NCBI GenBank assembly: GCA_002742935.1
Contig: PDON01000065.1
Coordinates: forward strand, 6,894 to 70,893
Length of the DNA stretch: 64,000 nt
Direction: 5' to 3'
Source of the DNA: Candidatus Cloacimonadota bacterium
Lineage (GTDB): Bacteria; UBA4055
Shown: positions 1-64,000 of the stretch, in pieces
Position numbering within the stretch: position 1 is the stretch's first letter
Layout of the letters: every line of letters starts with the position of its first letter
Notes under the pieces: model-generated
Database searches by the model: none
What the model was told of the DNA's origin: nothing
Seen by the model: the letters and a program-made list of their open reading frames with translations, nothing else
Translations under genes and position numbers: made by a program

Positions 1-723
1 AATTTTTGGTTTAAATCCGGAACTGCTACATTTTTAATAAAAAAGATTAAAGAGAATGGAATAAATATCAAAAATTATGATAAAATGATAAAAGTTCCTG
101 AAACATCTTTAGATTCTTACGAAATCAATAATATTGATATAACCGTTCTACTATTCCAAGCAGGATATTTAACTATAAAAGAAAAAATTGTTGATAGGAA
201 CGATTTTTCTCTATCCTATAAGTTGGGTTATCCAAATATGGAGATAAGAAAATCTTTATATCTACTTTTAGGAGCTGAATTTTCAGATATTCAGAGTGGT
301 ATTTTCTCCCAAATGTCCCAAAGTTTATTAGACTCTCTAAAAACAAATGATATAGACCTATTTATTGATACTTTGAGATCTATTTTTGCTTCCATACCAA
401 ACAATTTAGCCAGTGGAAGATATGAGAGTTATTATCATACTGTTATCTATTTAGCTTTAATGTTTATTGGAACAAATATCAAGGTTGAACAAAAAACAAA
501 TAATGGTATAATTGATGCTGTAGTTGAGACTGCTAATTTTGTTTATATCATGGAGTTTAAGATGAGCAGTGCTTCATCTGCCATAAAACAGATTAAAGAG
601 AAAAAGTATTACGAACCATACTTAGCCGATAAAAGAGAGGTTTTTTGTATGGGTATAGCCTTTGATGAAAAGGATAGGAATGTGGATGATTTTATAGTTA
701 TGGGTTTAGATGAGCTGAAATAA
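1..723 (+). CDS. C-terminal part of an AAA-ATPase-like / PD-(D/E)XK nuclease superfamily protein (DUF1703/PDDEXK_9-like). The gene begins upstream of the window.
   Basis: Frame 1 is open from nt 1 into the ORF-track ORF 85..723. The C-terminal pattern NFVYIMEFK...IKQIKEKKYYEPY...MGIAF is typical of the PD-(D/E)XK C-domain of the Bacteroides-type AAA-ATPase-like family. Confidence 0.5.
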   Translation, partial: NFWFKSGTATFLIKKIKENGINIKNYDKMIKVPETSLDSYEINNIDITVLLFQAGYLTIKEKIVDRNDFSLSYKLGYPNMEIRKSLYLLLGAEFSDIQSGIFSQMSQSLLDSLKTNDIDLFIDTLRSIFASIPNNLASGRYESYYHTVIYLALMFIGTNIKVEQKTNNGIIDAVVETANFVYIMEFKMSSASSAIKQIKEKKYYEPYLADKREVFCMGIAFDEKDRNVDDFIVMGLDELK

Positions 724-758
724 TAGAACTATATTTTACATATATTTTAACAGGAAAT

Positions 759-1310
759 TCACTTATACTCCTTCCACTCATATACTCCCCATAGAAAACT
801 TTTTTGATCATATATCTTTCCATGAGAATCAACTTTCTCTTCTGACTCATATAGTCCAAATAGAACATAAATATTGTTTTTGGACAATATTTTTTTCCCA
901 TCTCGACCACTTATCAAATGGCTTATCTCTTTCCTAAGTAGTTTTTTCTCTCTATGTAGTTCTAAAGTATCCTTTCTAAAAGAGTTTTCCAATATTTCTA
1001 TCTCTCTATTCAAACTCTTTTTTAACCCTTTTATCTTTTTGTTAAGAATATTTATATCCCTCTGTTTTGAGATAAGTTCTAACAAAAGATCCTGATTTTC
1101 TGTAATAGAAGGATATACATGACTACCAAAAAAATAGTTATTAGTTTTTGGAAAATTGATAGAGTCCAAATCAGCAGGAAGATTTAGTTTAGACTTGTAC
1201 CTATCAATAGTTGAATCGCTATAACTTATAGTTGTACAAGAAGAGAGAAATAATATAGAAATAGTTAGTACAATTTTTAAATAGATTGAGTAAAAAAATA
1301 TTTTTCTCAT
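759..1310 (-). CDS. Hypothetical lipoprotein with a coiled-coil segment.
   Basis: N-terminal signal peptide with a lipobox-like LSSC. K/E-rich heptad-like stretch. No recognisable family. Confidence 0.45.
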   Translation of the reverse strand: MRKIFFYSIYLKIVLTISILFLSSCTTISYSDSTIDRYKSKLNLPADLDSINFPKTNNYFFGSHVYPSITENQDLLLELISKQRDINILNKKIKGLKKSLNREIEILENSFRKDTLELHREKKLLRKEISHLISGRDGKKILSKNNIYVLFGLYESEEKVDSHGKIYDQKSFLWGVYEWKEYK

Positions 1311-1415
1311 AATAAATTACCCTTAAATTCTCTATTAAAATAAAAGTTTTCACTTTTGAGCTATCAATAAAATATCAACCTCTTAAATAAGATTTATTCT
1401 TTTTTTCAGTAGATC

Positions 1416-2372
1416 CTATTTAATCATAATTAAAAGTTTTTTACTCTTACTATAGTTAGGATTAAGCTCTAAAGATTTTTTTAGATAAGTCTTAGCATTT
1501 TCATAATCATTTTTAAGATGATATAACTTACCCAAAAGATAGTTTGCCCTAAATAATCTCGGCTGATTATCCAGTATATTGATTTTATCCTTTAGTTTTA
1601 AATATCTCTTTAAATATTCAATACCCTTATCATAGTTTAACTTTTTCTTTACCGAGTAATTTCCATAGTAAGACAGTAGTTTTGTAGATTCAATCTTAGA
1701 TATTCCTCTATCTAAAACTTCAAACCCTTTGTCATTCATATTTCGCATAAAATAACTTCTTGCTGTTAAGAAATAAAAATTAGGATTCAAACTATACTTC
1801 TCAATACATTTCTCTCCAAAAGATCCTGCATCATCCATATCACCACCGAAAAAGAAAAGCCTTAATTTACATAGATCAGAATATTCCTCATCAAATTTAT
1901 AGGTATCGCTTAATATTTTTTCAGTTTCATCATCATCTCCACCATAAAACCAAGGAACAATTTGGTATTCTAAAGCTAAGTGAAATATTAAACCTTTATG
2001 TTTAGGATTGAGTTTATACCCTTTTTTGAGAAAATCAAAGGTTTTATCAACTTTTTCCTTACCGGATGGAAGATTTGCATCTTTTGAGTTATCTGTCGAT
2101 AGTAAAAATTTTGCAGTCTTATATAAAATATCGGGATCATCATCTTTGAGTTTTAGGGCTTTTTCCATTATAAAATAGGCTTTTTCTGGATTTCCTTTAA
2201 GGTTTTCTATTAAACCGGTAAAATAGTATTGCTCAAATTTTTTCAAAGATGGTATAATCTTTTCTGCTTCATTGAGTTGATCTGTAGCTATTAATTTTTC
2301 AACCTTTTTGTTACTAATTGAAAAGAGAGAACTACTTAAAATCATCATTATTAAACAATAGTATTTTAACAT
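1416..2372 (-). CDS. Secreted TPR-like repeat protein, function unknown.
   Basis: Signal peptide. Repeated Y/L/K-rich helical motifs of the form KAxxYLKKSLELNPNY, characteristic of TPR. Confidence 0.5.
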   Translation of the reverse strand: MLKYYCLIMMILSSSLFSISNKKVEKLIATDQLNEAEKIIPSLKKFEQYYFTGLIENLKGNPEKAYFIMEKALKLKDDDPDILYKTAKFLLSTDNSKDANLPSGKEKVDKTFDFLKKGYKLNPKHKGLIFHLALEYQIVPWFYGGDDDETEKILSDTYKFDEEYSDLCKLRLFFFGGDMDDAGSFGEKCIEKYSLNPNFYFLTARSYFMRNMNDKGFEVLDRGISKIESTKLLSYYGNYSVKKKLNYDKGIEYLKRYLKLKDKINILDNQPRLFRANYLLGKLYHLKNDYENAKTYLKKSLELNPNYSKSKKLLIMIK

Positions 2373-2387
2373 TTTAGACCCTTATTC

Positions 2388-3521
2388 TTAATTTAATATT
2401 TTATACACTTCTATAGTTAATTTATCCTTGTTTAAAACAAAGATCTTATCCTTATATATTCTAAACTCAAGGGTAAGAAAAAGTTCTGGATTATTTACCT
2501 CAAAATCCATAGAAAGTGAGTTTTGGAAAATATTATCAATAAAAATATCAAACTTTACACCTTTCTCTTCATCTGGAACCGCAACCCAAACTCTGTTTAG
2601 ATGATCGATAAAGATACCGTTTATAGATTTTTTATAATCTAACCCTTTAAAACCTTTTAACTCATTACCCATGATAGAGTTTTTATTTTTTTTATCAGGA
2701 TTACTCTTTTTCTTTATATAGCTTTTTCTTATTTCAGAGATCTTCTCTTTATTGCTATTGAAAATATAGTATCTATAGCTATCACTACTATTTTCAGCTA
2801 TGTAGATATTTCCTCTAGAATCAAAATCTACTTTAGGAATCATACCTGTCAAAGATTCAGAACTATTGGTTTCAAATTTACTATATTTATATATCTCTCT
2901 TCCTTGAATAAAATAGCTATAATCAAAGAGATAGATATTATTACTAAGCTCCATCTCGCTCTTTGAAAAATCAGGCATTATTGCAGATCCTAGTAAAAGA
3001 TTATTCTGATACTTTTTTACATAGGTTGGCATAACCTGTTTTGGAAGGTCCCTTTTCTCAATAAAAGTTCCATCAGAATTAAAGATTAAAAATCTCTTAT
3101 TCCCAGGCATAAGGATATGAACTCTATCATTTATACAAACCATATTTACAACATAATCTCTTATGATAAACTCTCCCGGACCACTTCCCAATCCACCAAA
3201 AGAGAGAAGATAATTACCTCTATCATCATATTTAAAAACCTTTGACTGCTTTTTATCCAGTAGATATATATTTCCATTCTTATCAATATCAAATGAGGAA
3301 ATATCATTTATATAAATAGAATCATTTACCTGTGAACTTAATGTAAACAGTTTCTCTATTTCAATCTTAAAAGAATCATCAGCAGGAGTATTTTTATTTA
3401 TATAGTATGTTACCCCATTTTCTGTATAACTCTTGATTTTTTTGCTACAGCTAAAAGTAAAAAGAATTACAAATATGATTACAAAAGATTTTGACATATT
3501 TTTCATTATTTTTAATTCCAT
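2388..3521 (-). CDS. Hypothetical lipoprotein, beta-propeller-like.
   Basis: Signal peptide plus FSCSKK lipobox. Repeated GNIY/DxxGNxY beta-strand motifs. Confidence 0.45.
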   Translation of the reverse strand: MELKIMKNMSKSFVIIFVILFTFSCSKKIKSYTENGVTYYINKNTPADDSFKIEIEKLFTLSSQVNDSIYINDISSFDIDKNGNIYLLDKKQSKVFKYDDRGNYLLSFGGLGSGPGEFIIRDYVVNMVCINDRVHILMPGNKRFLIFNSDGTFIEKRDLPKQVMPTYVKKYQNNLLLGSAIMPDFSKSEMELSNNIYLFDYSYFIQGREIYKYSKFETNSSESLTGMIPKVDFDSRGNIYIAENSSDSYRYYIFNSNKEKISEIRKSYIKKKSNPDKKNKNSIMGNELKGFKGLDYKKSINGIFIDHLNRVWVAVPDEEKGVKFDIFIDNIFQNSLSMDFEVNNPELFLTLEFRIYKDKIFVLNKDKLTIEVYKILN

Positions 3522-4264
3522 TTTTTATCTTTATGCCCATACTTAAAGATAAGCCAGCTCTCTTTTTCATCACTACATTACATATTTCTTCTTTTTCTAG
3601 TAAATAAATATTTTGGTAACCAAAAGCAATTTCTACAATAAAAAATATATTCTTTTTATCAAACCAACAATCCTAATATTTTTGTCGCAGATTTAATCCT
3701 TGTGTACTAACTATTATTCTGTACTTTCATAATATTTAATTTTTTCTAAGTGCTACTCCTAAGTTTAGAATGATAAAACTATTTGATATATAATATAGAT
3801 ATAAATAAAAAAAATATTCGTGTCAAGGAGTAGAGATTAAATTTTAAACTTTATTTATAGCCCTTAGGATAGAACCTCTAGTATCCAAAATAATTTTTAT
3901 TAAATCTACAGATCTATTTTTGAAATCTATAAACTTTTTTTTTGGGAACTTTTTATAGCCAAAAGAAGCAAAAGAGGAATTAGGGTGAATAGATAAAACT
4001 ACTCTAAAAAATCAGACTGACTAGAAGCGAGCAGTACAAGGAATTACTTTTTTATGTAATTTAAGCCTATAATTACTAGGTGATTTGAACATAAAAATCA
4101 ACTTATCTTACTGACGGTTTATAGACAATCTGAATTTTTCACAAACTGAGATATACAAACCTATTTTTATCATACCCCGTATTAACTATAGTTTCTATTT
4201 TAGCAAACAGATATTTGCATTAAATTATAATCTATAAAGATAAATTAAAATAGAGGAAATCAGT

Positions 4265-6289
4265 ATGAACTATCCAAAAACTAGGAAATCCAACCAAGTT
4301 GATGATTATTTTGGAGTTAAAATTCCGGATCCCTACCGTCACTTAGAGGATGATCGCAGCCTTGAAACAGAGGAGTGGGTAAAAGAGCAAAATGCCCAAT
4401 GTGAACAATATCTAAACCAGGTAAAAGGTAGAGAAGAACTGGGTAAACAATTAAAAGATCTAATGAACTACCCAAGTTATACTACCCCTTTTAAAAAGGG
4501 TGATTACTACTACTTCTACCATAATGAAGGGTTACAGAACCAATTTGTTATCTACAGACAAAAAAGTTTAGATGATCCGGCAGAACTATTTTTGGATCCA
4601 AATACTCTATCTGATAATGGAACTACATCTGCTCATCTTAGTGGCTTTTCAGATGATGCTAAATTTGTTACAGTTTTTATATCTGAAGCGGGTTCAGATT
4701 GGCAAACTATTAAGGTTATGAATACCGAAACTAAAGAATGGTTAGAAGATGAGATAAAATGGGTTAAGTTTTCAGGTGCACAATGGATTGATAACGGATT
4801 CTACTACAGCGGATACTCAAAACCCGATAATAGTTCCAGTGATAAGAACCAGTTTCATAAAGTATATTATCACGAATTAGGAAAATCTCAGGAAAATGAT
4901 CAACTAATCTACGAAGATAAAGAAAACCCTCTTAGATTTCACACTCTATCTATAACTAAAGATAAGCAGTTTCTCATATTGTATATATCTGAAGGAACAA
5001 GTGGAAATAAAATAAAGGTTTTAAACAGAAGTAAAAATGGTAAAGAGTTTACAACAATTTTTGATAAAGATGGTTATGAGATGAGTATTGTTGATACCAA
5101 AGATGATAAGTTGATCACCATGACTAACTATCAAGCACCAAACTCTAAAGCTATTATTTTAGATCCTGAAGATCCTGAAAACTATACAGATTTGATCCCG
5201 GAAAAAGAGTATCCTTTAGAAGGTATAGTAATTACCAATTACGGTATAATTGCATCCTACCTCAAAGATTGCTCTACCTATGTTGAAGAGCTTGATGAAA
5301 ATGGTAAATTTAAAAGAGAGATTAAGTTTCCTACAATAGGTTCTATAGGAATTGGAAGTTACGAAAGGAGACCGGAAGAGCTATTTTTTAGCTTCTCATC
5401 CTATGTTCACCCTACAACAATCTACTCCTATAAAACAAAGGATGGAGAACTTAAACTTTTCAAATCAACACCAACTACTTTTACCCCTGAAAACTATACG
5501 GTTAAACAGATCTTTGTAGCTAGTAAAGATGGCACTAAGGTTCCTTTCTTTATGATCCATAAAAAAGGGTTAAAATATGATGGAAACAGACCAACAATTG
5601 TTTACGGTTACGGTGGTTTTAATATCAGTTTAACACCGAGCTATAATCCGGCACTTGTTCCTTTCTTGGAAAAAGATGGAATTTATGTTGTTACAAACCT
5701 GAGAGGTGGTGGAGAGTATGGCGAAAAATGGCATGAAGGTGGAATGAAAGAGAAGAAACAGAATGTATTTGATGATTTTATCTCTATCACAGAGTACCTT
5801 ATAGCAGAAAACTATACCAATCCTAAAAAGATTGCAATTAATGGTGGATCTAATGGTGGGCTCTTAGTGGGTTCTATTCTAACTCAAAGACCTGACCTTA
5901 TTGGAGCAGCTATTGCTGAAGTTGGAGTTTTGGATATGCTCCGTTTCCATAAGTTTACCATAGGTTGGGGATGGGCAGTAGAGTATGGAAGCAGTGATAA
6001 TAAAGAGGATTTTGAATATTTGATAAAATACTCACCTCTTCACAATATTAAGGAGGATTTTAACTACCCTCCAACTATGGTTATGACAGCAGATCATGAT
6101 GATAGGGTTGTTCCTGCTCACTCTTTTAAGTTTGTTGCAACTCTCCAAGAGAAAGCTCAGAAAAAGAACCCTTATCTTTTGAGGGTGGATATAGATTCAG
6201 GACACGGTAGCAGCAGTAGAGATAAATTGATTAAAAATGCAAAGGACAGACTATCTTTCGTTTTTAAAAATTTAGGTATGGAAGATTAG
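4265..6289 (+). CDS. Prolyl oligopeptidase (S9A family serine peptidase).
   Basis: 674 aa. N-terminal beta-propeller plus a C-terminal alpha/beta hydrolase with GGSNGGLL (nucleophile Ser) and downstream D and H. Strong family resemblance throughout. Confidence 0.9.
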   Translation: MNYPKTRKSNQVDDYFGVKIPDPYRHLEDDRSLETEEWVKEQNAQCEQYLNQVKGREELGKQLKDLMNYPSYTTPFKKGDYYYFYHNEGLQNQFVIYRQKSLDDPAELFLDPNTLSDNGTTSAHLSGFSDDAKFVTVFISEAGSDWQTIKVMNTETKEWLEDEIKWVKFSGAQWIDNGFYYSGYSKPDNSSSDKNQFHKVYYHELGKSQENDQLIYEDKENPLRFHTLSITKDKQFLILYISEGTSGNKIKVLNRSKNGKEFTTIFDKDGYEMSIVDTKDDKLITMTNYQAPNSKAIILDPEDPENYTDLIPEKEYPLEGIVITNYGIIASYLKDCSTYVEELDENGKFKREIKFPTIGSIGIGSYERRPEELFFSFSSYVHPTTIYSYKTKDGELKLFKSTPTTFTPENYTVKQIFVASKDGTKVPFFMIHKKGLKYDGNRPTIVYGYGGFNISLTPSYNPALVPFLEKDGIYVVTNLRGGGEYGEKWHEGGMKEKKQNVFDDFISITEYLIAENYTNPKKIAINGGSNGGLLVGSILTQRPDLIGAAIAEVGVLDMLRFHKFTIGWGWAVEYGSSDNKEDFEYLIKYSPLHNIKEDFNYPPTMVMTADHDDRVVPAHSFKFVATLQEKAQKKNPYLLRVDIDSGHGSSSRDKLIKNAKDRLSFVFKNLGMED

Positions 6290-6310
6290 TCAAAAGATTG
6301 GACAAGTAAT

Positions 6311-6345
6311 AAAACAGCTCTCCAAAACGGAGAGCTGTTTTTATT
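6311..6345. terminator. Bidirectional intrinsic terminator between the convergent S9A peptidase gene and the flgM operon.
   Basis: aaaacagctctcc-aaaac-ggagagctgtttt: a perfect 11-13 bp stem with a 5-nt loop. A/T tracts on both sides. Confidence 0.7.
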
Positions 6346-6363
6346 ATAAATAGAAAACATTGA

Positions 6364-6612
6364 TTAGTTGAGCAGTGTTCCAATATCTGAATCAAGTTGA
6401 GAAATTGAGGAGTCTAATCTAGCACTAATATAATCCATAAAGAAACTGCTACCCCTCTCTATAAACTCTATATGTTGACGTATAGCCTTTCTTTCATTCT
6501 CTCTTGCAACAGAAGTCAGATTTTTCTCTTTAATAGATTCTAAAACCTCTTTGACATCTTTTACAATATCCAATCTTGATATAAAAACGTGGTTGTTTGG
6601 AACTACCTTCAT
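6364..6612 (-). CDS. Hypothetical small protein co-transcribed with flgM, possibly flagellar-related.
   Basis: Overlaps the flgM stop by 4 nt (ATGA). No family recognised. Confidence 0.4.
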   Translation of the reverse strand: MKVVPNNHVFISRLDIVKDVKEVLESIKEKNLTSVARENERKAIRQHIEFIERGSSFFMDYISARLDSSISQLDSDIGTLLN

Positions 6613-6992
6613 AGATCTAAATCAACCTCATCTAAAATTTTACCCGCTGTTTCCAAGATAACATCATCTCTGGAATAGAATCCGGTTTCCATTCTTTTCT
6701 TAACCATTTCAATCTTATCTACTCTGGCTTGAGAGTCTCTGTTTAATATAGAGTTAACCATATATCTCTCTTTTTCATCACCCTTTAAATGATTTATCTT
6801 CAATTGAGAGTAACCATCCATACTATCAAGAGTAACTTTTTGATTCTCAGAAGGTGTTTCACAAGAAGTAACATTGCTGCTTCTCTTCATGAAATCTTTT
6901 AGCATATCAACAAAATGTTTATCTGAAGAGTTAACTTTTGAAATCTTTTCGGTTTTTAGATTTTCAGTATGTTGAGTCTTAACTACTTTCAT
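6609..6992 (-). CDS. flgM: Anti-sigma-28 factor FlgM-like protein.
   Basis: C-terminal region ...VDKIEMVKKRMETGFYSRDDVILETAGKILDEVDL matches the conserved FlgM C-terminal helix pair. The true start may be an internal Met. Confidence 0.55.
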   Translation of the reverse strand: MKVVKTQHTENLKTEKISKVNSSDKHFVDMLKDFMKRSSNVTSCETPSENQKVTLDSMDGYSQLKINHLKGDEKERYMVNSILNRDSQARVDKIEMVKKRMETGFYSRDDVILETAGKILDEVDLDL

Positions 6993-7225
6993 TACTGTTA
7001 CTTTTTCGTAAACTTAATTAACAAACACAATCTCACAATTAATAATATGGCAATAAATAAGCCAAAAAACTATAGTAAAATTATTTCATTTGCTATTTAT
7101 TTTAACAATAAAGAAAGTGTCACCTTATAGTATCATAAGCTGATTTCATTTACCACTATAGATACATATTTATTTAGAGTCTACTGGAAAAAGGTGATTT
7201 TGTAACAATGGTTACTCAAAAAAAA

Positions 7226-7254
7226 TTGATATTCCTCCCCTATTTAGGTATTAT
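7226..7254 (+). promoter_or_regulatory. Candidate sigma-70 promoter (TTGATA-17 nt-TATTAT) for the rrf2 operon. An upstream GTAAC-N4-GTTAC palindrome lies at 7202-7215.
   Basis: Near-consensus -35 and -10 hexamers with a 17-nt spacer about 40 nt upstream of the rrf2 ATG. A perfect inverted repeat lies immediately upstream. GGGGAAAGGA RBS before the ATG. Confidence 0.4.
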
Positions 7255-7293
7255 GGTTCTTAAATAGAGAAAAGGGGAAAGGATAAGTTTATT

Positions 7294-7701
7294 ATGAATC
7301 TTTTAAACATCTCCGAAGGTGCTTCTCTTGCAATGCACAGCTTAGCACTAATTGTAAAAAAATATCCTAAGAGAATGAATGCAAAAAGCTTAGCTGAAGA
7401 GCTGGGGGCTTCTCAATCCCATCTTTCAAAGATCTTTCAAAGATTGACAAAAATGAATCTGGTAAACTCTTTAAGAGGTCCTGCCGGTGGCTTTGAACTA
7501 AATGTATCGGCAAAAGATATCTCATTTTTGGATATTTATGAATCCATAGAGGGAAAGGTTATAGTGGATAAATGTCCTCTGGGTAAAAAGGGATGTGCCT
7601 TTGAAAATTGTATCTTTTCAAGCAAGATAAATGTTATAACCAAAGAGCTTTACAACACCTTAAAAGAGATTAAACTCTCCGATTTTGAAATGAAAAATTA
7701 A
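7294..7701 (+). CDS. Rrf2 family transcriptional regulator (IscR/NsrR-like, with 3 Cys for a probable Fe-S cluster).
   Basis: N-terminal wHTH with SQSHLSKIFQRL. C-x-x-x-x-x-x-C-x-x-x-x-C cluster DKCPLGKKGCAFENC. Confidence 0.85.
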   Translation: MNLLNISEGASLAMHSLALIVKKYPKRMNAKSLAEELGASQSHLSKIFQRLTKMNLVNSLRGPAGGFELNVSAKDISFLDIYESIEGKVIVDKCPLGKKGCAFENCIFSSKINVITKELYNTLKEIKLSDFEMKN

Positions 7702-7708
7702 AAATAGT

Positions 7709-8965
7709 ATGTATGAGGAAATCGAGATGAAATATTTTGATAAAAACAGTAGAATCTCAGAAATAATAGAGAAGTATCCAAACACAATACCCGTTTTTAT
7801 CTCTAAAGGATTTAAACAGATGGCAGATGAAGATAAAAGGAACACATTTGCTAAAAATATATCTTTGGGAATGGCACTTTCTTTTAAAAAACTGGACTTT
7901 GATACATTTTCAAAACTATTGATAGAAGCGATTGAAGAGAACTCAAAAGAGGATCTTTCTTTACGGGAGACAGATAAAAAAAACTCTACGAATAGTTTGA
8001 AGATTATGGGGCTTTTTCCTTGTCCCGTTAAGGTTCCTTTAATAGAGGAGTTTACATCTTTTGTAGAGGAGTATACCGAGAACTCAAAAGTTGAAGTGGA
8101 TTTTGATTTAAAGTCAGCTTCTATGGGTCTTGATTGGATTAAGGAGGATATTAAAGATTTAGAGGATCTCTCAACATATCCCGATATTTTGATCTCTCCG
8201 GGATTTGATCTGTTTTTTGACAGAGAGAGGGTAGATCTGTTTGAGAAGAGTAAAATCTTTCAAAATAGCATTAAGTATAAAGAGTATAATAGATCCTTTG
8301 ATGGTTTAAACTTGGAAGATCCTAGATCCTACTTTTCATTACTTGGGGTAGTACCGGCAATATTTATGGTAAACTTAAATGAGCTTGGGGATAGACCTAT
8401 CCCTTTAACTTGGAGTGATATTTTAAAGCCGGAATTTGAGAAAAGGGTTTCTCTTCCGGTAAAAGATTTTGTAATGTTTCACGGAATACTTTTAAATATC
8501 CATAAAATCTATGGAGATGAGGGTGTTATCAAGCTTGGTAAGAGCCTTTTGGAATCCCTTCATCCGGCTCAAATGTTAAAGAGTGAAAGGATAAAAACAG
8601 AGAAGCCGATAATAACTATTATGCCATACTTCTTTACTAAAATGGCGGGTAAAAATAGCAATATGAAAGTTATCTGGCCAAAAGATGGAGCTATAATAAG
8701 TCCTCTTTTTATGCTCGCTAAAAATGATCGCTTAGAGAAGTCCCAAGAGATAATAGATTTCTTTGGGGATAGAAAAATTGCGGAGATTCTTTCTCATAGA
8801 GGTTTTTTCCCAAGTGTAAATCCAGATATTGACAACAATATTGAGAAAGAGAACAGATTTATGTGGCTTGGTTGGGATTATATCTACAACAACAATATGA
8901 AAAATTTGATAGAGCATTGCGAAAAGATCTTTTATCAAAATTCAGATGAAAAAAGCGGTAAATAA
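7709..8965 (+). CDS. Cytoplasmic protein with an N-terminal DUF1858/ScdA_N-like domain fused to a type-2 periplasmic-binding-protein fold resembling Fe3+ ABC substrate-binding proteins (AfuA/FbpA-like). No signal peptide.
   Basis: N-terminus EIIEKYPNTIPVF...ISLGMALSF resembles DUF1858. The C-terminal two thirds (…WSDILKPEFEKRVSLP…KVIWPKDGAIISP…) follows the family-1 solute-binding protein pattern. Starts 8 nt after rrf2. Confidence 0.55.
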   Translation: MYEEIEMKYFDKNSRISEIIEKYPNTIPVFISKGFKQMADEDKRNTFAKNISLGMALSFKKLDFDTFSKLLIEAIEENSKEDLSLRETDKKNSTNSLKIMGLFPCPVKVPLIEEFTSFVEEYTENSKVEVDFDLKSASMGLDWIKEDIKDLEDLSTYPDILISPGFDLFFDRERVDLFEKSKIFQNSIKYKEYNRSFDGLNLEDPRSYFSLLGVVPAIFMVNLNELGDRPIPLTWSDILKPEFEKRVSLPVKDFVMFHGILLNIHKIYGDEGVIKLGKSLLESLHPAQMLKSERIKTEKPIITIMPYFFTKMAGKNSNMKVIWPKDGAIISPLFMLAKNDRLEKSQEIIDFFGDRKIAEILSHRGFFPSVNPDIDNNIEKENRFMWLGWDYIYNNNMKNLIEHCEKIFYQNSDEKSGK

Positions 8966-8974
8966 GGGGGGATT

Positions 8975-9667
8975 ATGAATTTAATTACAGTGTCAGGACC
9001 CCCTTCATCGGGGAAGACATCTATAATATTAAAAACGATAGACTCTTTGAAAAAGAGAGGGCTTAAAGTTGCGGTTGTAAAGTTTGATTGTCTTTATACA
9101 GATGATGATATACTATATGAGAAAGCAAATATTCCGGTAAAAAAGGGTCTTTCGGGTGTTTTGTGTCCGGATCACTACTTCATAAGCAATATTGAAGAGA
9201 TTACAAAGTGGGGAATCGATAACAATTTTGATGTTTTAATAAGTGAATCTGCCGGACTTTGTAACCGTTGCTCTCCATATATAAAAGGGATAAAGGCTAT
9301 ATGTGTTATAGATAATTTAAGTGGTATTAATACACCTAAAAAAATAGGTCCAATGTTGAAATCTGCCGATATTGTGGTAATTACCAAGGGGGATATTGTA
9401 TCTCAAGCGGAAAGAGAGGTTTTTGCTTCCAGAGTAAACACCGTAAACCCAAGGGCTATCATTATGAATATAAATGGTCTCACCGGTCAGGGAAGCTATG
9501 AACTTTCTACCTTGGTTTATGATGATGAGAATAATATTGATACTCTTGTAGGCAAGCAACTTAGATTCCCAATGCCTGCCGCTATCTGTTCATACTGTCT
9601 TGGAGAAACTAGAATAGGCGAGAGTTATCAAATGGGAAATGTTAGAAAAATTAAGTTGGACGATTAG
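8975..9667 (+). CDS. G3E-family P-loop GTPase, HypB/UreG-like metallochaperone homologue.
   Basis: Walker A GPPSSGKTS. ESAGLCNRCSPY parallels HypB ENVGNLVCP. VITKGD corresponds to the NKxD-like motif. CPDHY sits at the position of the HypB CH metal-binding motif. Confidence 0.6.
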   Translation: MNLITVSGPPSSGKTSIILKTIDSLKKRGLKVAVVKFDCLYTDDDILYEKANIPVKKGLSGVLCPDHYFISNIEEITKWGIDNNFDVLISESAGLCNRCSPYIKGIKAICVIDNLSGINTPKKIGPMLKSADIVVITKGDIVSQAEREVFASRVNTVNPRAIIMNINGLTGQGSYELSTLVYDDENNIDTLVGKQLRFPMPAAICSYCLGETRIGESYQMGNVRKIKLDD

Positions 9668-9670
9668 AAA

Positions 9671-10684
9671 ATGAAGTATAATAGTGAAAATATAAGGAAA
9701 GAGAGATTAAGGGATATTATAGAGAACTACCCTTTCATTGAGACCTATTTTAGTGATAATAATTTTGATATCAACGATAAAACAGATCTTACTCTTGAAC
9801 AGTTTTTAGGGGAGTTTGATACGGCTAAAATAGAGGATGATGCTATAGATATAGAGAGTTTCTATCTAAATATTGTTGAGTTTATAGATCAAATGTCCCA
9901 ATTTTTAGGTCAAGAGGATGAGGGGATATCATCTATAACAATCCTTCCGGGACAGGACAAATCAAAAACTCCTGAAAAATTTGAAAAGTTTGAGATAAAA
10001 AAGGGTGAGGTTATATGTATTGTAGGGCCTACAGGTTCAGGTAAAAGCCGTTTACTTGCAGATATTGAGTGGGTTGCCCAAAACGATACACCTACAAATC
10101 GTAAAATACTTATAGATAATGATATACCTGATACAAAATGGCGTTTCTCTATCTCTGATAAACTGGTAGCTCAAATTTCCCAAAATATGAACTTTGTTAT
10201 GGATCTCACAGTCTCCGAGTTTATAGAGCTCCACGCAGAGAGTAGACTTGTGGAAAATAAGGAGGAGGTTGTTCAAAAGATTATCTCAAGAGCAAATGAT
10301 TTAGCTGGAGAAAAGTTTACTCTAGATACCCCAATTACAAGTTTAAGTGGAGGTCAATCGAGAGCTTTAATGATTGCTGACACTGCTATTTTAAGTAAAT
10401 CTCCAATTATTTTAATAGATGAGATTGAGAATGCAGGAATTGATAGAAAAGAAGCGTTGAAACTTCTTTTGTCTGAAGATAAAATTGTTTTAATGGCAAC
10501 TCACGATCCTATCTTAGCACTTTTGGGGGATAAAAGAGTTGTTATAAAAAATGGTGGTATAGATAAAATTATCCATACAACTCAAAAGGAGAGGGAGATT
10601 TTAGGAACTTTGGAGCATATGGATAAAACCCTATTATCCTATAGAACTAAATTGAGAAATGGTGAAAGATTAAACCAATTATAA
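9671..10684 (+). CDS. Soluble ABC-type ATPase with no transmembrane domain and an N-terminal extension of about 100 aa.
   Basis: Walker A GPTGSGKS, signature LSGGQ, Walker B IILIDE, H-loop ATHD. No hydrophobic segments. Confidence 0.75.
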   Translation: MKYNSENIRKERLRDIIENYPFIETYFSDNNFDINDKTDLTLEQFLGEFDTAKIEDDAIDIESFYLNIVEFIDQMSQFLGQEDEGISSITILPGQDKSKTPEKFEKFEIKKGEVICIVGPTGSGKSRLLADIEWVAQNDTPTNRKILIDNDIPDTKWRFSISDKLVAQISQNMNFVMDLTVSEFIELHAESRLVENKEEVVQKIISRANDLAGEKFTLDTPITSLSGGQSRALMIADTAILSKSPIILIDEIENAGIDRKEALKLLLSEDKIVLMATHDPILALLGDKRVVIKNGGIDKIIHTTQKEREILGTLEHMDKTLLSYRTKLRNGERLNQL

Positions 10685-10695
10685 AGGAGTAAATT

Positions 10696-10941
10696 ATGCC
10701 TCATGAAGGATGTAGTGGATCATTTGAGAATGGAAAACAGGTTGTAGATAAGGTAAGATTAATGGGGTTTGCAAACCAGTATATGCCAGTTCCTATGAAC
10801 CTTAAATGTGAAAATTGTAATAATGAGTTTGAGATGGAAAGATATGAGGAGCATTGCCCTAAATGCAATATGGTTTATGCTGTTACCCCTTGCCACGCTT
10901 TTGATCCATCAAATGTTTCTGCAGCAGGGATTGATTATTAA
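10696..10941 (+). CDS. Small Cys-rich zinc-ribbon protein.
   Basis: CENCN...HCPKCN, that is a CxxC-(17)-CxxC arrangement. Last gene of the tightly spaced operon. Confidence 0.5.
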   Translation: MPHEGCSGSFENGKQVVDKVRLMGFANQYMPVPMNLKCENCNNEFEMERYEEHCPKCNMVYAVTPCHAFDPSNVSAAGIDY

Positions 10942-11074
10942 TCGAAAATATTAAAACTTTTTTGGCAATAAGAGAAGTAAAATTAATATATTCTTCCAAC
11001 ATAGAAGTATAAAAATATTATATTTATATAAAAGTTATTTATACCTAAAGTAGCTTTGTTTTATCTGCCTTTAG

Positions 11075-11110
11075 ATCTCTTCTCCCCCTGAAATAGAGAA
11101 GAGATTTTAA
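11075..11110 (+). terminator. Intrinsic terminator downstream of the rrf2 operon.
   Basis: atctcttctc-(11 nt loop)-gagaagagat: a perfect 10-bp stem followed by tttaag, a T-rich tail. Confidence 0.6.
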
Positions 11111-11486
11111 GATTCTTTGCCGAGAGAGGATTATCAATTTAAATTGGTAATCCAACCTAAGTTTGATACAAGGTATTTATCAACTATGTAGTATAATAAA
11201 TAGAGTATCATATACAACTATATCAATCATTCTTGGAAAAGTTTTAAGACTTTTTTAAAATCTATAAACTTTTTATGGTACTTCTTTTGTAGTCAAAAGA
11301 AACAAAAGCCCTTCTATTTTTCGAAAATATGAAATTATATTGTATATGTTGTAAAAAAGATCAATATCAATCTATAAAATGGAAATGATGATTGAAAAAA
11401 GTCTTGATTTTGAGATAAGATAAACATACATTTATTATTTAAGATTTGAGAATTTAATCAATCATAAAGAGTAGTAAAAAACTAAT

Positions 11487-12131
11487 TTGAGGTGTATTAT
11501 GAATGACAACAAACAAAAGTATCTTCCCCACTTTCTACTGGTATTATACATAATTGAAGCTTCCCTTTTAGCCATAAACCCTTACGATAGATCTGTATGG
11601 TTTGTTGAGAATCTTCCTATTTTTATACCGGTAGCAATCTTAATTCTAACTTTCAATAAATTTAGATTCTCAAATCTATCCTATCTATTAATTACAATCT
11701 TTTTTATGTTTCATACAATAGGTGGACACTACACTTTTGAAAAAGTTCCCTTTGATTTTTTTAATAACCTTCTTTCTCACCTAAATTTAGATTTTATATT
11801 CCCTGAAGGTAGAAATAATTTTGATAGAGTTGGCCATTTTATGATTGGAGTTTTAGCATATCCTATAGCAGAACTATTTTTAAGGAAAAAGTGGGTATCT
11901 AATATTTCAACGGCAATTTTTTTAGGTATTATGACTCTAGGTTTTTGGGGTGCTCTGTATGAAATTATTGAGATGACCTATGCAATTATTGATGGAGGAG
12001 AAGCCGGAGCAGCATTTTTAGGATCCCAAGGAGATATATGGGATGCTCAAAAAGATATGCTTTTGGATATTTTGGGTGCTATATCCGTATTTATAGTTTT
12101 TGGATTTAGGTTGAGGGAAAATTTAGATTAG
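11487..12131 (+). CDS. Polytopic inner-membrane protein (YjdF/DUF2238-like).
   Basis: 5-6 hydrophobic helices, and NNFDRVGHF and HYTFEKVP motifs reminiscent of DUF2238. The start may be the second Met at 11499. Confidence 0.4.
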   Translation: MRCIMNDNKQKYLPHFLLVLYIIEASLLAINPYDRSVWFVENLPIFIPVAILILTFNKFRFSNLSYLLITIFFMFHTIGGHYTFEKVPFDFFNNLLSHLNLDFIFPEGRNNFDRVGHFMIGVLAYPIAELFLRKKWVSNISTAIFLGIMTLGFWGALYEIIEMTYAIIDGGEAGAAFLGSQGDIWDAQKDMLLDILGAISVFIVFGFRLRENLD

Positions 12132-12182
12132 ATAGCTATGAGTAGTAATTTTTACTATCTTACTATGAGTGTATAGCTTTAT

Positions 12183-12365
12183 TTGAGGATTAAAACGGTC
12201 AGAAAAGTAAGATATATAGATCTATTTGCTGGTATTGGTGGTTTCCATCAAGCTATGAATGGGTTTAATGCAGAATGTGTTTTCTCTTCTGAGTGGGATA
12301 AAGAAGCAGCAAAAACCTATTTTGAAAATTATGGTATTAAGCTACATGGCGATATCACAAAGATA
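12183..12365 (+). pseudogene. Remnant (about the first 60 codons) of a DNA cytosine-5 methyltransferase gene.
   Basis: Motif I YIDLFAGIGGF, then SEWDKEAAKTY and GDITKI, all typical of Dcm-type C5-MTases. After about aa 60 the ORF-track translation (12183..12542, TTG start) degenerates into low-complexity sequence. No PCQ or ENV motifs. Confidence 0.55.
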
Positions 12366-12683
12366 AAAGAGAAATCCAAGAGAAGAGTTACTAAAAAATA
12401 TAAAAGTCGTATTGTAAGAGAAAATATAAACCGGGAATCTCTTAAGTCAACAGCATTGACCCTGAAGCTACTCAAAGGGTACAACTATGTTGATCACCTT
12501 CCGTCTTCGGCCTCCCCCTCTTCTACCTCCCACGATCCATAGCTATTACATAAGATGGACTATTATTTTTATATTTTAATGAGGTAGATTTAATGATTTA
12601 TAATGAGATTATCGTTTATAATATTTGGGAGTGTGACACTTTTTCTATATATGCCACACTCCCCTTTTCCACGGAGAATGGAT

Positions 12684-13754
12684 TTAAAAATCTAAAAGCA
12701 TTGCACTATCACCTATATTTCTTATAACTTCAACTTTTGTACTATCTTTTAAACTACCAACACCTATGGTAACTATACTATCCCCTGTTTTTATACCACT
12801 TAAGATCTCAACTCTTTCGCTGTTTGTGTATCCTGTCTTTACACTATGCTTAAAAACAAGAGAATCTTTTACAACAAAAACAGCCCTCTCTTCATCTTCG
12901 GCCAATAGAGCACTTTTGGGGATAAGCATGGTATCCTCATGTCTATCATGCTCAATCTTAACTCTTGCAAACATACCCGGCTTTAAAAGATTCAAATTAT
13001 CAAAAACCCTTATCTTAGCCCTGGAAGTTCCTGAAGTAGGATCAATTACAGGATTGATCCTTACAATTTCACCTTTAAAACTCCTACTCGGAACAGCATC
13101 AAAACTTACCTTAGCTTCCAGACCCTTACCTATTTTATGAAGTTCAAGCTCCGGAATATCAACATCTAAACATAGCTCATCAAAGTCCTCTACCTCAAAA
13201 GCTTTTGCACCGTTGGTAATCATATTACCTAGAAAGATATCCCTTTTTGAAATAATACCATCTATGGAAGATCTTATTTCTGTATTATTTTTTGCCCATA
13301 AAAGTTGCTTATATCTATTCTCTGCTGTTCTAAATTTATATAGATAGTTTTCAAAAGCTTCATCACTTATAAATGTTTTTTTGTAAGATTTTTCTGCTCT
13401 TTTAAAATCTTTTTCACTCTTATCAAGCTCAATCTTTGCTGCTTTAAGATCTAAAATTTGCCTCTCATTTTCCAGTACTGCAAGAAGTTGACCCTTTTTT
13501 ACTTTATCACCTTCATCTACAAGAATTTTATCTACATAACCACTTGCTTTGGCAACTATTTTAGCATTTTTTTCAGTGTATAAACTTGCGGTTGATGAGT
13601 AATAGGCACTTATCATACCCTTGCCTACAACAGCTATCTCAATAGGTATTTTAACATCTTTCTTTTTATCATCTTTATTATTTTTATCGTTACAACTTAT
13701 TAGCATTGACATTATAATAAGAGAAAACGCTATAAAACTAACTATTCTTTTCAA
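12684..13754 (-). CDS. HlyD-family efflux periplasmic adaptor subunit, orphan (no cognate pump gene adjacent).
   Basis: Lipoprotein-type signal, barrel-sandwich/coiled-coil hairpin region and a C-terminal beta-barrel domain typical of membrane fusion proteins. Confidence 0.8.
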   Translation of the reverse strand: MKRIVSFIAFSLIIMSMLISCNDKNNKDDKKKDVKIPIEIAVVGKGMISAYYSSTASLYTEKNAKIVAKASGYVDKILVDEGDKVKKGQLLAVLENERQILDLKAAKIELDKSEKDFKRAEKSYKKTFISDEAFENYLYKFRTAENRYKQLLWAKNNTEIRSSIDGIISKRDIFLGNMITNGAKAFEVEDFDELCLDVDIPELELHKIGKGLEAKVSFDAVPSRSFKGEIVRINPVIDPTSGTSRAKIRVFDNLNLLKPGMFARVKIEHDRHEDTMLIPKSALLAEDEERAVFVVKDSLVFKHSVKTGYTNSERVEILSGIKTGDSIVTIGVGSLKDSTKVEVIRNIGDSAMLLDF

Positions 13755-14112
13755 AATACCTCCAAAAATTTGTACTTAAGCTCTTATACCTATTAAGATG
13801 TAAATAGGATTTATCCTCATATTAGTTAGAAGATAAAAGCTTCTATAAAATAGATATAATCCGACATAAAAACAGATATGGAACACTCTTTTTATGCAGA
13901 TTCTAACTATAAGACTTCACTTTTTTGTTAATGGTTGTCATCTTTTTGTATTTTTTATTTTTTTATACAGACAAAGAGGAGTAAATAAACGAAATCAACT
14001 GAAAAAGTCATAAACAGATAAATTTTAAACTTTTTCAGTTGACCATAAATAAAAAGGTTATAAATAATTTGAAGCTAAAATAAGATTCTCCTCAACTTAA
14101 CTAGAAAAAGTA

Positions 14113-15363
14113 CTACTTTACTACAATCCAAGCATTCTCAAAATCAATAGATTGAGATCTAAAAAACTCTCTCGCTTCTTCTGCCTCTTTTCTAGTATAG
14201 TATCCGCCAACCAAAACTTTGTAGAGAGTGCTACTATCTAAAATAACAATATTGCTATAACCAAGACTATTTGCTTTTTTCTCAACCTTTTTTGCCGATG
14301 CCCTACTACTGAAAGCTCCTAACTGAACATAAAACATATTTTCAGAAGATATTCTTTTCTTTACTTTACTCTCTTTAGAAAAGCTTCTACTTTTTTTACT
14401 CTCTCCATTCTTAACTATGAAAGAATCAGGGAAATCATTTTTTAATATTTCAAGCTTACTGTTTAAAGATCCCTTATCATAAATGTTTACCATAACCTTG
14501 TTGAGGCCACTACTTCTATTTATGAAACAATCATAATTCTTAGATTTAAGTCTATTTTTAATATTTTCTGCTTTATCTGAATTTGAAGTAACAAAAACCT
14601 GAACCTTTACAGGATTATCTCCTTTCTTAATATAATTATTTGAAAAAACACTCTCTTTCTTCTCACTACTATTTTTCACTTCAAAATTTTTGTATTCATT
14701 AAAAAGAACTACCTTAGATGATGTCAAACCAAACTCATTAACAATTTTTTCTCTTAAAAGCTCAGCCTCTTCCCTACTATAAAATTTACCTGAAAACACA
14801 AAAAAATGGTCATCTTTTTCTGAAATATAGTTGTCTTTTGGGAACCTTTTTTCAATAATATCTCTTACTCTAACAGCATAGCTATAGTTTTCACCTTTAA
14901 ATATATTTACGGAGTATTGTTCCTTCATAACTTTTGAACTTTTTTTGGATAATTTTCTAACCTTTTTAGGAAAAACATAAAGCTTTTTATAGCCTAGCTT
15001 AGCTATATCGGATTTTAAAATTTCAGCTTCATCTCTACTGGTACAATCTCCGGCATATATATAATATCTGTCTACAAGAAAATCTATGTATAAACCAACA
15101 TCTATAGAACCTTTAACCCTCTCCTTTATTGCTTCAGCTTCATCCAATGTTTCAACAGCATCAATTTTAACTCTATAACCATCAATAAGCTCACTTTTAT
15201 CTATATCTTTAACTTCCGGCTCCTTCTCTTTTATAGGTTCTACAACATTATTTACCTGATCTTTCTTAGGTTTATCTACTACACTACTTTTATTTTCTAA
15301 AGGAGTATTAACGGCACAAGAGATAAAAATTATTATCAATATTAAATTTAAAATAAACTTCAT
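14113..15363 (-). CDS. SPOR-repeat (peptidoglycan-binding) domain protein.
   Basis: Signal peptide. Several ~75-aa repeats of the form Y.VQ.GAF....A........G......, typical of SPOR. Confidence 0.6.
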   Translation of the reverse strand: MKFILNLILIIIFISCAVNTPLENKSSVVDKPKKDQVNNVVEPIKEKEPEVKDIDKSELIDGYRVKIDAVETLDEAEAIKERVKGSIDVGLYIDFLVDRYYIYAGDCTSRDEAEILKSDIAKLGYKKLYVFPKKVRKLSKKSSKVMKEQYSVNIFKGENYSYAVRVRDIIEKRFPKDNYISEKDDHFFVFSGKFYSREEAELLREKIVNEFGLTSSKVVLFNEYKNFEVKNSSEKKESVFSNNYIKKGDNPVKVQVFVTSNSDKAENIKNRLKSKNYDCFINRSSGLNKVMVNIYDKGSLNSKLEILKNDFPDSFIVKNGESKKSRSFSKESKVKKRISSENMFYVQLGAFSSRASAKKVEKKANSLGYSNIVILDSSTLYKVLVGGYYTRKEAEEAREFFRSQSIDFENAWIVVK

Positions 15364-15413
15364 AAATCCTCCAAAACTTCATACAATCTATTTGTACTTA
15401 CAGATTAAATTTT

Positions 15414-16214
15414 CTAAAAGATTATTGTAGATGATTTAAACACCGGACCTTCCTTACAAACAAGAAAGAAACCATTCCCGCCCCTTTTCTCTACAGCACA
15501 ACCTTGACATACCCCAATACCACAAGCCATAGGCTCCTCTAGAGAGACTTGAGTTTCAACACCTTTTTCCAAGAAGTAGTTTGATACAGCCCTCATCATT
15601 GGAGTCGGACCAACAACATATATATCATAATCTTTAAAATCTCCAAACTTATCTATACTACTTTTTAAAAGATCCAAAACATTTCCGTTAAAACCTACAC
15701 TTCCATTATCTGAGGTAATAAAAAGTTTAATATTGGAGCTAAGATATTTATCCAATTCAAAAAATTGAGATTTATCTCTATTACCCCAAATTAATGCTAC
15801 ATCTCTATCTTTCTCTAAAAAATACTCCATAAGATATTTTATAGGAGCAATACCTAAACCTCCGGCAATCAGCAACTTTTTCTTATCATTATCAATATCA
15901 AAAAAGCTATTTCCCAAAGGTCCTGAAACATTGAAAACTTTACCAATCTTTAAATTTTCTTTAAATATATTTGTTCCTCTGCCAACCACATCAAATATGA
16001 GCTGAAAATTGTTTCCATCTATTGAAGATATGGCAAAAGGTCTTCTCAAAACAGGAATTGAGTTTTCAGTATTTGAAACTTGAACATTTATAAACTGTCC
16101 CGGCTTTGAATCTTTTACTATCTCTTTTGATTCTAACCAAACAGAGTATATATTTTTAGACTCCTCTTTAAAATCAACAACTTTTGCTTTTGACTCGTAG
16201 TATATTTTACACAT
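15414..16214 (-). CDS. PyrK-like FAD/NAD(P)-binding oxidoreductase subunit with a C-terminal 2Fe-2S motif (dihydroorotate dehydrogenase electron-transfer subunit / NfnA family).
   Basis: RRPFAIS FAD-binding motif, GGLGIAP NAD motif, and C-terminal C-G-I-G-V-C-Q-G-C cluster. Confidence 0.75.
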   Translation of the reverse strand: MCKIYYESKAKVVDFKEESKNIYSVWLESKEIVKDSKPGQFINVQVSNTENSIPVLRRPFAISSIDGNNFQLIFDVVGRGTNIFKENLKIGKVFNVSGPLGNSFFDIDNDKKKLLIAGGLGIAPIKYLMEYFLEKDRDVALIWGNRDKSQFFELDKYLSSNIKLFITSDNGSVGFNGNVLDLLKSSIDKFGDFKDYDIYVVGPTPMMRAVSNYFLEKGVETQVSLEEPMACGIGVCQGCAVEKRGGNGFFLVCKEGPVFKSSTIIF

Positions 16215-16253
16215 TTTTGCCTCTCTTAAAACTTTTCATAATATTGGAATATT

Positions 16254-17696
16254 CTATCTTGAGTATACATAATATCTTTTATTTTTAAAGATCTTATTAC
16301 TTTTAAGATTATTTATTTTCTTAAATTGGGATTGAGTCATACCAAACTTCTTACAAATTCTACCTATGTAATCTCCATACCTAGCCTTATACTTTTTGAA
16401 ATTATATCCTCTAAGATATAAAGTAGTTCCAACATTGAGATAAGATTTAGATGTTGACCTTGGATTCCACCTTTTTATAGATTTAACATCAGTCTTATAA
16501 AGCTTGGCTATTTTACCTAGAGTATCACCCCTTCTAACTTTATACTTCAAAGAGATATAAGAAGATCTCTTTTTAACACTTTTTCTACTCTTCTTTCTCT
16601 TTTTTCTCTTCTGCTTTTTAAACTTTTCAGGATTCTTTTTATAGATATTATAAGATTTTTTCCATTCAATATTCTTATTACCCAAATTAGTAGCTTCAAA
16701 ACCTATATCATTAGGATTGGAAAGTATAATTGAGAACGCAACAAACTCACTGAAAGAGGGATCATCTATATCCAAAGATGAAACACCGTTTCTAAAAGCT
16801 GTTCCTCTATCTTTAAGAATTGTAGAGACTATATCTAAATGATTTTTTCTACTGTTTCTCTTTACTCTCTTTACAAATTCAGCTGTAGAAGCTCCAATAT
16901 CACTTCTCATACCCAAGAATCCACTCCTTTCAAGCTTCCAAATTCCTCCACTATTTTTATTGTTATAGTAGGCTGAAAGAACTGAAGGTATAAATGAATA
17001 GTATTCAGGTAGAGATTCTAACTTTAGTATATCTTTTAAAAAGGATTCATATTTGCTATATCTTAAAAAAACCTCTTTAAGATTAAACAGATCATACTTT
17101 AATTCAGTATAATGAACGGCAACAGAACTGATAAATTGTTTGTTTCTAAGCCTTCTGTCTTTATAGATCCTTTTTATCTTATCTTCAATATATCTGTTCA
17201 ACTCCCCGGTTTCATCACTTTTTTCAGCATCCCTTGTTTCAATAACAAGCTGCTTAGTTGGAAAAGATCTATAGAGAGAGTTATATATTTTAAACATCTC
17301 GTCACTATCCCTTAAATGGGGGTTGTAACTATTTCTCGAAAGATCAAGAATCATTAGAGAATCACTTAATCTTTCTTCAGGATATAAATATTCAAGATTC
17401 TCAATAATAATATCAAAAAGCAGTTTAGCGGATCTGAGTTCTCCATTTGAGTAGTACTCCAACATCTCCAGATACCTGCTCTCACATCTGTTTAAAATCT
17501 GCTCTTTTTCAATCTTTACTACCTCATTGTTTGAACCACTACCGGCATCAACCATAAGCTCTGAAAGAGTTACATAACTCATATTTTCAAGATTCTGTGA
17601 ATCCTTTACAGATTCTACTCTGCCCTCATAACTTCTAAAAGGTTTAGTGGCACATGAAACAAGGAATAAAAATAGTAATACTACATATATTCTCAT
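16254..17696 (-). CDS. Secreted LysM-domain protein, MltD-like peptidoglycan-binding protein or lytic transglycosylase.
   Basis: Signal peptide. Two C-terminal LysM motifs (YKVRRGDTLGKIAKLY..., YKARYGDYIGRICKKF...) separated by a basic linker. Confidence 0.6.
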   Translation of the reverse strand: MRIYVVLLFLFLVSCATKPFRSYEGRVESVKDSQNLENMSYVTLSELMVDAGSGSNNEVVKIEKEQILNRCESRYLEMLEYYSNGELRSAKLLFDIIIENLEYLYPEERLSDSLMILDLSRNSYNPHLRDSDEMFKIYNSLYRSFPTKQLVIETRDAEKSDETGELNRYIEDKIKRIYKDRRLRNKQFISSVAVHYTELKYDLFNLKEVFLRYSKYESFLKDILKLESLPEYYSFIPSVLSAYYNNKNSGGIWKLERSGFLGMRSDIGASTAEFVKRVKRNSRKNHLDIVSTILKDRGTAFRNGVSSLDIDDPSFSEFVAFSIILSNPNDIGFEATNLGNKNIEWKKSYNIYKKNPEKFKKQKRKKRKKSRKSVKKRSSYISLKYKVRRGDTLGKIAKLYKTDVKSIKRWNPRSTSKSYLNVGTTLYLRGYNFKKYKARYGDYIGRICKKFGMTQSQFKKINNLKSNKIFKNKRYYVYSR

Positions 17697-17974
17697 ATTA
17701 AGCTTCCAATAAATAGTTCAAAATACAATCAAAACAGATTAATTTTAAAATCTTTTGGAAATAAAATCTAAACTGTTTCGATTGTATCATATTATAATGA
17801 TAGGTTAAAATCAAGTAAAATAACAGATATAATATTATAAATTTAATAAAAAAATTATTAAAAACATATTTCAATATGAAAACTTAAGTTTATTCAAAAA
17901 TTACCGATATATCTATATGAGGGTTTTGGAAAACTTATGAAAGAGAACTATATTCATACAAGGAGTTCTATAAT

Positions 17975-18346
17975 ATGGAAGATATGTTTAAAAAAGATAA
18001 AATAAAGTGGTTTCTGTTAATGATTATATTTGGAATGATTGCTATTTTCCTTAATCAGTCCACACAGTATCAATCTACTTATAGATCTTTTTTTAGAGAA
18101 ACTACCGGTATTTATATTCAAATGATGGATGTAGCTTTCTCCATTCTATTCTCAATATTTTTTACTATTGCTCTCTACTTTATTGCAAAAATATTTTATA
18201 GAATAATTATATTTATTCTCTCTGACGCAAAAGATTTTATAAATGTAATAAACCCCCAAAAGGAGAGCTTATTAGATTTTATAGAGTTTGCACCCGTTGA
18301 TAAAGATGGAAATATGATACCTATCAAAAATAAAAAGTTAAGTTAG
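17975..18346 (+). CDS. Small hypothetical membrane protein.
   Basis: Two predicted TM helices. No family recognised. Confidence 0.3.
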   Translation: MEDMFKKDKIKWFLLMIIFGMIAIFLNQSTQYQSTYRSFFRETTGIYIQMMDVAFSILFSIFFTIALYFIAKIFYRIIIFILSDAKDFINVINPQKESLLDFIEFAPVDKDGNMIPIKNKKLS

Positions 18347-18437
18347 GTGCTTGGGAGTAACTACTTAACCAATAATTTATAAAACTGATCCCCCCGGTAA
18401 AAAGAGATTGTTGTAAAAGCCTATATTCCTCAACAAT

Positions 18438-20339
18438 CTATTGGGAAAAGTAGCTATTCTCATCACCTAAATCAAAAATAATATTTTCATTCTTGATTGC
18501 TTTATTCACAAGTTTTTCTTTACTCTTATCAGCCCACCAAAAGTATAATGAACTGTAATAATCACCATCAAAGCCCAAAATATTTTTAGGTGTTCCAAAC
18601 CTATCCCAATATAAAATTCTCTCACTGTACGATGAATACCAACCCATTATAGAATGGTATTGATTATAGTACTCTTCATCTATTTGCTGAATATATCTCT
18701 TTCTATTTTTAAAATCATACTCCTCATTATACAGTTCAATTAAAGAGTCAACATAGGAGCTTTTAAAACCTGTAATATTATTTGTATTTTCAATATCACT
18801 TGTTGATGAATGTAAAAAGAAACCCGGTGAAGGTATATCTGTATTTTTCCAATAGCTAACTACCATATCAAAAGATTTAGAATAAACTCTATCACTAATT
18901 TCATCTCTATCCACTGATTCTATTTTTAGGTCTATACCCGCTTTTTTTAGATCATTCTTAAAAAAGCTTACAAACTTACTACTATATTCTGACTCCAATA
19001 TTGAAATAGAAAACCTCTTACCATCCTTAACCCTAAAACCATCAACCATATTCCAACCATTTCTTTTTAGTAGAGAATCAGCTAAATGAAAATTATACTT
19101 TACAGGAGTAATATTTTTGGAAGCATACTCTCCACTAACATATATAGATGGGGTTGGAGTATACTCATTGTTAAACAGCTTATCTATTATGTACTCTCTG
19201 TTAAAAAGATGAGCTATTGCCTTCCTAACTTCAATATTATCCAGCGGTTTAACCCTTGTATTCAAATCTATCCTAAAAGATGATTTTGGAAGATTATTAA
19301 ATACTTTTCGCTTTTTCACAACCCCTCTTTTTAAACAAGAAAATGATAAAGAAGGGTTTTCTCTATCAAACTCACTCTTCCACCAATCTGTTCTTGGAAC
19401 CGGAAGAATATCAATATTATCATGTTTGAAGCTATCTTTACAGATAAAATCACTTTGAAAAACCTTTAACTCTATTTTATCAAAATTTCCTGTTTTTTCC
19501 CAAAATCCTTTCTTATATCCCCAATAATCTTTTCTTCTCCTAAATTCAAAACTCTTTCCCTCATTAATATTAAAAGGATTAATTATGTAAGGACCGCTTC
19601 CAACTGGTTGACAGTTCTTATATCTATATATAAATGTATCTATTGAGTTTTTTTCGATCTCTCTCTTTTGGAGAATATACATGAATGTTGATATTTTACT
19701 AAAAGATCTCCAATTTTTGTTTGAGGTTGTTATTTCAATTATATACGGAGAAATAATTTTTGCTGAAAACTCTTTAAAAAAATTATTTTCAAATAAAGAT
19801 TCTGTTTTTGGATTTTTGATAAGTTCTAACGAAAATTTCACATCCTCAGCCGTTACCCTACTACCATCACTCCATCTTGCAAGAGGGTCAATTCTAAATG
19901 TATATTTACCCTTCTCATTATCTATTTTCCAATGAGAAGCTAAACTTGGGCAATATCCTCCTTCTAGAGAAGGGTCTTTCACAAGAAGAGTTTCAAAAAC
20001 TAAAGAGTTCAAATAAACAGAAACTTCCCAAAAACTATCTTTACCAATTGGAGACAATGTTTTAGGATATTGAAATATAGGAAATCTAAACACTCCCCCT
20101 TTAACAGCCTTTTGGGATTCGTAAGGGTCATAAAAACTACTTGTAACAAAACCCAAATCATCAGCAATTTCCTCAAAACCATTACCCCCCATTTCAGGAT
20201 CAACAGATAAGATGGCACCATCAGAAACCTCATATCTAGAGACAGAAACAGGACCATCATCGGGAAATTTATTTTTTCTTTTAGTTATACTTTCGCAGCA
20301 GATAAAAAAAAGAAATATTAATATTAAAAACCATTTCAT
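18438..20339 (-). CDS. ABC transporter substrate-binding protein, family 5 (oligopeptide/nickel type), orphan.
   Basis: 633 aa with a lipoprotein signal. Overall SBP_bac_5 architecture. No permease or ATPase genes nearby. Confidence 0.7.
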   Translation of the reverse strand: MKWFLILIFLFFICCESITKRKNKFPDDGPVSVSRYEVSDGAILSVDPEMGGNGFEEIADDLGFVTSSFYDPYESQKAVKGGVFRFPIFQYPKTLSPIGKDSFWEVSVYLNSLVFETLLVKDPSLEGGYCPSLASHWKIDNEKGKYTFRIDPLARWSDGSRVTAEDVKFSLELIKNPKTESLFENNFFKEFSAKIISPYIIEITTSNKNWRSFSKISTFMYILQKREIEKNSIDTFIYRYKNCQPVGSGPYIINPFNINEGKSFEFRRRKDYWGYKKGFWEKTGNFDKIELKVFQSDFICKDSFKHDNIDILPVPRTDWWKSEFDRENPSLSFSCLKRGVVKKRKVFNNLPKSSFRIDLNTRVKPLDNIEVRKAIAHLFNREYIIDKLFNNEYTPTPSIYVSGEYASKNITPVKYNFHLADSLLKRNGWNMVDGFRVKDGKRFSISILESEYSSKFVSFFKNDLKKAGIDLKIESVDRDEISDRVYSKSFDMVVSYWKNTDIPSPGFFLHSSTSDIENTNNITGFKSSYVDSLIELYNEEYDFKNRKRYIQQIDEEYYNQYHSIMGWYSSYSERILYWDRFGTPKNILGFDGDYYSSLYFWWADKSKEKLVNKAIKNENIIFDLGDENSYFSQ

Positions 20340-20410
20340 CTATATATCATAGTCATTAAAAATTTTAAATTCAAATTATAAAGAATCTTAGACTTAATAG
20401 AGTAAAACAT

Positions 20411-21427
20411 TTATGTTGTCAATCTTAATTGAGGAATTGCATCAAATTCAAGATTTTTTTCAAAAATTGTCTCTCCATAAAATTGAAACTTTTTAAAACC
20501 TGTCATTGCTACCATAGCAGCATTATCGGTACAATACTTTGGTGAAGATCTGTAAAATTTAAGATTATTACCCTTCTTATCTTCCAAAACCTCTCTAAGT
20601 CTTGAGTTTGCGGAAACGCCTCCGGCAACAACAATTCCTACAGATTTGTTAAGCTTTGCAGCTTTAAGAAGCTTTTGAGAAAGAGTATCTACAACAGCTT
20701 CCAAAAATGAGGCACATATATTGTTTATATTTTCTTTTATAAATGATTCATCTTTACTCTCAATATAAACCTTAACAGCTGTTTTTAAACCACTAAAAGA
20801 GAAATCCAAGCTATTACTCATGGCTCTTGGAAACCTATGAAATTTTTTATCACCCTTTTTAGCAAGTTCATCTATAATCCTACCACCCGGGAAACCAAGT
20901 CCCAGCATTTTCGAAACCTTATCTATACATTCACCTGCGGCATCATCTCTAGTTTTTCCTATAAGTTTATAGGATCCCACTTCATCAACTTGTATAAGCT
21001 CTGTATGTCCACCCGAAACAACAAGTACCGTAAGAGGAGGTTCCATATAAGGGTTTTCTATATAGTTTGAATATATGTGAGCCTCTATATGGTTTACCTT
21101 GATAATAGGTATATCTCTCGACAGAGATAAACCCTTTGCACTATTTACTCCAACAAGAAGAGCACCAACAAGACCCGGACCATATGTAACGGCAATGGCA
21201 TCAATATCTTCCAATGATTTATCGGCTTCCTTTAAAGCTTTATCAATAACGGGAATAATATTTTTTTGATGATTCCTTGAAGCAAGTTCTGGTATAATAC
21301 CACCATACTCAATATGAACCATTTGAGTAGAAACAATGGAGGATAGAACCTTTCCGTCCTCAACAATAGCAGCTGATGTGTCATCACAAGATGTTTCAAT
21401 ACCCAAGATCAGCATAAGATCCTCCAA
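20411..21427 (-). CDS. tsaD: tRNA N6-adenosine threonylcarbamoyltransferase TsaD (Kae1/Gcp).
   Basis: LGIETSCDDTS N-terminus, metal-binding H..H motifs and the GGVSAN motif. Confidence 0.9.
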   Translation of the reverse strand: MEDLMLILGIETSCDDTSAAIVEDGKVLSSIVSTQMVHIEYGGIIPELASRNHQKNIIPVIDKALKEADKSLEDIDAIAVTYGPGLVGALLVGVNSAKGLSLSRDIPIIKVNHIEAHIYSNYIENPYMEPPLTVLVVSGGHTELIQVDEVGSYKLIGKTRDDAAGECIDKVSKMLGLGFPGGRIIDELAKKGDKKFHRFPRAMSNSLDFSFSGLKTAVKVYIESKDESFIKENINNICASFLEAVVDTLSQKLLKAAKLNKSVGIVVAGGVSANSRLREVLEDKKGNNLKFYRSSPKYCTDNAAMVAMTGFKKFQFYGETIFEKNLEFDAIPQLRLTT

Positions 21428-21568
21428 TAGCTAAACTTTACAACAACCTCAAAATCTATTTTATAATTTACTAAAAAGCAAGAGATAAGAGATATTTATG
21501 GGATAAATTCTTTATTTTATAATTTAGTTTACTTATTTTGTACAAATGATTTTAAAGGGAACTATTTT

Positions 21569-22825
21569 ATGAACAGAATAGCACTAATTACAATAGGTGA
21601 TGAGATATTAAACGGATCTACTCAAGATAAGCACCTAAACTACATAGGAAAATCTTTATATAACAATGGAATAAAGGTTTCAACACATGTAACCATATCC
21701 GATGATAATAAAACCATAATAGAAACAATAAAATATCTATTAAAATCACACAATATTATTATTACTACAGGAGGTCTCGGTCCTACTCCCGATGATAAAA
21801 CCGTTGATACTGTTGCCAATCTATTCAATAGAAAATGTGTAATAAGTGAAGTTGTTTTAAACGATATAAAAGGTTTCTTTAAAAGAGTGAATAGAGAGGT
21901 TAACCCTCTATCAAGAGATCAAGCTTACATAATTGAAGGTGCAAACTTTTATAGAAATAAGTTTGGTACAGCACCGGGTCATTATATCCGTTTTAATGAT
22001 AGTTTTAATATAAATGACAAAGGAAATAATCATCTCTTTCTTCTTCCGGGAGTTCCTTACGAGATGAGGTATCTATTTGATACCCATGTAAAAAGGTGTG
22101 TTATTGATCTTTTTAATGAGTTTATAATTACAAGAAATGTTTACACCTACGGAATTGGAGAGAGTGATCTTGTATTAAAAATATCTAATTTAGAAAAGAT
22201 CTCAAAAGAGGTTGAGCTTGGTTTTTATCCTCAAAGTGGCGGGGTAAAAATAAGCTTAACAGCCAGAGGTAACAACAAAACAGATATTGAAAAAAGATTG
22301 GAAAAATCTTTAGAACTTTTATCTGAGGATATAGATACCAATATTGTTGAAGGAGGATCTGCCAGTAAACGACTTGTTGAGAAACTTAAAAAGAAAGATT
22401 ATAAGATCTCTTTCGGAGAGAGTTGTACGGGAGGGCTTTTAAGTAGCAGTATTGTATCTATACCGGGAGCATCAAAGGTTTTTGACAGGAGTTTTGTTAC
22501 CTACTCCAATAAATCAAAGTTTGAAGTTTTGAATGTTTCACCCTACACCTTAGAGATAAATGGAGCAGTATCAAAAGAGACTGTTGATGAGATGCTTGAG
22601 GGTCTTTTAGCTGAAACAAAATCGGATATTGTTGCAGCTGTTTCAGGTATTGCAGGTCCTGAAGGAGGCTCAAAAGAGAAACCGGTTGGAACTGTTTACA
22701 TTGGTATTGAGGAAAGAGGTAAGAAAAGAGTTGTGGAGAGAAGATTCTTCAATGGAGATAGAGAAGAGATCCAAAAGAGAACGGTAAGTTATCTGTTTAA
22801 TGAAATTACAAATCTACTACAATAG
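21569..22825 (+). CDS. cinA: Competence/damage-inducible protein CinA (MoaB/MogA-like N-domain plus CinA C-domain).
   Basis: N-terminal ITIGDEIL..G...D.N. C-terminal ESCTGGLLSS and SGIAGPEGG motifs. Confidence 0.85.
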   Translation: MNRIALITIGDEILNGSTQDKHLNYIGKSLYNNGIKVSTHVTISDDNKTIIETIKYLLKSHNIIITTGGLGPTPDDKTVDTVANLFNRKCVISEVVLNDIKGFFKRVNREVNPLSRDQAYIIEGANFYRNKFGTAPGHYIRFNDSFNINDKGNNHLFLLPGVPYEMRYLFDTHVKRCVIDLFNEFIITRNVYTYGIGESDLVLKISNLEKISKEVELGFYPQSGGVKISLTARGNNKTDIEKRLEKSLELLSEDIDTNIVEGGSASKRLVEKLKKKDYKISFGESCTGGLLSSSIVSIPGASKVFDRSFVTYSNKSKFEVLNVSPYTLEINGAVSKETVDEMLEGLLAETKSDIVAAVSGIAGPEGGSKEKPVGTVYIGIEERGKKRVVERRFFNGDREEIQKRTVSYLFNEITNLLQ

Positions 22826-22833
22826 AGGTTTTT

Positions 22834-23874
22834 ATGAGATATATTTTTATTATACTAATGACTATTTCATCCCTATTTTCAGAAGAGATAGTTAAAGTTA
22901 TTGCAACAGGTTTAGGATCTGATACGGAGCAAGCAAAAAAAGTAGCCCTTAAAAATGCAATTGAACAAGTGATTGGTCTTAAAATTGAGAGTGAAACATA
23001 TGTAAAAAACTATATAACATTAAAGGATAATATATATGGTAAATCTGAAGGTTTCATAAAATCATACAAGGTTATTTGGACTGAAAGAGATAAAGATATG
23101 AGCAGTGTTACTGTAGAGGCTCTGGTTTTAAAGAGTACTCTTATGGGAAAAATTGAGGAATTTGGTATAGTTCTTTCCAAAATGGATCAGCCAAGAGTTC
23201 TTGTTGCTCCTCTAAATGATGAAAATGAGAAACTAAGCAACAAATTTTACAGATCTTTAGTAAGTGTTCTAAGCGATCACGGTTTTTTCCTTTTAGACAG
23301 AAATAGTTTAGAGGAGTTTTACAAGGAACAGAAAGCTGTTTCATACAGTGATCTAAACAATAGGATTGCAGATTTTGGTCTAAAGGTAAATGCAGATTAT
23401 ATAATTAAATTTGACTTCTACAAAGAGGGTAAGCAAGGAGTGGTTGATTGTGAGGTAGTATCCACTTCAACAGGTAAAATTTTAAGCTCAATTGAGATGG
23501 ATACCGGTAAAAAGAGTATCAGTAGAAGATCTGTTTCCTCAATGGGTAAAGGTTGTGGTGAAAAACTTTACAAAAAGATAAGAGCAAACTGGGAGCTGAG
23601 AGTAAAAAACGGTAAATACTACACTTTGGTTATTGAAGGCTATAGAGGTTATCAATCTATACTTAGCTTTATAGATAAACTAAATATAAAAGATTATGTT
23701 AATAGTGTAACTGAAATTGAAAGTGGAAGTAATAAATCAACCTTACTAATCATATACAAGGGAAAAAGAACAGGATTCAAATCTGAAGTTTTTAAAGTAT
23801 TTAAAGAGATGAACTGGTCTATTAGATTGGTTAGAAGTGAAAATAGTAGAATGATTGTGAAAGTATTAAAATAA
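22834..23874 (+). CDS. Hypothetical secreted protein.
   Basis: Signal peptide only. Confidence 0.4.
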   Translation: MRYIFIILMTISSLFSEEIVKVIATGLGSDTEQAKKVALKNAIEQVIGLKIESETYVKNYITLKDNIYGKSEGFIKSYKVIWTERDKDMSSVTVEALVLKSTLMGKIEEFGIVLSKMDQPRVLVAPLNDENEKLSNKFYRSLVSVLSDHGFFLLDRNSLEEFYKEQKAVSYSDLNNRIADFGLKVNADYIIKFDFYKEGKQGVVDCEVVSTSTGKILSSIEMDTGKKSISRRSVSSMGKGCGEKLYKKIRANWELRVKNGKYYTLVIEGYRGYQSILSFIDKLNIKDYVNSVTEIESGSNKSTLLIIYKGKRTGFKSEVFKVFKEMNWSIRLVRSENSRMIVKVLK

Positions 23875-24587
23875 TGAGTGGAATTCTATACATTGTTTCA
23901 ACCCCTATAGGTAATCTTAAAGATATAACCTACAGAGCCGTAGAGGTTCTAAAATCTGTTGACCTTATTGCTTGTGAGGATACGAGAAAAACAGGGATAT
24001 TAACAAAAGAGTACAACATATCCACTCCACTAATCTCTTACCATGATCATAATAAGGAATCCAGAGGGAAACATATAATAAATCTCTTGGAAAGTGGAGA
24101 AAATATAGCTTTAGTAAGTGATGCCGGGACACCCGCAATAAATGATCCCGGTTTTAATTTGGTAAGAGATGCAAGAAATCTAAATATTAAAGTTACAGGT
24201 GTTCCGGGTGCATGTGCCGCAATAAATGGAATAGCAATATCAGGCTTAGCTACCGACAGATTCTGTTATGAGGGTTTCCTTCCGGTAAAAAAGGGAAGAA
24301 TGACATCATTGGAAAAGATTAAAAATGAGGAAAGAACTATAATTATTTATGAAGGTGTTCATAAAATTGAAAAGACATTAAAGGATCTTAAAGAATATAT
24401 AGGAGATAGAAAAATTGTTATTCTTAGAGAAATGACAAAGGTTTATGAGGAGTATATAAGAGGAACAGCTCAAGAGATTTTAAACCACTTTAAAGAAAAT
24501 CCTCTAAAGGGTGAGTTTGTACTCATAGTTGAGGGTTTTGATAAAAAGAAAGTTAAAAAAACAAATAAATACTCTAAAAAACCATAG
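23874..24587 (+). CDS. rsmI: 16S rRNA (cytidine1402-2'-O)-methyltransferase RsmI.
   Basis: LYIVSTPIGNLKDIT, tetrapyrrole-methylase fold, and VSDAGTP motifs. Start overlaps the upstream stop (ATGA). Confidence 0.85.
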   Translation: MSGILYIVSTPIGNLKDITYRAVEVLKSVDLIACEDTRKTGILTKEYNISTPLISYHDHNKESRGKHIINLLESGENIALVSDAGTPAINDPGFNLVRDARNLNIKVTGVPGACAAINGIAISGLATDRFCYEGFLPVKKGRMTSLEKIKNEERTIIIYEGVHKIEKTLKDLKEYIGDRKIVILREMTKVYEEYIRGTAQEILNHFKENPLKGEFVLIVEGFDKKKVKKTNKYSKKP

Positions 24588-24820
24588 TTTGGTATACTAA
24601 CCCAAAGGTTTATATAAAATAAGATTAAGTTAAGATCTTTCCAAAATCTTAGGTTCCCATAAAAAGTCAGCCTTTCTGGGAACGAGTAGTACAAGGAATC
24701 ATTTTTTATGCGATTTGATCCTAGAAATAGTAGGTGATCTATTGCAGAAAAAAATTAAGACGCAGTAATGCGAAGTTGGTAGGCAGTCTGGAGATCTTTC
24801 CAAGATCTCTAGAATCACTC

Positions 24821-25819
24821 TCAGTCAAACTGCTCAAAAGAATCAACAGCATCAAGGTAAACACCATCAAACCCTGCATTAATTATCTTTTTTAGGTATG
24901 AATCATCGTTTCCATAGATAATATCTTGCCAATCACTCTCCCAATATTTTACAATATAGTTTCCTTCCCAATTGGGGTTTTCACTATCTATAAAAGTTGG
25001 AGTCCCTATCTCCCAATCAGATTGCCAATAATATCTATAGTTTTCTGCTTCCCCAATGCTCATATAACAGATCAATAGTCGTTTCCCACCATTTTCTTTA
25101 TCTCTTAACTCCTCAATCTCATCAGGCGTAAACTCCTCTCCATTAAAAAAAAGATCCATTATTACATAATCGTAATTGGTTGATTTAACAGACTCTATAA
25201 ACTCCTCCTTGTTGGAGTATCCATTATCAGGATTGATAAGGTATAAATAGTTTTTTGCTTGGGACAGATCTGTTATTGTATCTGGACTCTCATTATATGT
25301 GGGAGTAGGATAAGTTGGTATATTATCAAGTTCTCTATGATCAGCTGCAAATGATATATAATCATACATATTATTTATGTGATATGAACTATCAACTTTT
25401 GACTCTGTAAAGCAATAATCCGTAACCATTATTTTAATATCTCCGTTGCTTTTAGCCATATCTAAGAATAGTTTTAATCTTTCAGTTTCATCACTTGGAG
25501 TTGCTTGATCATCTCCATTGTAACCATAGTTTAAACTCTCTTGACCAATACCATCAATACTGCTTATATAATCCATATCGGGAGAATCTCCACTTTCTCC
25601 GGTTATGCTTACAAGTTCCACTCCGTTTTGAGGGATTATGAAAAAGTGAGGATTTCTCTTTTTTGCATAAGAGCTAATATCTTTTATAAAACTTTTCATC
25701 TCCTGTTTATAATACATATTTGAAATCAATGGGTTTTTATTATTTTTACAAGAAAAGAAGTTTATTAATAAAGCTAAAAATATTACAACTTTACTAGTTT
25801 TTATAGATCTTGTTACCAT
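24821..25819 (-). CDS. Secreted TIM-barrel glycoside hydrolase-like protein (GH114/TM1410-like family).
   Basis: Signal peptide. YMSIGEAE...YRYYW motif region resembling the GH114 family. Assignment is tentative. Confidence 0.45.
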   Translation of the reverse strand: MVTRSIKTSKVVIFLALLINFFSCKNNKNPLISNMYYKQEMKSFIKDISSYAKKRNPHFFIIPQNGVELVSITGESGDSPDMDYISSIDGIGQESLNYGYNGDDQATPSDETERLKLFLDMAKSNGDIKIMVTDYCFTESKVDSSYHINNMYDYISFAADHRELDNIPTYPTPTYNESPDTITDLSQAKNYLYLINPDNGYSNKEEFIESVKSTNYDYVIMDLFFNGEEFTPDEIEELRDKENGGKRLLICYMSIGEAENYRYYWQSDWEIGTPTFIDSENPNWEGNYIVKYWESDWQDIIYGNDDSYLKKIINAGFDGVYLDAVDSFEQFD

Positions 25820-25955
25820 ATATTTAATTCTCTTTTGGTTTATAAGTTAATTTCCATACTCTAAATATACTCTAAATTATTAATACTGCCAAACAATTTA
25901 AGTTTTTAAATTTTATAATCAACTCTATTAAGAGTATTTAAACAAAAAAAGATAA

Positions 25956-26645
25956 CTAAGATCTCTTACTTTGATCATCAATCTCATTTTCACTGATAAG
26001 TTCTTTTCTATTCTCCCTTATTGCAAATTGTTCAGGAAGATAAATATTTTCTTTTTCGTTCTTACTTGGAATTGGTAGATTATTTTTGATTAATTCCTTT
26101 TCGATAGTTTCTATTCCTGACTTATCTAACTCAACTATTAGCTCTTTAAATTTTTTATAAATTTTATCAATTAAATCTTGCTTCTCATTTTCATTTAAAA
26201 CATCTCTATTTTGTTTAAATTTTTCTATATCATCAAAAAAACGTTTAATTTTTCCCGGAACTCCAAGTCTCCGTTCAACTCTTTGAATTCGATCCCCTAA
26301 GCTTAGATCTCTTGATATGGCTTTTACAATATTTTCAGTTATAGATTGGGAATCTTTAATAATATAATCAATTCCGGTTCTAATATTTCCATAACCTCCA
26401 ATACCTGCTATTATAATTAACGATAGGTTGCTAAAAATTTTAAGCCTTGATTTTAAAGAACCATCCTCAAATTCTACAGAAAAATACAGATCATTCCTTA
26501 AATACTCTTTATTGTAATATTTTTTAGCATACTTTTTACCGTAATATAAAAGATCCTTTTCAAATACTTTCTTAAATTCTTGATTAGCCTTTATATCCAA
26601 TTTAATGTAAGCTTGTCCTATTTCGTACACACTCTCTTTAATCAT
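25956..26645 (-). CDS. Hypothetical protein.
   Basis: ORF with a plausible RBS. No family recognised. Confidence 0.35.
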   Translation of the reverse strand: MIKESVYEIGQAYIKLDIKANQEFKKVFEKDLLYYGKKYAKKYYNKEYLRNDLYFSVEFEDGSLKSRLKIFSNLSLIIIAGIGGYGNIRTGIDYIIKDSQSITENIVKAISRDLSLGDRIQRVERRLGVPGKIKRFFDDIEKFKQNRDVLNENEKQDLIDKIYKKFKELIVELDKSGIETIEKELIKNNLPIPSKNEKENIYLPEQFAIRENRKELISENEIDDQSKRS

Positions 26646-26721
26646 AGTTTTATCCTTTTAGAAACAGGGTTTAATTAAAAAAATACAAAACTTTAGAAGT
26701 TAGAGTCGAATACTATATTAC

Positions 26722-26756
26722 AAAAAAGGGGAATCAAAAAATCCCCCTTTTTTTGT
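26722..26756 (-). terminator. Intrinsic terminator downstream of glyA.
   Basis: aaaaaagggga-atcaaaaaa-tcccctttttt: G/C stem plus T tract. Confidence 0.6.
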
Positions 26757-26775
26757 CTAATATATAATCTAATGT

Positions 26776-28050
26776 TTAGTTGTAAAGAGGATACTTTGTT
26801 GAAAGAGCAATAACCTCCTCTTTAATAGATGCCAAAAGCTCTTTATTTTTATGATCAGCAGCAACTCTACCAATAAATCCTGCAATAGTTCTCATATCAT
26901 CCTCATTGAAACCTTTAGTTGTTGCTGCAGATGTTCCAAGCCTTACACCACTTGTTATTAAAGGCTTTCTCTTATCATAAGGAACCATATTTTTATTGGT
27001 AGTAATACCCGCTTTTTCCAGAGCTTTCTCTAAACCTTTACCACTAACCTCTTTATCAGAAAGATCCAAAAGTACCAAGTGATTATCGGTTCCACCTGAA
27101 ACAACCTTAAATCCGAGTTTCATCAGCTCATCTGCCAGAGCTTTGGCATTTGCAACTACTCTCTTTTGGTAATCTACAAAATCTTCACTCAATGCTTCCT
27201 TGAATGCTACAGCTTTTGCTGCAATTACATGCATAAGCGGTCCACCTTGAATACCAGGGAAAACTACAAAGTCAGTAGCTTCAGTAATTGTTTTTGGCTT
27301 AGGCATATTTTTTAGTAAGATTTCACCACCTTCAAAATTTGAAAGGATCATACCACCTCTAGGACCTCTTAATGTCTTATGAGTAGTAGTAGTAACCAGG
27401 TGAGAGTATGGAAGTGGAGAAGGATGAAGACCGGTAGCTACCAAACCTGCAATATGAGCCATATCTGTCAATAGATAAGCTCCTACTTCATCAGCAATCT
27501 CCCTAAATCTTTTAAAATCTATAGTTCTTGGATAAGCTGATGCTCCGGCAATAATAACTTTTGGTTTACACTTACGAGCAATCTCTAACACCTCATCATA
27601 GTCAATAAAACCCTCTTTAGTAACACCGTAAGGTACAATATTATACAGTCTTCCGGAGAAGTTAACAGGAGAACCATGGGTAAGGTGTCCACCCATTGAA
27701 AGATCCATTCCCATAATAGTATCTCCAACCTCTGCCAAAGTCATTAAGGCTGCCATATTAGCTTGAGATCCACTGTGAGGTTGAACATTTGCCCATTTAC
27801 AATTGAAAAGCTTTTTCGCTCTCTCAATAGCCAAATTTTCAGCTTCATCAACATAGATACAACCACCATAGTATCTTTTACCCGGATATCCTTCTGCATA
27901 CTTATTTGTCATTACAGAACCCAAAGCTTCAATAACAGTTTTTGATACAAAATTTTCCGATGCAATAAGCTCTATCTTATTATTTTGTCTATCTTTTTCA
28001 TCCTCAATATTTTTAAAAATTTCAGGATCAAAATCTTTTAAACTCTTCAT
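26776..28050 (-). CDS. glyA: Serine hydroxymethyltransferase.
   Basis: Highly conserved throughout, including the PLP-lysine motif [14 protein letters not shown]. Confidence 0.95.
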
Positions 28051-28228
28051 CTAAACTCCTTATTATATAATAATTTAAAAAAACTAAGCTAGGTATTTTA
28101 AATAAAATATCAAATACCTGACGACAACTTATAAAATTATAACTATAATAGCAATAAAGATATTTAGGATTTAATTCAAAAGATTTTAAAATTTGTGAAA
28201 GGAAGTTATAATATCTCTTCAGTATATT

Positions 28229-31200
28229 CTAGGTATAAAACTTATTTTCTGTAGCATCTTTCATAGTTTTAGATAATGTTTCTATGGTAAAAGGTTTTTG
28301 GATATATCCTACATTATCATTTTCCGAAAGAACACTCTGTACCCTGTGATCTTGTTTAAAACCAGAAGTTAGAATGATTTTTTGAGTTGGATCTATCTCC
28401 CTTATTTTCTTAAAAGCCTCTTTTCCTGAAAGTATAGGCATAACCATATCCAAAAGTATAAGATCTATTTTATCCCCATTTTCTTCAAAAACATCTATTG
28501 CCTCTTGCCCATTATTAGCTGTTATAACAGAATAACCGCACTCCTCAAGAATTCCTCTTGAGGTTATTCTCATAATCTCTTGATCATCTACAACTAAAAC
28601 AGTTCCTAATCCCAAAGGGATATCCTCCTCTTCATCTTTAAGGTCTATTACATCTTCATTTGCTTCATAAGCAGGAATTAGTATTTTAACTTTAGTTCCT
28701 ACAGAAAGTTCAGAATCAACTTTTATTATACCACCATGTTGCTCTACAATACTGTAAACCATGGCTAATCCTAAACCTGTCCCTTTATCCTTATCTTTAG
28801 TAGTAAAAAAAGGATCAAATATTTTAGATAGATTTTCTTTAGAGATACCAACCCCATTATCCTCAATTGTCAGTGAGATATAATCTCCCGATATTTTAAT
28901 ACCATTCTCCTTAGCAAAATCAGGATCTACAAAAAACTTTTCTGTAACAATTTTTAAGATTCCTCCCCACCTAACATTTTCACCTCTCATAATTGTCATA
29001 GCATGACAGGCATTTACACATAAATTTAAAACAGTCTGCTCTATCTGTACAGGATCAGCATTTATTTTTGCAGGAGTACCTAGCATTACAGGTTTAATTT
29101 CAACACTTCTGTCAAATGATGATCTAATTATTTTTACAACATGATTTACTGTTTTATTTAAATCTACAGGAGCAAGTGCAGACTCCTGTTTTCTTGAAAG
29201 AGTAAGAAGTTGTTTAACCATTTCAGTAGCACTCTGACCCGCTTTCTCTAAGGTTTCAATATGCTTATTAAGATCTTCTCTATTTAACTCTCCGTTTCTA
29301 TTAAGCTTAAATTTCATAAAAGAGAGAGTTCCTACAATACCACCTAAAACATTGTTAAAATCGTGAGCAAGACCTCCTGCCAAAGTTCCAATAGTCTCCA
29401 TTTTTTGAGCCTGAATAAGCTGGAGTTCCTTATTCTCAATTTCAGTAACATCATCAATCTGTATAATCATTTCACTATTTTGATCATATAAAAGCTTAAA
29501 AAGCTTTATAGTAAAATATTTATTTTCTAAATTATCAAACTTAAATTTTGAAAATTCAAACCTTCTATTTTCATCAATAACCTCAAAGAAGTACTTATGA
29601 AACACTTCTAAAGAAGGTATAATATCAAAATAAAGATTTCCTCTCACCTTATTAGAGTCAAGATTGAAAAGCTTATCAACAACAAGATTAGTATGTGTAA
29701 TTCTTCCCTTATTATCAACTGAAATCAAACCTTGCGATATGGTATTTAAAATATAACTTTGATGTTCTCTAATTCTAATTATCGCTTTTTCATTCTTCCT
29801 CTTTTGGGTTTGATCTGTTACAAATATCATAACAGAATTTTTATCTTTCCACTTTATTGGCGTAATATTTAATTCTGCCCAAAGAGTATTACCGTTCTTA
29901 TGGATCATATTTACAACTAAATTTTTGACATTCATTGGCTTGAAAGTTAATCTTAAAAGGATCTCATTAAGATGCTCAATATCTTTTTTAGAAATAATTT
30001 TAGAAAGAACAATATCCTCATCTCTTTCATTATTGTAACCGGTAATATTCCTAAATACTGAATTAACATAAAGAATATTACCTCTTTCTAAAACAATTAT
30101 ACCCTCTGTAGAGTTTTCAATAATGGTTCTATAGATAGATTTAGACTGTTTAAGATCTGATTCTATCCTCTTTCTTTCTGTTATATCAAGATAAACACCA
30201 TCAAAAATTAAGATCTCCCCATCATCTTTTACTAGCTTTATATGCTCTTGAATCCACTTAACTTTGCCCTTCTTTGTTCTCACTCTATACTCAAAAAGAT
30301 TCTCCTTAACATTTGTATCAAAAATGAAAAACTCATCTCCTTGATCTTCCGGTAATATTATACTCTTATAAGCAGAAAAAGAGTTTGAAATAAAATATTC
30401 CTTATTATAACCTGTTATAGATTCAATATTATCACTTAAGAAGAGATACCGTGATTTTGTTCCTTTAGTTTCAATCCTAAAAACTGAAGCAGAAATATTG
30501 TTTATCATGGATTTATATTTATCTCTATCCTCTTTAAACTCCATTTCTGTAATGTGATGCTGGGTTATATCTCTTATAAGTATAAAGTAACTCTTATGAT
30601 TTTTTGTAGAGATACTAAATTCAGTAAAAATATTCTCTTCAACAAAAAACTCAAAACTTTGTTCATGAAGTTTCCTTGTATCCAAAAACTTAATTACCTT
30701 AAAAATTTTATTGAAAAGATCTGAGCCAAAAATATCCTTAATATTCTTTCCCGTTAAAGATATAGATTCTTTACTGCTCTTATAAAAACTTTCACTTGGA
30801 GAAAATTCATTTAGAATATTGTAGTTTCTATCTATTTCAATAATACATATAGGCAATACTTGAGATATTAATTTAAACAAATTTATATCATTACGCCTAT
30901 TTATATTTTTTTTCAAAATTTTATGCATAAGGACCAAAACCACAACAATGGTTATAAAAGTAAGTAAATCAAAAAAACTAAAAAAAGAACTCTTTTCTTC
31001 ATCATTGATATTTAACCACTTTTTTTCAAGAAACTCAATGCAACCATCATTCTTTAAAAATTCAAGCCTCCGATTGATAAAAGTGTAGAGTTCCTCTCTA
31101 TTTTTTTGTATCCCAATTCTTATACTTTTACAGAAAACAGATTCAGAGATTAAATTAACCTTATCTCTCAAACCTGTTCTGCTTATAGAATTATCCAAAA

Positions 31201-31726
31201 CATGAAGCTCACCAAAAACAGCTTTTAACCTTCTATTCCCCAAAGATACAATCGCAGAATCAATATCTAAGATTGGCTCTAATTTGAAATTGTAATCCAG
31301 ATTTTTTAAATATTGGAGAGAGTAGCTACCATATTGAACACCTACAACTTCATCACTATCTATATCATTGAGAGAGAGGAAATCTTTATCTCTACTCCTC
31401 TTTGCCAAATGAAATTTTATATGAGAGTAAACATCTGAATAATCTATTTTTTTACTTCTATTATCGCTAATTATAATGGTGGATAAAAGATCTGCACCTC
31501 CTTTGTTAACAATCTCAACACCCTTATCTACTGAAATAACACTCTCAAATTGTAGCTTATACTCTGAATTTTCAAAAATTTTATTTATTAAATCAATTGA
31601 AAATCCTATACTATTATCACCTTTTTTACTTGAGAAAGGATAAAGATTTTCCGGAAAAAGAACTTTCAAGTTTTTTGATATTAATGATGATGATAAAAGA
31701 AAAAGTATTAAAAATAATCTTAACAT
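28229..31726 (-). CDS. Hybrid sensor histidine kinase / response regulator. N-terminal periplasmic SBP_bac_3-like sensor domain, then a TM helix, multiple PAS domains, HisKA, HATPase_c and a C-terminal REC.
   Basis: Signal peptide plus an ~230-aa solute-binding-like domain, a TM segment, PAS repeats, the H-box LAGGLAHDFNN, N/G boxes, and a receiver domain with DDQ...LLDMVMP...K. Confidence 0.85.
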   Translation of the reverse strand: MLRLFLILFLLSSSLISKNLKVLFPENLYPFSSKKGDNSIGFSIDLINKIFENSEYKLQFESVISVDKGVEIVNKGGADLLSTIIISDNRSKKIDYSDVYSHIKFHLAKRSRDKDFLSLNDIDSDEVVGVQYGSYSLQYLKNLDYNFKLEPILDIDSAIVSLGNRRLKAVFGELHVLDNSISRTGLRDKVNLISESVFCKSIRIGIQKNREELYTFINRRLEFLKNDGCIEFLEKKWLNINDEEKSSFFSFFDLLTFITIVVVLVLMHKILKKNINRRNDINLFKLISQVLPICIIEIDRNYNILNEFSPSESFYKSSKESISLTGKNIKDIFGSDLFNKIFKVIKFLDTRKLHEQSFEFFVEENIFTEFSISTKNHKSYFILIRDITQHHITEMEFKEDRDKYKSMINNISASVFRIETKGTKSRYLFLSDNIESITGYNKEYFISNSFSAYKSIILPEDQGDEFFIFDTNVKENLFEYRVRTKKGKVKWIQEHIKLVKDDGEILIFDGVYLDITERKRIESDLKQSKSIYRTIIENSTEGIIVLERGNILYVNSVFRNITGYNNERDEDIVLSKIISKKDIEHLNEILLRLTFKPMNVKNLVVNMIHKNGNTLWAELNITPIKWKDKNSVMIFVTDQTQKRKNEKAIIRIREHQSYILNTISQGLISVDNKGRITHTNLVVDKLFNLDSNKVRGNLYFDIIPSLEVFHKYFFEVIDENRRFEFSKFKFDNLENKYFTIKLFKLLYDQNSEMIIQIDDVTEIENKELQLIQAQKMETIGTLAGGLAHDFNNVLGGIVGTLSFMKFKLNRNGELNREDLNKHIETLEKAGQSATEMVKQLLTLSRKQESALAPVDLNKTVNHVVKIIRSSFDRSVEIKPVMLGTPAKINADPVQIEQTVLNLCVNACHAMTIMRGENVRWGGILKIVTEKFFVDPDFAKENGIKISGDYISLTIEDNGVGISKENLSKIFDPFFTTKDKDKGTGLGLAMVYSIVEQHGGIIKVDSELSVGTKVKILIPAYEANEDVIDLKDEEEDIPLGLGTVLVVDDQEIMRITSRGILEECGYSVITANNGQEAIDVFEENGDKIDLILLDMVMPILSGKEAFKKIREIDPTQKIILTSGFKQDHRVQSVLSENDNVGYIQKPFTIETLSKTMKDATENKFYT

Positions 31727-32176
31727 AAAAACTCTATATTTTATTACATCTATCTGAGTTTAGGTTTAATGAATTAAAATAAATGCATCTAATAAAAGTT
31801 CATTCAATCTAAGAAGAATATACCTAATTTATCTTTTTTGAACAATAGTTTAATTGATTTTTAATTAGAGCTACCAATTTTTTTAATAGAGAAACAGTAA
31901 CTACTAAATTTAAAAGTTACTTTCTCCGAAAAATATTATTTCGAAGATTTTTTTTGGTATAATTTAATTACACCAAAAATTTCATTAAAAACTCAAAAGG
32001 GCTATAAACAATTAGTATAAAGAATCCAATTTTTATGTGATTTTACAATAGTATATAGAAATCTTTGAAGTTGTCTTATGAACTTGAAATATAAATCTTG
32101 ACTTTAAAAATAGCAGATAATATATTGTATAAAAGTACGGCGGTATTTTTTAGTTTTCACTTTTTAGGATATAATT

Positions 32177-32830
32177 ATGCAGGTAAAAAAAGAGAAAGTA
32201 AAACAATTTATTTTAGAAGCAGCAAGAAGTGAGTTTTTAGAAAAGGGTTTTGAGAAAGCATCTCTTAGAAATATTGCCCAAAAAGCAAATGCTACCAAGG
32301 GTAATATTTACATATATTTCAAAAGCAAAGATGATCTTTTCTCTCATCTTATTAAACCTGCCGAAGATATAATTATGCATTCCTTTGATGAATCTAACAA
32401 GAATATATTACGATCAATAAAAACCAATGAAAAAGGTACTCTTCAACCTTTGGAAGACTCTATAAATGAAACTAGAGATTGGTGTAATGCTATCATGAAA
32501 GAATATGATAGTTTTAAACTTCTCTTCTTTAGTGCCGGAGGTTCCAGTAAAGAGAATTTCAAAGAGAAACTTATTCAGCTATACACTAAGAAGAGTGAGT
32601 ACTACTACTCTGTGTTGGGAGAAAACAGACCGGAATTTAGGACTAAAGTATCCGAAATGTTTATACATACCATGGCAGGAACTTTTGTTACAATGATAGA
32701 GGAGCTCATTCTTCATAATCCAAATGAGAAAGAACTTGAAGAATATGTGGAGCAGGTAGCTCTTTTTGTTCATTTCGGTATAGAAAAGATGCTTCTTTAT
32801 GAGAGGAAAAAGGAGTTGAATGCTAAGTAG
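32177..32830 (+). CDS. TetR/AcrR family transcriptional regulator.
   Basis: N-terminal HTH ...GFEKASLRNIAQKANATKGNIYIYFKSKDDLF. Confidence 0.8.
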   Translation: MQVKKEKVKQFILEAARSEFLEKGFEKASLRNIAQKANATKGNIYIYFKSKDDLFSHLIKPAEDIIMHSFDESNKNILRSIKTNEKGTLQPLEDSINETRDWCNAIMKEYDSFKLLFFSAGGSSKENFKEKLIQLYTKKSEYYYSVLGENRPEFRTKVSEMFIHTMAGTFVTMIEELILHNPNEKELEEYVEQVALFVHFGIEKMLLYERKKELNAK

Positions 32831-32837
32831 CTATTAA

Positions 32838-34673
32838 TTGATGATAGGCATAAAAAAGATTTATATTTTACCAGTAATGATTTGTAGATATAGGAGCTCT
32901 ATTATGGAAAAGAGGGAGGAAAAAGTATCTATTTTAAAAAGACTGACACCCTTTATGGGGAAAAAGAAGTTTTTATTTCCTATTGCCTTAACTTTGTCAG
33001 CTTTATCGGCTCTATTTAGTTTGCTACCTTTTGTCTTTATTTGGATCATTGCAAAGAAATTGTTTACAATTCAGAATCTTAACTTTACGGATATTTCTAC
33101 TTATGCTTGGCTAACTTTAGGATCAGCCTTCTTGGCAATGTTACTCTATTTTTTTGCCTTAATGATTTCTCATTTAGCCGCCTTCCATGTAGAGGTTGAG
33201 ATGAGAAGATGGGCAATGAAAAAGATTATAAGTATGCCTTTAGGTTTTTTTGATAAAAATCAAAGTGGAAAGATTCGAAAAATTATTGATGATAATGCAA
33301 GCCAAACTCACACCTTTTTAGCTCATCAGATGCCTGACTTGGCAGGAACAATAATAGCTCCATTAATAATCTTGATTTTAATGTTTATTGTTGACTGGAG
33401 AATGGGTATTATTTCCCTGATACCTATTGTTCTTGGTTTTGTTTCTATGTTATTTATGATGAGTAGTGTTGGAAAGGTTTTCCAGAAAAAATATATGGAT
33501 AGTTTAGAAGAGATGAGTAGTGAAGCTGTGGAGTATGTTAGAGGAATACCTGTTGTAAAAACTTTTGGTCAGAGTGTTTTTTCATTTAAAAAGTTTGTGG
33601 GTAGTATTACTTCGTATCGTGATATGGTTTATGCTTATACATTAATGTGGAGAAGGCCTATGTCTTTTTACACTGTAATAATGCAGGGCACATCCTTCTT
33701 TTTGGTTCCTTTTGCCTTTCTATTTATAATCAAAAATGGAAATATTTCTCAAGTTTTAACAGATTTTCTTTTTTACATACTAATAGCTCCCCATTTTACC
33801 CTACTGTTTATGAAATCTATGTATTTTCAAAACTATTCAGCTATTGCAATGCAAGCAATGGATAGATTTGATAATATTTTGAACTACCCTGAAATGAAAT
33901 TTGAGAAGGAAAGTAGAAAAATTTTAAATTTTACCTTAGAGTTTAAAGATGTCTCTTTTGCTTACGAGGGAGCTAATAGTAACGCTATTGAAAAGATTAG
34001 TTTTAAAGTTGATGAGGGTGAAACCGTAGCTCTTGTTGGAGCATCCGGAAGTGGTAAAACAACAATTGCAAGACTCGCCGCTCGATTTTGGGATAGTTCT
34101 AAAGGCGAAATATTGATTGGTGGGATAAATATAAAGAATATATCTCGCAAAGATTTAATGGATTCAGTATCCTTTGTTTTCCAAAATACAAAGCTGTTTA
34201 AAACAACTATTAGAGAAAATCTTACATATGGTAGAAAAAAATGTGAGAAATCTGAGATTGAAAGAGCTCTTAAGCTATCTCAAAGTAAAGAAATAGTAGA
34301 TAGCCTTAAAAACGGCTTAGACACTATCATCGGTAAGGAAGGAACCTATCTCTCAGGAGGAGAACAGCAAAGAATTGCTATTGGAAGAGCTATTTTAAAG
34401 GATGCTCCAATTGTTATTTTAGATGAAGCCACTGCTTTTGCAGATCCCGAGAATGAGCACTTGATTCAATCTGCACTTCATGAATTGAGTAAAAATAGAA
34501 CAACTTTAATGATTGCTCACCGTTTAACTACTGTTAAAAATGTTGATAAAATTTTAGTTATTGATGGAGGTAGAATTGTAGAAAGTGGTACCCATAATGA
34601 GTTACTTTCAAAAAGAGGTTTATATGAAAATATGTGGAAAGAGTATCAAAAATCTGTTGACTGGAAGATTTAA
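32838..34673 (+). CDS. ABC exporter, fused permease plus ATPase (half-transporter).
   Basis: Six-TM domain, Walker A GASGSGKTT, LSGGEQQR, ILDEATA. Confidence 0.85.
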   Translation: MMIGIKKIYILPVMICRYRSSIMEKREEKVSILKRLTPFMGKKKFLFPIALTLSALSALFSLLPFVFIWIIAKKLFTIQNLNFTDISTYAWLTLGSAFLAMLLYFFALMISHLAAFHVEVEMRRWAMKKIISMPLGFFDKNQSGKIRKIIDDNASQTHTFLAHQMPDLAGTIIAPLIILILMFIVDWRMGIISLIPIVLGFVSMLFMMSSVGKVFQKKYMDSLEEMSSEAVEYVRGIPVVKTFGQSVFSFKKFVGSITSYRDMVYAYTLMWRRPMSFYTVIMQGTSFFLVPFAFLFIIKNGNISQVLTDFLFYILIAPHFTLLFMKSMYFQNYSAIAMQAMDRFDNILNYPEMKFEKESRKILNFTLEFKDVSFAYEGANSNAIEKISFKVDEGETVALVGASGSGKTTIARLAARFWDSSKGEILIGGINIKNISRKDLMDSVSFVFQNTKLFKTTIRENLTYGRKKCEKSEIERALKLSQSKEIVDSLKNGLDTIIGKEGTYLSGGEQQRIAIGRAILKDAPIVILDEATAFADPENEHLIQSALHELSKNRTTLMIAHRLTTVKNVDKILVIDGGRIVESGTHNELLSKRGLYENMWKEYQKSVDWKI

Positions 34674-34707
34674 GTTTTAGAAAAGATTATACTTTAAGGA
34701 GACACTA

Positions 34708-35475
34708 ATGGTTAATTCACCAAAAGAGATTTCAGAGATTATTATTGATCAAGGTATTGGCAAGGCGAATAAAAAGTTTTATAAAACGTTTTTGTTAGGT
34801 TTTTCAGGAGGACTTTTTATATCCCTTGCCTCAATTGGTTCTATTGTTATGTACGCCTACGCAGGAGATCATTCTCTCGGTAAATTTTTGGCAGGTTCAG
34901 TCTTTTCCCTGGCTTTAATGTTTGTTGTTTTAGCAGGTGGAGAGTTTTTTACCGGGAACAATCTAATGACTTTAGGTTTTTTGGAAAAAAAGTATAGGAT
35001 TAGTTTGGTTGCTAAAAATCTTATAGCTGTATTTTTGGGTAATTTTGCCGGTTGTCTTTTAATGGTTGGTATCAACTACTATGGGGGAGCTTTTGGTTAT
35101 GAAGCTGAAGCCACAAAACTTTCCCACAAGATTGTTGTTATTGCAGAAGCAAAAGCACATCTAACATTCATTGAAGCATTAATGAGAGGTATAATGTGTA
35201 ATATGCTAGTTGCAGGAGCTATCTGGATGCAGGCTTCCAGTAAAGATGTTGCAGGAAAGGTTTTAACCATATTTTTTCCTATAGTAGGATTCATTGTAAG
35301 TGGATTTGAACATGTTGTTGCAAATATGTTTTATATCCCTATGGGTATGGCTCTAGGTGCAGATGTAAGCGTACTATCTCTTTTTGGTAATATTATACCT
35401 GTAGCTTTTGGAAATATGATTGCAGGATCATTTATAATCCCTGTAATGTACTACTTTATCTACAGAAAGCAGTAA
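34708..35475 (+). CDS. Formate/nitrite transporter (FNT) family channel.
   Basis: 255 aa with a six-TM pattern. Conserved FNT regions AGGEFFTGN and SGFEHVVANMF. Confidence 0.8.
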   Translation: MVNSPKEISEIIIDQGIGKANKKFYKTFLLGFSGGLFISLASIGSIVMYAYAGDHSLGKFLAGSVFSLALMFVVLAGGEFFTGNNLMTLGFLEKKYRISLVAKNLIAVFLGNFAGCLLMVGINYYGGAFGYEAEATKLSHKIVVIAEAKAHLTFIEALMRGIMCNMLVAGAIWMQASSKDVAGKVLTIFFPIVGFIVSGFEHVVANMFYIPMGMALGADVSVLSLFGNIIPVAFGNMIAGSFIIPVMYYFIYRKQ

Positions 35476-35669
35476 ACATAAACTTCTGAAAAGGGTAAAT
35501 CACACTCTATTACTAAGTTATGTGAAAACTTAATATAAAATCATTTTTCAACCACAGAAAAAAGAGAAAATGAAAATAAAAAACGAACTCTTTTAGTTTT
35601 AATTAAGAGGTAAGAATTGGTAGCATCTATAAACGGCTCCTACCGTAAAAACAAATTTAGGAGGTTATT

Positions 35670-37394
35670 ATGATTAACTATTTTCAAAATAGATTTGGGT
35701 TGAGTAAAAAGGGAGCAAAAGATCTCCGGTTTGCTATAGTAACTCATACTTTCTTAAATTTAAGTTTTATGCTACCTATAATTATAGTTATGTTTTTTTT
35801 ACAAGAGTATATAGGTGTTCTATTTTCGGATAAAACAAGTACCTATTCTATTCTTTTCTACATATTCTTTGCACTTATCTCTTTTATAGTTATGTATGTA
35901 ATAGCAAGAGTAGATTATAACTCTACATATACTAAAATATATAATGAGAGTGCAAAAAACAGAATAAATCTAGCCGAAACATTGAGACAACTCCCAATGT
36001 CATTCTTTGGTAAAAAAGATATTGCTGACCTTAGTTCAACCATTATGGAAGATGCAACTCAGATTGAACAAATATTTTCTCATGCAGTACCTCAACTTTA
36101 TGCTTCTTTCATCAGTATGGCTATTATGACCACTATGATGTTTTTTTACAATTGGCAGATGAGCTTAGCTCTTTTTTGGGTTGTTCCTATAGGTTTTTTG
36201 GTTTTTAAACTTTCCAAAGGTGTCATGGAAAGAGATCACAGAAAGATCTACGAAGAGAAAAGGGTTATCTCCAACAAGATCCAAGAGGGTATGGATATGG
36301 TTCAGGAGATTAAGTCCTACAGTCAAGAGGAGAATTATTTAAACGATCTAAACACCACCCTTGATTATTATGAAAATGACCTTATTAAAAGTGAACTTTT
36401 AGGAGGAAGTTTAATTAATCTTTCCCACTTTATGTTAAAACTTGGATTTCCGACTGTTATTTTTGCGGGTGCATATCTTCTATCCCAAGGAGGAATCACT
36501 CTGTTTACATACATTGTTTTCTTGGTAATTGTAGGCAGAATCTATGATCCCATAACAGAAGTTATGAATAATTTTGCAATGCTACTCTATCTAGATGTTA
36601 GAATAAAAAGATTAAAAGATCTTAATGAGATGCCAAGACAGAGTGGGAAAAAAGATTTCACTCCAAAAAATTTTGATATTGAGTTTAAAAATGTAAACTT
36701 TTCATACCAAGATGGAATACAAACTCTAAAAGATGTGAACTTTACAGCAAAACAGGGTGAAGTTACGGCTCTAATTGGTCCTTCAGGAGGGGGAAAAACT
36801 ACAACAGCAAAACTATCTGCAAGATTTTGGGATATTGATAGTGGTAAGATAACAATTGGAGGTGAGGATATCTCTAAATTTGATCCTGAAGCATTGTTAA
36901 GCTCTTTTTCTATTGTATTTCAAGATGTTACACTATTCAACTCATCTATAATGGAAAATATAAGACTTGGTAAAAAGGATGCTACCGATAGTGAGGTTAA
37001 AAAGGCCGCTAAACTTGCTAATTGCGATGAGTTTATAGAAAAACTACCAAACGGATATAACACCCTAATTGGGGAGAATGTAGAGAGAATATCCGGTGGT
37101 GAACGTCAGAGAATCTCAATTGCAAGAGCTTTGTTAAAGGACGCTCCTATTATTCTACTTGATGAAGCAACCGCAAGTCTTGATGCTGAAAATGAGAGTA
37201 AGATACAGAGAGGTATAAGTGAACTTATAAAGAATAAAACCGTTTTAATCATTGCTCATAGAATGAGAACTGTTATTGCAGCAAATAAGATTATAGCTTT
37301 AAAAGAGGGAAAAGTTGTAGAGTGTGGAACTCCGGAGGAACTAAAGAAGAGAAATGGTCTATTTGCAAAAATGTTAAACAAACAGAAGGTATAA
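35670..37394 (+). CDS. ABC exporter, fused permease plus ATPase (second half-transporter).
   Basis: TM domain, Walker A GPSGGGKTT, ISGGERQR, LLDEATA. Confidence 0.85.
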   Translation: MINYFQNRFGLSKKGAKDLRFAIVTHTFLNLSFMLPIIIVMFFLQEYIGVLFSDKTSTYSILFYIFFALISFIVMYVIARVDYNSTYTKIYNESAKNRINLAETLRQLPMSFFGKKDIADLSSTIMEDATQIEQIFSHAVPQLYASFISMAIMTTMMFFYNWQMSLALFWVVPIGFLVFKLSKGVMERDHRKIYEEKRVISNKIQEGMDMVQEIKSYSQEENYLNDLNTTLDYYENDLIKSELLGGSLINLSHFMLKLGFPTVIFAGAYLLSQGGITLFTYIVFLVIVGRIYDPITEVMNNFAMLLYLDVRIKRLKDLNEMPRQSGKKDFTPKNFDIEFKNVNFSYQDGIQTLKDVNFTAKQGEVTALIGPSGGGKTTTAKLSARFWDIDSGKITIGGEDISKFDPEALLSSFSIVFQDVTLFNSSIMENIRLGKKDATDSEVKKAAKLANCDEFIEKLPNGYNTLIGENVERISGGERQRISIARALLKDAPIILLDEATASLDAENESKIQRGISELIKNKTVLIIAHRMRTVIAANKIIALKEGKVVECGTPEELKKRNGLFAKMLNKQKV

Positions 37395-37403
37395 GGAACA
37401 AAC

Positions 37404-38027
37404 ATGGAAAAGGATTGGTCAAATTTAGCTGAAAACTTTGATGATTTACAAAAATATATAGTGGGTGATGTTATAGATAAAATAATTAAAGATGAGCTTT
37501 TAAATTTAAAAAATTTAGGTAATGTTATTGAGTTTGGTTGTGGAGTAGGTAATTATACGAAACCTTTAGCCTCCTCCAGTAACAGCATATTAGCTACAGA
37601 TATCTCTGATGATATGATAAAGTTTGCCAAAGAGGAATTAGTAGATTTTTCAAACATAAAAGTAGAAAAAGCAAGTTGTTATGGTACTGATTTTGAAGAT
37701 AAAAGTTATGATACGGTTTTTATGGCGAACCTGATTCATGTTGTTAAGGATCCCAAAAAAGTTTTAGAAGAGTCTCACAGATTATTAAAAGATGGAGGAA
37801 AACTTATAATAGTTTCTTTCACACCTGATGGAATGAGTTTAACCAATAAGATGAAAATGATAGCCAAATATCTAAAAACTTTTGGACCGCCTCCAAAAGG
37901 AAGCACCCCTTTCAAACTAAAAAGTTTAACAGAGTTTGTGTCTACTCATAATTTCAAGATAGAAATATCAAAACTATTGGGTAAAAAAGAGAGTAAAGCA
38001 ATATTTATTGTAGCTGAAAAGGTGTGA
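37404..38027 (+). CDS. Class I SAM-dependent methyltransferase.
   Basis: Motif I VIEFGCGVGNYT. Acidic post-I residue (DISDDM). Motif II DTVFMANLIHVV. Confidence 0.75.
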   Translation: MEKDWSNLAENFDDLQKYIVGDVIDKIIKDELLNLKNLGNVIEFGCGVGNYTKPLASSSNSILATDISDDMIKFAKEELVDFSNIKVEKASCYGTDFEDKSYDTVFMANLIHVVKDPKKVLEESHRLLKDGGKLIIVSFTPDGMSLTNKMKMIAKYLKTFGPPPKGSTPFKLKSLTEFVSTHNFKIEISKLLGKKESKAIFIVAEKV

Positions 38028-38040
38028 TTTAAGAAATAAA

Positions 38041-38066
38041 AAGCCTCCTGTTTTGGAGGCTTTTAT
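38041..38066 (+). terminator. Intrinsic terminator after the methyltransferase gene.
   Basis: aagcctcc-tgtttt-ggaggctt followed by ttataat. Confidence 0.65.
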
Positions 38067-38213
38067 AATATCTAACAAAATATACTTTCTTAGTTAAAAT
38101 TATTTTAGCTGCTCAATTTCAGGTTAGAAGCTCCGCACCTTAGTATTGATTTTACCTTGAAACGGTTTGCACTCATGATCTTTTAAGCAGAACTTAAAGT
38201 AACCTAACTTTTA

Positions 38214-38660
38214 TTAACCAAGAGTAGCTCCAATAAACCATATCTCTTTATTAAAAAACTCTACATGAGATTCAAATAGAGATACAGCTGCAAACCAACC
38301 CTCTTTATCACTTCCGTTTCTTAAATCTGTTGCAACTTTTCTAAGTAATTTAATATCTTCTAAAACAATTTCCAATGCTTCGGAAGGTTTAAAATCTTTG
38401 GAATCAATCTCTTTAATGTGAGAAATTTTGAGATAGTTTTCAAGTTTAACTTCAGGATCGTGTCCATTCATTTTAATATGCTCTGCAACTTGGTCGTAGA
38501 ACTCAAAAGCTTGATCATATAGATCCTCTGTATGTTTGTGAACAGGAATAAACTGTTCACCTTTAATGTTCCAGTGTAGATTGTGTAGTTTAAAAGTAAA
38601 AACTGCCAGATCAGCCAAATATTCGTTAAACTCTTTTAGTAAAGTCATCTTTTCCTCCAA
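38214..38660 (-). CDS. dps: Dps family DNA-protecting mini-ferritin.
   Basis: Ferritin-like four-helix pattern with ferroxidase residues (HW...H...D...E), as in LHNLHWNIKG...HKHTEDLYD. Confidence 0.8.
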   Translation of the reverse strand: MEEKMTLLKEFNEYLADLAVFTFKLHNLHWNIKGEQFIPVHKHTEDLYDQAFEFYDQVAEHIKMNGHDPEVKLENYLKISHIKEIDSKDFKPSEALEIVLEDIKLLRKVATDLRNGSDKEGWFAAVSLFESHVEFFNKEIWFIGATLG

Positions 38661-38994
38661 TAATTATTTTAATTAGAAAACAATCTATTATTCAATAATA
38701 TTAAACACAATTATAAATATCATAAATAGAGAAAAGTTTAATATAAAATTTTGATTTTTTAATATTGATATTTATTAACATCTACCACCAAAATTTTCTG
38801 ATCACATTCAAATTTGAAGTATGGTTAGCTCTCCTTTTATTTTTGATTTTTCCTTTCTTAATTAAATAATCGTAATAGTTTCAATAAAAAGAGAATATTT
38901 TTTGGAAATATATAAACTTAAAGATATTTTTTTCTTGACAAAACAGAGTATTTATCATAAATTTTGCCGTGTCTTTTGGAAAGACTAAAAAGAT

Positions 38995-39067
38995 TCCGAA
39001 GTAGCTCAGTCGGTAGAGCAGTTGGCTGTTAACCAATTTGTCGGGGGTTCAAGTCCCTCCTTCGGAG
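38995..39067 (+). tRNA. tRNA-Asn (anticodon GTT).
   Basis: Cloverleaf folds by hand: 7-bp acceptor stem tccgaag/cttcgga, D arm gctc...gagc, anticodon stem gttgg/ccaat with loop ctGTTaa, T arm ggggg-ttcaagt-ccctc. No encoded CCA. Followed by a terminator hairpin at 39069-39099. Confidence 0.85.
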
Positions 39068-39068
39068 T

Positions 39069-39099
39069 AAAAGCTCAGTAGAAATACTGAGCTTTTTAT
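39069..39099 (+). terminator. Intrinsic terminator after tRNA-Asn.
   Basis: aaaagctcagta-gaaa-tactgagctttttatt. Confidence 0.7.
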
Positions 39100-39204
39100 T
39101 TAATCCCAACTATTAAAAATATATAATTGTGATAAAGAGCACAGATCCATAATAAATATTGTTTTATATTTTACTTTATTGCTTTTTATGAAAAAGGAAT
39201 CGGA

Positions 39205-39723
39205 ATGAAGTATATAACAATAATTGCTATAACTTTTCTATATTTTTCATGCTCTTTCGTATCTATTCCAGATGGTTTAAAACCTGTTGATAATTTTGAG
39301 ATTAAAAAATATCTTGGAAAATGGTATGAAATAGCAAGAATTGATAATAGATTTGAAAAAAATCTTATAAAAAAAACAGCAATCTACTCACTAAATGATG
39401 ATGGAACAATAAAAGTTTTAAACCGAGGATACAATATTGTTGATAAAGAGTGGAAAGAGTATGAAAGAAAAGCTAAATTTGTACAAAAAAGAAGTTTAGG
39501 CAGATTAAAAGTTTCATTCTTTGGTCCATTTTACAGAGGATATAATATTATTGATATTGATAAAAAAGGGTATGAATGGTCTATAGCTTCAGGTCCAAAT
39601 AGAGATTATTTATGGATCCTTTCAAGAAAACCAAGAATAAATGATAATCTTTTAATGGAACTTCTTTTGAAGGTTGAAGATTTTGGATATAAAACTGAAG
39701 ATCTTATATTTGTAGGAAACTAA
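39205..39723 (+). CDS. blc: Outer-membrane lipocalin (Blc family lipoprotein).
   Basis: Lipoprotein signal (FSCSF). GKWYEIAR lipocalin SCR1 motif. Conserved YWILSR. Confidence 0.8.
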   Translation: MKYITIIAITFLYFSCSFVSIPDGLKPVDNFEIKKYLGKWYEIARIDNRFEKNLIKKTAIYSLNDDGTIKVLNRGYNIVDKEWKEYERKAKFVQKRSLGRLKVSFFGPFYRGYNIIDIDKKGYEWSIASGPNRDYLWILSRKPRINDNLLMELLLKVEDFGYKTEDLIFVGN

Positions 39724-39743
39724 GAAGTTACAAAGGGGTAAAT

Positions 39744-40499
39744 TTGAAATTTTATAAAATAAACGGAGCCGGAAACGACTTTATTTTTCCCATTGACAAA
39801 GAAAATCTTACTGAAAATGAGATAAAAAACTATTGTAGGAGAGGTGTATCAATAGGTGGAGATGGTATTATCTTTGTTAAAAAACATGCCCATTACGATT
39901 TCGAGATGATCTATTATAATAGTGACGGATCTTTAGCACAGTTTTGTGGTAATGGAGCAAGATCTGCCGTTCTTTTTGCAAAAGAGAGAAATCTTATTAG
40001 CAAAGATTCTACAAATTTTTTAGCAGGTGATGGAGAACATAAAGCTTTTTTTATTGATAGAGAGAATATTAAGTTACAGATGAACTATAGTAAAAAATCT
40101 CAAAAGATTAGTATTAATAATTTTGAAGATATTACTTTCTTAAATACAGGGGTAGAGCATATAGTTGTTTATATTAACAGCTTGAAAGATTTTAATGTTA
40201 ATAAATATGGTAGAGAGTTAAGATATAACCCAATGTTTCCCAAAGGAACAAATGTTAATTTTGTAGAAAAAAATGGGAACAAATTATCCATTAGGACTTA
40301 CGAAAGAGGTGTAGAGTCTGAAACATACGCCTGTGGAACAGGTATTACTGCCGCCGGTATAGTTGAAATGGAGAGATTAGGAAGTAATGAGATAGATCTT
40401 AAAACTGTTTTAGGATACAGTATGAAGGTGAGCAATGAAAATGGAAAGTTTTTTTTAACAGGCCCTGCAAATATTGTCTACAAAGGTGAAACTTATTGA
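39744..40499 (+). CDS. dapF: Diaminopimelate epimerase.
   Basis: MKFYKINGAGNDFIF N-terminus. Catalytic Cys motifs FCGNGARS and ACGTG. Confidence 0.85.
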   Translation: MKFYKINGAGNDFIFPIDKENLTENEIKNYCRRGVSIGGDGIIFVKKHAHYDFEMIYYNSDGSLAQFCGNGARSAVLFAKERNLISKDSTNFLAGDGEHKAFFIDRENIKLQMNYSKKSQKISINNFEDITFLNTGVEHIVVYINSLKDFNVNKYGRELRYNPMFPKGTNVNFVEKNGNKLSIRTYERGVESETYACGTGITAAGIVEMERLGSNEIDLKTVLGYSMKVSNENGKFFLTGPANIVYKGETY

Positions 40500-40689
40500 T
40501 AAAATCAGTTCAATATAAAACCAACAGATGATCTACTGTATTAAAAAACTCTTACTGAGAAAGAATCTTAAACTGTAACCAGTGTCTACTAAAAAATGAG
40601 AAGCTTTGAACTTACGGTAAAATTGGGTTAATGAGCGTAGCCTACAAGAGTATAAAAGTAACATAAAAAATATTTTAACTCCAATCAAA

Positions 40690-40730
40690 AAGAAGCAGCG
40701 AAACTAAACCCTTTAGTTCCACTGCTTCTT
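40690..40730. terminator. Bidirectional terminator between convergent dapF and pyk.
   Basis: aagaagcag...ctgcttctt outer 9-bp stem with an inner aactaaa/tttagtt stem. T-rich flanks on both strands. Confidence 0.6.
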
Positions 40731-40790
40731 TATTCCAAGAAAACCGCAAGGTTTCTACAAATATAACTTTGTCTTTTTAGTAAATTCTAA

Positions 40791-42557
40791 CTATCCTATA
40801 CCCTTAATAACCTCTCCCCTCTTGGCATCTACTGTAACTAAAGTTCCACTTCTCAATATTTCAGTAGCATCTGAAGCATCATATAGAACAGGTATTCCTA
40901 AAGCTATAGCACCAATAGCCATATTAGATTGAGAATCCTCCTCTGTAATAACAGCGGAAGCCTCCCTTAAAAGAGAAACTAGTTTCAAGGTGCTCTTTGA
41001 AACTACCAAAACCCCTCCTCTTGTGAACCCTTCTAATATTTCATCTTCATTATCATCTTTAACAACATAAAGATTACCGGAAGCTACTTTATTGTTTAAA
41101 CCTTTTGCTTTCATTAGAACATTACCAACAATATGAACCTTAAGCATATTTGTAGTTCCACTCATTTTAGAAGGAAATCCACCTGTAAGAACAACCAAAT
41201 CTCCATCCTTCACCTTTCCAAGCTCCAAGGTTTTATCAACAGCTTGTTTTAAGATTGCATCTGTGTCACTCTTCTCTTTGGTAAATATTGGAGTTACACC
41301 CCAAGAAAGGGATAGCTGATAAAAGATCTTTTTTAAAATTGTTGGAGCAACAATTGGGCAAGCAGGTCTAAATTTTGAAATCATTCTGGCTGTAGTACCT
41401 GATTTTGTTACAGTAATTATGGCATTTGCCCCCAAATTATGTGCTGTTGAGCAGGTAGAATATGATATGGCACTTGTAATTGTAGATGTTGCTTTAATAT
41501 CTTGTTCTCTAAACCTTTTTTCATAATTAATATTCTGTTCAGTATTTAAAGCTATTTTTGACATAGTTTTAACCACATCTACCGGATACTTACCAACAGA
41601 GGTTTCAGCAGAAAGCATAATAGCACTTGTACCATCAAAAATAGCATTTGCAACATCGGAAGTTTCAGCTCTTGTAGGTCTTGGATTTTTTATCATAGAA
41701 TCGAGCATCTGGGTTGCAGTAATAACAGGTTTTCCTGATCTATTACACAATCTTATAATCTGTTTCTGTAAAACAGGAAGCTCTTCAAAGTGGATCTCAA
41801 CACCCATATCACCGCGAGCAATCATTATTCCGTCACTTAATCTAATAATATCCTTTATATTATCAACACCCTCTTTACTCTCAACCTTGGAGATGATTTT
41901 AATCTTAGAACCTCCATTACTATCCATAAACTCTCTTAAACATTTAAGATCACTTATATCTCTTATAAATGAAGCAGCTATAAAATCAAAATCATTTTTT
42001 ATGGCAAATAAAATATCCTCTTTATCCTTATCACTCATATAAGGTAGTTTTATCCTGATACCCGGTATATTTACACTCTTTTTGTTTGAAAGAGTTCCAC
42101 TATTAAGAACTTTACAGATAATATCTTTATCTTCAATATTTTTAACCTCAAGTTCTATTAAACCATCATCAATGAGCACCCTGTCATTTTTATGAAGGTC
42201 TTTATAAAGATCCTCATAGTTTACGGAAACACCATTTTCATCACCTATACTATCGTAACATCTTATTGAAAAAAGATCTCCATCTTTTAGATCAACAGAT
42301 CCATTTTTATAATCTTTTGTTCTAATTTCAGGACCTCTGGTATCCAATAGAAGTGCAACCGGAAGATTTAATTCCTCCCTTAACTCTTTTACGAGATCAA
42401 CCCTCTTTTTATGTGTTTTATGAACATCGTGGGAAAAATTCATTCTCGCTACATTCATACCGCTTAACATCATATCTTTTAGAATCTCTTTTGTATCCGT
42501 AGAGGGTCCTAAGGTACATATAATCTTTGTCTTTCTCATACTAATCTCCCAATTCAT
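40791..42557 (-). CDS. pyk: Pyruvate kinase with a C-terminal PEP-utilising-enzyme mobile domain.
   Basis: MRKTKIICTLGP N-terminus and conserved PK barrel motifs. The ~110-aa C-terminal extension matches the PEP-utiliser domain seen in Geobacillus-type PKs. Confidence 0.9.
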   Translation of the reverse strand: MNWEISMRKTKIICTLGPSTDTKEILKDMMLSGMNVARMNFSHDVHKTHKKRVDLVKELREELNLPVALLLDTRGPEIRTKDYKNGSVDLKDGDLFSIRCYDSIGDENGVSVNYEDLYKDLHKNDRVLIDDGLIELEVKNIEDKDIICKVLNSGTLSNKKSVNIPGIRIKLPYMSDKDKEDILFAIKNDFDFIAASFIRDISDLKCLREFMDSNGGSKIKIISKVESKEGVDNIKDIIRLSDGIMIARGDMGVEIHFEELPVLQKQIIRLCNRSGKPVITATQMLDSMIKNPRPTRAETSDVANAIFDGTSAIMLSAETSVGKYPVDVVKTMSKIALNTEQNINYEKRFREQDIKATSTITSAISYSTCSTAHNLGANAIITVTKSGTTARMISKFRPACPIVAPTILKKIFYQLSLSWGVTPIFTKEKSDTDAILKQAVDKTLELGKVKDGDLVVLTGGFPSKMSGTTNMLKVHIVGNVLMKAKGLNNKVASGNLYVVKDDNEDEILEGFTRGGVLVVSKSTLKLVSLLREASAVITEEDSQSNMAIGAIALGIPVLYDASDATEILRSGTLVTVDAKRGEVIKGIG

Positions 42558-42774
42558 TCTTTATTCAACTACGAAACAGACAATATAAATTTGTTTTCAC
42601 ATAAGAGCAAATTGCAAAACCAATAAAAAGTTTCAATCTAAACCAGAAAGATCTGTATACTAATTGTTGATATATACTTTTTAAGATAAAAATATAGTTT
42701 CTTCGGTCTGATTCTTCTAAAAACAAATGAGGCACTCTTTTTGCTACTCATATTAGAGCTATAACTAATTTTGG

Positions 42775-43893
42775 ATGGTTTGGAATATGAAATATATAGT
42801 TTTGCTTACCTTGATACCAATGATCTTTATACACTCCAAAGGTATAAGAGTTAAAGATATGGCTAAGATTGGATCTTTGGAGTCAAAAGAGCTTGTAGGG
42901 TACGGAATAGTTACGGGTTTAGATGGAACAGGAGATGGTAGCAGATCTATGTTTACCGTACAATCTGTTGCTAATATGCTTGAACACTTTGGAATTAAGG
43001 TTGATAAGAAATCTTTGAAACCAAAAAATGTTGCAGCTGTTATGGTAATGGCAACACTTCCTGCCTATGGGAAAAAAGGTACAAAGATTGATGTTTCCGT
43101 ATCCTCTCTGGGAGATGCAAAATCTTTGCAAGGTGGAAACCTTCTCATAACACCTCTTACAGATCCTGTTTCTCCATCAAAGAGTGAAGTATATGCAATG
43201 GCTTCAGGACCAATCTCCATTGGTGGATTTAATTTTGGATCAGGAGATAACAGCGTAAGAAAAAATTATACCTTGGTTGGTAGAATACCTGATGGAGCAA
43301 GAGTATACAAAGAGATTAACGGAAATCTTATTAGAGAAGGAAAGCTCTCTATATTTCTAAACTCTCCCGATTACACAACATCTGTAAGAACTGCAAAATC
43401 AATAAACAATTTTATAGGTGAAAAGGTTGCAACTTCAGTAGATATTGCTGAAATAGAGATAGACCTTCCTAAAAAGTATCAAGACAGATCTAAGGCTATG
43501 GAGTTTGTGGCACTTATTGAGAATGTAGAGGTATCTCCGGATGAAAAAGCCAAAATTGTAGTAAATGAGAGAACCGGAACAATAGTTATTGGTGAAAATG
43601 TAAAAATAGATCCAGTAGCTATCTCTCATGGTAATCTTTCAATTTCCATTGAAGATGAGAATAAGATTGTTCAGCCAAACCCATACTCACTTGGAACAAC
43701 CGAAACAGAAAATAACAGAGAACTAAAGGTTGAAGAGGAGAGGGGAAAAGTGATAAACCTAAAGGATAATACAACCCTTAAAGATCTTGTTGATTCTCTC
43801 AATAAACTAGGAGTATCTCCAAGGGATATGATATCAATATTTCAATCATTAAAGCAAGCAGGAGCTTTGAGGGCAGATCTAGTTTTAATATAA
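42775..43893 (+). CDS. flgI: Flagellar P-ring protein FlgI.
   Basis: Signal peptide, then RVKDMAKIGSLESKELVGYGIVTGLDGTGD, which is highly characteristic of FlgI. The start may be the Met at 42787. Confidence 0.9.
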   Translation: MVWNMKYIVLLTLIPMIFIHSKGIRVKDMAKIGSLESKELVGYGIVTGLDGTGDGSRSMFTVQSVANMLEHFGIKVDKKSLKPKNVAAVMVMATLPAYGKKGTKIDVSVSSLGDAKSLQGGNLLITPLTDPVSPSKSEVYAMASGPISIGGFNFGSGDNSVRKNYTLVGRIPDGARVYKEINGNLIREGKLSIFLNSPDYTTSVRTAKSINNFIGEKVATSVDIAEIEIDLPKKYQDRSKAMEFVALIENVEVSPDEKAKIVVNERTGTIVIGENVKIDPVAISHGNLSISIEDENKIVQPNPYSLGTTETENNRELKVEEERGKVINLKDNTTLKDLVDSLNKLGVSPRDMISIFQSLKQAGALRADLVLI

Positions 43894-43915
43894 GTAAATT
43901 TTAAAGTGATAAATT

Positions 43916-44728
43916 ATGGAATCGATCAATAAGTTAAACATATCCAATACTCTACAATCTATAAAGAGTAATAATATTGAGAATAAAGTCAATGCTTTAA
44001 AAGGTCAAGATAAGGAGAAACTAAAGAAAGCTTGCTACGATTTTGAATCTATCTTTGTTAAAATGATGTTGGATGAAATGCAAAAATCTACCTCTATAGA
44101 ATCCTCTTTTGGTAAAGGAGCCGGAGGAGCTTTTTTTAAGGATATGTACAACAATCAACTCAGCAGTGATATTGTAAAACAATCACCTTCAGGTATAGCA
44201 GGGACAATGTATAAACAACTTACAGGTGAAGATCTTGATATTAGTGGAGAGAATGAGATATTTGATGGAATGAGAAAATTGAATAGAGATGACTATTTGA
44301 GGATAAACAGAAAAAATATTGAGATTAAAACCCCTCTTTCCATGACCAAAAGATACTCAAAATTTATTGATAGCTACTCCGAAAAAATAGGTGTTGATTC
44401 AGCACTTGTAAAATCTATAGTTTTAAATGAGAGTGGAGGGGATTACAGGGCTGTTTCAAATAAAGGTGCCAAAGGACTTATGCAACTTATGGACAGCACA
44501 GCTAAAGATCTAAAAGTTTCAAATCCATTCGACCCTTACCAGAATCTAAAAGGTGGAATAAACTACTTGAAAAAGATGTTGGAAAAGTACAATAACGATA
44601 TAGATCTTTCACTTGCGGCTTACAATGCAGGACCGGGAAATGTGGATAAATATAAAGGTATTCCTCCATTTAAGGAAACGGAAAACTATGTAAAAAAGGT
44701 TAAGGAAAGTATTAAGCTATTTAAATAG
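43916..44728 (+). CDS. flgJ: FlgJ-like protein: flagellar rod-binding N-domain fused to a soluble lytic transglycosylase (SLT) domain.
   Basis: N-terminal Rod-binding-like region (ACYDFESIFVKMMLDEMQKS). C-terminal SLT motifs ESGGDYRAVSNKGAKGLMQLM and AYNAGPGNV. Confidence 0.7.
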   Translation: MESINKLNISNTLQSIKSNNIENKVNALKGQDKEKLKKACYDFESIFVKMMLDEMQKSTSIESSFGKGAGGAFFKDMYNNQLSSDIVKQSPSGIAGTMYKQLTGEDLDISGENEIFDGMRKLNRDDYLRINRKNIEIKTPLSMTKRYSKFIDSYSEKIGVDSALVKSIVLNESGGDYRAVSNKGAKGLMQLMDSTAKDLKVSNPFDPYQNLKGGINYLKKMLEKYNNDIDLSLAAYNAGPGNVDKYKGIPPFKETENYVKKVKESIKLFK

Positions 44729-44890
44729 GATCTGCTACTTTTCAATAATAACCCTATGAAAAACATATATTTTTTTTTACATTAATATACCGAAATAATA
44801 ACCAATGGTTAAAGCTAAATTAACAACCATAATTTTGGCTATAACTCATTAGTTTAAAGGAGAAGGATTTGTATAAAAATTTAAAATAGA

Positions 44891-46459
44891 TTGTGTGAAT
44901 ATATGGATTATTACGATAAAGAGATTCTTATAAATGTAGGAATGAATGAAACGAGAGTTGCGTTGGTTGAAAATGGCAAACTTGTAGAGATGCATATTGA
45001 AAGACCGGAAAATCAGAGAACTATTGGAAATATATATGCGGGTTTTGTAGAAAATATTTTGCCGGGTATAAACTCTGCTTTTGTTGATATTGGGGAGAGA
45101 TTAAACGGATTTATCCACCTAGATGAGTTTGTTAAAAATCTTATTCCGGAAGATTATATTATTGGAGATTATGAGTTTACGGATATAAATGAGGAGATAA
45201 AGGAGCTTGAAAAGAGCAGTAAGAGAAGAAATATCTCCATTGGTGATAAGGTTTTGGTTCAGGTTGTAAAGGAGCAGATAAATACAAAGGGACCAAGAAT
45301 TACTTCCCAAGTTACAATACCCGGAAGGTATGTTGTTTTAATGCCAAACTATCACGGTGTAAGGATTTCAAAAAAGATAAGTAAACCTAACGAAAGAAAG
45401 AGACTTAGAAAACTTATTACAGGGCTTATTCCCGATGATTTTGGTATAATAGTAAGAACAGCTGCCGAAAATAAAGATTCCGATATGTTTGTTAAGGATA
45501 TAATCTCAACCTATCAGATATGGAAAGATGCTATTGCGGAGTTTAAAAAGACAGAATCCCCAAAACTATTGTATAAGGACTACAATGTAAGTGCGAGTAT
45601 AGTTAGAGATCTTTTTAATGATGATGTAAAGAGAGTTCTTGTTGATTCCAACGAACTTTACAATAGTATATCCGATTATGTAAGAAACCTTGCTCCGGAT
45701 CTTTTGGACAGAGTTGAGCTTTACAATGATGATGAACCTATATTTGATAAGTTCTACAACATTAATAAAGATTTTCTCATAAGCCTTTCAAGAGAGGTTT
45801 TTATGAGAAGAGGTGGGTCTATTGTTATTGAACAAACTGAAGCAATGGTAAGTATTGATGTAAACAGTAAAAAATACTCCAAAAACAAACCCCAAGAGGA
45901 GAATAGTTTAACTATAAATCTTCATGCAGCAAGAGAGGTTGCAAGACAGCTTAGATTGAGAGATGTTGGTGGTCTTGTTGTCATAGATTTTATAGATATG
46001 ATGGAGCAGAGTAATAGAGATAAGGTTTACAACGAACTCAGATCCAGCTTTAGAAGAGATAAGGCAAAGATAAGTATTGAACCCGTAAGCAGATTTGGAC
46101 TTGTTGAGATGACAAGACAGAGATTAAAGCCTTCAATTGTTCAAACTGTTTACGATAGATGTCCTACCTGTGGAGGTAAGGGTATAGTAAGATCAAAAGA
46201 GACTATCTCGGGAATGATTGACAGGTGGATAAAAAACTTTAAATACGCTATGAATGGCCAAGAGGTGGATCTTTTAGTCAATGAGAAGCTTGCAGAGTTT
46301 TTAAATAGTGATGACAAAAACTTTATCACAGCCTCAATGCTAAAGCATTGGGTAAGGATCAACCTTATAATCGATAATAGCATTAATGAACACTCGTTTA
46401 GATTCTGTTATCCGGGAACATCTGAAGAGGTTAAATTTGAGCAAAAAGAGTATAACTAA
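44891..46459 (+). CDS. rng: Ribonuclease G/E family endoribonuclease.
   Basis: S1 domain, DNase-I-like catalytic core (VIDFIDM, RFGLVEMTRQR) and Zn-link CPTCGG. Confidence 0.85.
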   Translation: MCEYMDYYDKEILINVGMNETRVALVENGKLVEMHIERPENQRTIGNIYAGFVENILPGINSAFVDIGERLNGFIHLDEFVKNLIPEDYIIGDYEFTDINEEIKELEKSSKRRNISIGDKVLVQVVKEQINTKGPRITSQVTIPGRYVVLMPNYHGVRISKKISKPNERKRLRKLITGLIPDDFGIIVRTAAENKDSDMFVKDIISTYQIWKDAIAEFKKTESPKLLYKDYNVSASIVRDLFNDDVKRVLVDSNELYNSISDYVRNLAPDLLDRVELYNDDEPIFDKFYNINKDFLISLSREVFMRRGGSIVIEQTEAMVSIDVNSKKYSKNKPQEENSLTINLHAAREVARQLRLRDVGGLVVIDFIDMMEQSNRDKVYNELRSSFRRDKAKISIEPVSRFGLVEMTRQRLKPSIVQTVYDRCPTCGGKGIVRSKETISGMIDRWIKNFKYAMNGQEVDLLVNEKLAEFLNSDDKNFITASMLKHWVRINLIIDNSINEHSFRFCYPGTSEEVKFEQKEYN

Positions 46460-47066
46460 AATATTGATTCTTACCTCTACTGATTTTGAATCTGACTCTA
46501 GCTTAAACTCTAACAGAAGATTTAATGTTACTATAAAAAAAGTGGGAGTAGGTCCCACTTTTTCCGTTTTAAACAGCTATCAATATATAGAAAAGATAGA
46601 TCCTGACTTAATAATAAATTCAGGTATAGGAGGATCTTTTAACAGGTCTGACAAAATTGGAACCGTAGTAAATATTACAGAAGATATATTGGAAAATAGT
46701 AAAGCTTTAGAGGATGAAATTCTTCCCTTATCTTTTGATAGTAATTATTTTAAAGAGTATATGATAAAATCATATTTTGATAGAGTACTGGATCTTCCCA
46801 ATAGAAGAGGAATTACGGTTTCATTGGTTAGTGGAAATAGAGATCTTGCTTTAAGGCGTAAAAAAGTTTACAATGCAGAGATTGAATCTATGGAGGGATT
46901 TGCCATAATGTTGGCGGCAAAAAGATTTAAGATCCCCATAATGCAGATAAGATCTATAAGTAACTATACCGGAGATGAAAAGATTACAAAAGAGAACCTT
47001 TTCTACTCTATTAAAATGTTAAACAATAAGATAAAACAGATTTTAGAGGAGCAATCTTTTGAATAA
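46386..47066 (+). CDS. mqnB: Futalosine hydrolase (MTA/SAH-nucleosidase family), MqnB-like. True start likely downstream, since it overlaps the rng 3' end.
   Basis: Nucleoside-phosphorylase-I fold pattern (ILILTSTDFESD ... GIGGS ... SMEGFAI). Adjacent to an MqnD-like gene. Confidence 0.55.
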   Translation: MNTRLDSVIREHLKRLNLSKKSITKILILTSTDFESDSSLNSNRRFNVTIKKVGVGPTFSVLNSYQYIEKIDPDLIINSGIGGSFNRSDKIGTVVNITEDILENSKALEDEILPLSFDSNYFKEYMIKSYFDRVLDLPNRRGITVSLVSGNRDLALRRKKVYNAEIESMEGFAIMLAAKRFKIPIMQIRSISNYTGDEKITKENLFYSIKMLNNKIKQILEEQSFE

Positions 47067-47871
47067 ACTTAAACTTTCCATATCAACATGTCCAAACGAT
47101 ATATTTATGTTTTATGACATGATCAAAAGTGATGATTATAACTTTACTTTTGGAGATATAAAGGAGCTTAACGATGGTATAAAAAATGGTGAGGCTGATA
47201 TTTCAAAACTCTCATTTCTTACCTATTTTAAAAATATGAAAAAGTATAAACTTTTAAACTCCGGAACTGCTCTTGGTAAAAATTGTGGACCTTTGGTTAT
47301 TGGTAAGAGAGATATAAAAGATTTTAAGGGATTAAAGATAGCTGTTCCCGGTAAAAATACTACAGCATTTCTACTGTTCACCCACTTTTTTGGAAAAGAT
47401 TTTGAGGTTGTTGAAACCCTATTTTCGGATATAATGGAATTGGTTAAGAGAGGTAAAGTTGATGCAGGTGTGATTATACACGAATCAAGGTTTACATACC
47501 ATAAGTATGGATTAAAAAAGTTATATGATTTGGGAGAGCTTTGGGAAAACAATACAAATCTTCCACTACCTTTAGGAGCAATTGCAGTTAAAAGATCAAT
47601 AGATGAAAATATAGTAAAAATGTTTGAAAAGAACTTATCAAATTCCATTAAATACAATTTAGAGAATCTTGAAAAAGTAGATTTTGATTTTTTAAAGAGA
47701 TACTCCGATGAGATGGAGAATGATGTACTTTTAAAGCATATAAAACTGTATGTAAACAAATACTCTATTGATCTAGGAGATGAGGGTAAAGAAGCAATAA
47801 AAATATTATACAATACAGCTGTTAAAAGTGGATTTTGTGATAGTTTAGATCCATACCTTTTCGATGAATAA
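47059..47871 (+). CDS. mqnD: MqnA/MqnD family protein, probably 1,4-dihydroxy-6-naphthoate synthase (MqnD).
   Basis: N-terminal SISTCPNDIFMFY (the S/T-CPND motif of the futalosine-pathway MqnA/D family). PBP-like fold. Confidence 0.65.
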   Translation: MNKLKLSISTCPNDIFMFYDMIKSDDYNFTFGDIKELNDGIKNGEADISKLSFLTYFKNMKKYKLLNSGTALGKNCGPLVIGKRDIKDFKGLKIAVPGKNTTAFLLFTHFFGKDFEVVETLFSDIMELVKRGKVDAGVIIHESRFTYHKYGLKKLYDLGELWENNTNLPLPLGAIAVKRSIDENIVKMFEKNLSNSIKYNLENLEKVDFDFLKRYSDEMENDVLLKHIKLYVNKYSIDLGDEGKEAIKILYNTAVKSGFCDSLDPYLFDE

Positions 47872-48085
47872 TTTTAATCTTTTCTTAAATGGAGAAGCCT
47901 GACAAACTTCAAAGCTTTTGATAGATCTCATTTAAAAATTTTGCACTCTTTTTTAATTTTATACTCACAGACTACTAAATAGAATCTATATAAAAAGATT
48001 ACACTTTTCTGACAGATCTTAATCAAACAATCTAAAAAAAAGTGCAGTAAAATAATATTTTAGTTATATTTAATTTGTTTAATAT

Positions 48086-49414
48086 ATGGTTTATTTGAAT
48101 AGAGAAGGAGAAAAAGTGAAAAAGGATATTCTAATAAAAAATGGTCTCATAGTTACAGTGGATAATGAGATGAGAGTTATTGATAATGGTTTTGTATCTA
48201 TTAAAGAGAGCAAAATTGTAGAAGTTGGTGAGATGAAAAATTTACAAGATTGCGAAGCAGATAAAATTATTGATGCTAAAGGTGGTATAGTTATGCCGGG
48301 ATTGGTAAATACCCATTGCCATGCACCAATGACTCTACTAAGAGGTTATGCTGACGATTACCCACTTATGGATTGGCTAAACAACTATATATGGCCAATT
48401 GAAAGAGAGTTTATTAACAAGGATACCGTAGAAATAGGAACAAGACTTGCCGTTCTTGAGATGATAAAATCCGGAACTACAATCTTTAACGATATGTACT
48501 TCTTTGAAGAGGTGGTTGGAAATGTATGTAAAGAAGCAGGAATGAGGGTTGTCATTGGCGAGGGTGTAATGGATCTTGTTGGTGTTGCAGGAGAGATGAA
48601 CTTTGATCTCTTGGATAAATTTAAAGATGATGAACTTGTAGTAACCGCCGTTGCCAATCATGCTCCATACACCTGCTCTCCTGAACTTATGAAGAGATCA
48701 AGTGATATATCTACAAAGTATAATGTACCTTACCATATCCATCTTTCAGAAACAGAGACAGAGTTTAACGATATCAAAAAGGATAAAGGGCTCTCCCCCG
48801 TTGAGTATTTAGAGAGTATTGGAGCTTTAAATGAAAGAATGGTAGCAGTACACTCAGTTGTTTTAACCGATAAAGATTTGGAGATATATAAAAAGTATAA
48901 TGTTGGTGTCTCCCATAATGTTGAATCAAACTTAAAACTTGCTTCAGGGGTTGCCAGAATACCGGATATGCTTAAAATGGGCATAAAAGTTGGTCTTGGA
49001 ACAGACGGAACAGCATCAAATAACAACTTGGATATGTTTGAAGAGATGGCAACAGCAGCAAAGCTTCATAAGGCTATTGCAAAAGATCCTACGGTACTTA
49101 AAGCTGAAGAGATTGTTAGAGTTGCAACTATGGGGGGAGCTGAAGTTCTCTCTATGTCTGATAAGATTGGATCTATTGAGGTAGGTAAAAAGGCTGATAT
49201 TATCATAATTGATACAGATAAACCACACTTAACACCACTCTACAATCCATATTCACATCTTGCATATTCAGTACAAGGATCTGATGTATCACATACTATT
49301 ATTAATGGAAAACTTTTAATGGAAAATAGAAATATGTTAACCATTAATGAGAAACAAACTATTGAAGATGTAAATAGTGTAGCAAAAAAGATTAAAGAGT
49401 TTAAGAATAATTAG
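48086..49414 (+). CDS. Amidohydrolase of the MtaD family (5'-deoxyadenosine/MTA/SAH or aminofutalosine deaminase).
   Basis: Metal ligands HCHAPMT and HLSE, plus GLGTDG...N motifs. Confidence 0.75.
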   Translation: MVYLNREGEKVKKDILIKNGLIVTVDNEMRVIDNGFVSIKESKIVEVGEMKNLQDCEADKIIDAKGGIVMPGLVNTHCHAPMTLLRGYADDYPLMDWLNNYIWPIEREFINKDTVEIGTRLAVLEMIKSGTTIFNDMYFFEEVVGNVCKEAGMRVVIGEGVMDLVGVAGEMNFDLLDKFKDDELVVTAVANHAPYTCSPELMKRSSDISTKYNVPYHIHLSETETEFNDIKKDKGLSPVEYLESIGALNERMVAVHSVVLTDKDLEIYKKYNVGVSHNVESNLKLASGVARIPDMLKMGIKVGLGTDGTASNNNLDMFEEMATAAKLHKAIAKDPTVLKAEEIVRVATMGGAEVLSMSDKIGSIEVGKKADIIIIDTDKPHLTPLYNPYSHLAYSVQGSDVSHTIINGKLLMENRNMLTINEKQTIEDVNSVAKKIKEFKNN

Positions 49415-49596
49415 CATTAATGGGTGTAGGGAGTAAATCAATTTTCACCCTTTTTTGAAATACAGAAAGGGAAGATCCGGAATCTGCCCCTATACAATTT
49501 ATTTGAACATAAAAAAATAACGATATAGAAATAGGAAATTTATCAAAAATCGAGAGAGGGGAAACCCTCTCTCAACGATTAAATTCCACCTTAAAA

Positions 49597-50175
49597 CTAT
49601 TTAACAAGAGATTCTTCTAAATCAAGAGATTCAATAATATCAAGAGTTGCAATGACTACTCCATTAGAATCCGCTTTTTTAACACCATAAAAAGCTATCT
49701 CTCTTTTTATCAATCCTTTATCAGAGACATAATCATAGTATTCAGCGTTATCAAAAGATGAATCATCATGTTCATACTTTATCTTTAAGCAATCATACTC
49801 CTCACCATCTATAGATATAGTCTCTCTACCGATTACAGTTTTATCAATTTTCCAAGGCTCATATCTAAGTGTCCAACTAGAACCTACTCTAAGTGGATAC
49901 TTATACACTGTTATTTCATCGTAATAAATGGAATCATTTTCAGAGGTAGAGTTTCCCATAATAATCCTAGATACCTCATTACTAATATCAATAAGCGAAC
50001 TATACTCATTACCTCTAAATATATACTTTGAGGTAGCTTCACTCTCTATTTGTGGTGCAATTGGGATAGGATTAATATATCCATAACTTATTAGAGCATC
50101 TCCTGATCTATTGTAATACTTATTTCCTTGAATAAGTAATCCATTCTCAATAGTAGTTGATTTAAAGTTATACAC
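49597..50175 (-). CDS. Hypothetical protein.
   Basis: ORF only. Confidence 0.35.
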   Translation of the reverse strand: MYNFKSTTIENGLLIQGNKYYNRSGDALISYGYINPIPIAPQIESEATSKYIFRGNEYSSLIDISNEVSRIIMGNSTSENDSIYYDEITVYKYPLRVGSSWTLRYEPWKIDKTVIGRETISIDGEEYDCLKIKYEHDDSSFDNAEYYDYVSDKGLIKREIAFYGVKKADSNGVVIATLDIIESLDLEESLVK

Positions 50176-50474
50176 ATCAATACTATCAAAGATTATCTCC
50201 TCTCTAACTACTTCAACAGATGCATCAAAAGTTATTACAGTATCTGTAAATCCATTTGCTATAGCAAGAGAATCATATTTTAAAGTAAAAGTTCTGGAAT
50301 AGTCCCATCTATCTCCAACATTTAGAGGATACTCAAAATCTTTTTCTCCGGAATCATTATCAGAGTTAATATTAAAACAACCAACAACTCCAATAAGAAT
50401 AAAAACAAATAAAGCTCTTTTAATCCAGTTAATAAAATCTCCTTATTATTCTTACTATTAAAAAAACTATTGGT

Positions 50475-51341
50475 TTACGGATATTTAATCCCAAACCTTT
50501 CTTTATAATAATACCTGCCGATGATAAATACCAAAGCTATTGGAACTGTATATACGGAATAAAGATAAATTGCTTTAAAGGTTAAAGTCAAAATTAAAAT
50601 CTTTGCACTTTTATCAGGAGCAACCCTAGATATATTTAATATTATTGTTAAGAGAAAAGCTGAAGAGATAAATATATCACTACTTAATAGAGATAAAAAT
50701 ATTCCAATTACAGATAGTATATTTCCAACTATAAGAGATCTTTCAACTCCACAGTGTACAGCAAAACTATTTTTACCACAAATTTTATCCCCTTCAATAT
50801 CCGGTATCATTGTAAGGATAGATCCCACAACAATAATATTTCCATAGTTTATAAAATTTATAATAGAAAAATCTTGACAGGTAAGATCTACACCTAAAAG
50901 ATATGTTAAACTACCACCTAAAAATGAGGATAGGAGTGTTAAAAAAGGTCTTCCTTTCCAATCAAAGTATGGCAAGTTATAAAATAGAACAATGGATATA
51001 TAGAGAAATAGTTTAACTAGGAAAATATAGAAAGAAATGCTATAGACAAAAACAAATAATGATGATATAAAAAATAGAAAACAACCCTCTTTTAAGGATA
51101 TTATACCCTTTGAAAGATGGTAGTTTTTATTATTCAATTTATCATTCTCAATATCATAGATCTGATTTAGAATGTAGGAGGAAGCTAGAATATTTATATA
51201 TGAAAATAGCTCCCAAACAGAAAAAAGTTCTCCATTAGAGGACAGTAGTAAAAGTGTAATAGCAGGAAAGAAAAGAACAGGTCTCGTAAAAAAGATATAA
51301 TCTAGAACTTTGATAACTATATTTTTATTGATAAAATTCAC
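50475..51341 (-). CDS. UbiA-family aromatic prenyltransferase (possibly menaquinone-related).
   Basis: Eight to nine TM helices. Asp-rich motif NQIYDIENDKLN. Overlaps the rodA stop. Confidence 0.55.
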   Translation of the reverse strand: MNFINKNIVIKVLDYIFFTRPVLFFPAITLLLLSSNGELFSVWELFSYINILASSYILNQIYDIENDKLNNKNYHLSKGIISLKEGCFLFFISSLFVFVYSISFYIFLVKLFLYISIVLFYNLPYFDWKGRPFLTLLSSFLGGSLTYLLGVDLTCQDFSIINFINYGNIIVVGSILTMIPDIEGDKICGKNSFAVHCGVERSLIVGNILSVIGIFLSLLSSDIFISSAFLLTIILNISRVAPDKSAKILILTLTFKAIYLYSVYTVPIALVFIIGRYYYKERFGIKYP

Positions 51342-52555
51342 TAATAATCCCTTCTGTTTCTGGATATATTAACCAAGAGTGCAACAAGAACCATGTTAAA
51401 AAGAAGTGATGAACCTCCATAACTTAAAAAGGGAAGAGGAAGTCCCGTAATAGGCATAACACCTATAGTCATACCAATGTTGATAAAAACCTGATAGAGA
51501 AATATTGAAGCTATACCTACACAGAGAAGATAGTAATGCTTATTATTAACCTTAAGAGATATCATAATTGTTCTGTATATTATCACAAAAAAGAGGAAAA
51601 GAACCAAAATACCTGTAATAGCTCCCATCTCTTCAATAATTACTGAAAAAATAAAATCTGTATGACCTTCAGGTAAAAATCCCAGCTGAGTTTGGGAACC
51701 TCCATTTATTCCTCTACCAAAAAAGCCACCATTTGCAATAGCTGTCTTGGATTGTACTATTTGCCACCCACCCTTTTGGATATGCTTTTCAGGATTCAAA
51801 AAGCTTGTAATCCTAAGCTTTTGATAAGGTTTTAATCTATCCCAAATAAAAGATGTTCCCATTCCAATAGAGAAGTTAATTAACCATAAAGCTGCAATAT
51901 TTATTCTTTTCTTACCAAATTTAAACAGTATAAATCCATAAACTATTAAATATGAAACAAAAAATTGGTATCCTAATGCCTTAAAAATAATAGAAAAAAT
52001 AATCATAAAAAGATTAAATGCATGGAAATAATCTAAACCGTTGGCAAACATAATTACACCAAATATAGCCAAATAAACTAAAGATGTCCCTAGATCAGGT
52101 TGTTTATAAATTAGTAAAACAGGTAAAAGTGTAATTGCAGCCGCAATAAAATTTGTAAAATTAAATCTATTTATCTTTATGTTGAATTTTGAGTAAAAGT
52201 TTGCCAGTACAATAACTAGGATAATCTTTCCAAATTCAGATGGTTGAATTTCATAAAAACCTAAATTTAACCACCTTCTAGCCCCCATATGGGAAGTTCC
52301 GAAAAAGAGAACCGCTACCAAAGAAACTATCATAATAGTATAAAGGTATATAGATATGTTCATCAGCTTTTTAGGATTGATAAATTGAATAATAAAAGAT
52401 CCTGCCAAGCCAAGAATAAACCAAATTAACTGTTTTTGATATTTAGGAAACCCCAAATCTTCACCGGAACTGTATATTGCAATAATACCAATTAGAATAA
52501 GAATAATAGAGGATATTATTAGAGGATAATCTGTTTCTTTTTTAACCATTATCAA
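51341..52555 (-). CDS. rodA: FtsW/RodA/SpoVE family peptidoglycan glycosyltransferase (SEDS).
   Basis: Ten TM helices. Conserved PEGHTDFIFS and GLPLPFLSYGGSS motifs. Confidence 0.85.
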   Translation of the reverse strand: MIMVKKETDYPLIISSIILILIGIIAIYSSGEDLGFPKYQKQLIWFILGLAGSFIIQFINPKKLMNISIYLYTIMIVSLVAVLFFGTSHMGARRWLNLGFYEIQPSEFGKIILVIVLANFYSKFNIKINRFNFTNFIAAAITLLPVLLIYKQPDLGTSLVYLAIFGVIMFANGLDYFHAFNLFMIIFSIIFKALGYQFFVSYLIVYGFILFKFGKKRINIAALWLINFSIGMGTSFIWDRLKPYQKLRITSFLNPEKHIQKGGWQIVQSKTAIANGGFFGRGINGGSQTQLGFLPEGHTDFIFSVIIEEMGAITGILVLFLFFVIIYRTIMISLKVNNKHYYLLCVGIASIFLYQVFINIGMTIGVMPITGLPLPFLSYGGSSLLFNMVLVALLVNISRNRRDY

Positions 52556-52689
52556 AGCTTCCTAAAAGAGATAAATTATCTTTATCTATTCAACTATCTC
52601 TGGAAAATAAAAAATTTTTAGTTAATTTAAATTGATAAAAATAAAAAAGGAGCTATTTCAGCTCCTTTTTTATACAATAAAAGATTAGC

Positions 52690-54243
52690 CTACTTAACTA
52701 AAACCATCTTCTTGGTTAAAGAAGCGTTTGGAGTAGTTAAAGTGTAGAAATAAACACCTGCATTTAAGTTTAATGCATTAAACTTAACACTGTGATTACC
52801 TGTAGCCATTTCACTATTTAGAAGCTCTTTTACAAGCTCTCCATTTGAATTGAATACACTTAAATTAACCATACCGCTCATTGTGTTTCTAAAACTAATA
52901 GTAGTTTCAGGGTTGAAAGGGTTTGGATAGTTTTGAGCTAAAGTAGTAGAACCTGGAACTATTTCTGATTCAATACCAGACATTGTAGTTACATAAGCTC
53001 TTATATACCAGTTTCCTTCAAATCCTACTTCAGAAAGATGAATCCAGTCGCCATCAGCATATGCCCAGTTTCCATCAAGGTTTGTACTAACACTCTCATC
53101 ACGAGCCATATAGTTTCCACCTGACTCAAAAACAAAAGCCACTTTTCCGGTAATAACTTCTTCGGAATTAACACTTACAACTGTTCCTTCTCCACCAAGT
53201 GCATTAAATGTTCCTGTTAAATCACCAATTACATCATCAATACTTGGAGTAGTTCCATTATACTGAGTAACCTTCCAAGTAACACCATTTTCAGGATTTG
53301 AGTATCCAGCTTCAAGGGTATTTACTTTCACTGACGATTCACCAAAATCCCAAGTAATTGCAGAAGCCCATGGAGCATTAGCAATACCTACTGCACCATC
53401 AAAACTATAATTAGCACCATACTCTACCCAATACTCATTAGCATTAGGATCGGTAACACTTACAGCAAAAACATCTGTTTTTTCAAAAGAATCATTTTCA
53501 GCCTTAACTGTAATGTTAGCAATTCCACTACTAGAACCTGCAGTTACTGTAAGAGTGTTACCAGAAAGAGAAGCAGTTGCTACACTAGGAGATGAACTAC
53601 CTTCAACTGTTACAATTATTTCTACACCTGGCTCAGCACTGAAAACATCACTGATATCGATATCCATAGTTTCATTAACATTCATTGCAATATCTTCGAT
53701 AGGATTATCTACAAAGATATAATTAGGATCGAAAGAATCAATTGCATCCTTCATTGCTGCATCTAAGTTTGAGTTGTTATCGTTGTAGAAAACCCTATAA
53801 CCTTTTCCAACCACACCAAATAAAGGAACATAACCATTTCCAAAACCTCCCGAGTTATTGTATAAACCCGTAGAAACCGGATAGTTTTGACCTGACCAAT
53901 TATATGTAGCCACCCAGTATGATTTTCCCGCATAAGGACCTGAAGCATCAGGACCAAAAACATTTGCCCATTTTTGTTGCATTACCGGCGCCGCCGCTAC
54001 ACAACCAGGTCAACCTGCACTTCCCCAGAAGATCATTACAGGTTTGCCTGCATCAACCTGCTCATAGATTGATGTTGTAACACCATCAGTTGTTGTAAAT
54101 GTAATATTTGAGCATACATCTCCAACATCATACTGTCTAGTTTCTTGATTTTCTACCTTCTCAAATTTAGCAACTTTCCCCTCATTTGCAAAAGCGACAA
54201 AAGATACTGAAAGTAGAAAGATCAATAATGAAAACTTTTTCAT
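52690..54243 (-). CDS. Secreted thioredoxin-fold (redoxin/TlpA-like) protein with Ig-like middle domains and a T9SS type-A C-terminal sorting domain. It contains one in-frame TGA (complement of 54010-54012) at the first position of the redox motif (U-P-G-C), making it a candidate selenoprotein.
   Basis: ORF-track pieces 54010..54243 and 52690..53982 lie in the same frame, separated only by TGA plus 9 sense codons (PGCVAAAPV). The joined sequence reads ...GKPVMIFWGSAG-[TGA]-PGCV..., the canonical redoxin strand-loop with CxxC. The C-terminus NYPNPFNPETTISF is the T9SS CTD signature. Signal peptide and an AAGGGGAG RBS are present. Confidence 0.5.
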
Positions 54244-54440
54244 AGTTCTCCCCTTAATTTAAATTTGATTAAAAATATATGGTAATTTTAAAAAAAAAGT
54301 AACTAAAAAAGAAACAAAAACACCTTAATTGCTCTTTTGTTAATGTTTTTAGAGAGCCTAATTTAATCATATTAGGATCTAATTTAAAAAAAATAAAAAG
54401 CTTTAGAAGCCTGTTAAAAAATTATTCAAAAAAGCAAAAC

Positions 54441-55547
54441 TTACCATTGATCAGATCCTGATTTATCTCTCAAAAATTTAGATACCAACAAATTGTTTAA
54501 ACTCTTTTCCTCACTATTTCCACCTTCAAAAACTAAACTACCATCAGAAAATCTCCTCTGCCTTATCAATCTTTCGGAGCCGGGTATTGTATCAAATTTT
54601 CTCACAATTTCAGCAACCTTAAAACCTGAGTAATCCCACATACACTCCCTATTACCACAAGGTTGAAAATCTTCATTACAAGGATAACAACCCCTATTTG
54701 GAATATAGATTATAGCATCTGAAAATGGAGCTGTTTGAAAATAGTAGGCAGATATATTGTAGAGTCCTAAAATTTTAATCTCTGTTCTTGCTGCCATATG
54801 TATTGTTGCCGTATCGGGAGATATTAAAAGATCTGATGACACCAAAAGCTGATAAAGCTCTTTTAGAGATTGTTTCCCTGTAAGATTTTCTATATTTTCA
54901 AACTCTGTAAAAGGAGAATATATTTCATTTCCTTTATCTATATCAGTACCCACAAGAAACAGATTATAATCTCTTTTAAGATTTTCAATAAGATTTATGT
55001 AAAAACTATTGGGAAAATTTCTAATACTACTTCCCGTGTTCACATTAATAACTATATTTTTTATTGATCTACTATTTTTGGCAACAGGTATATTTTCTAT
55101 ATTTTCCAAATATGAAAGATAGAGTTGCGATATATTTATGGGAGCCTTTTTTCTATTATCAGCACTATTAAAGAGGAGAGAAAACTGTTTATCCTTAATA
55201 ATCTTTCTATCATCATAAGTTACACCTAAAACTTTTTTTCCAAAAAATGATGATATATAAAAACTAAGTTCAAAGGAGTTTAAGTTTATTGCATAATCAA
55301 ATGTAGAAGCTCTATCCTTTCCCAAAAGATAAGAAAATCTATCAAAATTTAGAGTTTTTGAGCACTCTAATAAACCATCTATATCAAGCTCAACAATTTC
55401 ACAATCAACTATCTCTTTTAAGAAAGATAAAACATTTAGTTTTGGGATAAAGAAAGTTACCCTCTCCCTTTTAGAAAGTTCCTCTATTAAAGGTAAGGAT
55501 TGGAGAAGATCTCCTAACCTCAACAGATTAACAACACATACTTTCAT
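54441..55547 (-). CDS. Glycosyltransferase family 9 (LPS heptosyltransferase-like) with a Cys-rich C-terminal extension.
   Basis: MKVCVVNLLRLGDLLQSLP N-terminus typical of GT9. The C-terminal ~60 aa carry CYPCNEDFQPCGNREC. Confidence 0.7.
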   Translation of the reverse strand: MKVCVVNLLRLGDLLQSLPLIEELSKRERVTFFIPKLNVLSFLKEIVDCEIVELDIDGLLECSKTLNFDRFSYLLGKDRASTFDYAINLNSFELSFYISSFFGKKVLGVTYDDRKIIKDKQFSLLFNSADNRKKAPINISQLYLSYLENIENIPVAKNSRSIKNIVINVNTGSSIRNFPNSFYINLIENLKRDYNLFLVGTDIDKGNEIYSPFTEFENIENLTGKQSLKELYQLLVSSDLLISPDTATIHMAARTEIKILGLYNISAYYFQTAPFSDAIIYIPNRGCYPCNEDFQPCGNRECMWDYSGFKVAEIVRKFDTIPGSERLIRQRRFSDGSLVFEGGNSEEKSLNNLLVSKFLRDKSGSDQW

Positions 55548-55652
55548 AGATAAACTACCCTCTACACTAAAAAATAAAGAGTAGAGAAAAGAGTTTCTAT
55601 AGAAATATATACTCTGTAATACTCTACTCTTCTTCTATTCTACAGATAGATA

Positions 55653-56210
55653 TTATTTTTTTAAATTATACTCATCTGTAATATCTTTTATAGGGTTTTC
55701 TATATACCCCTTTGCATAATCAACATATTTTTGGGCATGTTTTACAAGATATTCCGCCTCTTCGTTACTAACTTTTCTTCTAACCTTGGCCGGAACTCCG
55801 GCAATTAAAGAGTTATCCTCAAAAACAGCACCCTCCAAAACAACAGCACCTCCTGCAACAATAGAGTTTTTACCAATTTTAGCATTATCCAAAATTGTAG
55901 CTCCCATACCAACAAGGGTATTATCTCCAATAGTACAACCATGAATAGTTGCAGAGTGTCCAACCGTAACATTGTTTCCAACTACAGCATCAAACTCATT
56001 TGTCATATGGATACAGCTATTATCCTGAATACTTGTATTTTTACCTATTCTTGCGTAACCAACATCACCTCTAATGGTAACATTAAACCATATACTTGAA
56101 CCGGAATCAATCTCAACCTTTCCAATTACATCGGCAGAATCTGCAACAAAAACATCTTTTTCTATTTTAGGTTTAATACCCATATACTCATAAATCATAA
56201 AACTCTCCAA
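55653..56210 (-). CDS. Gamma-class carbonic anhydrase / left-handed beta-helix (hexapeptide repeat) family protein.
   Basis: Hexapeptide repeats with metal-ligand His pattern (IGKNTSIQDNSCIH...VGHSATIHGC). Confidence 0.8.
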   Translation of the reverse strand: MESFMIYEYMGIKPKIEKDVFVADSADVIGKVEIDSGSSIWFNVTIRGDVGYARIGKNTSIQDNSCIHMTNEFDAVVGNNVTVGHSATIHGCTIGDNTLVGMGATILDNAKIGKNSIVAGGAVVLEGAVFEDNSLIAGVPAKVRRKVSNEEAEYLVKHAQKYVDYAKGYIENPIKDITDEYNLKK

Positions 56211-56265
56211 TAGATTTTAGTTAGAAAAGATTAAAAATCTACCAACTAAAAATTTATATTCTAAT

Positions 56266-58044
56266 TTAAGATAAAGGTCTCGTTTTCTCCTCTAACCAAA
56301 TCTTCTCCTCTTCATTCAGATACGGAGAAACAAGATCAAACACACTCTTATGATATGAATCTATCCAATCAATCTGATCCTTACTTAAAAGAGAAGTATC
56401 CACAAGATCTCTTTCAATTGGAACCTTTGTCAATGTTTCAAATGAGAAAAATTTAATACCCTCATTTGTTTTCTCCTCTTTAACCACTATAAGATTTTCT
56501 ATCCTTATTCCATGACTATTGGCTAAATATCTACCCGGCTCATTAGAAACAATCATACCTTTTTCAAGTGAAACAGCCTTAGGAAAAGGACTTATATTTT
56601 GAGGACCTTCATGTACATTTAGAAAATGACCAACACCGTGACCCGTTCCATGACCATAGTTTAGGAAATAATCCCAAAGTGGTTTTCTTGCCAATATATC
56701 AAGCTGATAACCTTTTGTTCCTTCAGGAAATTTAACTTTAGAAAGTTCAACCATTCCTTTGAGGACTAAAGTATAATCCCTAATCTCCTCATTAGTTGGT
56801 TTTCCTATAGCTGCAACCCTTGTAATATCGGTAGTACCCTCAAAATATTGACCTCCAGAATCTATTAGATATAAACCATCCCCGGAAATTTTTCTATCAC
56901 TCTTCTCATCAACTCTGTAATGAATAATAGCACCGTTACCCTTAAATCCGGAAATAGCGGGGAAACTATCTTGAACATAGTTTTCCATAGATGCTCTAAA
57001 AGCAGTTAACTTATCAGAAGCGGAAAGTTCACTTATTTCTCCAGAACCAACATTTTTATAGATCCAGTGAAGAAATTTAACAACAGCAGCTCCATCTTTA
57101 ATGTGGGCAACTCTCATACCCTCAACTTCAACGCTATTCTTTTTAGCTTTCATAAGAGTTGAAGGGTTTGGAAGATTTACAATATCAGAAACAGTTTCAA
57201 GAGCTCTGTAGATAGAATAGTTTATTCTGTTAAAATCAATAACTACTTTAGATTTTTTTACTAAGGATTTAACTACTTCACCTGTGGTGTTATAACTTTC
57301 AATATCTACACCACTCTTTTTTAAACTACTCTTCACATCTTCGGGAATCTTTTCAGGGTTAACAAACAAAGTTACCTTTTCCATACCAATGAGAAGATAG
57401 GAGATAAAACAAGGATTGTAACTTATATCGCTTCCTCTTAAATTCAATATCCATGCAATATCATCTAGAGTTGAAATGAAGTTATAATCACCTTTTCCCT
57501 TAATACTCTCTCTAATTCTATCTATTTTACTTTCTCTGGATTCTCCTGAAAATTTAACATCAAGTTCAAAAACTTTATCCATTGGAACTGTAGGCCTATC
57601 ACTCCAAACTGTTTCAGCAAGATCATATTCTGCTACAACTTCAATCTTTTTAGTTAAAAACTTGCTTACCATTCCTTTAACAATACCGTAAGAAACAACA
57701 TAACCATCTAAACCAAACTTTGACCCCTCTTCAAGATTCTCATAAACCCAATCATTTATGGAAGGAACACCAGCTTCTCCCATTTTAAAAAGATCTATAC
57801 CGGAACCTTTAAGCTCCTCTTCTGCTTGTAAAAAGTATCTGCCATCAGTCCACAATCCAGCTTTATCAGCTAAAACAACTACAGTTCCTGCTGAACCTGT
57901 AAAACCTGAAATATAAGATCTAAAACTCCATCTCTCTGCAACATATTCAGAATCGTGAGGATCTGTTGATGGAATAAAATAACCATCAAGACCCTTTAAT
58001 TTCATCTCTTCTCTAATCTTTGCTACTCTTTTCTTTATATCCAT
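56266..58044 (-). CDS. Xaa-Pro aminopeptidase (M24B, aminopeptidase P-like with N-terminal creatinase-like domains). The ORF-track start at 58206 gives an unlikely 54-aa extension, so the Met at 58044 is preferred.
   Basis: Pita-bread fold metal ligands: D...D, HGTGHGVGHFLNVHE, E...E. A long N-terminal double domain as in the 3-domain APP family. Confidence 0.8.
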   Translation of the reverse strand: MDIKKRVAKIREEMKLKGLDGYFIPSTDPHDSEYVAERWSFRSYISGFTGSAGTVVVLADKAGLWTDGRYFLQAEEELKGSGIDLFKMGEAGVPSINDWVYENLEEGSKFGLDGYVVSYGIVKGMVSKFLTKKIEVVAEYDLAETVWSDRPTVPMDKVFELDVKFSGESRESKIDRIRESIKGKGDYNFISTLDDIAWILNLRGSDISYNPCFISYLLIGMEKVTLFVNPEKIPEDVKSSLKKSGVDIESYNTTGEVVKSLVKKSKVVIDFNRINYSIYRALETVSDIVNLPNPSTLMKAKKNSVEVEGMRVAHIKDGAAVVKFLHWIYKNVGSGEISELSASDKLTAFRASMENYVQDSFPAISGFKGNGAIIHYRVDEKSDRKISGDGLYLIDSGGQYFEGTTDITRVAAIGKPTNEEIRDYTLVLKGMVELSKVKFPEGTKGYQLDILARKPLWDYFLNYGHGTGHGVGHFLNVHEGPQNISPFPKAVSLEKGMIVSNEPGRYLANSHGIRIENLIVVKEEKTNEGIKFFSFETLTKVPIERDLVDTSLLSKDQIDWIDSYHKSVFDLVSPYLNEEEKIWLEEKTRPLS

Positions 58045-58533
58045 CTTTATCCCTCTAATTTTATTTAATTTAGTAATTGAAATATTAACTAAAAAACTCA
58101 TATGAAAATATGATAGATATTTTAATCTAGTCTTAAATATAGTTAAACTAATTAGGAGTTTCAAGTAAATAGACTTGACAGATTTAGGGAACTTAACACT
58201 AAACAATTTTACTCCAATTATATTGAATTAGAGAAAATAGATTAGGGTTTAGAACTTTATTCTTCTGTAGATAGTCTACATATTTCATGAGGCTTTAAAA
58301 TTTGGTATAATTTTTGAAAAATTATTGCTCAATGATAAAGAGTTCTGATATTATCTACAAAACACCGTGCTTTTCATCATTCTCTTCATGTTGTTTTCCC
58401 ACTTTATCCAATAGTGGCTTTGTAAACTTTTTTAGAATATTATTTTTGGGAATACCTACAACACAATTAATATTATTTCTTTACACATCAACTAAGAATA
58501 TCCTTTCTGGTTTCGTAATTGGAACCTCAACAA

Positions 58534-59889
58534 CTATTCTATTATTTTTAAATATTTTTGAGACATTTTTTGATGCTCTGGAGATTTTAAATAGGATTCT
58601 ATAACAGGTTTAACTTTCGCTAATTTTTTTAGATTATGGTATTTGTGATAAAATCTGGCTAAATGACAAGTTGAAAGCAAATAATTTCTTTCGTCAGCTA
58701 TTTGTCTAAACAAAAGCCTGGCTCTTAAAAAAGATTTTTCTGATTTTCTATGTTCTCCTGCAATATTTAAATAAGAAAGTCCCCTAACTAATTCAATCTT
58801 AGCTTTTTGATAGTTATTTTCTTTAGTATATTTTTCAGCTTTTTCTAAATATTCGGTTGCATTTGTGTACTCTCTTAATCCATTATAACACATTGCAATA
58901 TTTAAGCATACTTTACCATATTCATCATCCTTTTCCTTTTCAAATTTAAGTGATTTTTTGAAAGATTCTATGCCCTTTTGATACTTTTTAACTCTAGAGT
59001 TAGAAACTCCTAATGTTACTAAGATTTGAACTTTAATTTTAGGATTAGAGGTAGTTGTTAATTGATTTTTAAGCTCATTAATAGTTAATTCGTGATGTTT
59101 TCCCTTTAATTCTAAAGACCTACAAGCACCCTTTATAAATTCAAGGGTAAAACCATTATTACTTGTTTTTTCAAATGTCTCATAAGCTTTATGGTAGCTC
59201 TTTTCTGCTTCTTCTTTTTGGTTGTTAAATTTAAAACAATCTCCAAGATGATAATAAATTTCTCCCTCTATAAAGGAGATTTTACTCTTTAATTTTTCTA
59301 AATATCTTTCTTTTCTTTTTAATATTTTCTTGCCTACTTCAATAGCTTTACTAAAAAGACCCTTATCTCTAAATATGCGGAAAAAAGAATAAATTATTTC
59401 ATAGTAGTTAGGATGTTCTTTATTTTTCGCGAATTTCTGATACTCTTCTAATAATACTTCCTCTTCTTGCTTTTCATATTCTTCAAAATTTTCTAATGAA
59501 GGGAATTCAAAATGCTTATTATTGGTAAGTTTTGCCTTTTTTAGATAGTAGTAAATTGTACCTGCTGTAACTTTGCGACCTAAATTAGTGATAATTTCTT
59601 TGTATGAAATATGCTTATTTTCTTTTTTAAGCTTAACAATTTTTCTCTTTTCTCTATAGCTTAATTTATGTCTTATTTTAAAAGATTCCGGGATTTTTCT
59701 TTGATAAGGTTCTTTTTTATTATTTCTCTCTTTTAGCCAACGATAAATAGAGTTTCTAGAAAAACTATAGGTTGTTGCTAGCATTGAAACGCTAAATCCC
59801 TTGTCATATTCTGCCAAAATTTCGTTTTTAAGTTTTATTGCAACTGTCATGTTGATAGCCTTTTTTATATTGTTTTTTGACTGCCCCAA
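58534..59889 (-). CDS. Putative transcriptional regulator: paired N-terminal HTH motifs plus a TPR repeat array.
   Basis: The N-terminal ~120 aa carry two HTH-like segments (…SRNSIYRWLKE… and …ISYKEIITNLGRKVTAGTIYYYLKK…). Tandem TPR-like repeats follow. Divergent from the small secreted peptide gene. Confidence 0.5.
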   Translation of the reverse strand: MGQSKNNIKKAINMTVAIKLKNEILAEYDKGFSVSMLATTYSFSRNSIYRWLKERNNKKEPYQRKIPESFKIRHKLSYREKRKIVKLKKENKHISYKEIITNLGRKVTAGTIYYYLKKAKLTNNKHFEFPSLENFEEYEKQEEEVLLEEYQKFAKNKEHPNYYEIIYSFFRIFRDKGLFSKAIEVGKKILKRKERYLEKLKSKISFIEGEIYYHLGDCFKFNNQKEEAEKSYHKAYETFEKTSNNGFTLEFIKGACRSLELKGKHHELTINELKNQLTTTSNPKIKVQILVTLGVSNSRVKKYQKGIESFKKSLKFEKEKDDEYGKVCLNIAMCYNGLREYTNATEYLEKAEKYTKENNYQKAKIELVRGLSYLNIAGEHRKSEKSFLRARLLFRQIADERNYLLSTCHLARFYHKYHNLKKLAKVKPVIESYLKSPEHQKMSQKYLKIIE

Positions 59890-59976
59890 AACTAGTATTG
59901 ACTCGTTTTTATTTCTTTTGAATAACTTTTACACTCCTTTTGTGAAAACATCTTAAATTTTAAAAAGGAGAATCTT

Positions 59977-60183
59977 ATGCAGAAGAAACTAACAATTCTG
60001 ATTCTAATTCTTTCAGCTTTATTAACTACTCTCAAGGCTGAAAACCTATGTTCAAATTTGCAAAACCAACCTACAATTGAGAAGTCTGACATTATTTCTT
60101 TAGCTACCCAAAAAGGGGGTCGTACAGGAGATGATAGCGATGACCCCATTGATAACGACCTTGATTTTGACAACTACAAGTAG
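59977..60183 (+). CDS. Small secreted protein or propeptide (68 aa) with an acidic C-terminal tail.
   Basis: AGGAG RBS 7 nt upstream. Signal peptide MQKKLTILILILSALLTTLKA. Supersedes the overlapping antisense ORF 59892..60173. Confidence 0.45.
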   Translation: MQKKLTILILILSALLTTLKAENLCSNLQNQPTIEKSDIISLATQKGGRTGDDSDDPIDNDLDFDNYK

Positions 60184-60728
60184 TTATTTTGTAACATTCT
60201 CATAAAATTAAGAACAATAACTAGGAGTGGCTCCATCACTATATCTATTATAATATATAAATTATAAGTGTAGTTTTATAGGGAAACACTCTTAGTTTCG
60301 TTTATAATTCCCATCTATTTCAAACATATAATTTATCTAAATAATAAAGTTTACAAATTTGTTTATTTTGTCATCTTTTGCATTATAATAAAAAACATTG
60401 GGAAAGTCAACTCTAAAATTGTGGTGTTTTATTTGGATTTATTTGACAATTTACTAATAATTAGCAAGTTAGCTGTAAATATCTTAAATATGGCTTAATT
60501 ATTTCTTTAAGAATTAACTTTTTCTTTATCTATGTAGCTTAACTTACTTTAGATTAAGTAGTTAACCATATAAACTTCTTATACCTTCGTGTCCTAAAAC
60601 TAGAACTAACTCGTTTTGGGAGCTAAAATCTATTTGTTATCCTAAAAACAGAGCTTATGAGTCGCGACCAATTAAAAGCTTCGAAGTAAATTAAGTTTAA
60701 TTAAAACTCCTAAAAGGAGGTGAAAAGA

Positions 60729-60863
60729 ATGAAAGTTGAAAAGAAAGCACAAAGGAGTTTAAAAATGAGTAGCAATTCTAACTTGATGCATGGATTTTTT
60801 GGTCTGTATCAATGCGATTTTGATCTCAGAATTTGCTGTAATGGTTGTAGTTGTACTACTTAA
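60729..60863 (+). CDS. Cys-rich micro-ORF (44 aa, or 32 aa from the alternative start at 60765). Candidate RiPP precursor peptide.
   Basis: GGAGG at 60716-60720, 8 nt before the ATG, and a second AGGAG before the internal ATG at 60765. Translation MKVEKKAQRSLKMSSNSNLMHGFFGLYQCDFDLRICCNGCSCTT*. Sits 167 nt upstream of the radical SAM/SPASM gene and is followed by a hairpin. Confidence 0.5.
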   Translation: MKVEKKAQRSLKMSSNSNLMHGFFGLYQCDFDLRICCNGCSCTT

Positions 60864-61029
60864 TAGTGCCTTTGTACACTATCAATGAGGCTACTCCTTT
60901 GGGATAGCCTCATTATGATCGTTGCACAATAGATTCTTTAAGAAAAAAAAGAATCTTCAAATCATTATTTCAACTATAAATTCATTTTCATGTTAACTGT
61001 AATCTTAAAGTTTAATCGGAGATTTTACA

Positions 61030-62349
61030 ATGAAGTATAAACAGAGTTTTTATAATATATGGCAAGCTCAAAAAGAAAAAGTTTATCTACTAAATACTTA
61101 TTCGGGGAGTATTGTTTCTGTAAATAAAAATGAAATTGGGGTTGTAAACTCAATTCTTGAAGATAAAAATGATATAGATATTGTAAATGAAGAAAAAATA
61201 AAAGAATACATAAAGGTCTTACTTGATAACGGTTTTTTAATTCCTGAAGAGGTTAACGAAAGAGATAGTTTGCAATATATTTATAAATTAAACTATTTTG
61301 ACTCTTCAGTTCTTGATATTGTTCTACTTCCAACAATGAGATGTAATTTTAAATGTCCATATTGCTACGAAGAAGAAAAACAAATGACTTTAACTGAAGA
61401 AAGATTACAATCTTTAATAAAGTTTGCAGAAAAAAATTTTATAAATAAAAATCGAGTAACAATTGGTTTATTTGGAGGAGAACCATTATTAGAATGGAAA
61501 AAAATTAAGAAATTTTTTGATATCGTTTTAAACTTGTCAAAGAAATATGGTTTTATGTTCGCCCCGTCAATAACAACAAATGCTTATTTGTTTGAAAAAG
61601 ATATGATTAACGATATGATTGATAAATATCATTTCAGGTCATTTCAAATATCAATTGATGGATATAAAACGACCCATAATACAACACGAGTGCTAATAGA
61701 GAATGGCAAGGGAACTTATGAAACTGTTCTAAAAAATTTTAAACTTCTTTTAGAAAAGAAGAAACAATCAAAAAAAAATTACAGCTTAACATTAAGAGTT
61801 AATCTTATGAACACAGATGAAAAAAGCATACTAAAACTCTTTAATGAATTTGACTACAATGAAAAAGAACTGTTTTATATTTATTTTAGACCTATTTACA
61901 ATACGAAAAATTTTTGTATTTCAAATTCCAATTATAAAAATTTAGAATCATTTTATTCTTTAGCTATCAAAGAAGGATTTAATGTCGTAACTCCAGGGTC
62001 TAATAGTTTCACTAGCATTCAAGCATGTGAAGGAGACGGTGGAATACACCAAATAGAGATTATGCCTAACCTTTCAATTTGGAAATGCTCAAATAATTTA
62101 AATTGTAAAGAAGCAAATATCGGGGAAATCTGTAATGATGGTAATATTAAATTATTTTATGATAGACTGGAAAAATGGAGTAAAAACAATCCTTTTGAAT
62201 ACGAGAAATGCTCAAATTGTAAGTATCTTCCACTATGTTGGGGAAGCTGTCCATTAAACTTTCTTCTTAATAAGAAAAGAAATTGTTTTTACGAAAAAGA
62301 TTTCAATTTAGTTAATTTATTCTTAAATTCTAGAATTGGAGCTTCATAG
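61030..62349 (+). CDS. Radical SAM/SPASM-domain peptide maturase with an N-terminal PqqD-like RRE (sactipeptide/ranthipeptide-type RiPP maturase).
   Basis: CNFKCPYC (CxxxCxxC) radical SAM cluster. C-terminal SPASM Cys pattern CEGDGG...CSN...CSNCKYLPLCWGSCP. N-terminal ~90 aa winged-helix-like segment before the rSAM core. Confidence 0.8.
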   Translation: MKYKQSFYNIWQAQKEKVYLLNTYSGSIVSVNKNEIGVVNSILEDKNDIDIVNEEKIKEYIKVLLDNGFLIPEEVNERDSLQYIYKLNYFDSSVLDIVLLPTMRCNFKCPYCYEEEKQMTLTEERLQSLIKFAEKNFINKNRVTIGLFGGEPLLEWKKIKKFFDIVLNLSKKYGFMFAPSITTNAYLFEKDMINDMIDKYHFRSFQISIDGYKTTHNTTRVLIENGKGTYETVLKNFKLLLEKKKQSKKNYSLTLRVNLMNTDEKSILKLFNEFDYNEKELFYIYFRPIYNTKNFCISNSNYKNLESFYSLAIKEGFNVVTPGSNSFTSIQACEGDGGIHQIEIMPNLSIWKCSNNLNCKEANIGEICNDGNIKLFYDRLEKWSKNNPFEYEKCSNCKYLPLCWGSCPLNFLLNKKRNCFYEKDFNLVNLFLNSRIGAS

Positions 62350-62450
62350 CTTTTGATCCTTTAAGTTTTGAATATCAGATTTTTTATATTTATATTTTGA
62401 TATAAATATAAATATTTTAAAATTAAGTTTAAATATTAAGGAGTTAAAAA

Positions 62451-64000
62451 ATGAAATCATTGCTAAAGTTTTTTAAATTGTTACCTCTCAAGTATATTAT
62501 CAGCTATTTTATCATAGGGGTTATATTTTCAGTTGTTTTTGTGTTAGAATACTTTAGCCCTTTAATTCAAAAAAATTTGATTGATACTGCAATTAGAGAT
62601 AAGAATATTTTTAATGACTCCTTGTTTCATTTGATTTATCTTTATATACTTTATGCCATTTTTGTTTTTACAGCCACGCTCTCTATTTCCTTTTTGAGAA
62701 TAAAAGTTGGTAAATTGTTTTATTCTGTTTTTTTAAAAAAGATTTTCAGCTTAAAAAAGACTGCTATTCAGAAAAAAGGAACCGGATACTACTATGATAT
62801 TTTATCAAAGGATAAAGAGTCTGCTGTAGCATTGATAAGTTTGTCTTTTTTCTCTCTACTATTTAGTATCATTCAAACTTGCTTTATTTTAGTAATGATT
62901 TGGAAGTGGAGTCGTATTCTTTTTATAATTTTTATGATAGTTCTATTTTCATCTATAATTATAACATCTATTCTAGCTTTGTTTAATAGAAATAATTACC
63001 TAAATATGAGAAAAAACGGTACAACTTTAGCAAATGAGACAATAGATGCTATTTCAAACAATTTTTCAATCCAAAATTTTCTATCATCTAGTATTTTTCA
63101 AAATTTATTAACAAAAAAATATGCCTTTTTTGAGAAGTATATGAGAAGATACATTTACATTGCTACTTCCCCTCAAATAATTGTTTCAATTATTAAGACG
63201 GTTGCATTTGTATTTACCATAGTTTATTCTTTAAATCTGGTTATATCCGGAGAAATGACTTACGGTATTCTACTGGCTATAATCTCATATTTCCAAATGA
63301 TTTTGAAACCAATAGAAAATTTTCATTCAGTAATGAACAACATTGCAGAAAGTGAAGTAAGTATCAAAAGGTTACTTAATTTAATAAATCCTAAAACTAA
63401 TCAATTAAATTATCAAGATAAAGTTATACCTTTGAACAGTATAAATAATCTTACCTTTAAAGATGTTTATTTTGAATACGGAAATTCTAAAAAACAAAAA
63501 CATTATCTTGATTTTAAAATTGAAGATGAAAAAGTTGGAATTGTTGGAATTTCAGGAGAAGGTAAAACTACCTTATTAAAATTATTGTACTTGGAAGAGG
63601 TTGCAAAAGAGGGGAATATTTTTTTAGATGATACAATCTTGGGTAATCTTCCAATCTCTTACTTTCAAGCTATTTTTAATATTTACCCTCAAAATTTAGA
63701 AATTTTTAATAAAGACTTACTCTTTAATTTAACTCTAGGAAAAAAAGTAATACCAAATTCAACTGTGGATAGATATCTAAAAGATTATCAAAACAGATTA
63801 CAACTTTTCTTTGATTATCTTGAAAAAGAACTTCAAAACAGTAATATTTCAAATTCAAAAAAATTTATCAAAATACAAAAATATTTAGAGAAAGATGATT
63901 TTTTAAAGGAAATTTTAGGAGTTATTGATGTTTATGTAGAATCCTATCACATTTATGAAATTAACTTTGATACTTACATTAAATACCTTGATTTTATTGT
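62451..64000 (+). CDS. ABC transporter, fused permease plus ATPase. The 3' end lies beyond the window (partial).
   Basis: AAGGAG RBS 7 nt upstream. Six-TM region, then Walker A GISGEGKTT. Open to the window edge and not in the ORF track because it has no stop. Confidence 0.6.
   Translation, partial: MKSLLKFFKLLPLKYIISYFIIGVIFSVVFVLEYFSPLIQKNLIDTAIRDKNIFNDSLFHLIYLYILYAIFVFTATLSISFLRIKVGKLFYSVFLKKIFSLKKTAIQKKGTGYYYDILSKDKESAVALISLSFFSLLFSIIQTCFILVMIWKWSRILFIIFMIVLFSSIIITSILALFNRNNYLNMRKNGTTLANETIDAISNNFSIQNFLSSSIFQNLLTKKYAFFEKYMRRYIYIATSPQIIVSIIKTVAFVFTIVYSLNLVISGEMTYGILLAIISYFQMILKPIENFHSVMNNIAESEVSIKRLLNLINPKTNQLNYQDKVIPLNSINNLTFKDVYFEYGNSKKQKHYLDFKIEDEKVGIVGISGEGKTTLLKLLYLEEVAKEGNIFLDDTILGNLPISYFQAIFNIYPQNLEIFNKDLLFNLTLGKKVIPNSTVDRYLKDYQNRLQLFFDYLEKELQNSNISNSKKFIKIQKYLEKDDFLKEILGVIDVYVESYHIYEINFDTYIKYLDFI

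Follow-up and report, generated by a model that had tools for sequence, protein, structure and literature searches.

A conserved five-gene operon of Candidatus Cloacimonadota as a candidate cytoplasmic system for metal-centre delivery or repair under nitric oxide-type control

What might a binding protein, two NTPases and a zinc-ribbon protein do together behind a Rrf2-family regulator when no permease gene accompanies them? This question is raised by a locus in a 64-kb stretch of Candidatus Cloacimonadota DNA (the window, meaning the whole stretch that was analysed). An initial annotation, made from the letters of the DNA, had read the locus as a metal delivery or metal-centre repair machine. 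We put the chances at about even that the operon's products work in the cytoplasm, without a permease, to deliver or repair a metal or metal cluster and are induced by nitrosative or redox stress. The compact, cytoplasmic and permease-less layout and the NO-type control of the earlier reading have stood, while the metal or cluster and the repair function remain things that we infer.

Organisation and spread of the operon

The locus contains the following features, in window coordinates.

7202-7215, no strand assigned: GTAACAATGGTTAC palindrome, candidate binding site of HcpR2 type (CRP/FNR family, NO-responsive activator)
7226-7254, + strand: candidate sigma-70-type promoter, TTGATA (-35), 17-nt spacer, TATTAT (-10)
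7242-7265, no strand assigned: ATTTAGGTATTATGGTTCTTAAAT, imperfect palindrome over the -10 box, candidate operator for the Rrf2 repressor that the operon encodes
7294-7701, + strand: Rrf2-family transcription regulator, 135 aa (Pfam Rrf2, 85.8 bits)
7709-8965, + strand: predicted cytoplasmic fusion of DUF1858 and SBP_bac_6, 418 aa from the first ATG
8975-9667, + strand: G3E-family GTPase of a distinct clade, 230 aa (Pfam cobW/HypB/UreG domain, 51.8 bits)
9671-10684, + strand: soluble ABC-type ATPase, 337 aa (ABC_tran, 64.9 bits, residues 106-251)
10696-10941, + strand: HypA-like zinc-ribbon protein, 81 aa (M-P-H-E-G-C start, CxxC...CxxC, conserved Cys66-His67 pair)
11075-11108, + strand: terminator-like hairpin, 10-12 bp stem, 11-nt loop, then TTTT

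The five open reading frames (Rrf2, DUF1858-SBP_bac_6 fusion, G3E GTPase, ABC ATPase and zinc ribbon) run in one direction on the + strand from 7294 to 10941, packed as originally described, with a common promoter on the 5' side and the terminator-like hairpin on the 3' side. The hairpin begins 134 nt past the last stop codon and folds at -17 kcal/mol in ViennaRNA; a simple terminator scan missed it because its loop is longer than 8 nt. The spacers as called (7, 9, 3 and 11 nt) agree with the 3-11 nt given in the initial annotation, but the fusion probably starts at ATG 7727, giving 412 aa, since its orthologues begin there and a GAGGAA lies 8 nt upstream. With that start the first spacer, between Rrf2 and the fusion, becomes 25 nt.

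The comparison set comprised 86 loci, drawn from Cloacimonadota, Spirochaetota, Fermentibacterota and Bacteroidota. The four structural genes, in the order SBP-GTPase-ABC-zinc ribbon, were syntenic in every complete locus across these four phyla, and the flanks of the cassette were unrelated between loci. That the five genes are real is indicated by 80 further loci that hold the same cassette, with protein identities of 44-88%; the DUF1858-SBP fusion is encoded by at least 489 species genomes. Pfam searches found Rrf2, DUF1858, SBP_bac_6, cobW/HypB/UreG and ABC_tran, with HypA sub-threshold on the zinc ribbon, and the motifs named at the outset (three-cysteine Rrf2, LCPDHY, ESAGLCNRCSPY and CxxC...CxxC) are present and conserved in 48-82 orthologues. 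The five-gene set is supported as one compact operon. As the initial annotation had held, the combination matches no described system: no curated family model reaches its cut-off for the operon, and a literature search turned up no paper on the combination. The operon is a conserved, unstudied and uncharacterised combination of parts. That annotation missed three points: the zinc-ribbon protein begins like HypA, the operon is linked to the hybrid cluster protein, and GTPase and ABC ATPase form an ancient pair that has other partners elsewhere.

Regulatory sites and the hcp neighbour

The Rrf2 protein scores 83.5 bits against TIGR00738 (cut-off 73.3) and falls below the cut-offs of the IscR, NsrR, RirA and CymR equivalogs. 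In 48 orthologues, conservation of E8, C94, C101 and C106 reaches 97% or more, and the three cysteines together with Glu8 make this protein a probable Fe-S cluster sensor. The palindrome that the initial annotation had assigned to it, GTAACAATGGTTAC at 7202-7215, is real and exact, and is the sole exact GTAAC-N4-GTTAC in the 64-kb window. Related loci totalling 1.05 Mb contain 28 exact copies, of which 26 stand immediately before the first gene of the cassette; these 26 span three phyla and include Marinifilaceae loci without Rrf2, which carry a CRP/FNR gene with a recognition helix of the HcpR2 type, 'RPSxxR' (cf. Pro187/Ser188/Arg191 of B. thetaiotaomicron HcpR). Letter for letter, the palindrome reproduces the HcpR2 consensus published by Rodionov et al. 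2005, who reported hcp as the sole member of the HcpR2 regulons of Bacteroides, Porphyromonas, Treponema and Thermotogales (PMC1274295). Since it equals this consensus and also precedes cassettes without Rrf2, it was rejected as the Rrf2 site. Its centre falls near position -52 relative to the predicted start of transcription, which is canonical for neither class I nor class II activators.

The likely Rrf2 operator, judged by its distribution among relatives, is instead the palindrome over the -10 box, which is the single window match (two mismatches) to ATTTAGGTA-N6-TACCTAAAT. The core TTAGGTA-N5-7-TACCTAA was seen upstream of 40 of 43 Rrf2-headed cassettes versus 0 of 32 without an upstream Rrf2. 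The underlying promoter, noted earlier as near-consensus, matches at 10 of 12 positions, a score that by itself is not above chance (26 sites vs 21 expected); its position is nevertheless supported because TTGACA-17-TAnnnT is kept at the equivalent place in orthologous loci.

The commonest neighbour of the cassette, and the only enzyme recurring beside it, is Hcp. In 22 of 58 loci the cassette is followed within 650 nt, on its own strand, by a true hcp gene (820-845 bits vs a cut-off of 367), whose product scores as hydroxylamine reductase rather than Ni-CODH. The adjacent gene is absent in the other 36, so Hcp may be no client, or one of several. The window ORFs that were scanned include no hydrogenase, urease, CODH or hcp gene, and neither an HcpR gene nor a cupin is present in the window; hydrogenase, urease and CODH genes were likewise not found in any of the 86 loci, in line with the earlier remark that no hydrogenase or urease is nearby. 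The HcpR2-type site and the hcp adjacency are comparative evidence that backs the NO-responsive control proposed earlier, and because of them we consider metal-centre building or repair in nitrosative stress the most likely role.

Regulatory sites of NO type would also suit a stress-induced buffering, sequestering or re-allocation of metal, in which the proteins bind iron or zinc freed from NO-damaged proteins, serve no dedicated client and limit toxicity or mis-metallation. The many conserved thiolates in the GTPase and zinc-ribbon protein and the Fe3+-type binding-protein fold fit this reading, as does a passage in PMC7683392 reporting that NO mobilises zinc from bacterial metalloproteins. 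However, two NTPases and a HypA-like adaptor typify directed delivery, not passive storage, and the recurrent hcp, along with cysteine desulfurase and Fe-S neighbours elsewhere, points to biosynthesis or repair. We regard buffering as unlikely.

The structural proteins and their relatives

In an AF2 model (pLDDT 82), the fusion (DUF1858, 52.6 bits; SBP_bac_6, 239 bits) consists of a helical N-domain, a disordered linker (79-92) and a class II binding-protein fold. Foldseek recovered this fold with probability 1.0 and a TM of ~0.65-0.73 on the target, and the best solved structural matches were FutA, FbpA and PotD at 10-15% identity. The fusion has no signal peptide and no lipobox, a permease gene is found in none of the 86 loci, and the N-terminal DUF1858 domain is kept in all 82 fusion orthologues. 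These features support a cytoplasmic, permease-less protein, as the initial annotation had proposed from the missing signal peptide, and contradict a mis-started secreted SBP. An ordinary ABC importer, with its permease encoded elsewhere and the start of the binding protein mis-annotated, might be read from the SBP_bac_6 domain adjoining a transporter-type nucleotide-binding domain and from public annotations, which name the fusion an iron or spermidine/putrescine ABC transporter substrate-binding protein. That reading is already contradicted by the same features; moreover, some organisms encode the ABC ATPase and GTPase as one fused protein, and archaea and Planctomycetota have the pair without any binding protein. 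An importer is thus very improbable. Cys105 of the fusion, in a PCP motif after strand 1, is invariant and also kept in a Desulfoscipio SBP that is only 25% identical. The conserved pocket of the fusion has many Asp and Trp residues and is as much like that of a polyamine binder as that of an iron binder.

The GTPase contains a GPPSSGKT P-loop, ESAG and TKGD, and conserves Cys64-Pro-Asp-His67, Cys96, Cys99, Cys205 and Cys208. Its identity is 79-88% across four phyla; CPDH, E[ST]AGLCxRC and the C-terminal CxxC are still found in relatives at 32-42% identity. It is a G3E member with HypB-like motifs, as first noted, but was ruled out as HypB (47.6 bits vs a cut-off of 121) or UreG (29 vs 204), its best NCBIfam matches. 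The zinc-ribbon protein has the expected CxxC...CxxC motif, and its orthologues keep eight conserved Cys/His. All 34 aligned orthologues start M-H-[D/E]-G-C, like HypA, with H3, C6, C38, C41, C54, C57 and C66 invariant. Its match to Pfam HypA is sub-threshold (24 bits vs 28.9); 31 of 35 members match that model, all below the cut-off and over the zinc-ribbon part only (best 2e-5).

These resemblances could indicate nickel (or cobalt) insertion of the HypA/HypB kind for a nickel enzyme encoded elsewhere, the binding protein being a cytoplasmic nickel store or receptor. The HypA-type N-terminus and zinc ribbon, the top matches of the GTPase, and the alignment of its Cys64/His67 with the nickel-binding UreG CPH motif and Cys95-His96 of M. 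jannaschii HypB all speak for it. Yet the scores lie far under the cut-offs, the window and 86 loci yielded no hydrogenase, urease or CODH, the sole recurring neighbour enzyme is not Ni-CODH, and distant clades pair the GTPase with cysteine desulfurase, Fe-S and radical SAM proteins. Nickel insertion is accordingly doubtful.

The ABC ATPase has a complete nucleotide-binding domain with conserved Walker A GPTGSGKS, LSGGQ, ILIDE and His278; the top match among solved structures is MJ0796, at no better than 1.9e-13. As ABC_tran spans residues 106-251, some 95-100 residues precede it, comprising an N-terminal domain (~95 aa) without family assignment, whose likeness to DUF1858 is weak (hhalign probability 30%, Pfam model match in 2 of 34 members). 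Both this extra domain and the lack of a membrane partner (permease in 0 of 86 loci) had been called correctly. The ATPase is 39-53% identical to those adjoining the same GTPase in Planctomycetota, Methanocaldococcus (MJ0120/MJ0121) and Firmicutes, and the pair is also present in Acidobacteriota. The two genes are adjacent in 7 of 7 distant loci examined, and natural single-chain fusions exist (P0123, P0124). Companions include cysteine desulfurase plus a PF04060 Fe-S protein (L088, L089), the PF04060 protein alone (L091 and L092, = MJ0119-0121), a radical SAM enzyme (L093) and an SBP (L094). Judging from these comparisons, GTPase and ABC ATPase are an ancient, widespread pair whose partners differ elsewhere.

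The age and spread of the pair, its NifS-like cysteine desulfurase and PF04060 neighbours, the Rrf2 gene heading both L088 and the window operon, and the 19 of 75 cassettes with neither regulatory site would accord with housekeeping or auxiliary Fe-S biogenesis, in which the ABC ATPase is SufC-like, the GTPase an iron chaperone and NO-type control one set-up among several. Against this, the window's clade lacks a cysteine desulfurase or scaffold gene, no sequence similarity to SufB/D, IscU or NifU scaffolds was seen within the cassette, and the conserved regulators and neighbour gene (HcpR2 site, hcp) are NO-specific. We think such a role improbable.

Proposed mechanism and comparison with known systems

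Under the favoured reading of stress-induced delivery or repair, comparative evidence suggests that an Fe-S-type Rrf2 repressor would occupy the -10 box palindrome and leave once its cluster is damaged, and that a heme/NO-sensing activator of HcpR2 type would bind the upstream GTAAC-N4-GTTAC site. The further steps draw on family knowledge. The fusion may take up the cargo (or a precursor), iron or an iron species being the likeliest candidate, in the cleft with the invariant cysteine. A dimer of the ABC ATPase, physically tied to the GTPase, would open the binding protein at the expense of ATP so that the cargo can be passed on. A GTPase dimer could hold a metal ion or small cluster at Cys64/His67/Cys96/Cys99 under nucleotide control, like HypB and UreG, and pass it to the HypA-like protein (N-terminal Met-His-Asp/Glu, Cys6 and Cys66/His67), which would dock on the client enzyme. 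The most likely client, from gene context, is Hcp; other NO-damaged Fe-S proteins are possible. Counting against this reading, an MHE terminus like that of HypA and a CPxH site like that of UreG are classic nickel sites, whereas Hcp contains iron only; to our knowledge the E. coli enzyme matures without such factors.

Among known systems, HypA/HypB and UreG resemble the operon in having a G3E GTPase with an equivalently placed Cys/His metal site; HypA/HypB also share its pairing with a small M-H-[D/E], CxxC...CxxC zinc-ribbon protein. The operon proteins differ in scoring far below those families' cut-offs, in the extra C96/C99 and C205/C208 and TKGD in place of NKxD, in a zinc ribbon of 81 rather than ~113 aa with a second Cys/His pair, and in having the ABC ATPase and binding protein always present and no hydrogenase or urease. 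SufC of SufBC2D is likewise transporter-type, without a membrane domain and with soluble partners, and relatives of the pair adjoin cysteine desulfurase, some headed by Rrf2; the operon, however, has no SufB/SufD-like scaffold, its ATPase has its own N-terminal domain and a G3E GTPase as partner, and we know of no G3E GTPase in SUF. CooC/CooT/CooJ are nucleotide-dependent accessory proteins beside a prismane-family enzyme with an unusual cluster, Ni-CODH being a structural relative of Hcp, but CooC is a MinD-type ATPase and the neighbour here is Hcp, not CODH. FbpA, FutA and PotD have the same class II fold and ABC ATPase partnership, whereas the fusion, besides its low identity, lacks signal peptide and permease and has one invariant cleft cysteine instead of Tyr/Tyr/His/Glu iron ligands. 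The DUF1858/ScdA_N-like domain is common to the fusion and RIC/YtfE/ScdA, proteins that sit in NO-stress regulons with hcp (Rodionov 2005, PMC1274295); in the operon it is without cysteines and joined to a binding-protein fold, not a di-iron hemerythrin domain. With the HcpR/NsrR regulons the operon shares an HcpR2 consensus, a candidate operator for a three-cysteine Rrf2 protein and hcp as commonest neighbour, although the published HcpR2 regulons do not list the cassette as a member.

The operon and its conserved cassette

Pfam and NCBIfam profile searches found again every domain that the initial annotation had named in a five-gene operon headed by an Rrf2 regulator. The genes and the sites around them are laid out as follows.

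Features of the operon in the window (genes from ORF calls with Pfam and NCBIfam searches)
7202-7215, palindrome GTAACAATGGTTAC, identical letter by letter to the HcpR2 consensus GTAACnnnnGTTAC
7242-7265, palindrome ATTTAGGTATTATGGTTCTTAAAT, the sole such match in 64 kb
7294-7701, plus strand, Rrf2 regulator gene
7709-8965, plus strand, gene for a DUF1858 + SBP_bac_6 fusion (the binding protein)
8975-9667, plus strand, G3E (cobW/HypB/UreG-type) GTPase gene
9671-10684, plus strand, ABC_tran ATPase gene, with about 100 residues of no assigned family ahead of the domain
10696-10941, plus strand, gene for a small zinc-ribbon protein with a sub-threshold HypA match
11075-11108, hairpin followed by TTTT, plausible terminator, fold of -17 kcal/mol

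The five ORFs are separated by spacers of 7, 9, 3 and 11 nt, and Shine-Dalgarno-like sequences stand ahead of the Rrf2, GTPase and zinc-ribbon genes. For the binding-protein gene, the ATG at 7727 is the probable start, since its orthologues begin there and GAGGAA lies 8 nt upstream. A simple terminator scan gave no match; the longer-loop hairpin was spotted by eye and then folded. The window comes from a Candidatus Cloacimonadota MAG, and its fusion protein is 100% identical to P0001, a protein from assembly GCA_002754885.1. Thirty other large window ORFs proved to be housekeeping genes, with no hydrogenase, urease, CODH, hcp (hybrid cluster protein, Hcp) or CRP/FNR gene among the window ORFs scanned, and tblastn gave no match to hcp, HcpR or cupin elsewhere in the 64-kb window. 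Assignment to an anti-phage defence system was rejected, the PADLOC matches being to generic ABC-ATPase only.

Three further features of the window were recorded. Two small overlapping ORFs of 82 and 127 aa (6364-6992, minus strand) diverge from the operon and lack a Pfam match; the public assemblies annotate both as genes. An ORF at 12183-12542 (plus strand, 119 aa) encodes a truncated C-5 cytosine DNA methylase that covers only positions 2-56 of the 324 in the Pfam model and is therefore probably a gene remnant; of two other assemblies of the same organism, the gene is called in L005 and not in L004. A hybrid sensor kinase of 1165 aa (28229-31726, minus strand) carries an N-terminal SBP_bac_3 domain, several PAS domains, HisKA/HATPase and a receiver domain.

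In a scan using one genome per GTDB species, the fusion protein was encoded in at least 489 genomes from Cloacimonadota, Spirochaetota, Fermentibacterota, Marinimicrobia and Bacteroidota, the Bacteroidota carriers being Marinifilaceae that include cultured Marinifilum, Labilibaculum and Ancylomarina. Conservation of the gene neighbourhood, which had been proposed as a check, was borne out in 86 cassette-bearing loci: every contig of sufficient length has the genes in the order binding protein, GTPase, ABC ATPase, zinc ribbon, and the flanks are unrelated between loci. Rrf2 lies ahead of the cassette in 44 loci, behind it in 2, and is absent from about 30. Identity to the window protein across loci is 79-88% for the GTPase, which is remarkably high between different phyla, 59-74% for both the ABC ATPase and the zinc ribbon, 47-57% for the binding protein and 44-63% for Rrf2. 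No permease or membrane-domain gene, fused or alongside, was found in any of the 86 loci, and the cassette, having no membrane domain, does not constitute a complete ABC transporter. Comparison of these loci shows a conserved four-gene module that is permease-less and, as judged from its predicted proteins, cytoplasmic.

Candidate regulatory sites and the hcp neighbour

Aligned regions upstream of Rrf2 share a conserved layout of TTGACA, a 17-nt spacer and TAnnnT, in which a palindrome, cTATTTAGGTAt-N4-6-TACCTAAATAg, spans the spacer and the -10 box. The core of this palindrome occurs upstream of 40 of the 43 Rrf2-headed cassettes and of none of the 32 without an upstream Rrf2, against a background of 182 matches in 982 kb. 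Since the core co-varies with the presence of Rrf2, the palindrome at 7242-7265 is a candidate operator for the operon's own Rrf2, placed like a repressor site. The regulator itself scores above the curated cut-offs over the whole winged-helix and dimerisation domain (Pfam PF02082, 85.8 bits vs 30; TIGR00738, 83.5 vs 73.3) and falls below those of the IscR (57.7 bits vs 207.6), NsrR (33.8 vs 182), RirA (35.2 vs 193) and CymR (32.3 vs 195) equivalogs. Conservation of three Cys and Glu8 makes it likely that the window Rrf2 is a cluster-binding member lying outside every named subfamily tested.

The initial annotation had assigned a different palindrome, GTAAC-N4-GTTAC, to Rrf2. That assignment had to be given up, as the palindrome at 7202-7215 is the consensus GTAACnnnnGTTAC derived by Rodionov et al. 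2005 (PMC1274295) for HcpR2, a CRP/FNR-family regulator of hcp in Clostridia, Bacteroides, Thermotogales and Treponema whose named signature is a Pro at the CRP Glu181 position. Exact matches to this consensus number 28 in 1.05 Mb of locus DNA, and 26 of them lie just upstream of the first cassette gene. Among non-redundant loci, 21 carry such a promoter site ahead of the cassette; in the window and eight spirochaete loci it stands ahead of Rrf2. Every one of the Marinifilaceae loci, where Rrf2 is missing, has it about 65-75 nt upstream of the binding-protein gene, and a CRP/FNR gene 5 kb away encodes the recognition helix TRPSFAR with Pro at the CRP Glu181 position, in agreement with the Pro187/Ser188/Arg191 contacts reported for B. 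thetaiotaomicron HcpR. No CRP/FNR homologue was found within the 64-kb window. From the HcpR2-consensus sites ahead of the cassettes and the HcpR2-like Marinifilaceae gene, we predict that in three phyla the cassette belongs to an HcpR2 regulon responsive to NO; the three-Cys Rrf2 is predicted to control it as well, or instead, in most lineages. Neither regulatory site is present in 19 of 75 loci. In Marinifilaceae loci (for example L073:1368-6743, minus strand) the HcpR2-type site falls within a divergent intergenic region and could serve both directions: opposite the cassette lies a minus-strand operon for a secreted protein of 763 aa, an ABC ATPase, an ABC-2 permease and, last, the HcpR2-like regulator.

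Clustering of neighbouring ORFs in the 86 loci identified, besides the core genes and Rrf2, two commonest neighbours: a 113-aa cupin (24 loci) and a protein of about 550 aa starting MFCYQCQET (22 loci). The latter is encoded directly downstream on the same strand and scores 820-845 bits on the hydroxylamine reductase/Hcp equivalog, against a cut-off of 367; Ni-CODH was rejected as its identity at about 30 bits on the CODH model. Of 58 non-redundant loci with enough downstream sequence, 22 (mostly from Cloacimonadota, three from spirochaetes) have hcp no more than 650 nt beyond the stop codon of the zinc-ribbon gene. Independently of these loci, DUF1858 is a known domain associated with Hcp and related to RIC/ScdA. 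The NCBIfam model TIGR03980 gave a weak match.

The 113-aa Cupin_2 protein lies between Rrf2 and the binding-protein gene, mostly in Cloacimonadota (loci L002, L007-L018, L023 and L026 among others; for example L002:7641-7982), has no NCBIfam assignment and is missing from the window. In L002, from one Spirochaetia genome, a small NifX/NifB-like protein of the dinitrogenase Fe-Mo cofactor family (PF02579; L002:6714-7106) and a divergent CRP/FNR gene are located directly upstream of the Rrf2-headed cassette.

Metal-binding features of the cassette proteins

The P-loop GPPSSGKT, ESAG and TKGD motifs of the GTPase are each at least 97% conserved, the ESAG Glu being the residue that names the G3E class. 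With a Pfam PF02492 score of 51.8 bits against a cut-off of 20.7 and the P-loop, ExxG and [NT]KxD all present, the protein belongs to that class. A grouping with HypB or UreG, raised initially as grounds for abandoning the proposal, was not seen, the scores being 47.6 bits vs 121.2 (TIGR00073) and 29.2 vs 204.2 (TIGR00101), respectively. The protein also falls outside COG0523/CobW/ZigA, as judged by the GCxCC motif, a C-terminal CobW_C domain and equivalog score (CobW, 13.3 bits vs 332; ZigA, 17.1 vs 600): CxCC is absent, and LCPDHY and GLCNRCS are present instead. Its conserved Cys and His residues are C39, C64, H67, C96, C99, C110, C205 and C208. In HMMER alignments, Cys64-Pro-Asp-His67 aligns with the CPH nickel motif of UreG and with Cys95-His96 of M. 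jannaschii HypB, and GLCNRC aligns with the GNLICP segment of HypB.

In HypA, Met1-His2-Glu3 forms the nickel site and two CxxC pairs form a structural zinc site. All 34 aligned zinc-ribbon orthologues begin M-H-[D/E]-G-C; the window protein begins M-P-H-E-G-C, so that His would be second only if Met1 were removed (P-H-E). H3, C6, C38, C41, C54, C57 and C66 are invariant and H67 nearly so, and C38, C41, C54 and C57 supply the two CxxC pairs of the HypA zinc site. The protein matches the HypA profile at positions 64-94 only and is not a full-length HypA (Pfam PF01155, 24 bits vs 28.9; TIGR00100, 17.8 vs 88.1); 31 of 35 members match Pfam HypA below the cut-off. Given the MH[DE] start and the CxxC pairs, the zinc-ribbon protein resembles a short form of HypA carrying one more Cys/His pair. 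A sequence search of solved structures gave no match, and a single-sequence AF2 model (pLDDT 50) was unusable. The window Pro2 arises from a 3-nt insertion, CCT, at 10696-10704 in the otherwise invariant M-H-[D/E] N-terminus, and also occurs in L004 and L005, which are further assemblies of this organism. A nickel system would be in keeping with the MHE and CPxH motifs; no hydrogenase or urease gene was found among the window ORFs scanned or in the loci, and we consider this reading unlikely. The possibility that these proteins buffer metal, instead of delivering it, is to our minds similarly doubtful.

The binding protein scores 239 bits on SBP_bac_6, which places it in the binding-protein fold, and in its AF2 model (pLDDT 82) a disordered linker joins a helical DUF1858 domain to a class II binding-protein fold. 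A sequence search of solved structures with the binding-protein domain gave no match; the closest solved structures, at 10-15% identity, are FutA, FbpA, PotD, AfuA and a PLP binder, and these best structural matches bind iron, polyamines, sugar phosphates or PLP. Conserved residues on the loops lining the cleft comprise His285, several Asp and Trp, and the Cys105 of an invariant P-C-P; this cysteine persists even in a Desulfoscipio relative at 25% identity. The concern that the protein might be a mis-started secreted component was not substantiated, since all orthologues have a hydrophilic DUF1858 N-terminus; it is not a secreted binding protein with a signal peptide or lipobox and a permease. 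An importer whose permease is missing, which the binding-protein fold and the ABC ATPase might bring to mind, is thus very improbable.

The ABC ATPase is a PF00005 member with a complete set of conserved catalytic motifs: Walker A GPTGSGKS, Q-loop Q171, the LSGGQ signature, Walker B ILIDE and H-loop H278. Its N-terminal 95 aa are soluble and have no family assignment; identification as a second DUF1858 was dropped (hhalign probability 30% over 25 columns; 2 of 34 members match PF08984, at E >= 0.02; no solved relative). Orthologues outside the clade with DUF1858-fused binding proteins have no such extension, which fits a contact between the extension and the fusion protein, and we infer that such a contact may exist.

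The wider GTPase-ABC pair and its possible function

A HMMER scan of 1.84 billion cluster representatives with the GTPase returned just 456 at E <= 1e-3, which marks the GTPases as a compact family distinct from HypB and UreG. CPDH, E[ST]AGLCxRC[SA]P, SQAERE and a C-terminal CxxC persist in distant full-length relatives (32-42% identity), and two proteins, P0123 (509 aa) and P0124 (613 aa), are single-chain GTPase-ABC ATPase fusions. Adjacency in every locus together with these natural fusions shows, by comparison, a GTPase-ABC partnership that appears obligate. Its distant representatives, none of whose proteins reaches the cut-off of any NCBIfam model, have the following gene orders.

Distant loci with the GTPase and ABC ATPase (identities are to the window proteins)
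L088 and L089, Planctomycetota/Acidobacteriota: ABC ATPase (264 aa), GTPase, cysteine desulfurase, 240-aa protein; ABC 39-41%, GTPase about 36%
L092:5219-7348, Methanocaldococcus sp. FS406-22 (CP001901): ABC, GTPase, PF04060 Fe-S protein; ABC 53%, GTPase 52%
L093:4012-7375, a MAG: GTPase, radical SAM, second GTPase, ABC; GTPases 43% and 32%, ABC 47%
L094, Desulfoscipio: GTPase, ABC, SBP_bac_6 without DUF1858; GTPase 55%, ABC 47%, SBP 25%

The Planctomycetota/Acidobacteriota GTPase clade holds at least 3010 proteins. Its MAG loci L087-L091 represent a sister system (for example L089:5210-8729, with a GTPase of 233 aa and a NifS-like desulfurase), in which the 240-aa protein combines an N-terminal PF04060 Fe-S motif with a Cys-rich C-terminal domain (GMSCGCPITHCG, WCVTGP, MCMLQW); in L088 a Cys-less Rrf2 stands in front of the ABC-GTPase genes. 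The Methanocaldococcus pair adjoins a divergently oriented McrD homologue, and in M. jannaschii the orthologous proteins are MJ0121, MJ0120 and MJ0119, each listed as 'uncharacterized' by UniProt and unmentioned in the literature searched. The radical SAM enzyme of L093 (440 aa) is weakly HxsC4/MoaA-like, and the second, more divergent GTPase there ends CHFCQGKGSGHE.

Across the loci, comparison shows HypB/UreG-type and HypA-type features that are probably metal-binding, putative NO-type regulatory sites and frequent hcp adjacency. We consider the chances about even that the cassette is a stress-induced metallocentre delivery or repair system. In such a system the GTPase and mini-HypA would hand a client its metal or small cluster, while capture of the cargo would fall to the binding protein and its release to the ABC ATPase. 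The cargo may be iron or an iron-sulfur species, given the connection to Hcp and the pairing with cysteine desulfurase, Fe-S or radical SAM partners that other clades show; clients could be Hcp or other NO-damaged iron proteins. General Fe-S biogenesis, to which the same partners might point, seems improbable; SufC is not among the 25 best NCBIfam matches, and no SufB/D-like gene occurs in the cassette. The initial proposal of cytoplasmic metal delivery or repair under NO or redox control is thus strengthened, apart from the regulator assigned to the palindrome; it had not included the Hcp link, the HypA-like terminus or the wider distribution.

More tentatively, we raise the possibility that the GTPase and ABC ATPase form the core of an ancient, unrecognised two-NTPase pathway of metallocluster biogenesis or repair with swappable partners, of which the window version would be an NO-inducible branch supplying iron to, or rebuilding, the [4Fe-2S-2O] hybrid cluster of Hcp as well as other iron centres damaged by NO. 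Such a pathway would range from Methanocaldococcus (MJ0119-MJ0121) through Planctomycetota and Firmicutes to Bacteroidota and Cloacimonadota, its partners being a cysteine desulfurase and Fe-S protein, a radical SAM enzyme, or a cytoplasmic binding protein and mini-HypA. We know of no dedicated maturation factor for the hybrid cluster, and the chance that the core is a new pathway is a real one. The cassette, which is present in cultured spirochaetes and marine Bacteroidota, supplies concrete, testable candidates for how iron centres are rebuilt after NO damage, where the iron comes from and how the Hcp cluster is made. Coupling of a G3E GTPase to an ABC ATPase, in some cases within one polypeptide, would be a new architecture among the few NTP-driven metallochaperone systems, one that uses a binding-protein fold inside the cytoplasm. 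It would also provide the first functional lead for MJ0119-MJ0121, a lead for thousands of relatives annotated 'GTP-binding protein' or 'ABC transporter', and an extension of the predicted HcpR2 regulon beyond hcp.

The searchable literature, including that on DUF1858, component combinations and Hcp maturation, and the curated family libraries yielded no description of the cassette or the wider pair, though one may exist beyond these sources; the selenoprotein reviews in which DUF1858 and CobW-like proteins appear deal with other families. By family criteria the cassette is a member of neither HypAB/UreG nor RIC/YtfE, but it is like the former in its chaperone pair, like the latter in its regulon and DUF1858-type domain, and like SufC in its soluble ABC ATPase.

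Follow-up and report, generated by a model that had tools for sequence, protein, structure and literature searches.

A probable RiPP gene cluster encoding a radical-SAM-modified, cysteine-rich peptide in a Candidatus Cloacimonadota genome

What is made by the genes that lie together at the 3' end of a 64-kb stretch of DNA (hereafter the window), the source MAG of which is assigned to Candidatus Cloacimonadota, and to Delongbacteria in another bin? The original prediction read this part as a RiPP biosynthetic gene cluster comprising a regulator, a secreted small protein, a Cys-rich precursor, a hairpin, a maturase with RRE, radical SAM (rSAM) and SPASM domains, and an ABC exporter. Each testable point of that reading stands after our analysis, and all of the elements were found at or near the places where it had put them (Table 1). 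We consider it quite likely, as the best explanation of the whole, that the locus from position 58534 to beyond 64000 is a RiPP cluster for a Cys-rich peptide, which is modified by a radical SAM enzyme and served by an exporter of its own. The cluster itself is genuine, and the system is of an ordinary type that extends a well-known class and overturns nothing in the current understanding. Being of a known kind, the cluster would probably be flagged by standard genome-mining tools; a literature search for ranthipeptides in Cloacimonadota found no papers.

Table 1. Features of the cluster in the window
Feature	Position	Strand	Remarks
Transcription regulator	58534..59850	-	438 aa; two N-terminal transposase-type HTH motifs, then TPR superhelix
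22-nt cis-element, copy 1	59888..59909	+	AAAACTAGTATTGACTCGTTTT; divergent intergenic region between regulator and 68-aa ORF
68-aa ORF	59977..60183	+	predicted Sec-type signal peptide, acidic C-terminus
22-nt cis-element, copy 2	60596..60617	+	AAAACTAGAACTAACTCGTTTT; 112 nt upstream of precursor start; repeat family D3
22-nt element, partial third box	60640-60655		
Putative precursor peptide	60729..60863	+	44 aa; leader MKVEKKAQRSL...GFFG; Cys-rich core LYQCDFDLRICCNGCSCTT, 5 Cys, CxCT motif
Two stem-loops	60878..60956	+	between precursor and maturase genes (60878-60922 and 60931-60956); no clear U-run
Radical SAM/SPASM peptide maturase	61030..62349	+	439 aa; RRE-like N-terminal domain (~1-90), rSAM core, seven-Cys SPASM
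Fused TMD-NBD ABC exporter	62451..64000	+	first 516 of 671 codons in window; gene end at ~64466 on public contig

The maturase is the element from which the class of the cluster can be read most directly. Its rSAM motif CX3CX2C (C105-x3-C109-x2-C112) is invariant among the 27 sequences compared, and the enzyme matches Radical_SAM (PF04055, E 7e-15) and Fer4_12 of Pfam. The C-terminal part, with CSNCKYLPLCWGSC, carries a SPASM motif of the form C-x(9-19)-G-x4-C ... CX2CX5CX3C ... C, in which C333, C353, C394, C397, C403 and C407 are invariant and C419 is conserved in at least 90% of the same 27 sequences; the auxiliary Fe-S ligands, the lack of which would have spoken against a SPASM domain, are thus in place. 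The Pfam models for SPASM (PF13186) and PqqD (PF05402) found no match in the maturase at E <= 0.1, so that SPASM is assigned, and an RRE-like domain suggested, from the Cys motif, the predicted structure and NCBIfam matches over the full length. In the AlphaFold (AF2) model (pLDDT 88.4, pTM 0.87), the N-terminal domain is predicted with high pLDDT as three strands (9-14, 17-22 and 27-31) followed by three helices (33-43, 54-66 and 77-90). Foldseek with this model gave CteB as the best match (TM 0.64-0.68 over ~452 columns, N-terminal domain included), a sequence search of the PDB retrieved CteB at 2.7e-28, and the fold fits CteB and anaerobic sulfatase-maturating enzymes (anSME) through the C-terminus.

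Against NCBIfam, the maturase aligned end to end (profile positions 1-403 of 438 and similar; E 1e-46 to 1e-56) with three models, TIGR04463 (rSAM_vs_C_rich; 189 bits, cut-off 525), NF038107 (CefB, Cys-every-fifth; 164 bits, cut-off 600) and TIGR04334 (Clo7bot; 158 bits, cut-off 600), which share with it the order of an RRE-like domain, rSAM core and SPASM domain, and a short Cys-rich peptide gene alongside. It differs from them in that the window enzyme and all of the 27 family members stay far below these cut-offs; the scores of the members were taken to be of the same order as that of the window enzyme from their best E-values (8.7e-62 to 2.3e-54). As all members fall so far short, they make up a sister family without a curated model, of about 50 clusters at 50% identity with more than 310 bits among 1.84 billion representatives. 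We found no experimental paper in a literature search on TIGR04463, Clo7bot and CefB, and only an unrelated arginase-RiPP paper in one on FlmE/OhkG. The model for SCIFF maturases (TIGR03974), to which the original prediction had pointed together with PqqD, fared less well, with 69 bits against a cut-off of 425.

Upstream of the maturase gene, the micro-ORF that we regard as the precursor gene encodes MKVEKKAQRSLKMSSNSNLMHGFFGLYQCDFDLRICCNGCSCTT from its best start, ATG 60729, and has the ribosome-binding site GGAGG at 60716-60720, 8 nt upstream of this ATG, as had been predicted for a Cys-rich micro-ORF with a strong ribosome-binding site. At more than 20 related maturase loci, of spirochaetes, gut Firmicutes and Bacteroidales, and archaea, a small ORF on the same strand adjoins the enzyme gene, and the precursor-like ORFs among them combine an N-terminal M-[KE]-[VI]-[LI]-K with a Cys-rich, CxC-containing tail at the other end; the original prediction would have failed had such counterparts been missing beside orthologous maturases. 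ORFs of 25-60 aa with both leader motif and Cys-rich CxC tail occur 18 times in 1.67 Mb of fetched loci, and all 18 adjoin an rSAM gene on the same strand (17 by a family maturase, one, in locus L016, by a more distant relative), a test that is partly circular since the motif was defined after the family had been seen. In more distant relatives as well (Clo7bot-like, Leptothrix, Halanaerobiales), the maturase adjoins Cys-rich peptides, and Cys is the sole consistently conserved feature of the core across the family and its sister families. When the precursors L003a/b, which accompany the closest maturase, were compared with the window, the micro-ORF ranked first among 1625 segments (E 0.013-0.023), and a profile of a five-sequence sub-clade recovered it at E of about 0.02. 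An HMM built from 21 precursors of related loci placed it only at rank 544 and did not recover it; this failure of the broad profile is why family-wide precursor homology is not claimed here. By sequence comparison, homology is demonstrable only to the precursors of the closest locus, and elsewhere the likeness is one of motif and position. No NCBIfam or Pfam model matched any of ten precursors at E <= 10.

These data bear on two readings in which the micro-ORF would not be the substrate. It might be a chance ORF in AT-rich DNA, the maturase being an orphan or acting on a peptide encoded elsewhere. The failure of the whole-set profile, the marginal E-value of the nearest precursors and the absence of the micro-ORF from the gene calls on public contigs would fit such an accident, which we nevertheless rate as very unlikely: the strong ribosome-binding site is ideally spaced, the micro-ORF is the only one among 155 window ORFs of its size class with both leader and tail motifs, its position and strand are those seen at the related loci, and a hairpin of a conserved type follows it. 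The other reading takes the maturase for an anSME, or another SPASM enzyme that modifies proteins, with the micro-ORF irrelevant. An anSME is indeed among the structural matches, and the anSME model TIGR03942 matches weakly, with 63 bits against a cut-off of 349 and against the 158-189 bits obtained with the peptide maturase models, so that the enzyme does not group with anSME. Furthermore, the RRE-like N-terminal domain is extra to anSME and lies outside the span of the anSME matches, the gene calls on the 16.6-kb public contig that holds the cluster include no sulfatase, and a small Cys-rich ORF recurrently accompanies the enzyme gene. This second reading is effectively refuted.

The hairpin that had been predicted between the precursor and rSAM genes is there as two stem-loops, the region of which folds with a minimum free energy of -30.8 kcal/mol (z = -5.5; none of 200 shuffled sequences folded as well). 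Similar hairpins were found at the same position in four related loci (L003, L168, L007 and L170), and a weaker one in L171. A strict terminator scan did not call the stem-loops at 60878..60956. They probably work by leaky termination or by attenuation, and thereby adjust the ratio of precursor to enzyme.

The exporter gene runs off the window, as expected, and on the public contig its product is 671 aa long. Pfam placed ABC_membrane at residues 21-286 and spread ABC_tran, a profile of 137 positions, over residues 358-594. In the ATPase domain, an insertion of roughly 100 aa separates the Q-loop region from the ABC signature, and an alignment with P-gp breaks at residues 445 and 559. Close homologues are few (about five in a word-indexed search), and the same long ABC gene adjoins the maturase in L003, L007, L009, L012, L168 and L169. 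As a fused TMD-NBD exporter beside a precursor and a maturase, with weak matches to bacteriocin/NHLP exporter models and to ComA, it resembles the PCATs, from which it differs in that it lacks the N-terminal C39 domain, its TMD beginning at about residue 21, and in the NBD insertion, which standard exporters do not have. Pfam found only ABC_membrane and ABC_tran, and no C39 peptidase domain (PF03412), in the exporter, and the cluster contains no leader peptidase. The peptidase that the original prediction suggested looking for beyond 64000 did not appear there: on the public contig, the remainder of the exporter is followed by an NHL beta-propeller lipoprotein.

At the other end of the cluster, the regulator ORF extends mechanically over 58534-59889 on the minus strand, up to TTG 59889, and the real start is probably ATG 59850, given the public gene call and a homologue consensus beginning MTxAIxIK. 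In agreement with the predicted HTH-TPR regulator, the protein matches TPR_12/TPR_8/TPR_1/TPR_2 and HTH_23 of Pfam and the HTH region of IS481/IS630 in NCBIfam. Its AF2 model (pLDDT 77) matches mostly generic TPR proteins in the PDB, which stand ahead of Rap (rank 15) and NprR (rank 49), and the RRNPP models of Pfam did not match. Only four homologues were found; two of them are full-length, and these lie in unrelated surroundings with no rSAM cluster beside them. An RRNPP receptor is accordingly kept only as an improbable reading, both for the precedence of generic TPR folds and for the location of the full-length homologues.

The 68-aa ORF, the small signal-peptide protein of the original prediction, has a GGAG ribosome-binding site and the Sec-type N-terminus MQKKLTILILILSALLTTLKA/EN, and is annotated as a gene on public contigs; it found no match in Pfam, NCBIfam or PADLOC. 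In L003 and L168, a different 53-aa signal-peptide ORF occupies the same position after an HTH-TPR protein. As to its role, a secreted accessory protein and a peptide signal are both conceivable. The pattern of the 22-nt element occurs exactly twice in the 64 kb (0.00 expected), in front of this ORF and in front of the precursor gene, and this restriction suggests that the two are co-regulated. None of the other 172 loci contains the motif, and a search of L003 and L168 for an equivalent repeat was negative.

For the cluster as a whole, the GC content (0.24-0.29) lies below that of the window (~0.31), a gap too small to argue by itself for horizontal transfer of the cluster. An Rfam search of 58000-64000 (E <= 1) matched nothing, PADLOC returned generic rSAM and ABC matches only and no defence system, and a scan for promoter-like sites found them no commoner than in shuffled sequences.

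Which chemistry does the maturase perform? Judging from the Cys-rich core and from CteB as the nearest structure, the enzyme probably forms thioether cross-links. CteB, the maturase of a SCIFF-type ranthipeptide (thermocellin; PDB 5WGG/5WHY), is the best match among solved structures and has the seven-Cys SPASM and a Cys-rich precursor in common with the window system. The two enzymes share only about 18% identity, and the window precursor departs from the six-Cys-in-forty-five peptides of SCIFF in its leader, its 5 Cys and its CxC motif; as it matches no NCBIfam model, it matches no SCIFF precursor model in that library either. PapB (freyrasin) and QhpD also align in the rSAM core and SPASM, with 105 and 75 bits, both below the cut-offs (340 and 453), and the CxxxD repeats are missing from the window core. 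Of the window maturase, the PapB model (330 positions) covers residues 97-410 only, and hence not the N-terminal domain.

The same cluster might instead carry out a non-thioether reaction: a C-C or C-O cross-link, an epimerisation, a cyclopropyl formation, another change of side chains or a new reaction on CxC(T), with the Cys serving in the product as disulfides or metal ligands. Metal-binding peptides, too, typically show CxC and CxxC spacings. Among the structural relatives of the maturase, the second tier includes TigE (cyclopropylglycine synthase), SuiB (Lys-Trp C-C cross-link), ChlB and the epimerase EpeE, and the family lies under every curated cut-off. Moreover, rSAM/SPASM enzymes are polyfunctional, and full-length similarity mispredicts rSAM chemistry (PMC10288494), a caveat that applies here. 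Two of the six catalytic sites of CteB named in that paper differ (His363 and Gln364 in CteB, Ser and Asn in the window maturase), and this comparison does not discriminate between chemistries. Against these points stand the conservation of Cys as the sole consistent feature of the core, the fact that a thioether synthase is the best match in both sequence and fold, and the matches of the PapB, SCIFF and QhpD maturase models. We thus regard a non-thioether reaction as an unlikely alternative to thioether formation.

With thioether formation as the preferred chemistry, the cluster may work as follows. The 44-aa precursor would be translated in excess over the enzymes, as proposed from the hairpin that follows its gene, and its N-terminal leader (MKVEKKA...) would dock onto the RRE-like N-terminal domain of the maturase. 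The maturase would cleave SAM reductively at the C105/C109/C112 cluster and, with two auxiliary Fe-S clusters, cross-link the Cys-rich core YQCDFDLRICCNGCSCTT; the likeliest products would be intramolecular thioethers, each with a loss of 2 Da, in which Cys sulfur is bonded to the alpha carbon of an acceptor residue, as in sactipeptides, or to its beta or gamma carbon, as in ranthipeptides. The dedicated exporter would pump the modified peptide out, a protease, of which no gene was found in the cluster, would cut off the leader, and the NHL-propeller lipoprotein may have a part in processing, binding or immunity beyond the cytoplasmic membrane. The shared 22-nt element would coordinate the precursor operon with the 68-aa ORF, and is plausibly bound by the adjacent HTH-TPR regulator. 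The product might serve as a bacteriocin or as a signal.

A bolder possibility, which we hold to be improbable, is that the maturase makes an undescribed cross-link on CxC(T) and that the product belongs to a signalling circuit instead of being a bacteriocin: the HTH-TPR protein would act as an RRNPP-like sensor of the processed, secreted 68-aa peptide and induce the RiPP operon via the 22-nt box. RRNPP-type quorum sensing controls streptide production, and RRNPP-like systems have been described mainly in Firmicutes and their phages. The window resembles such systems in that an HTH-TPR protein lies by a small signal-peptide ORF and a cis-element is common to this ORF and the RiPP precursor. 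It differs in the transposase-like HTH of the regulator and in fold matches mainly to generic TPR proteins, so that the likeness is one of resemblance only. If this possibility were true, RRNPP-like peptide quorum sensing would occur in a candidate lineage of the FCB superphylum, and the maturase-precursor family would reach the archaea (Methanothrix, Nanoarchaeota and Thermoplasmatota).

Returning to the cluster as an ordinary RiPP system, the maturase and precursor of this locus delimit a small family for which there is neither a curated model nor an experimental study, and the precursors of which stand out by the unusual shortness of their CxC-rich cores. Horizontal transfer has scattered this family over spirochaetes, gut Firmicutes and Bacteroidales, Cloacimonadota-like MAGs and a number of MAGs of archaea. 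With some cores of only about 9-18 residues, it offers a compact target for the discovery of rSAM chemistry. The insertion in the ATPase domain of the exporter and the propeller lipoprotein could inform studies on peptide export, processing or tolerance, and the cluster would exemplify RiPP production in a candidate phylum without cultured producers.

Every element of the order that the original prediction proposed, i.e., a regulator, a small secreted ORF, a Cys-rich micro-ORF, a hairpin, a radical SAM (rSAM) enzyme and an ABC exporter, was located between 58.5 kb and the end of the AT-rich window (GC ~31%). The exporter gene runs off the window as claimed, and is complete on public contigs. 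There it is followed by a propeller lipoprotein gene and then by an unrelated gene for UvrD helicase, so that the cluster reaches ~1.7 kb past the window. The label of this DNA is uncertain at the phylum-candidate level, as public MAGs carry it under two phylum names: the maturase (rSAM enzyme) and the ABC protein have 100% identical counterparts in a MAG that bears the name Candidatus Cloacimonadota bacterium, and a MAG entered as Candidatus Delongbacteria encodes a partial protein with 100% identity to the regulator (58534-59889, compared with the database proteins P0241 and P0001).

Features of the cluster and its continuation on a public contig (L001)
Feature	Position	Strand	Remarks
HTH-TPR protein (regulator)	58534-59850; mechanical ORF to 59889	minus	
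22-nt motif, copy 1	59888-59909		divergent regulator/68-aa ORF promoter region, before the 68-aa secreted ORF
68-aa ORF	59977-60183		RBS and Sec-type signal peptide
Spacer, 545 bp	between the 68-aa and 44-aa ORFs		
22-nt motif, copy 2	60596-60617		112 nt upstream of precursor
Partial third box	60640-60655		near copy 2
44-aa ORF (precursor)	60729-60863 (start ATG 60729)		GGAGG 8 nt before ATG
Two stem-loops	60878-60956		z = -5.5
Radical SAM protein, 439 aa	61030-62349		
Fused ABC exporter	start 62451; L001 9541-11556		671 aa on public contigs
Propeller lipoprotein, 379 aa	L001 11639-12778 (~64549-65688 were the window extended)		lipobox LVSC; directly 3' of ABC gene

The maturase was matched end-to-end by three NCBIfam families of rSAM/SPASM Cys-rich-peptide maturases, TIGR04463 (189 bits), CefB (164 bits) and Clo7bot (158 bits), and more weakly by the PapB, CcpM, QhpD, SCIFF and anaerobic sulfatase maturase (anSME) models, with scores far below the curated cut-off of every model matched. 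A database search recovered 26 relatives at 33-50% identity that form a coherent set; all 27 members, including the window enzyme, score far below the cut-off of every curated equivalog family. When the members were aligned, the cysteines of CX3CX2C proved invariant, as did six cysteines assigned to the auxiliary Fe-S clusters of a SPASM domain (C333, C353, C394, C397, C403 and C407), while a seventh (C419) is at least 90% conserved. The best solved structure for the alignment profile was that of the thioether synthase CteB (2.7e-28), followed by TigE (PDB entry 8VPO, cited in a paper on cyclopropylglycine synthases), ChlB, anSME and SuiB. The AlphaFold model of the maturase is confident (pLDDT 88.4, pTM 0.87). 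Its N-terminus is predicted to fold into three strands and three helices, in keeping with an RRE, and Foldseek ranked CteB first (E 7e-19, TM 0.64-0.68) in an alignment that spans the whole chain (~452 columns). Nevertheless, neither the Pfam SPASM nor the PqqD model matched the maturase at E 0.1; the RRE-like and SPASM domains originally predicted are thus assigned from the seven-Cys motif, from family matches along the full length and from the CteB-like model. Downstream of the family maturase, some related loci (L012, 8284-9609; L013, 5445-6770; L090, 9738-11105) have another, distantly related radical SAM gene, which hints at two-enzyme maturation in these branches.

The prediction that the micro-ORF is conserved beside orthologous maturases held, as counterparts were recognised by motif and position at nearly all relatives scanned. 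The closest locus (L003, L004 and L005; maturase 50% identical) carries two tandem ORFs of 42-43 aa, MEVLKKANRTIATPNDTPLFGILGFSCDFFCGCRIYCPPPSA and its paralogue, and a Spirochaetales MAG encodes MNVLKPAS...GCQCAGCNCG.... In a scan of the flanks, a small same-strand ORF was found to adjoin nearly all further relatives' maturases, the hosts including Brachyspira, Treponemataceae, Muribaculaceae, Lachnospiraceae, Bacilli, Methanothrix and Nanoarchaeota MAGs as well as metagenome contigs. These ORFs share the start M-[KE]-[VI]-[LI]-[KN] and a C-terminal Cys-rich tail that contains CxC (e.g., LDACTCTGNC, NQCGCTDTYCGC, CKGNCGC and CDCTCP; CCNGCSCTT in the window). Among the ORFs of 25-60 aa in the 1.67 Mb of DNA fetched, 18 have both leader and tail, a count that is partly circular as the pattern was set after the family was seen. 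Each of the 18 adjoins an rSAM gene and shares its strand (17 at a family maturase, one at a more distant relative in L016), and the micro-ORF alone qualifies among the 155 ORFs of the window.

With the two precursors of the closest locus as queries, the window ORF was the best of 1625 segments, but with an E of only 0.013-0.023. A profile of the whole precursor set did not find it, and no NCBIfam or Pfam model matched any of these peptides. Owing to this weak direct homology, the family-wide link between precursors rests on motif and position; limited sequence homology is usual among RiPP precursors. That the micro-ORF arose by chance is argued against by its RBS, motif, position and first-rank match. 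A possible alternative start lies within it (60751-60767): an in-frame ATG (60765, Met13) is preceded at 7 nt by a second RBS-like sequence, AAAGGAG, and translation from there could yield 32 aa. Conservation of the MKV.KKA motif at the N-terminus speaks for the upstream start. Elsewhere in the window, just one small ORF (26851-26961, plus strand) has a Cys-rich CxC tail; it shows no leader motif and probably arose by chance.

An ABC protein of 644-685 aa with the same architecture adjoins the maturase in six other loci (L003, L007, L009, L012, L168 and L169). In the NBD of the window exporter, ~100 residues (~445-559) are inserted after the Q-loop region and before the ABC signature, as judged from ABC_tran spanning 358-594 and from breaks in the P-glycoprotein alignment at 445 and 559; the ABCs that adjoin related maturases share the insertion. 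A word-indexed search gave ~5 close homologues of the exporter, whose ABC subfamily is very rare in a database of 5.8 billion proteins. The original prediction proposed looking past 64000 for a peptidase or immunity gene. The long ABC has no C39 peptidase domain; the lipoprotein, which matches DUF5128 (6-bladed beta-propeller) and NHL-repeat structures, may function in processing, binding or immunity. Only the two closest loci (L003 and L168; 31% identity) have a counterpart of it, and an S41 peptidase takes its place in L169. Upstream of the precursors, the same two loci (L003 2018-4476, L168 2077-4527) encode an HTH-TPR protein of 717-719 aa followed at once by a conserved 53-aa signal-peptide ORF (…DWVL.NG…YTG..P.P.PPPP…), in the same position as the regulator and 68-aa ORF of the window; no sequence similarity was detectable between the 53-aa and 68-aa proteins. 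Hairpins between precursor and maturase recur in five other loci.

The 64-kb window contains exactly two copies of a 22-nt motif, AAAACTAG-N-A-Y-T-R-ACTCGTTTT (0.00 copies expected), and the 172 other loci contain none; the motif probably acts as a common operator or promoter element. The pairing of a regulator with a secreted peptide invites an attractive reading as RRNPP-type quorum sensing, which we regard as improbable: the fold search with the regulator ranked generic TPR proteins first, and its homologues sit in unrelated contexts.

We are highly confident that the locus is a RiPP cluster with the 44-aa peptide as its precursor. Thioether bridges in particular are only somewhat favoured, being suggested by the conserved cysteines, by CteB as the closest structure and by PapB, SCIFF and QhpD as the closest models with a characterised function, and chemistry assigned in this way can fail (PMC10288494). 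An anSME acting on a sulfatase would also be an rSAM/SPASM protein, and the anSME model did match; this reading was rejected, as the score was 63 bits against a cut-off of 349, the maturase has an extra N-terminal domain, and no sulfatase gene was called on the 16.6 kb of public contig that surround the cluster. A defence system was likewise rejected, PADLOC giving only generic matches, and Rfam yielded no structured RNA. In the RiPP scheme, the rSAM/SPASM enzyme would modify the Cys-rich core under guidance of the leader, most probably by thioether bridges, and the modified peptide would leave through the dedicated ABC exporter. The hairpin may keep the precursor transcript in excess, and the shared operator would couple the small secreted protein to the precursor operon.

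Judged from sequence, the maturase family is small and not sharply separated from its sister families: when 1.84 billion representatives were searched exhaustively with the profile, ~50 clusters scored above 310 bits, and these merge gradually into thousands of related maturases (6130 at E<=1e-30). Family maturases with adjoining LDAC.CTGN-type precursors are encoded in L008 and L010, from MAGs with the labels Nanoarchaeota and Methanothrix, and a Thermoplasmatota MAG has a family maturase (P0022). In L170 and L171, family maturases adjoin genes for Mu-transposase, relaxase or T4SS. Together, the archaeal members and these neighbours suggest mobile, cross-domain spread. We found no publications on the maturase-precursor family or on TIGR04463, CefB or Clo7bot. 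The cluster belongs to the well-known class of rSAM/SPASM-modified Cys-rich RiPPs; it would not surprise a specialist, and offers a solid lead for genome mining in which some accessories are unexplained.

Follow-up and report, generated by a model that had tools for sequence, protein, structure and literature searches.

Two similar pseudo-palindromic sites as candidate operators in the regulator, secreted-peptide and RiPP locus of an uncultivated bacterium

A regulator gene, a small gene for a predicted secreted peptide and a RiPP gene cluster lie side by side in the 64 kb stretch of DNA analysed here (the window), which comes from metagenome-assembled genomes labelled Candidatus Delongbacteria or Candidatus Cloacimonadota, and not from the Firmicutes. 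A preliminary description of the sequence drew attention to two copies of a 22-nt motif in this locus and suggested that they are operators through which the adjacent regulator controls both transcription units. Is the resemblance between the copies more than a product of AT-rich DNA? If so, do they act as regulatory sites, and is the protein encoded beside them the one that binds? The features concerned are as follows.

58534-59850, minus strand: regulator of 438 amino acids, two N-terminal HTH three-helix bundles (residues about 2-43 and 65-105) followed by a TPR superhelix (about 119-437).
59882-59909, plus strand: motif copy 1, in the divergent spacer between the regulator and peptide genes; the 22-mer first described, AAAACTAGTATTGACTCGTTTT, occupies 59888-59909 and the segment in common begins at 59882.
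59977-60183, plus strand: predicted secreted peptide of 68 amino acids, with a signal-peptide-like N-terminus, MQKKLTILILILSALLTTLKA, and an acidic C-terminus, ...DDSDDPIDNDLDFDNYK; ribosome-binding site AAGGAG 7 nt upstream.
60590-60621, plus strand: motif copy 2; the 22-mer AAAACTAGAACTAACTCGTTTT occupies 60596-60617 and direct similarity to copy 1 begins at 60590.
60729-60863, plus strand: RiPP precursor of 44 amino acids with a Cys-rich C-terminus (...YQCDFDLRICCNGCSCTT); AGGAGG 9 nt 5' of the ATG.
61030-62349, plus strand: radical SAM/SPASM peptide maturase, matching Pfam Radical_SAM; best NCBIfam model TIGR04463, below its cutoff.

The identities first given to the genes around the motif pair hold. 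In the Logan assembly the peptide reading frame has a gene call, and neither Pfam nor NCBIfam has a match to it; the signal peptide was judged by eye. We place the start of the precursor at the ATG at 60729, which AGGAGG precedes, the GTG at 60720 being an unlikely start. The NCBIfam models closest to the maturase are TIGR04463, CefB and Clo7bot, all below cutoff, and on its 3' side follow an ABC transporter and then a DUF5128 protein, partly past the window end. A gene of the LPS heptosyltransferase family (GT9) is found near the locus.

Both 22-mers are present on the plus strand at the positions listed. On recount they agree at 19 of 22 positions, not the 18 first reported, the differences falling at motif positions 9, 11 and 13. 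Another 6 nt on the upstream side are also similar, TGCCCCAAAACTAGTATTGACTCGTTTT (59882-59909) against TGTCCTAAAACTAGAACTAACTCGTTTT (60590-60617), which gives 23 identities in 28. Copy 1 occupies a 126-nt divergent spacer, 37 nt from the regulator ATG (59850, minus strand) and 67 nt from that of the peptide gene (59977). Copy 2 starts 413 nt past the stop codon of the peptide gene (last base 60183) and ends 111 nt 5' of the precursor ATG, so that the geometry originally proposed, one site in the divergent promoter region and one about 110 nt upstream of the precursor, is borne out. Each copy has the orientation of its downstream gene. Both are imperfect palindromes of the form AAAACnAGT-N4-ACTnGTTTT, self-complementary at 16 of 22 positions in copy 1 (8 of 11 pairs) and at 14 of 22 in copy 2 (7 of 11 pairs). 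The palindrome of copy 1 reads AAAACTAGT-ATTG-ACTCGTTTT; that of copy 2 is longer, TCCTAAAAC...GTTTTGGGA, and spans 60592-60621. The propeptide and target genes are thus each preceded by a pseudo-palindrome of some 16-22 bp, as expected of an operator of this type.

Is the regulator a suitable partner for such a site? It matches the Pfam families HTH_23, HTH_Tnp_Tc3_2, HTH_Tnp_IS630 and TPR_1/2/8/12, and its N-terminus matches the NCBIfam IS481 transposase model (E 3.7e-8). AlphaFold2 models place two HTH bundles before all-helical TPR repeats over residues 119-437, the N-terminal 120 residues being predicted to form two three-helix HTH bundles with a linker between them. The best match in the PDB to the fold of this N-terminal domain is the DNA-bound bipartite DNA-binding domain of Tc3 transposase (1u78, E 3.7e-3), followed by Pax paired domains, IstA, SETMAR and Mos1. 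The TM-scores are low, at 0.3-0.4, since the two bundles have no fixed orientation to each other. Bipartite domains of the Tc3 and paired type contact an extended two-block site of about 20 bp or more, and the predicted double HTH would suit a 22-28 bp site with two conserved blocks. The TPR portion is less distinctive. In searches of Pfam-A and NCBIfam (E <= 0.1) the regulator matched none of the RRNPP-specific models (Rap, NprR, PlcR, PrgX, Rgg, AimR), and similarity to NprR structures is weak and confined to the TPR level (E 5e-4 to 9e-4). A specific RRNPP assignment by whole-protein fold was set aside, as the search returned generic TPR proteins only, with Rap of pLS20 at rank 50.

The sequence immediately 3' of each copy offers candidate promoter elements.

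59908-59913, plus strand: TTTATT, candidate -35 position of the peptide-gene promoter, overlapping the motif end.
59930-59935, plus strand: TACACT, candidate -10 of the peptide-gene promoter, 20 nt past copy 1.
60616-60621, plus strand: TTGGGA, candidate -35 position of the precursor promoter, forming the end of the extended palindrome of copy 2.
60638-60643, plus strand: TATCCT, candidate -10 of the precursor promoter, 20 nt past copy 2.
60646-60690, plus strand: leader segment (...ATTAAAAGCTTCGAAGTAAA...) starting just 3' of the candidate -10 and kept at a paralogous locus, L005 (80% identity over 45 nt, blastn E 1.8e-5).

A TAnnCT hexamer lies exactly 20 nt 3' of the motif in both copies, which taken alone is slight evidence, the chance of some common offset being about 0.1. 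At the corresponding place L005 reads, by eye, TTGACT-17-TATCTT just upstream of the leader in common, in support of the second hexamer, and promoters of the form TTGAnn-17-TAnnnT are used elsewhere by the organism. The TTGACT within copy 1 (59898-59903), earlier put forward as a possible -35, has to be given up: no acceptable -10 of the form TAnnnT occurs 16-18 nt downstream, the nearest being TAACTT at 19 nt, and the hexamer is not kept in copy 2, where the equivalent bases are CTAACT.

Relatives of the regulator are rare, with nine representatives (E < 1e-30) among 1.84 billion proteins; a word-indexed protein search found four, all from one metagenome. Family regulators are divergent from a small secreted-peptide gene at loci L041/L042, L039 and L040, and radical SAM and/or DUF5128 genes adjoin three of the family loci (L041, L039 and L005). 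Such recurrent neighbours indicate that the linkage of regulator, peptide and RiPP genes is conserved. The L041 regulator is 24% identical overall and keeps the recognition helix SRxT(I/L)YxW. Its regulator/peptide spacer carries AAAACTAGTAACTTTT, with AAAACTAGTA a partial match to the motif at the equivalent position and in the same orientation; from the start of AAAAC to the peptide ATG the distance is 92 nt, compared to 89 nt in the window. We caution that this is a single, half-site-sized match recognized post hoc, against a strict half-site background of about 0.07 per kb. No footprint can be read from L041 and L042, as the two are identical across the aligned region, and an orthologous locus near enough for footprinting was absent from the protein and metagenome collections searched. 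The family's peptide-gene upstream sequences, when aligned with MAFFT, proved too divergent and AT-rich to inform.

We consider the probabilities evenly balanced for the reading in which both sites serve as cis-regulatory operators, most probably for the adjacent double-HTH/TPR regulator, which would switch the secreted-peptide gene and the RiPP operon together. The geometry, the double HTH, the family context and the L041 half-site all speak for co-control by the neighbouring protein as first suggested; L005, where an almost identical HTH occurs without the motif, and the presence of only two copies speak against it. The regulator of L005 is an 88% identical paralogue whose DNA-binding region is almost unchanged and which carries an in-frame stop. 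No motif copy with up to four mismatches was found in the 15 kb of that locus, nor is there a peptide or precursor gene, and a different palindrome, TTTTCTACTAGAAAA, occupies the homologous place. Given the in-frame stop and the missing genes, absence of the motif is also compatible with joint decay. L005 is, on its sequence, a variant locus and not simply a deletion derivative; its 162-aa gene was discounted as a truncated maturase copy, the similarity being limited to a 34-aa SPASM-like stretch. The more distant paralogous loci L002 and L003 (45-46% identity) have no motif copy either. Clusters L032-L035, which are related through the maturase and share the precursor, radical SAM and ABC core, were not retained as operator evidence, their regulators being of other kinds (TPR_MalT plus AraC-type in L032) and the motif absent.

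An alternative is that the sites are functional cis-elements of another factor, either a transcription factor encoded elsewhere or an alternative sigma factor for which they form a promoter element, and that the HTH-TPR protein binds elsewhere. The near-identical HTH at L005 without the motif favours this, as does the lack of a physical link between motif and regulator; moreover, some 2-3% of the genome is visible by our estimate, leaving room for a wider regulon. Against it, the 64 kb hold no further copy, the same half-site recurs in the regulator/peptide spacer of L041 itself, and the dyad symmetry and length of 22-28 bp suit the bipartite HTH encoded alongside. A sigma factor fits poorly. 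ECF sigma promoters have the form AAC-N16/17-CGT, whereas the motif spacing is 11 nt, and inspection of the sequence gave spacings that fit neither the sigma-54 consensus nor the Bacteroidetes -33/-7 pattern. We regard a different factor as unlikely.

Could AT-rich intergenic DNA, at a window GC of 30.8%, have produced the similarity by chance, with no function attached? The region is rich in repeats of 20-30 nt with 72-85% identity, and a rough composition estimate is that 19/22 pairs are to be expected somewhere in an all-against-all comparison of 64 kb. The motif itself is scarce. Allowing up to three mismatches in the 17 specified bases, matches in the window fall at these two places alone, each scoring on both strands because of the dyad symmetry; shuffling predicts 0.64 +/- 0.90 matches, and four were reached in 1 of 100 shuffles. 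Aligned locally without gaps, the two intergenic regions reach at best 30.0 bits, compared to 17.6 +/- 2.0 bits (maximum 28.2) for dinucleotide-shuffled versions, none of which reached the observed score in 1000 trials. When two segments of equal geometry were slid along the real window the motif pair ranked second of 1052 placements, between an unrelated pair near position 24 with a slightly higher score (30.7 bits) and the next at 27.9 bits. The repeat is therefore an extreme of what an AT-rich window yields, yet it is not unique by score alone. What makes chance quite improbable is the dyad symmetry, present in both copies, together with the fact that the copies occupy the promoter regions of two genes in a single locus, each upstream of, and oriented with, a gene expected to be under the control of the local regulator. 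In addition, the matching positions take in the majority of the scarce G and C bases. The shuffles and the slide agree with the earlier view that the repeat is non-random.

The sites might instead be relics of mobile DNA, terminal repeats or recombination sites of a peptide-gene cassette of about 0.7 kb that the transposase-derived HTH recognizes. The DNA-binding domain is indeed of the IS630/Tc1/IS481 type, with the two-bundle arrangement of Tc1/mariner/IS630 transposases and Pax paired domains (1u78, 6pax), the outer ends CCCAAAAC...GTTTTGGG form inverted repeats around 59885-60620, and L005 lacks both motif copies as well as the peptide gene. The segment, however, has no flanking target-site duplication and coincides with no recognisable transposon end, and L005 presents no clean empty site, having instead about 400 nt of unrelated sequence. 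Unlike the transposases the regulator has a TPR sensor in place of a catalytic domain; Pfam and NCBIfam reveal no catalytic transposase or recombinase domain in it, and none is annotated among the called neighbours. The similarity between the copies is also greater as a direct repeat (23/28) than as an inverted one (18/25). The preliminary description had held that many unrelated copies across the genome would mark a dispersed repeat rather than an operator. No other copy exists in the window, and an exact-pattern scan of 185,579 species genomes, the source genome not among them, returned 25 scattered single matches and no genome with two, so the motif is not a dispersed repeat. A mobile origin of this kind appears very improbable.

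A role in RNA, whether as leader hairpin, attenuator, terminator or a stem-loop bound by protein in both mRNAs, can be dismissed as highly improbable since only copy 2 folds well (-10.6 kcal/mol, z = -3.0, against -3.1 kcal/mol and z about -1 for copy 1), a scan for intrinsic terminators (GC-rich stem and U-run at a gene end) is empty at both sites, copy 1 lies between divergent genes with nothing there to terminate, Rfam has no relevant family in 59700-61100 or in the L002 spacer, and under the candidate promoters both sites are upstream of the transcription starts.

If the sites are operators of the adjacent regulator, how might the switch work? The bipartite DNA-binding domain would recognize the two conserved blocks, (TG.CC.)AAAACTAG and ACTCGTTTT, either by dimerizing across the pseudo-dyad or with a single bipartite domain bound to each site in a directional manner. 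Both sites would end at the -35 position of a weak promoter, TTTATT-16-TACACT for the peptide gene and TTGGGA-16-TATCCT for the precursor, which would centre the sites near -43, where class-II activators bind, and transcription would be predicted to start near 59942 and 60650. The peptide gene and the RiPP operon, consisting of the precursor, the radical SAM maturase, the ABC exporter and the DUF5128 gene, would then be switched together. On the model of RRNPP systems, the TPR domain may sense a fragment processed from the secreted peptide encoded beside it; the peptide gene would then be under positive feedback and the RiPP induced in a density-dependent way. Copy 1 overlaps a possible -10 of the regulator gene (AATACT, 59899-59894) and so could also serve autoregulation. 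A role as repressor would be equally compatible with the sequence.

How does the locus compare with RRNPP systems? A C-terminal TPR-type superhelix in the receptor (Pfam, AlphaFold2 model) and an adjoining small gene for an exported propeptide, here the divergent 68-aa reading frame with its ribosome-binding site, are shared with them. The single N-terminal HTH of XRE type is not, its place being taken by the double transposase/paired-like domain, nor is occurrence in a Firmicute, the group to which RRNPP surveys have been confined (PMC10075063). In the ComR/ComS (XIP) system of streptococci, an RRNPP member, the gene of a cytoplasmic HTH-TPR receptor likewise adjoins that of its own secreted propeptide. 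The ComR-box, a 20-bp pseudo-palindrome present at comS and comX (PMC5131891), resembles our pair in size, in dyad symmetry and in occurring twice, before the propeptide gene, where ComS gives positive feedback, and before a target gene. In contrast, ComR has a single XRE-type HTH, ComS is a short peptide of leaderless type and not a 68-aa product bearing a Sec-type signal sequence, its host belongs to the Firmicutes and not to a candidate phylum, and the boxes are unrelated in sequence. The same gene logic is found in Streptococcus thermophilus, where Rgg1358/SHP1358 controls the streptide radical SAM operon (strA precursor, strB radical SAM, strC exporter) and conserved Rgg sites occur in the shp and target promoters (PMC13361665): regulator, small peptide, RiPP precursor, radical SAM/SPASM maturase and exporter. 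Here too there are differences, as our regulator lacks an RRNPP-specific profile, the peptide, unlike an SHP, is not short and hydrophobic, and the phylum is another. PapR of the Bacillus cereus group is, like the peptide considered here, a Sec-exported propeptide encoded beside a TPR/HTH receptor, PlcR. The PlcR box is a 16-bp palindrome, TATGnAnnnnTnCATA, with a sigma-A -10 downstream, and a single box between divergent genes may control just one of them (PMC2464732). PlcR has 28 boxes and 45 genes genome-wide compared to two sites in our 64 kb, and the DNA-binding fold and box sequence differ. By analogy, then, the architecture mirrors the ComR/comS-comX and Rgg/SHP-streptide circuits, outside the Firmicutes and with another DNA-binding domain.

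A bolder proposal, possible but held tentatively, is that the locus encodes an RRNPP-like circuit for cell-cell signalling by peptide which arose, separately from those of the Firmicutes, in an uncultivated candidate phylum that is probably diderm. Its receptor for a Sec-exported peptide would be a transposase-derived bipartite HTH joined to a TPR sensor, and the two 22-28 bp sites, possibly former transposon terminal repeats, would be the operators through which the signal gene receives feedback and a radical-SAM RiPP is induced.

If the sites are not bound they are a mere local sequence repeat of no wider interest. If they are the operators of the regulator, they provide a concrete handle, a 28-bp site and two promoters, on an undescribed regulator family. 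The finding would then bear on receptor-propeptide quorum sensing of RRNPP type outside the Firmicutes, built on a different DNA-binding domain, and may supply a switch for a silent RiPP cluster of an uncultivated organism in a heterologous host.

Two near-identical sites lie in one locus, the first in the spacer between the regulator and the peptide gene, the second before the RiPP precursor gene:

59888-59909, copy 1, AAAACTAGTATTGACTCGTTTT
60596-60617, copy 2, AAAACTAGAACTAACTCGTTTT
58534-59850, - strand, regulator gene, 438 aa, with HTH_23, HTH_Tnp_Tc3_2 and IS630-type HTH matches and TPR repeats

The preliminary description placed both 22-mers correctly and was right about their near-identity, which amounts to 19 of 22 positions rather than 18. 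The likeness runs 6 nt further upstream (23/28 matches, TGCCCCAAAACTAG... against TGTCCTAAAACTAG...). Both copies are imperfect palindromes, AAAACnAGT-N4-ACTnGTTTT, self-complementary at 16 (copy 1) and 14 (copy 2) of 22 positions, and copy 2 carries a longer palindrome, TCCTAAAAC...GTTTTGGGA (60592-60621). Four half-sites (TGCCCCAAAACTAGT, TGTCCTAAAACTAGA, GCTCCCAAAACGAGT and GAAATAAAAACGAGT) give the consensus tCCyAAAACkAGT. The motif consists of two conserved blocks of 8-9 nt with five variable nucleotides between.

Allowing up to three mismatches, the pattern occurs nowhere in the 64 kb but at these two sites, which their dyad symmetry causes to be counted on both strands; 0.64 ± 0.90 matches are expected and 1 of 100 shuffles reached four. 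An a-priori test for a segment common to the peptide-gene and precursor spacers gave 30.0 bits, a score that none of 1000 dinucleotide shuffles (17.6 ± 2.0) attained. A harsher control, in which the same two-segment geometry was slid along the real window, ranked the pair second of 1052 placements; an unrelated pair near position 24 scored 30.7 and the next lower 27.9. That region (~24-56) holds a 33-nt direct repeat, TGCTACATTTTTAATAAAAAAGATTAAAGAGAA and TGCTTCATCTGCCATAAAACAGATTAAAGAGAA, the second copy roughly 0.3-0.9 kb downstream, which scores as high as our pair. The similarity by itself is extreme, yet not unique. Taken with the dyad symmetry, the G/C-rich matching positions in DNA of 30.8% GC and the occurrence in two promoter regions of one locus, a chance origin is improbable.

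The distribution of the motif is not that of a dispersed element. Among 185,579 species genomes, a collection without the source genome, the exact 17-base pattern turned up as 25 single, scattered matches; no genome had two, and the matched genomes include no relative. The enrichment search it proposed for the whole genome was run over 64 kb of the source, where the motif is confined to this locus. That the motif acts as an RNA hairpin or terminator is unlikely, as only copy 2 folds well (-10.6 kcal/mol, against -3.1 for copy 1) and there were no terminator calls or matching Rfam families at either site.

The N-terminus of the regulator also matches an IS481 transposase model (E 3.7e-8). In an AlphaFold2 model (mean pLDDT 75), residues 2-43 and 65-105 each form a three-helix bundle, and residues 119-437 a TPR superhelix. 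The N-terminal 120 residues, modelled separately with nine family sequences (pLDDT 80), best match the bipartite DNA-binding domain of DNA-bound Tc3 transposase (1u78, E 3.7e-3), followed by Pax paired domains, IstA, SETMAR and Mos1. Bipartite Tc3/paired-type domains read extended two-block sites of about 20 bp or more, and the motif has this shape. In an attractive evolutionary scenario, a transposase-derived HTH would have recognised the sites as the terminal repeats of a mobile 0.7-kb cassette, but there is no target duplication, empty site, extra copy or catalytic domain.

The 68-aa ORF divergent from the regulator is preceded by a good ribosome-binding site; its product starts like a signal peptide and has an acidic C-terminus. 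Downstream follow a 44-aa Cys-rich precursor (ATG 60729), a radical SAM (rSAM)/SPASM maturase, an ABC transporter and a DUF5128 protein. Between the precursor and rSAM genes lies a strong hairpin, AATGAGGCTA...TAGCCTCATT (60884-60914); the surrounding 72 nt (60864-60935) fold at -23 kcal/mol (z = -3.8). Since this hairpin has no U-run, it may be a processing or attenuation stem setting the precursor-to-enzyme ratio. In the long spacer a leftward near-consensus sigma-70-type promoter, TTGACT-17-TATAAT (11/12, 60410-60382, - strand), would yield a transcript antisense to the peptide gene and heading for the regulator gene.

Ordinary promoters, TTGAnn-17-TAnnnT, are present in the organism. A TAnnCT hexamer lies exactly 20 nt past the motif at both copies (TACACT at 59930, TATCCT at 60638), and the candidate -35 positions, TTTATT (copy 1) and TTGGGA (copy 2), overlap the 3′ end of the site. 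Such promoters would centre each site near -43, a class-II activator position. The chance of some shared TAnnnT offset is about 0.1, so the shared spacing is a weak argument, and the sequence would suit a repressor equally well, as with TAGAAC-17-TAAAAT inside copy 2. The earlier suggestion that TTGACT of copy 1 is a possible -35 finds no support, as a -10 is missing at 16-18 nt downstream and the corresponding hexamer of copy 2 is CTAACT. On the - strand, TTCAAA-17-AATACT would set the regulator's own -10 inside copy 1, a placement that would suggest autoregulation.

The regulator family is very small. A word-indexed protein search yielded four relatives from a single metagenome; at E < 1e-30, a full HMMER scan gave nine among 1.84 billion representatives. 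Proteins identical to those here are recorded in MAGs labelled Candidatus Delongbacteria and Candidatus Cloacimonadota. Small secreted genes diverge from regulators that are 21-46% identical:

L041 4327-4485, - strand, divergent small secreted gene
L039 ~5700-5893, - strand, divergent small secreted gene
L040 1-~100, - strand, divergent small secreted gene
L002 1-113, - strand, divergent small secreted gene

In L041/L042 (regulator 24% identical) a 52-aa secreted peptide is followed by an AraC-like gene, a Cys-rich precursor, rSAM, a TolB-like gene and DUF5128. In L039 the secreted peptide is acidic and ~63 aa long once a one-base frameshift in a T-run, possibly an assembly error, is corrected, and DUF5128 lies downstream; the L040 peptide resembles that of L041, and L002 has a secreted protein. 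The cassette of double-HTH/TPR regulator and divergent secreted peptide is conserved, and three family members lie near rSAM and/or DUF5128 genes; on these grounds it is reasonable to assume a priori that the regulator exerts local control. The precursor-rSAM-ABC core recurs in the cluster of the closest rSAM homologue (50% identity; L032 2018-5432), but the regulatory genes there are others, encoding a TPR_MalT-like protein of 717 aa and two small HTH_18 proteins of AraC type; an AraC-type gene likewise lies within the L041 cluster.

Comparative evidence for the motif itself is mixed. The L041 regulator/peptide spacer holds AAAACTAGTAACTTTT, which agrees with copy 1 throughout its first 10 nt, has the same orientation to the peptide gene and places the start of AAAAC 92 nt ahead of the ATG (89 nt in the window); the match was found post hoc, against a strict half-site background of ~0.07 per kb. 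A weaker AAAACCGGTTATTG lies 72 nt before the L041 precursor ATG. Throughout the family the first HTH keeps its recognition helix, SRxT(I/L)YxW, which makes a common half-site plausible. At the paralogous locus L005 there is no copy in 15 kb, though the regulator is 88% identical and its DNA-binding region almost identical; a different palindrome, TTTTCTACTAGAAAA (4231-4245), occupies the position homologous to copy 1. The L005 regulator (4287-5606), adjoined by a DUF5128 gene, has an in-frame TAA at ~5097-5099, after which homology continues in frame to the normal end; the stop reflects either recent pseudogenisation or an error. Peptide and precursor genes are missing from the locus; with the in-frame stop, this makes the motif's absence compatible with joint decay. 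That absence gives the operator assignment no support. Ahead of the precursor gene, a 45-nt leader segment (…ATTAAAAGCTTCGAAGTAAA…, 60646-60690) that includes the palindrome CTTCGAAG is 80% identical to L005 3756-3800 (E 1.8e-5), where it precedes a different first gene, for a 162-aa SPASM-like protein; by eye, TTGACT-17-TATCTT stands just upstream of it in L005, at the place corresponding to the window's candidate promoter.

The motif is absent from L002 and L003 (regulators 45-46% identical), which share another element:

L003 1024-1773 and 2623-3075, regions with the 194-nt element
L002 283-390, 115-nt core of the element

The two L003 copies (~88% identical) each precede one of two unrelated lipoprotein genes beside the P0004 regulator; the core, ~98% identical in L002, lies upstream of a secreted-protein gene by the P0003 regulator. 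No Rfam family matches the element, in which a GGGAGGT resembles a ribosome-binding site and the target-gene strand carries tiny ORFs. Fourteen nucleotides of copy 1, CCCAAAACTAGTAT, recur exactly within a coding region of L036 (2573-2560, - strand), on a contig from the same metagenome; the P0111 regulator gene is 3.4 kb away.

It is possible that the sites serve another regulator or a sigma factor. The repeat of the preliminary description is confirmed with small corrections, and the operator reading is partly supported: that the adjacent regulator uses the sites as operators explains them best, at roughly even odds. Paired sites are an ordinary kind of cis-element, and by analogy the locus layout mirrors known RRNPP circuits. 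ComR has a 20-bp pseudo-palindromic box at comS and comX (PMC5131891), PlcR/PapR a 16-bp PlcR box (PMC2464732), and Rgg1358/SHP controls the streptide operon of precursor, radical SAM and exporter (PMC13361665); RRNPP systems next to biosynthetic clusters are common in Firmicutes (PMC10075063). However, the regulator has no RRNPP-specific profile match, its HTH type differs and so does the phylum; membership is therefore unsupported by sequence, and the system may be said to work like RRNPP rather than to belong to it.

The cassette looks like a conserved receptor-propeptide unit outside Firmicutes. The system around the candidate operator would represent a new form of control by receptor and propeptide, exerted on a RiPP cluster of an uncultivated lineage through an unusual DNA-binding domain.
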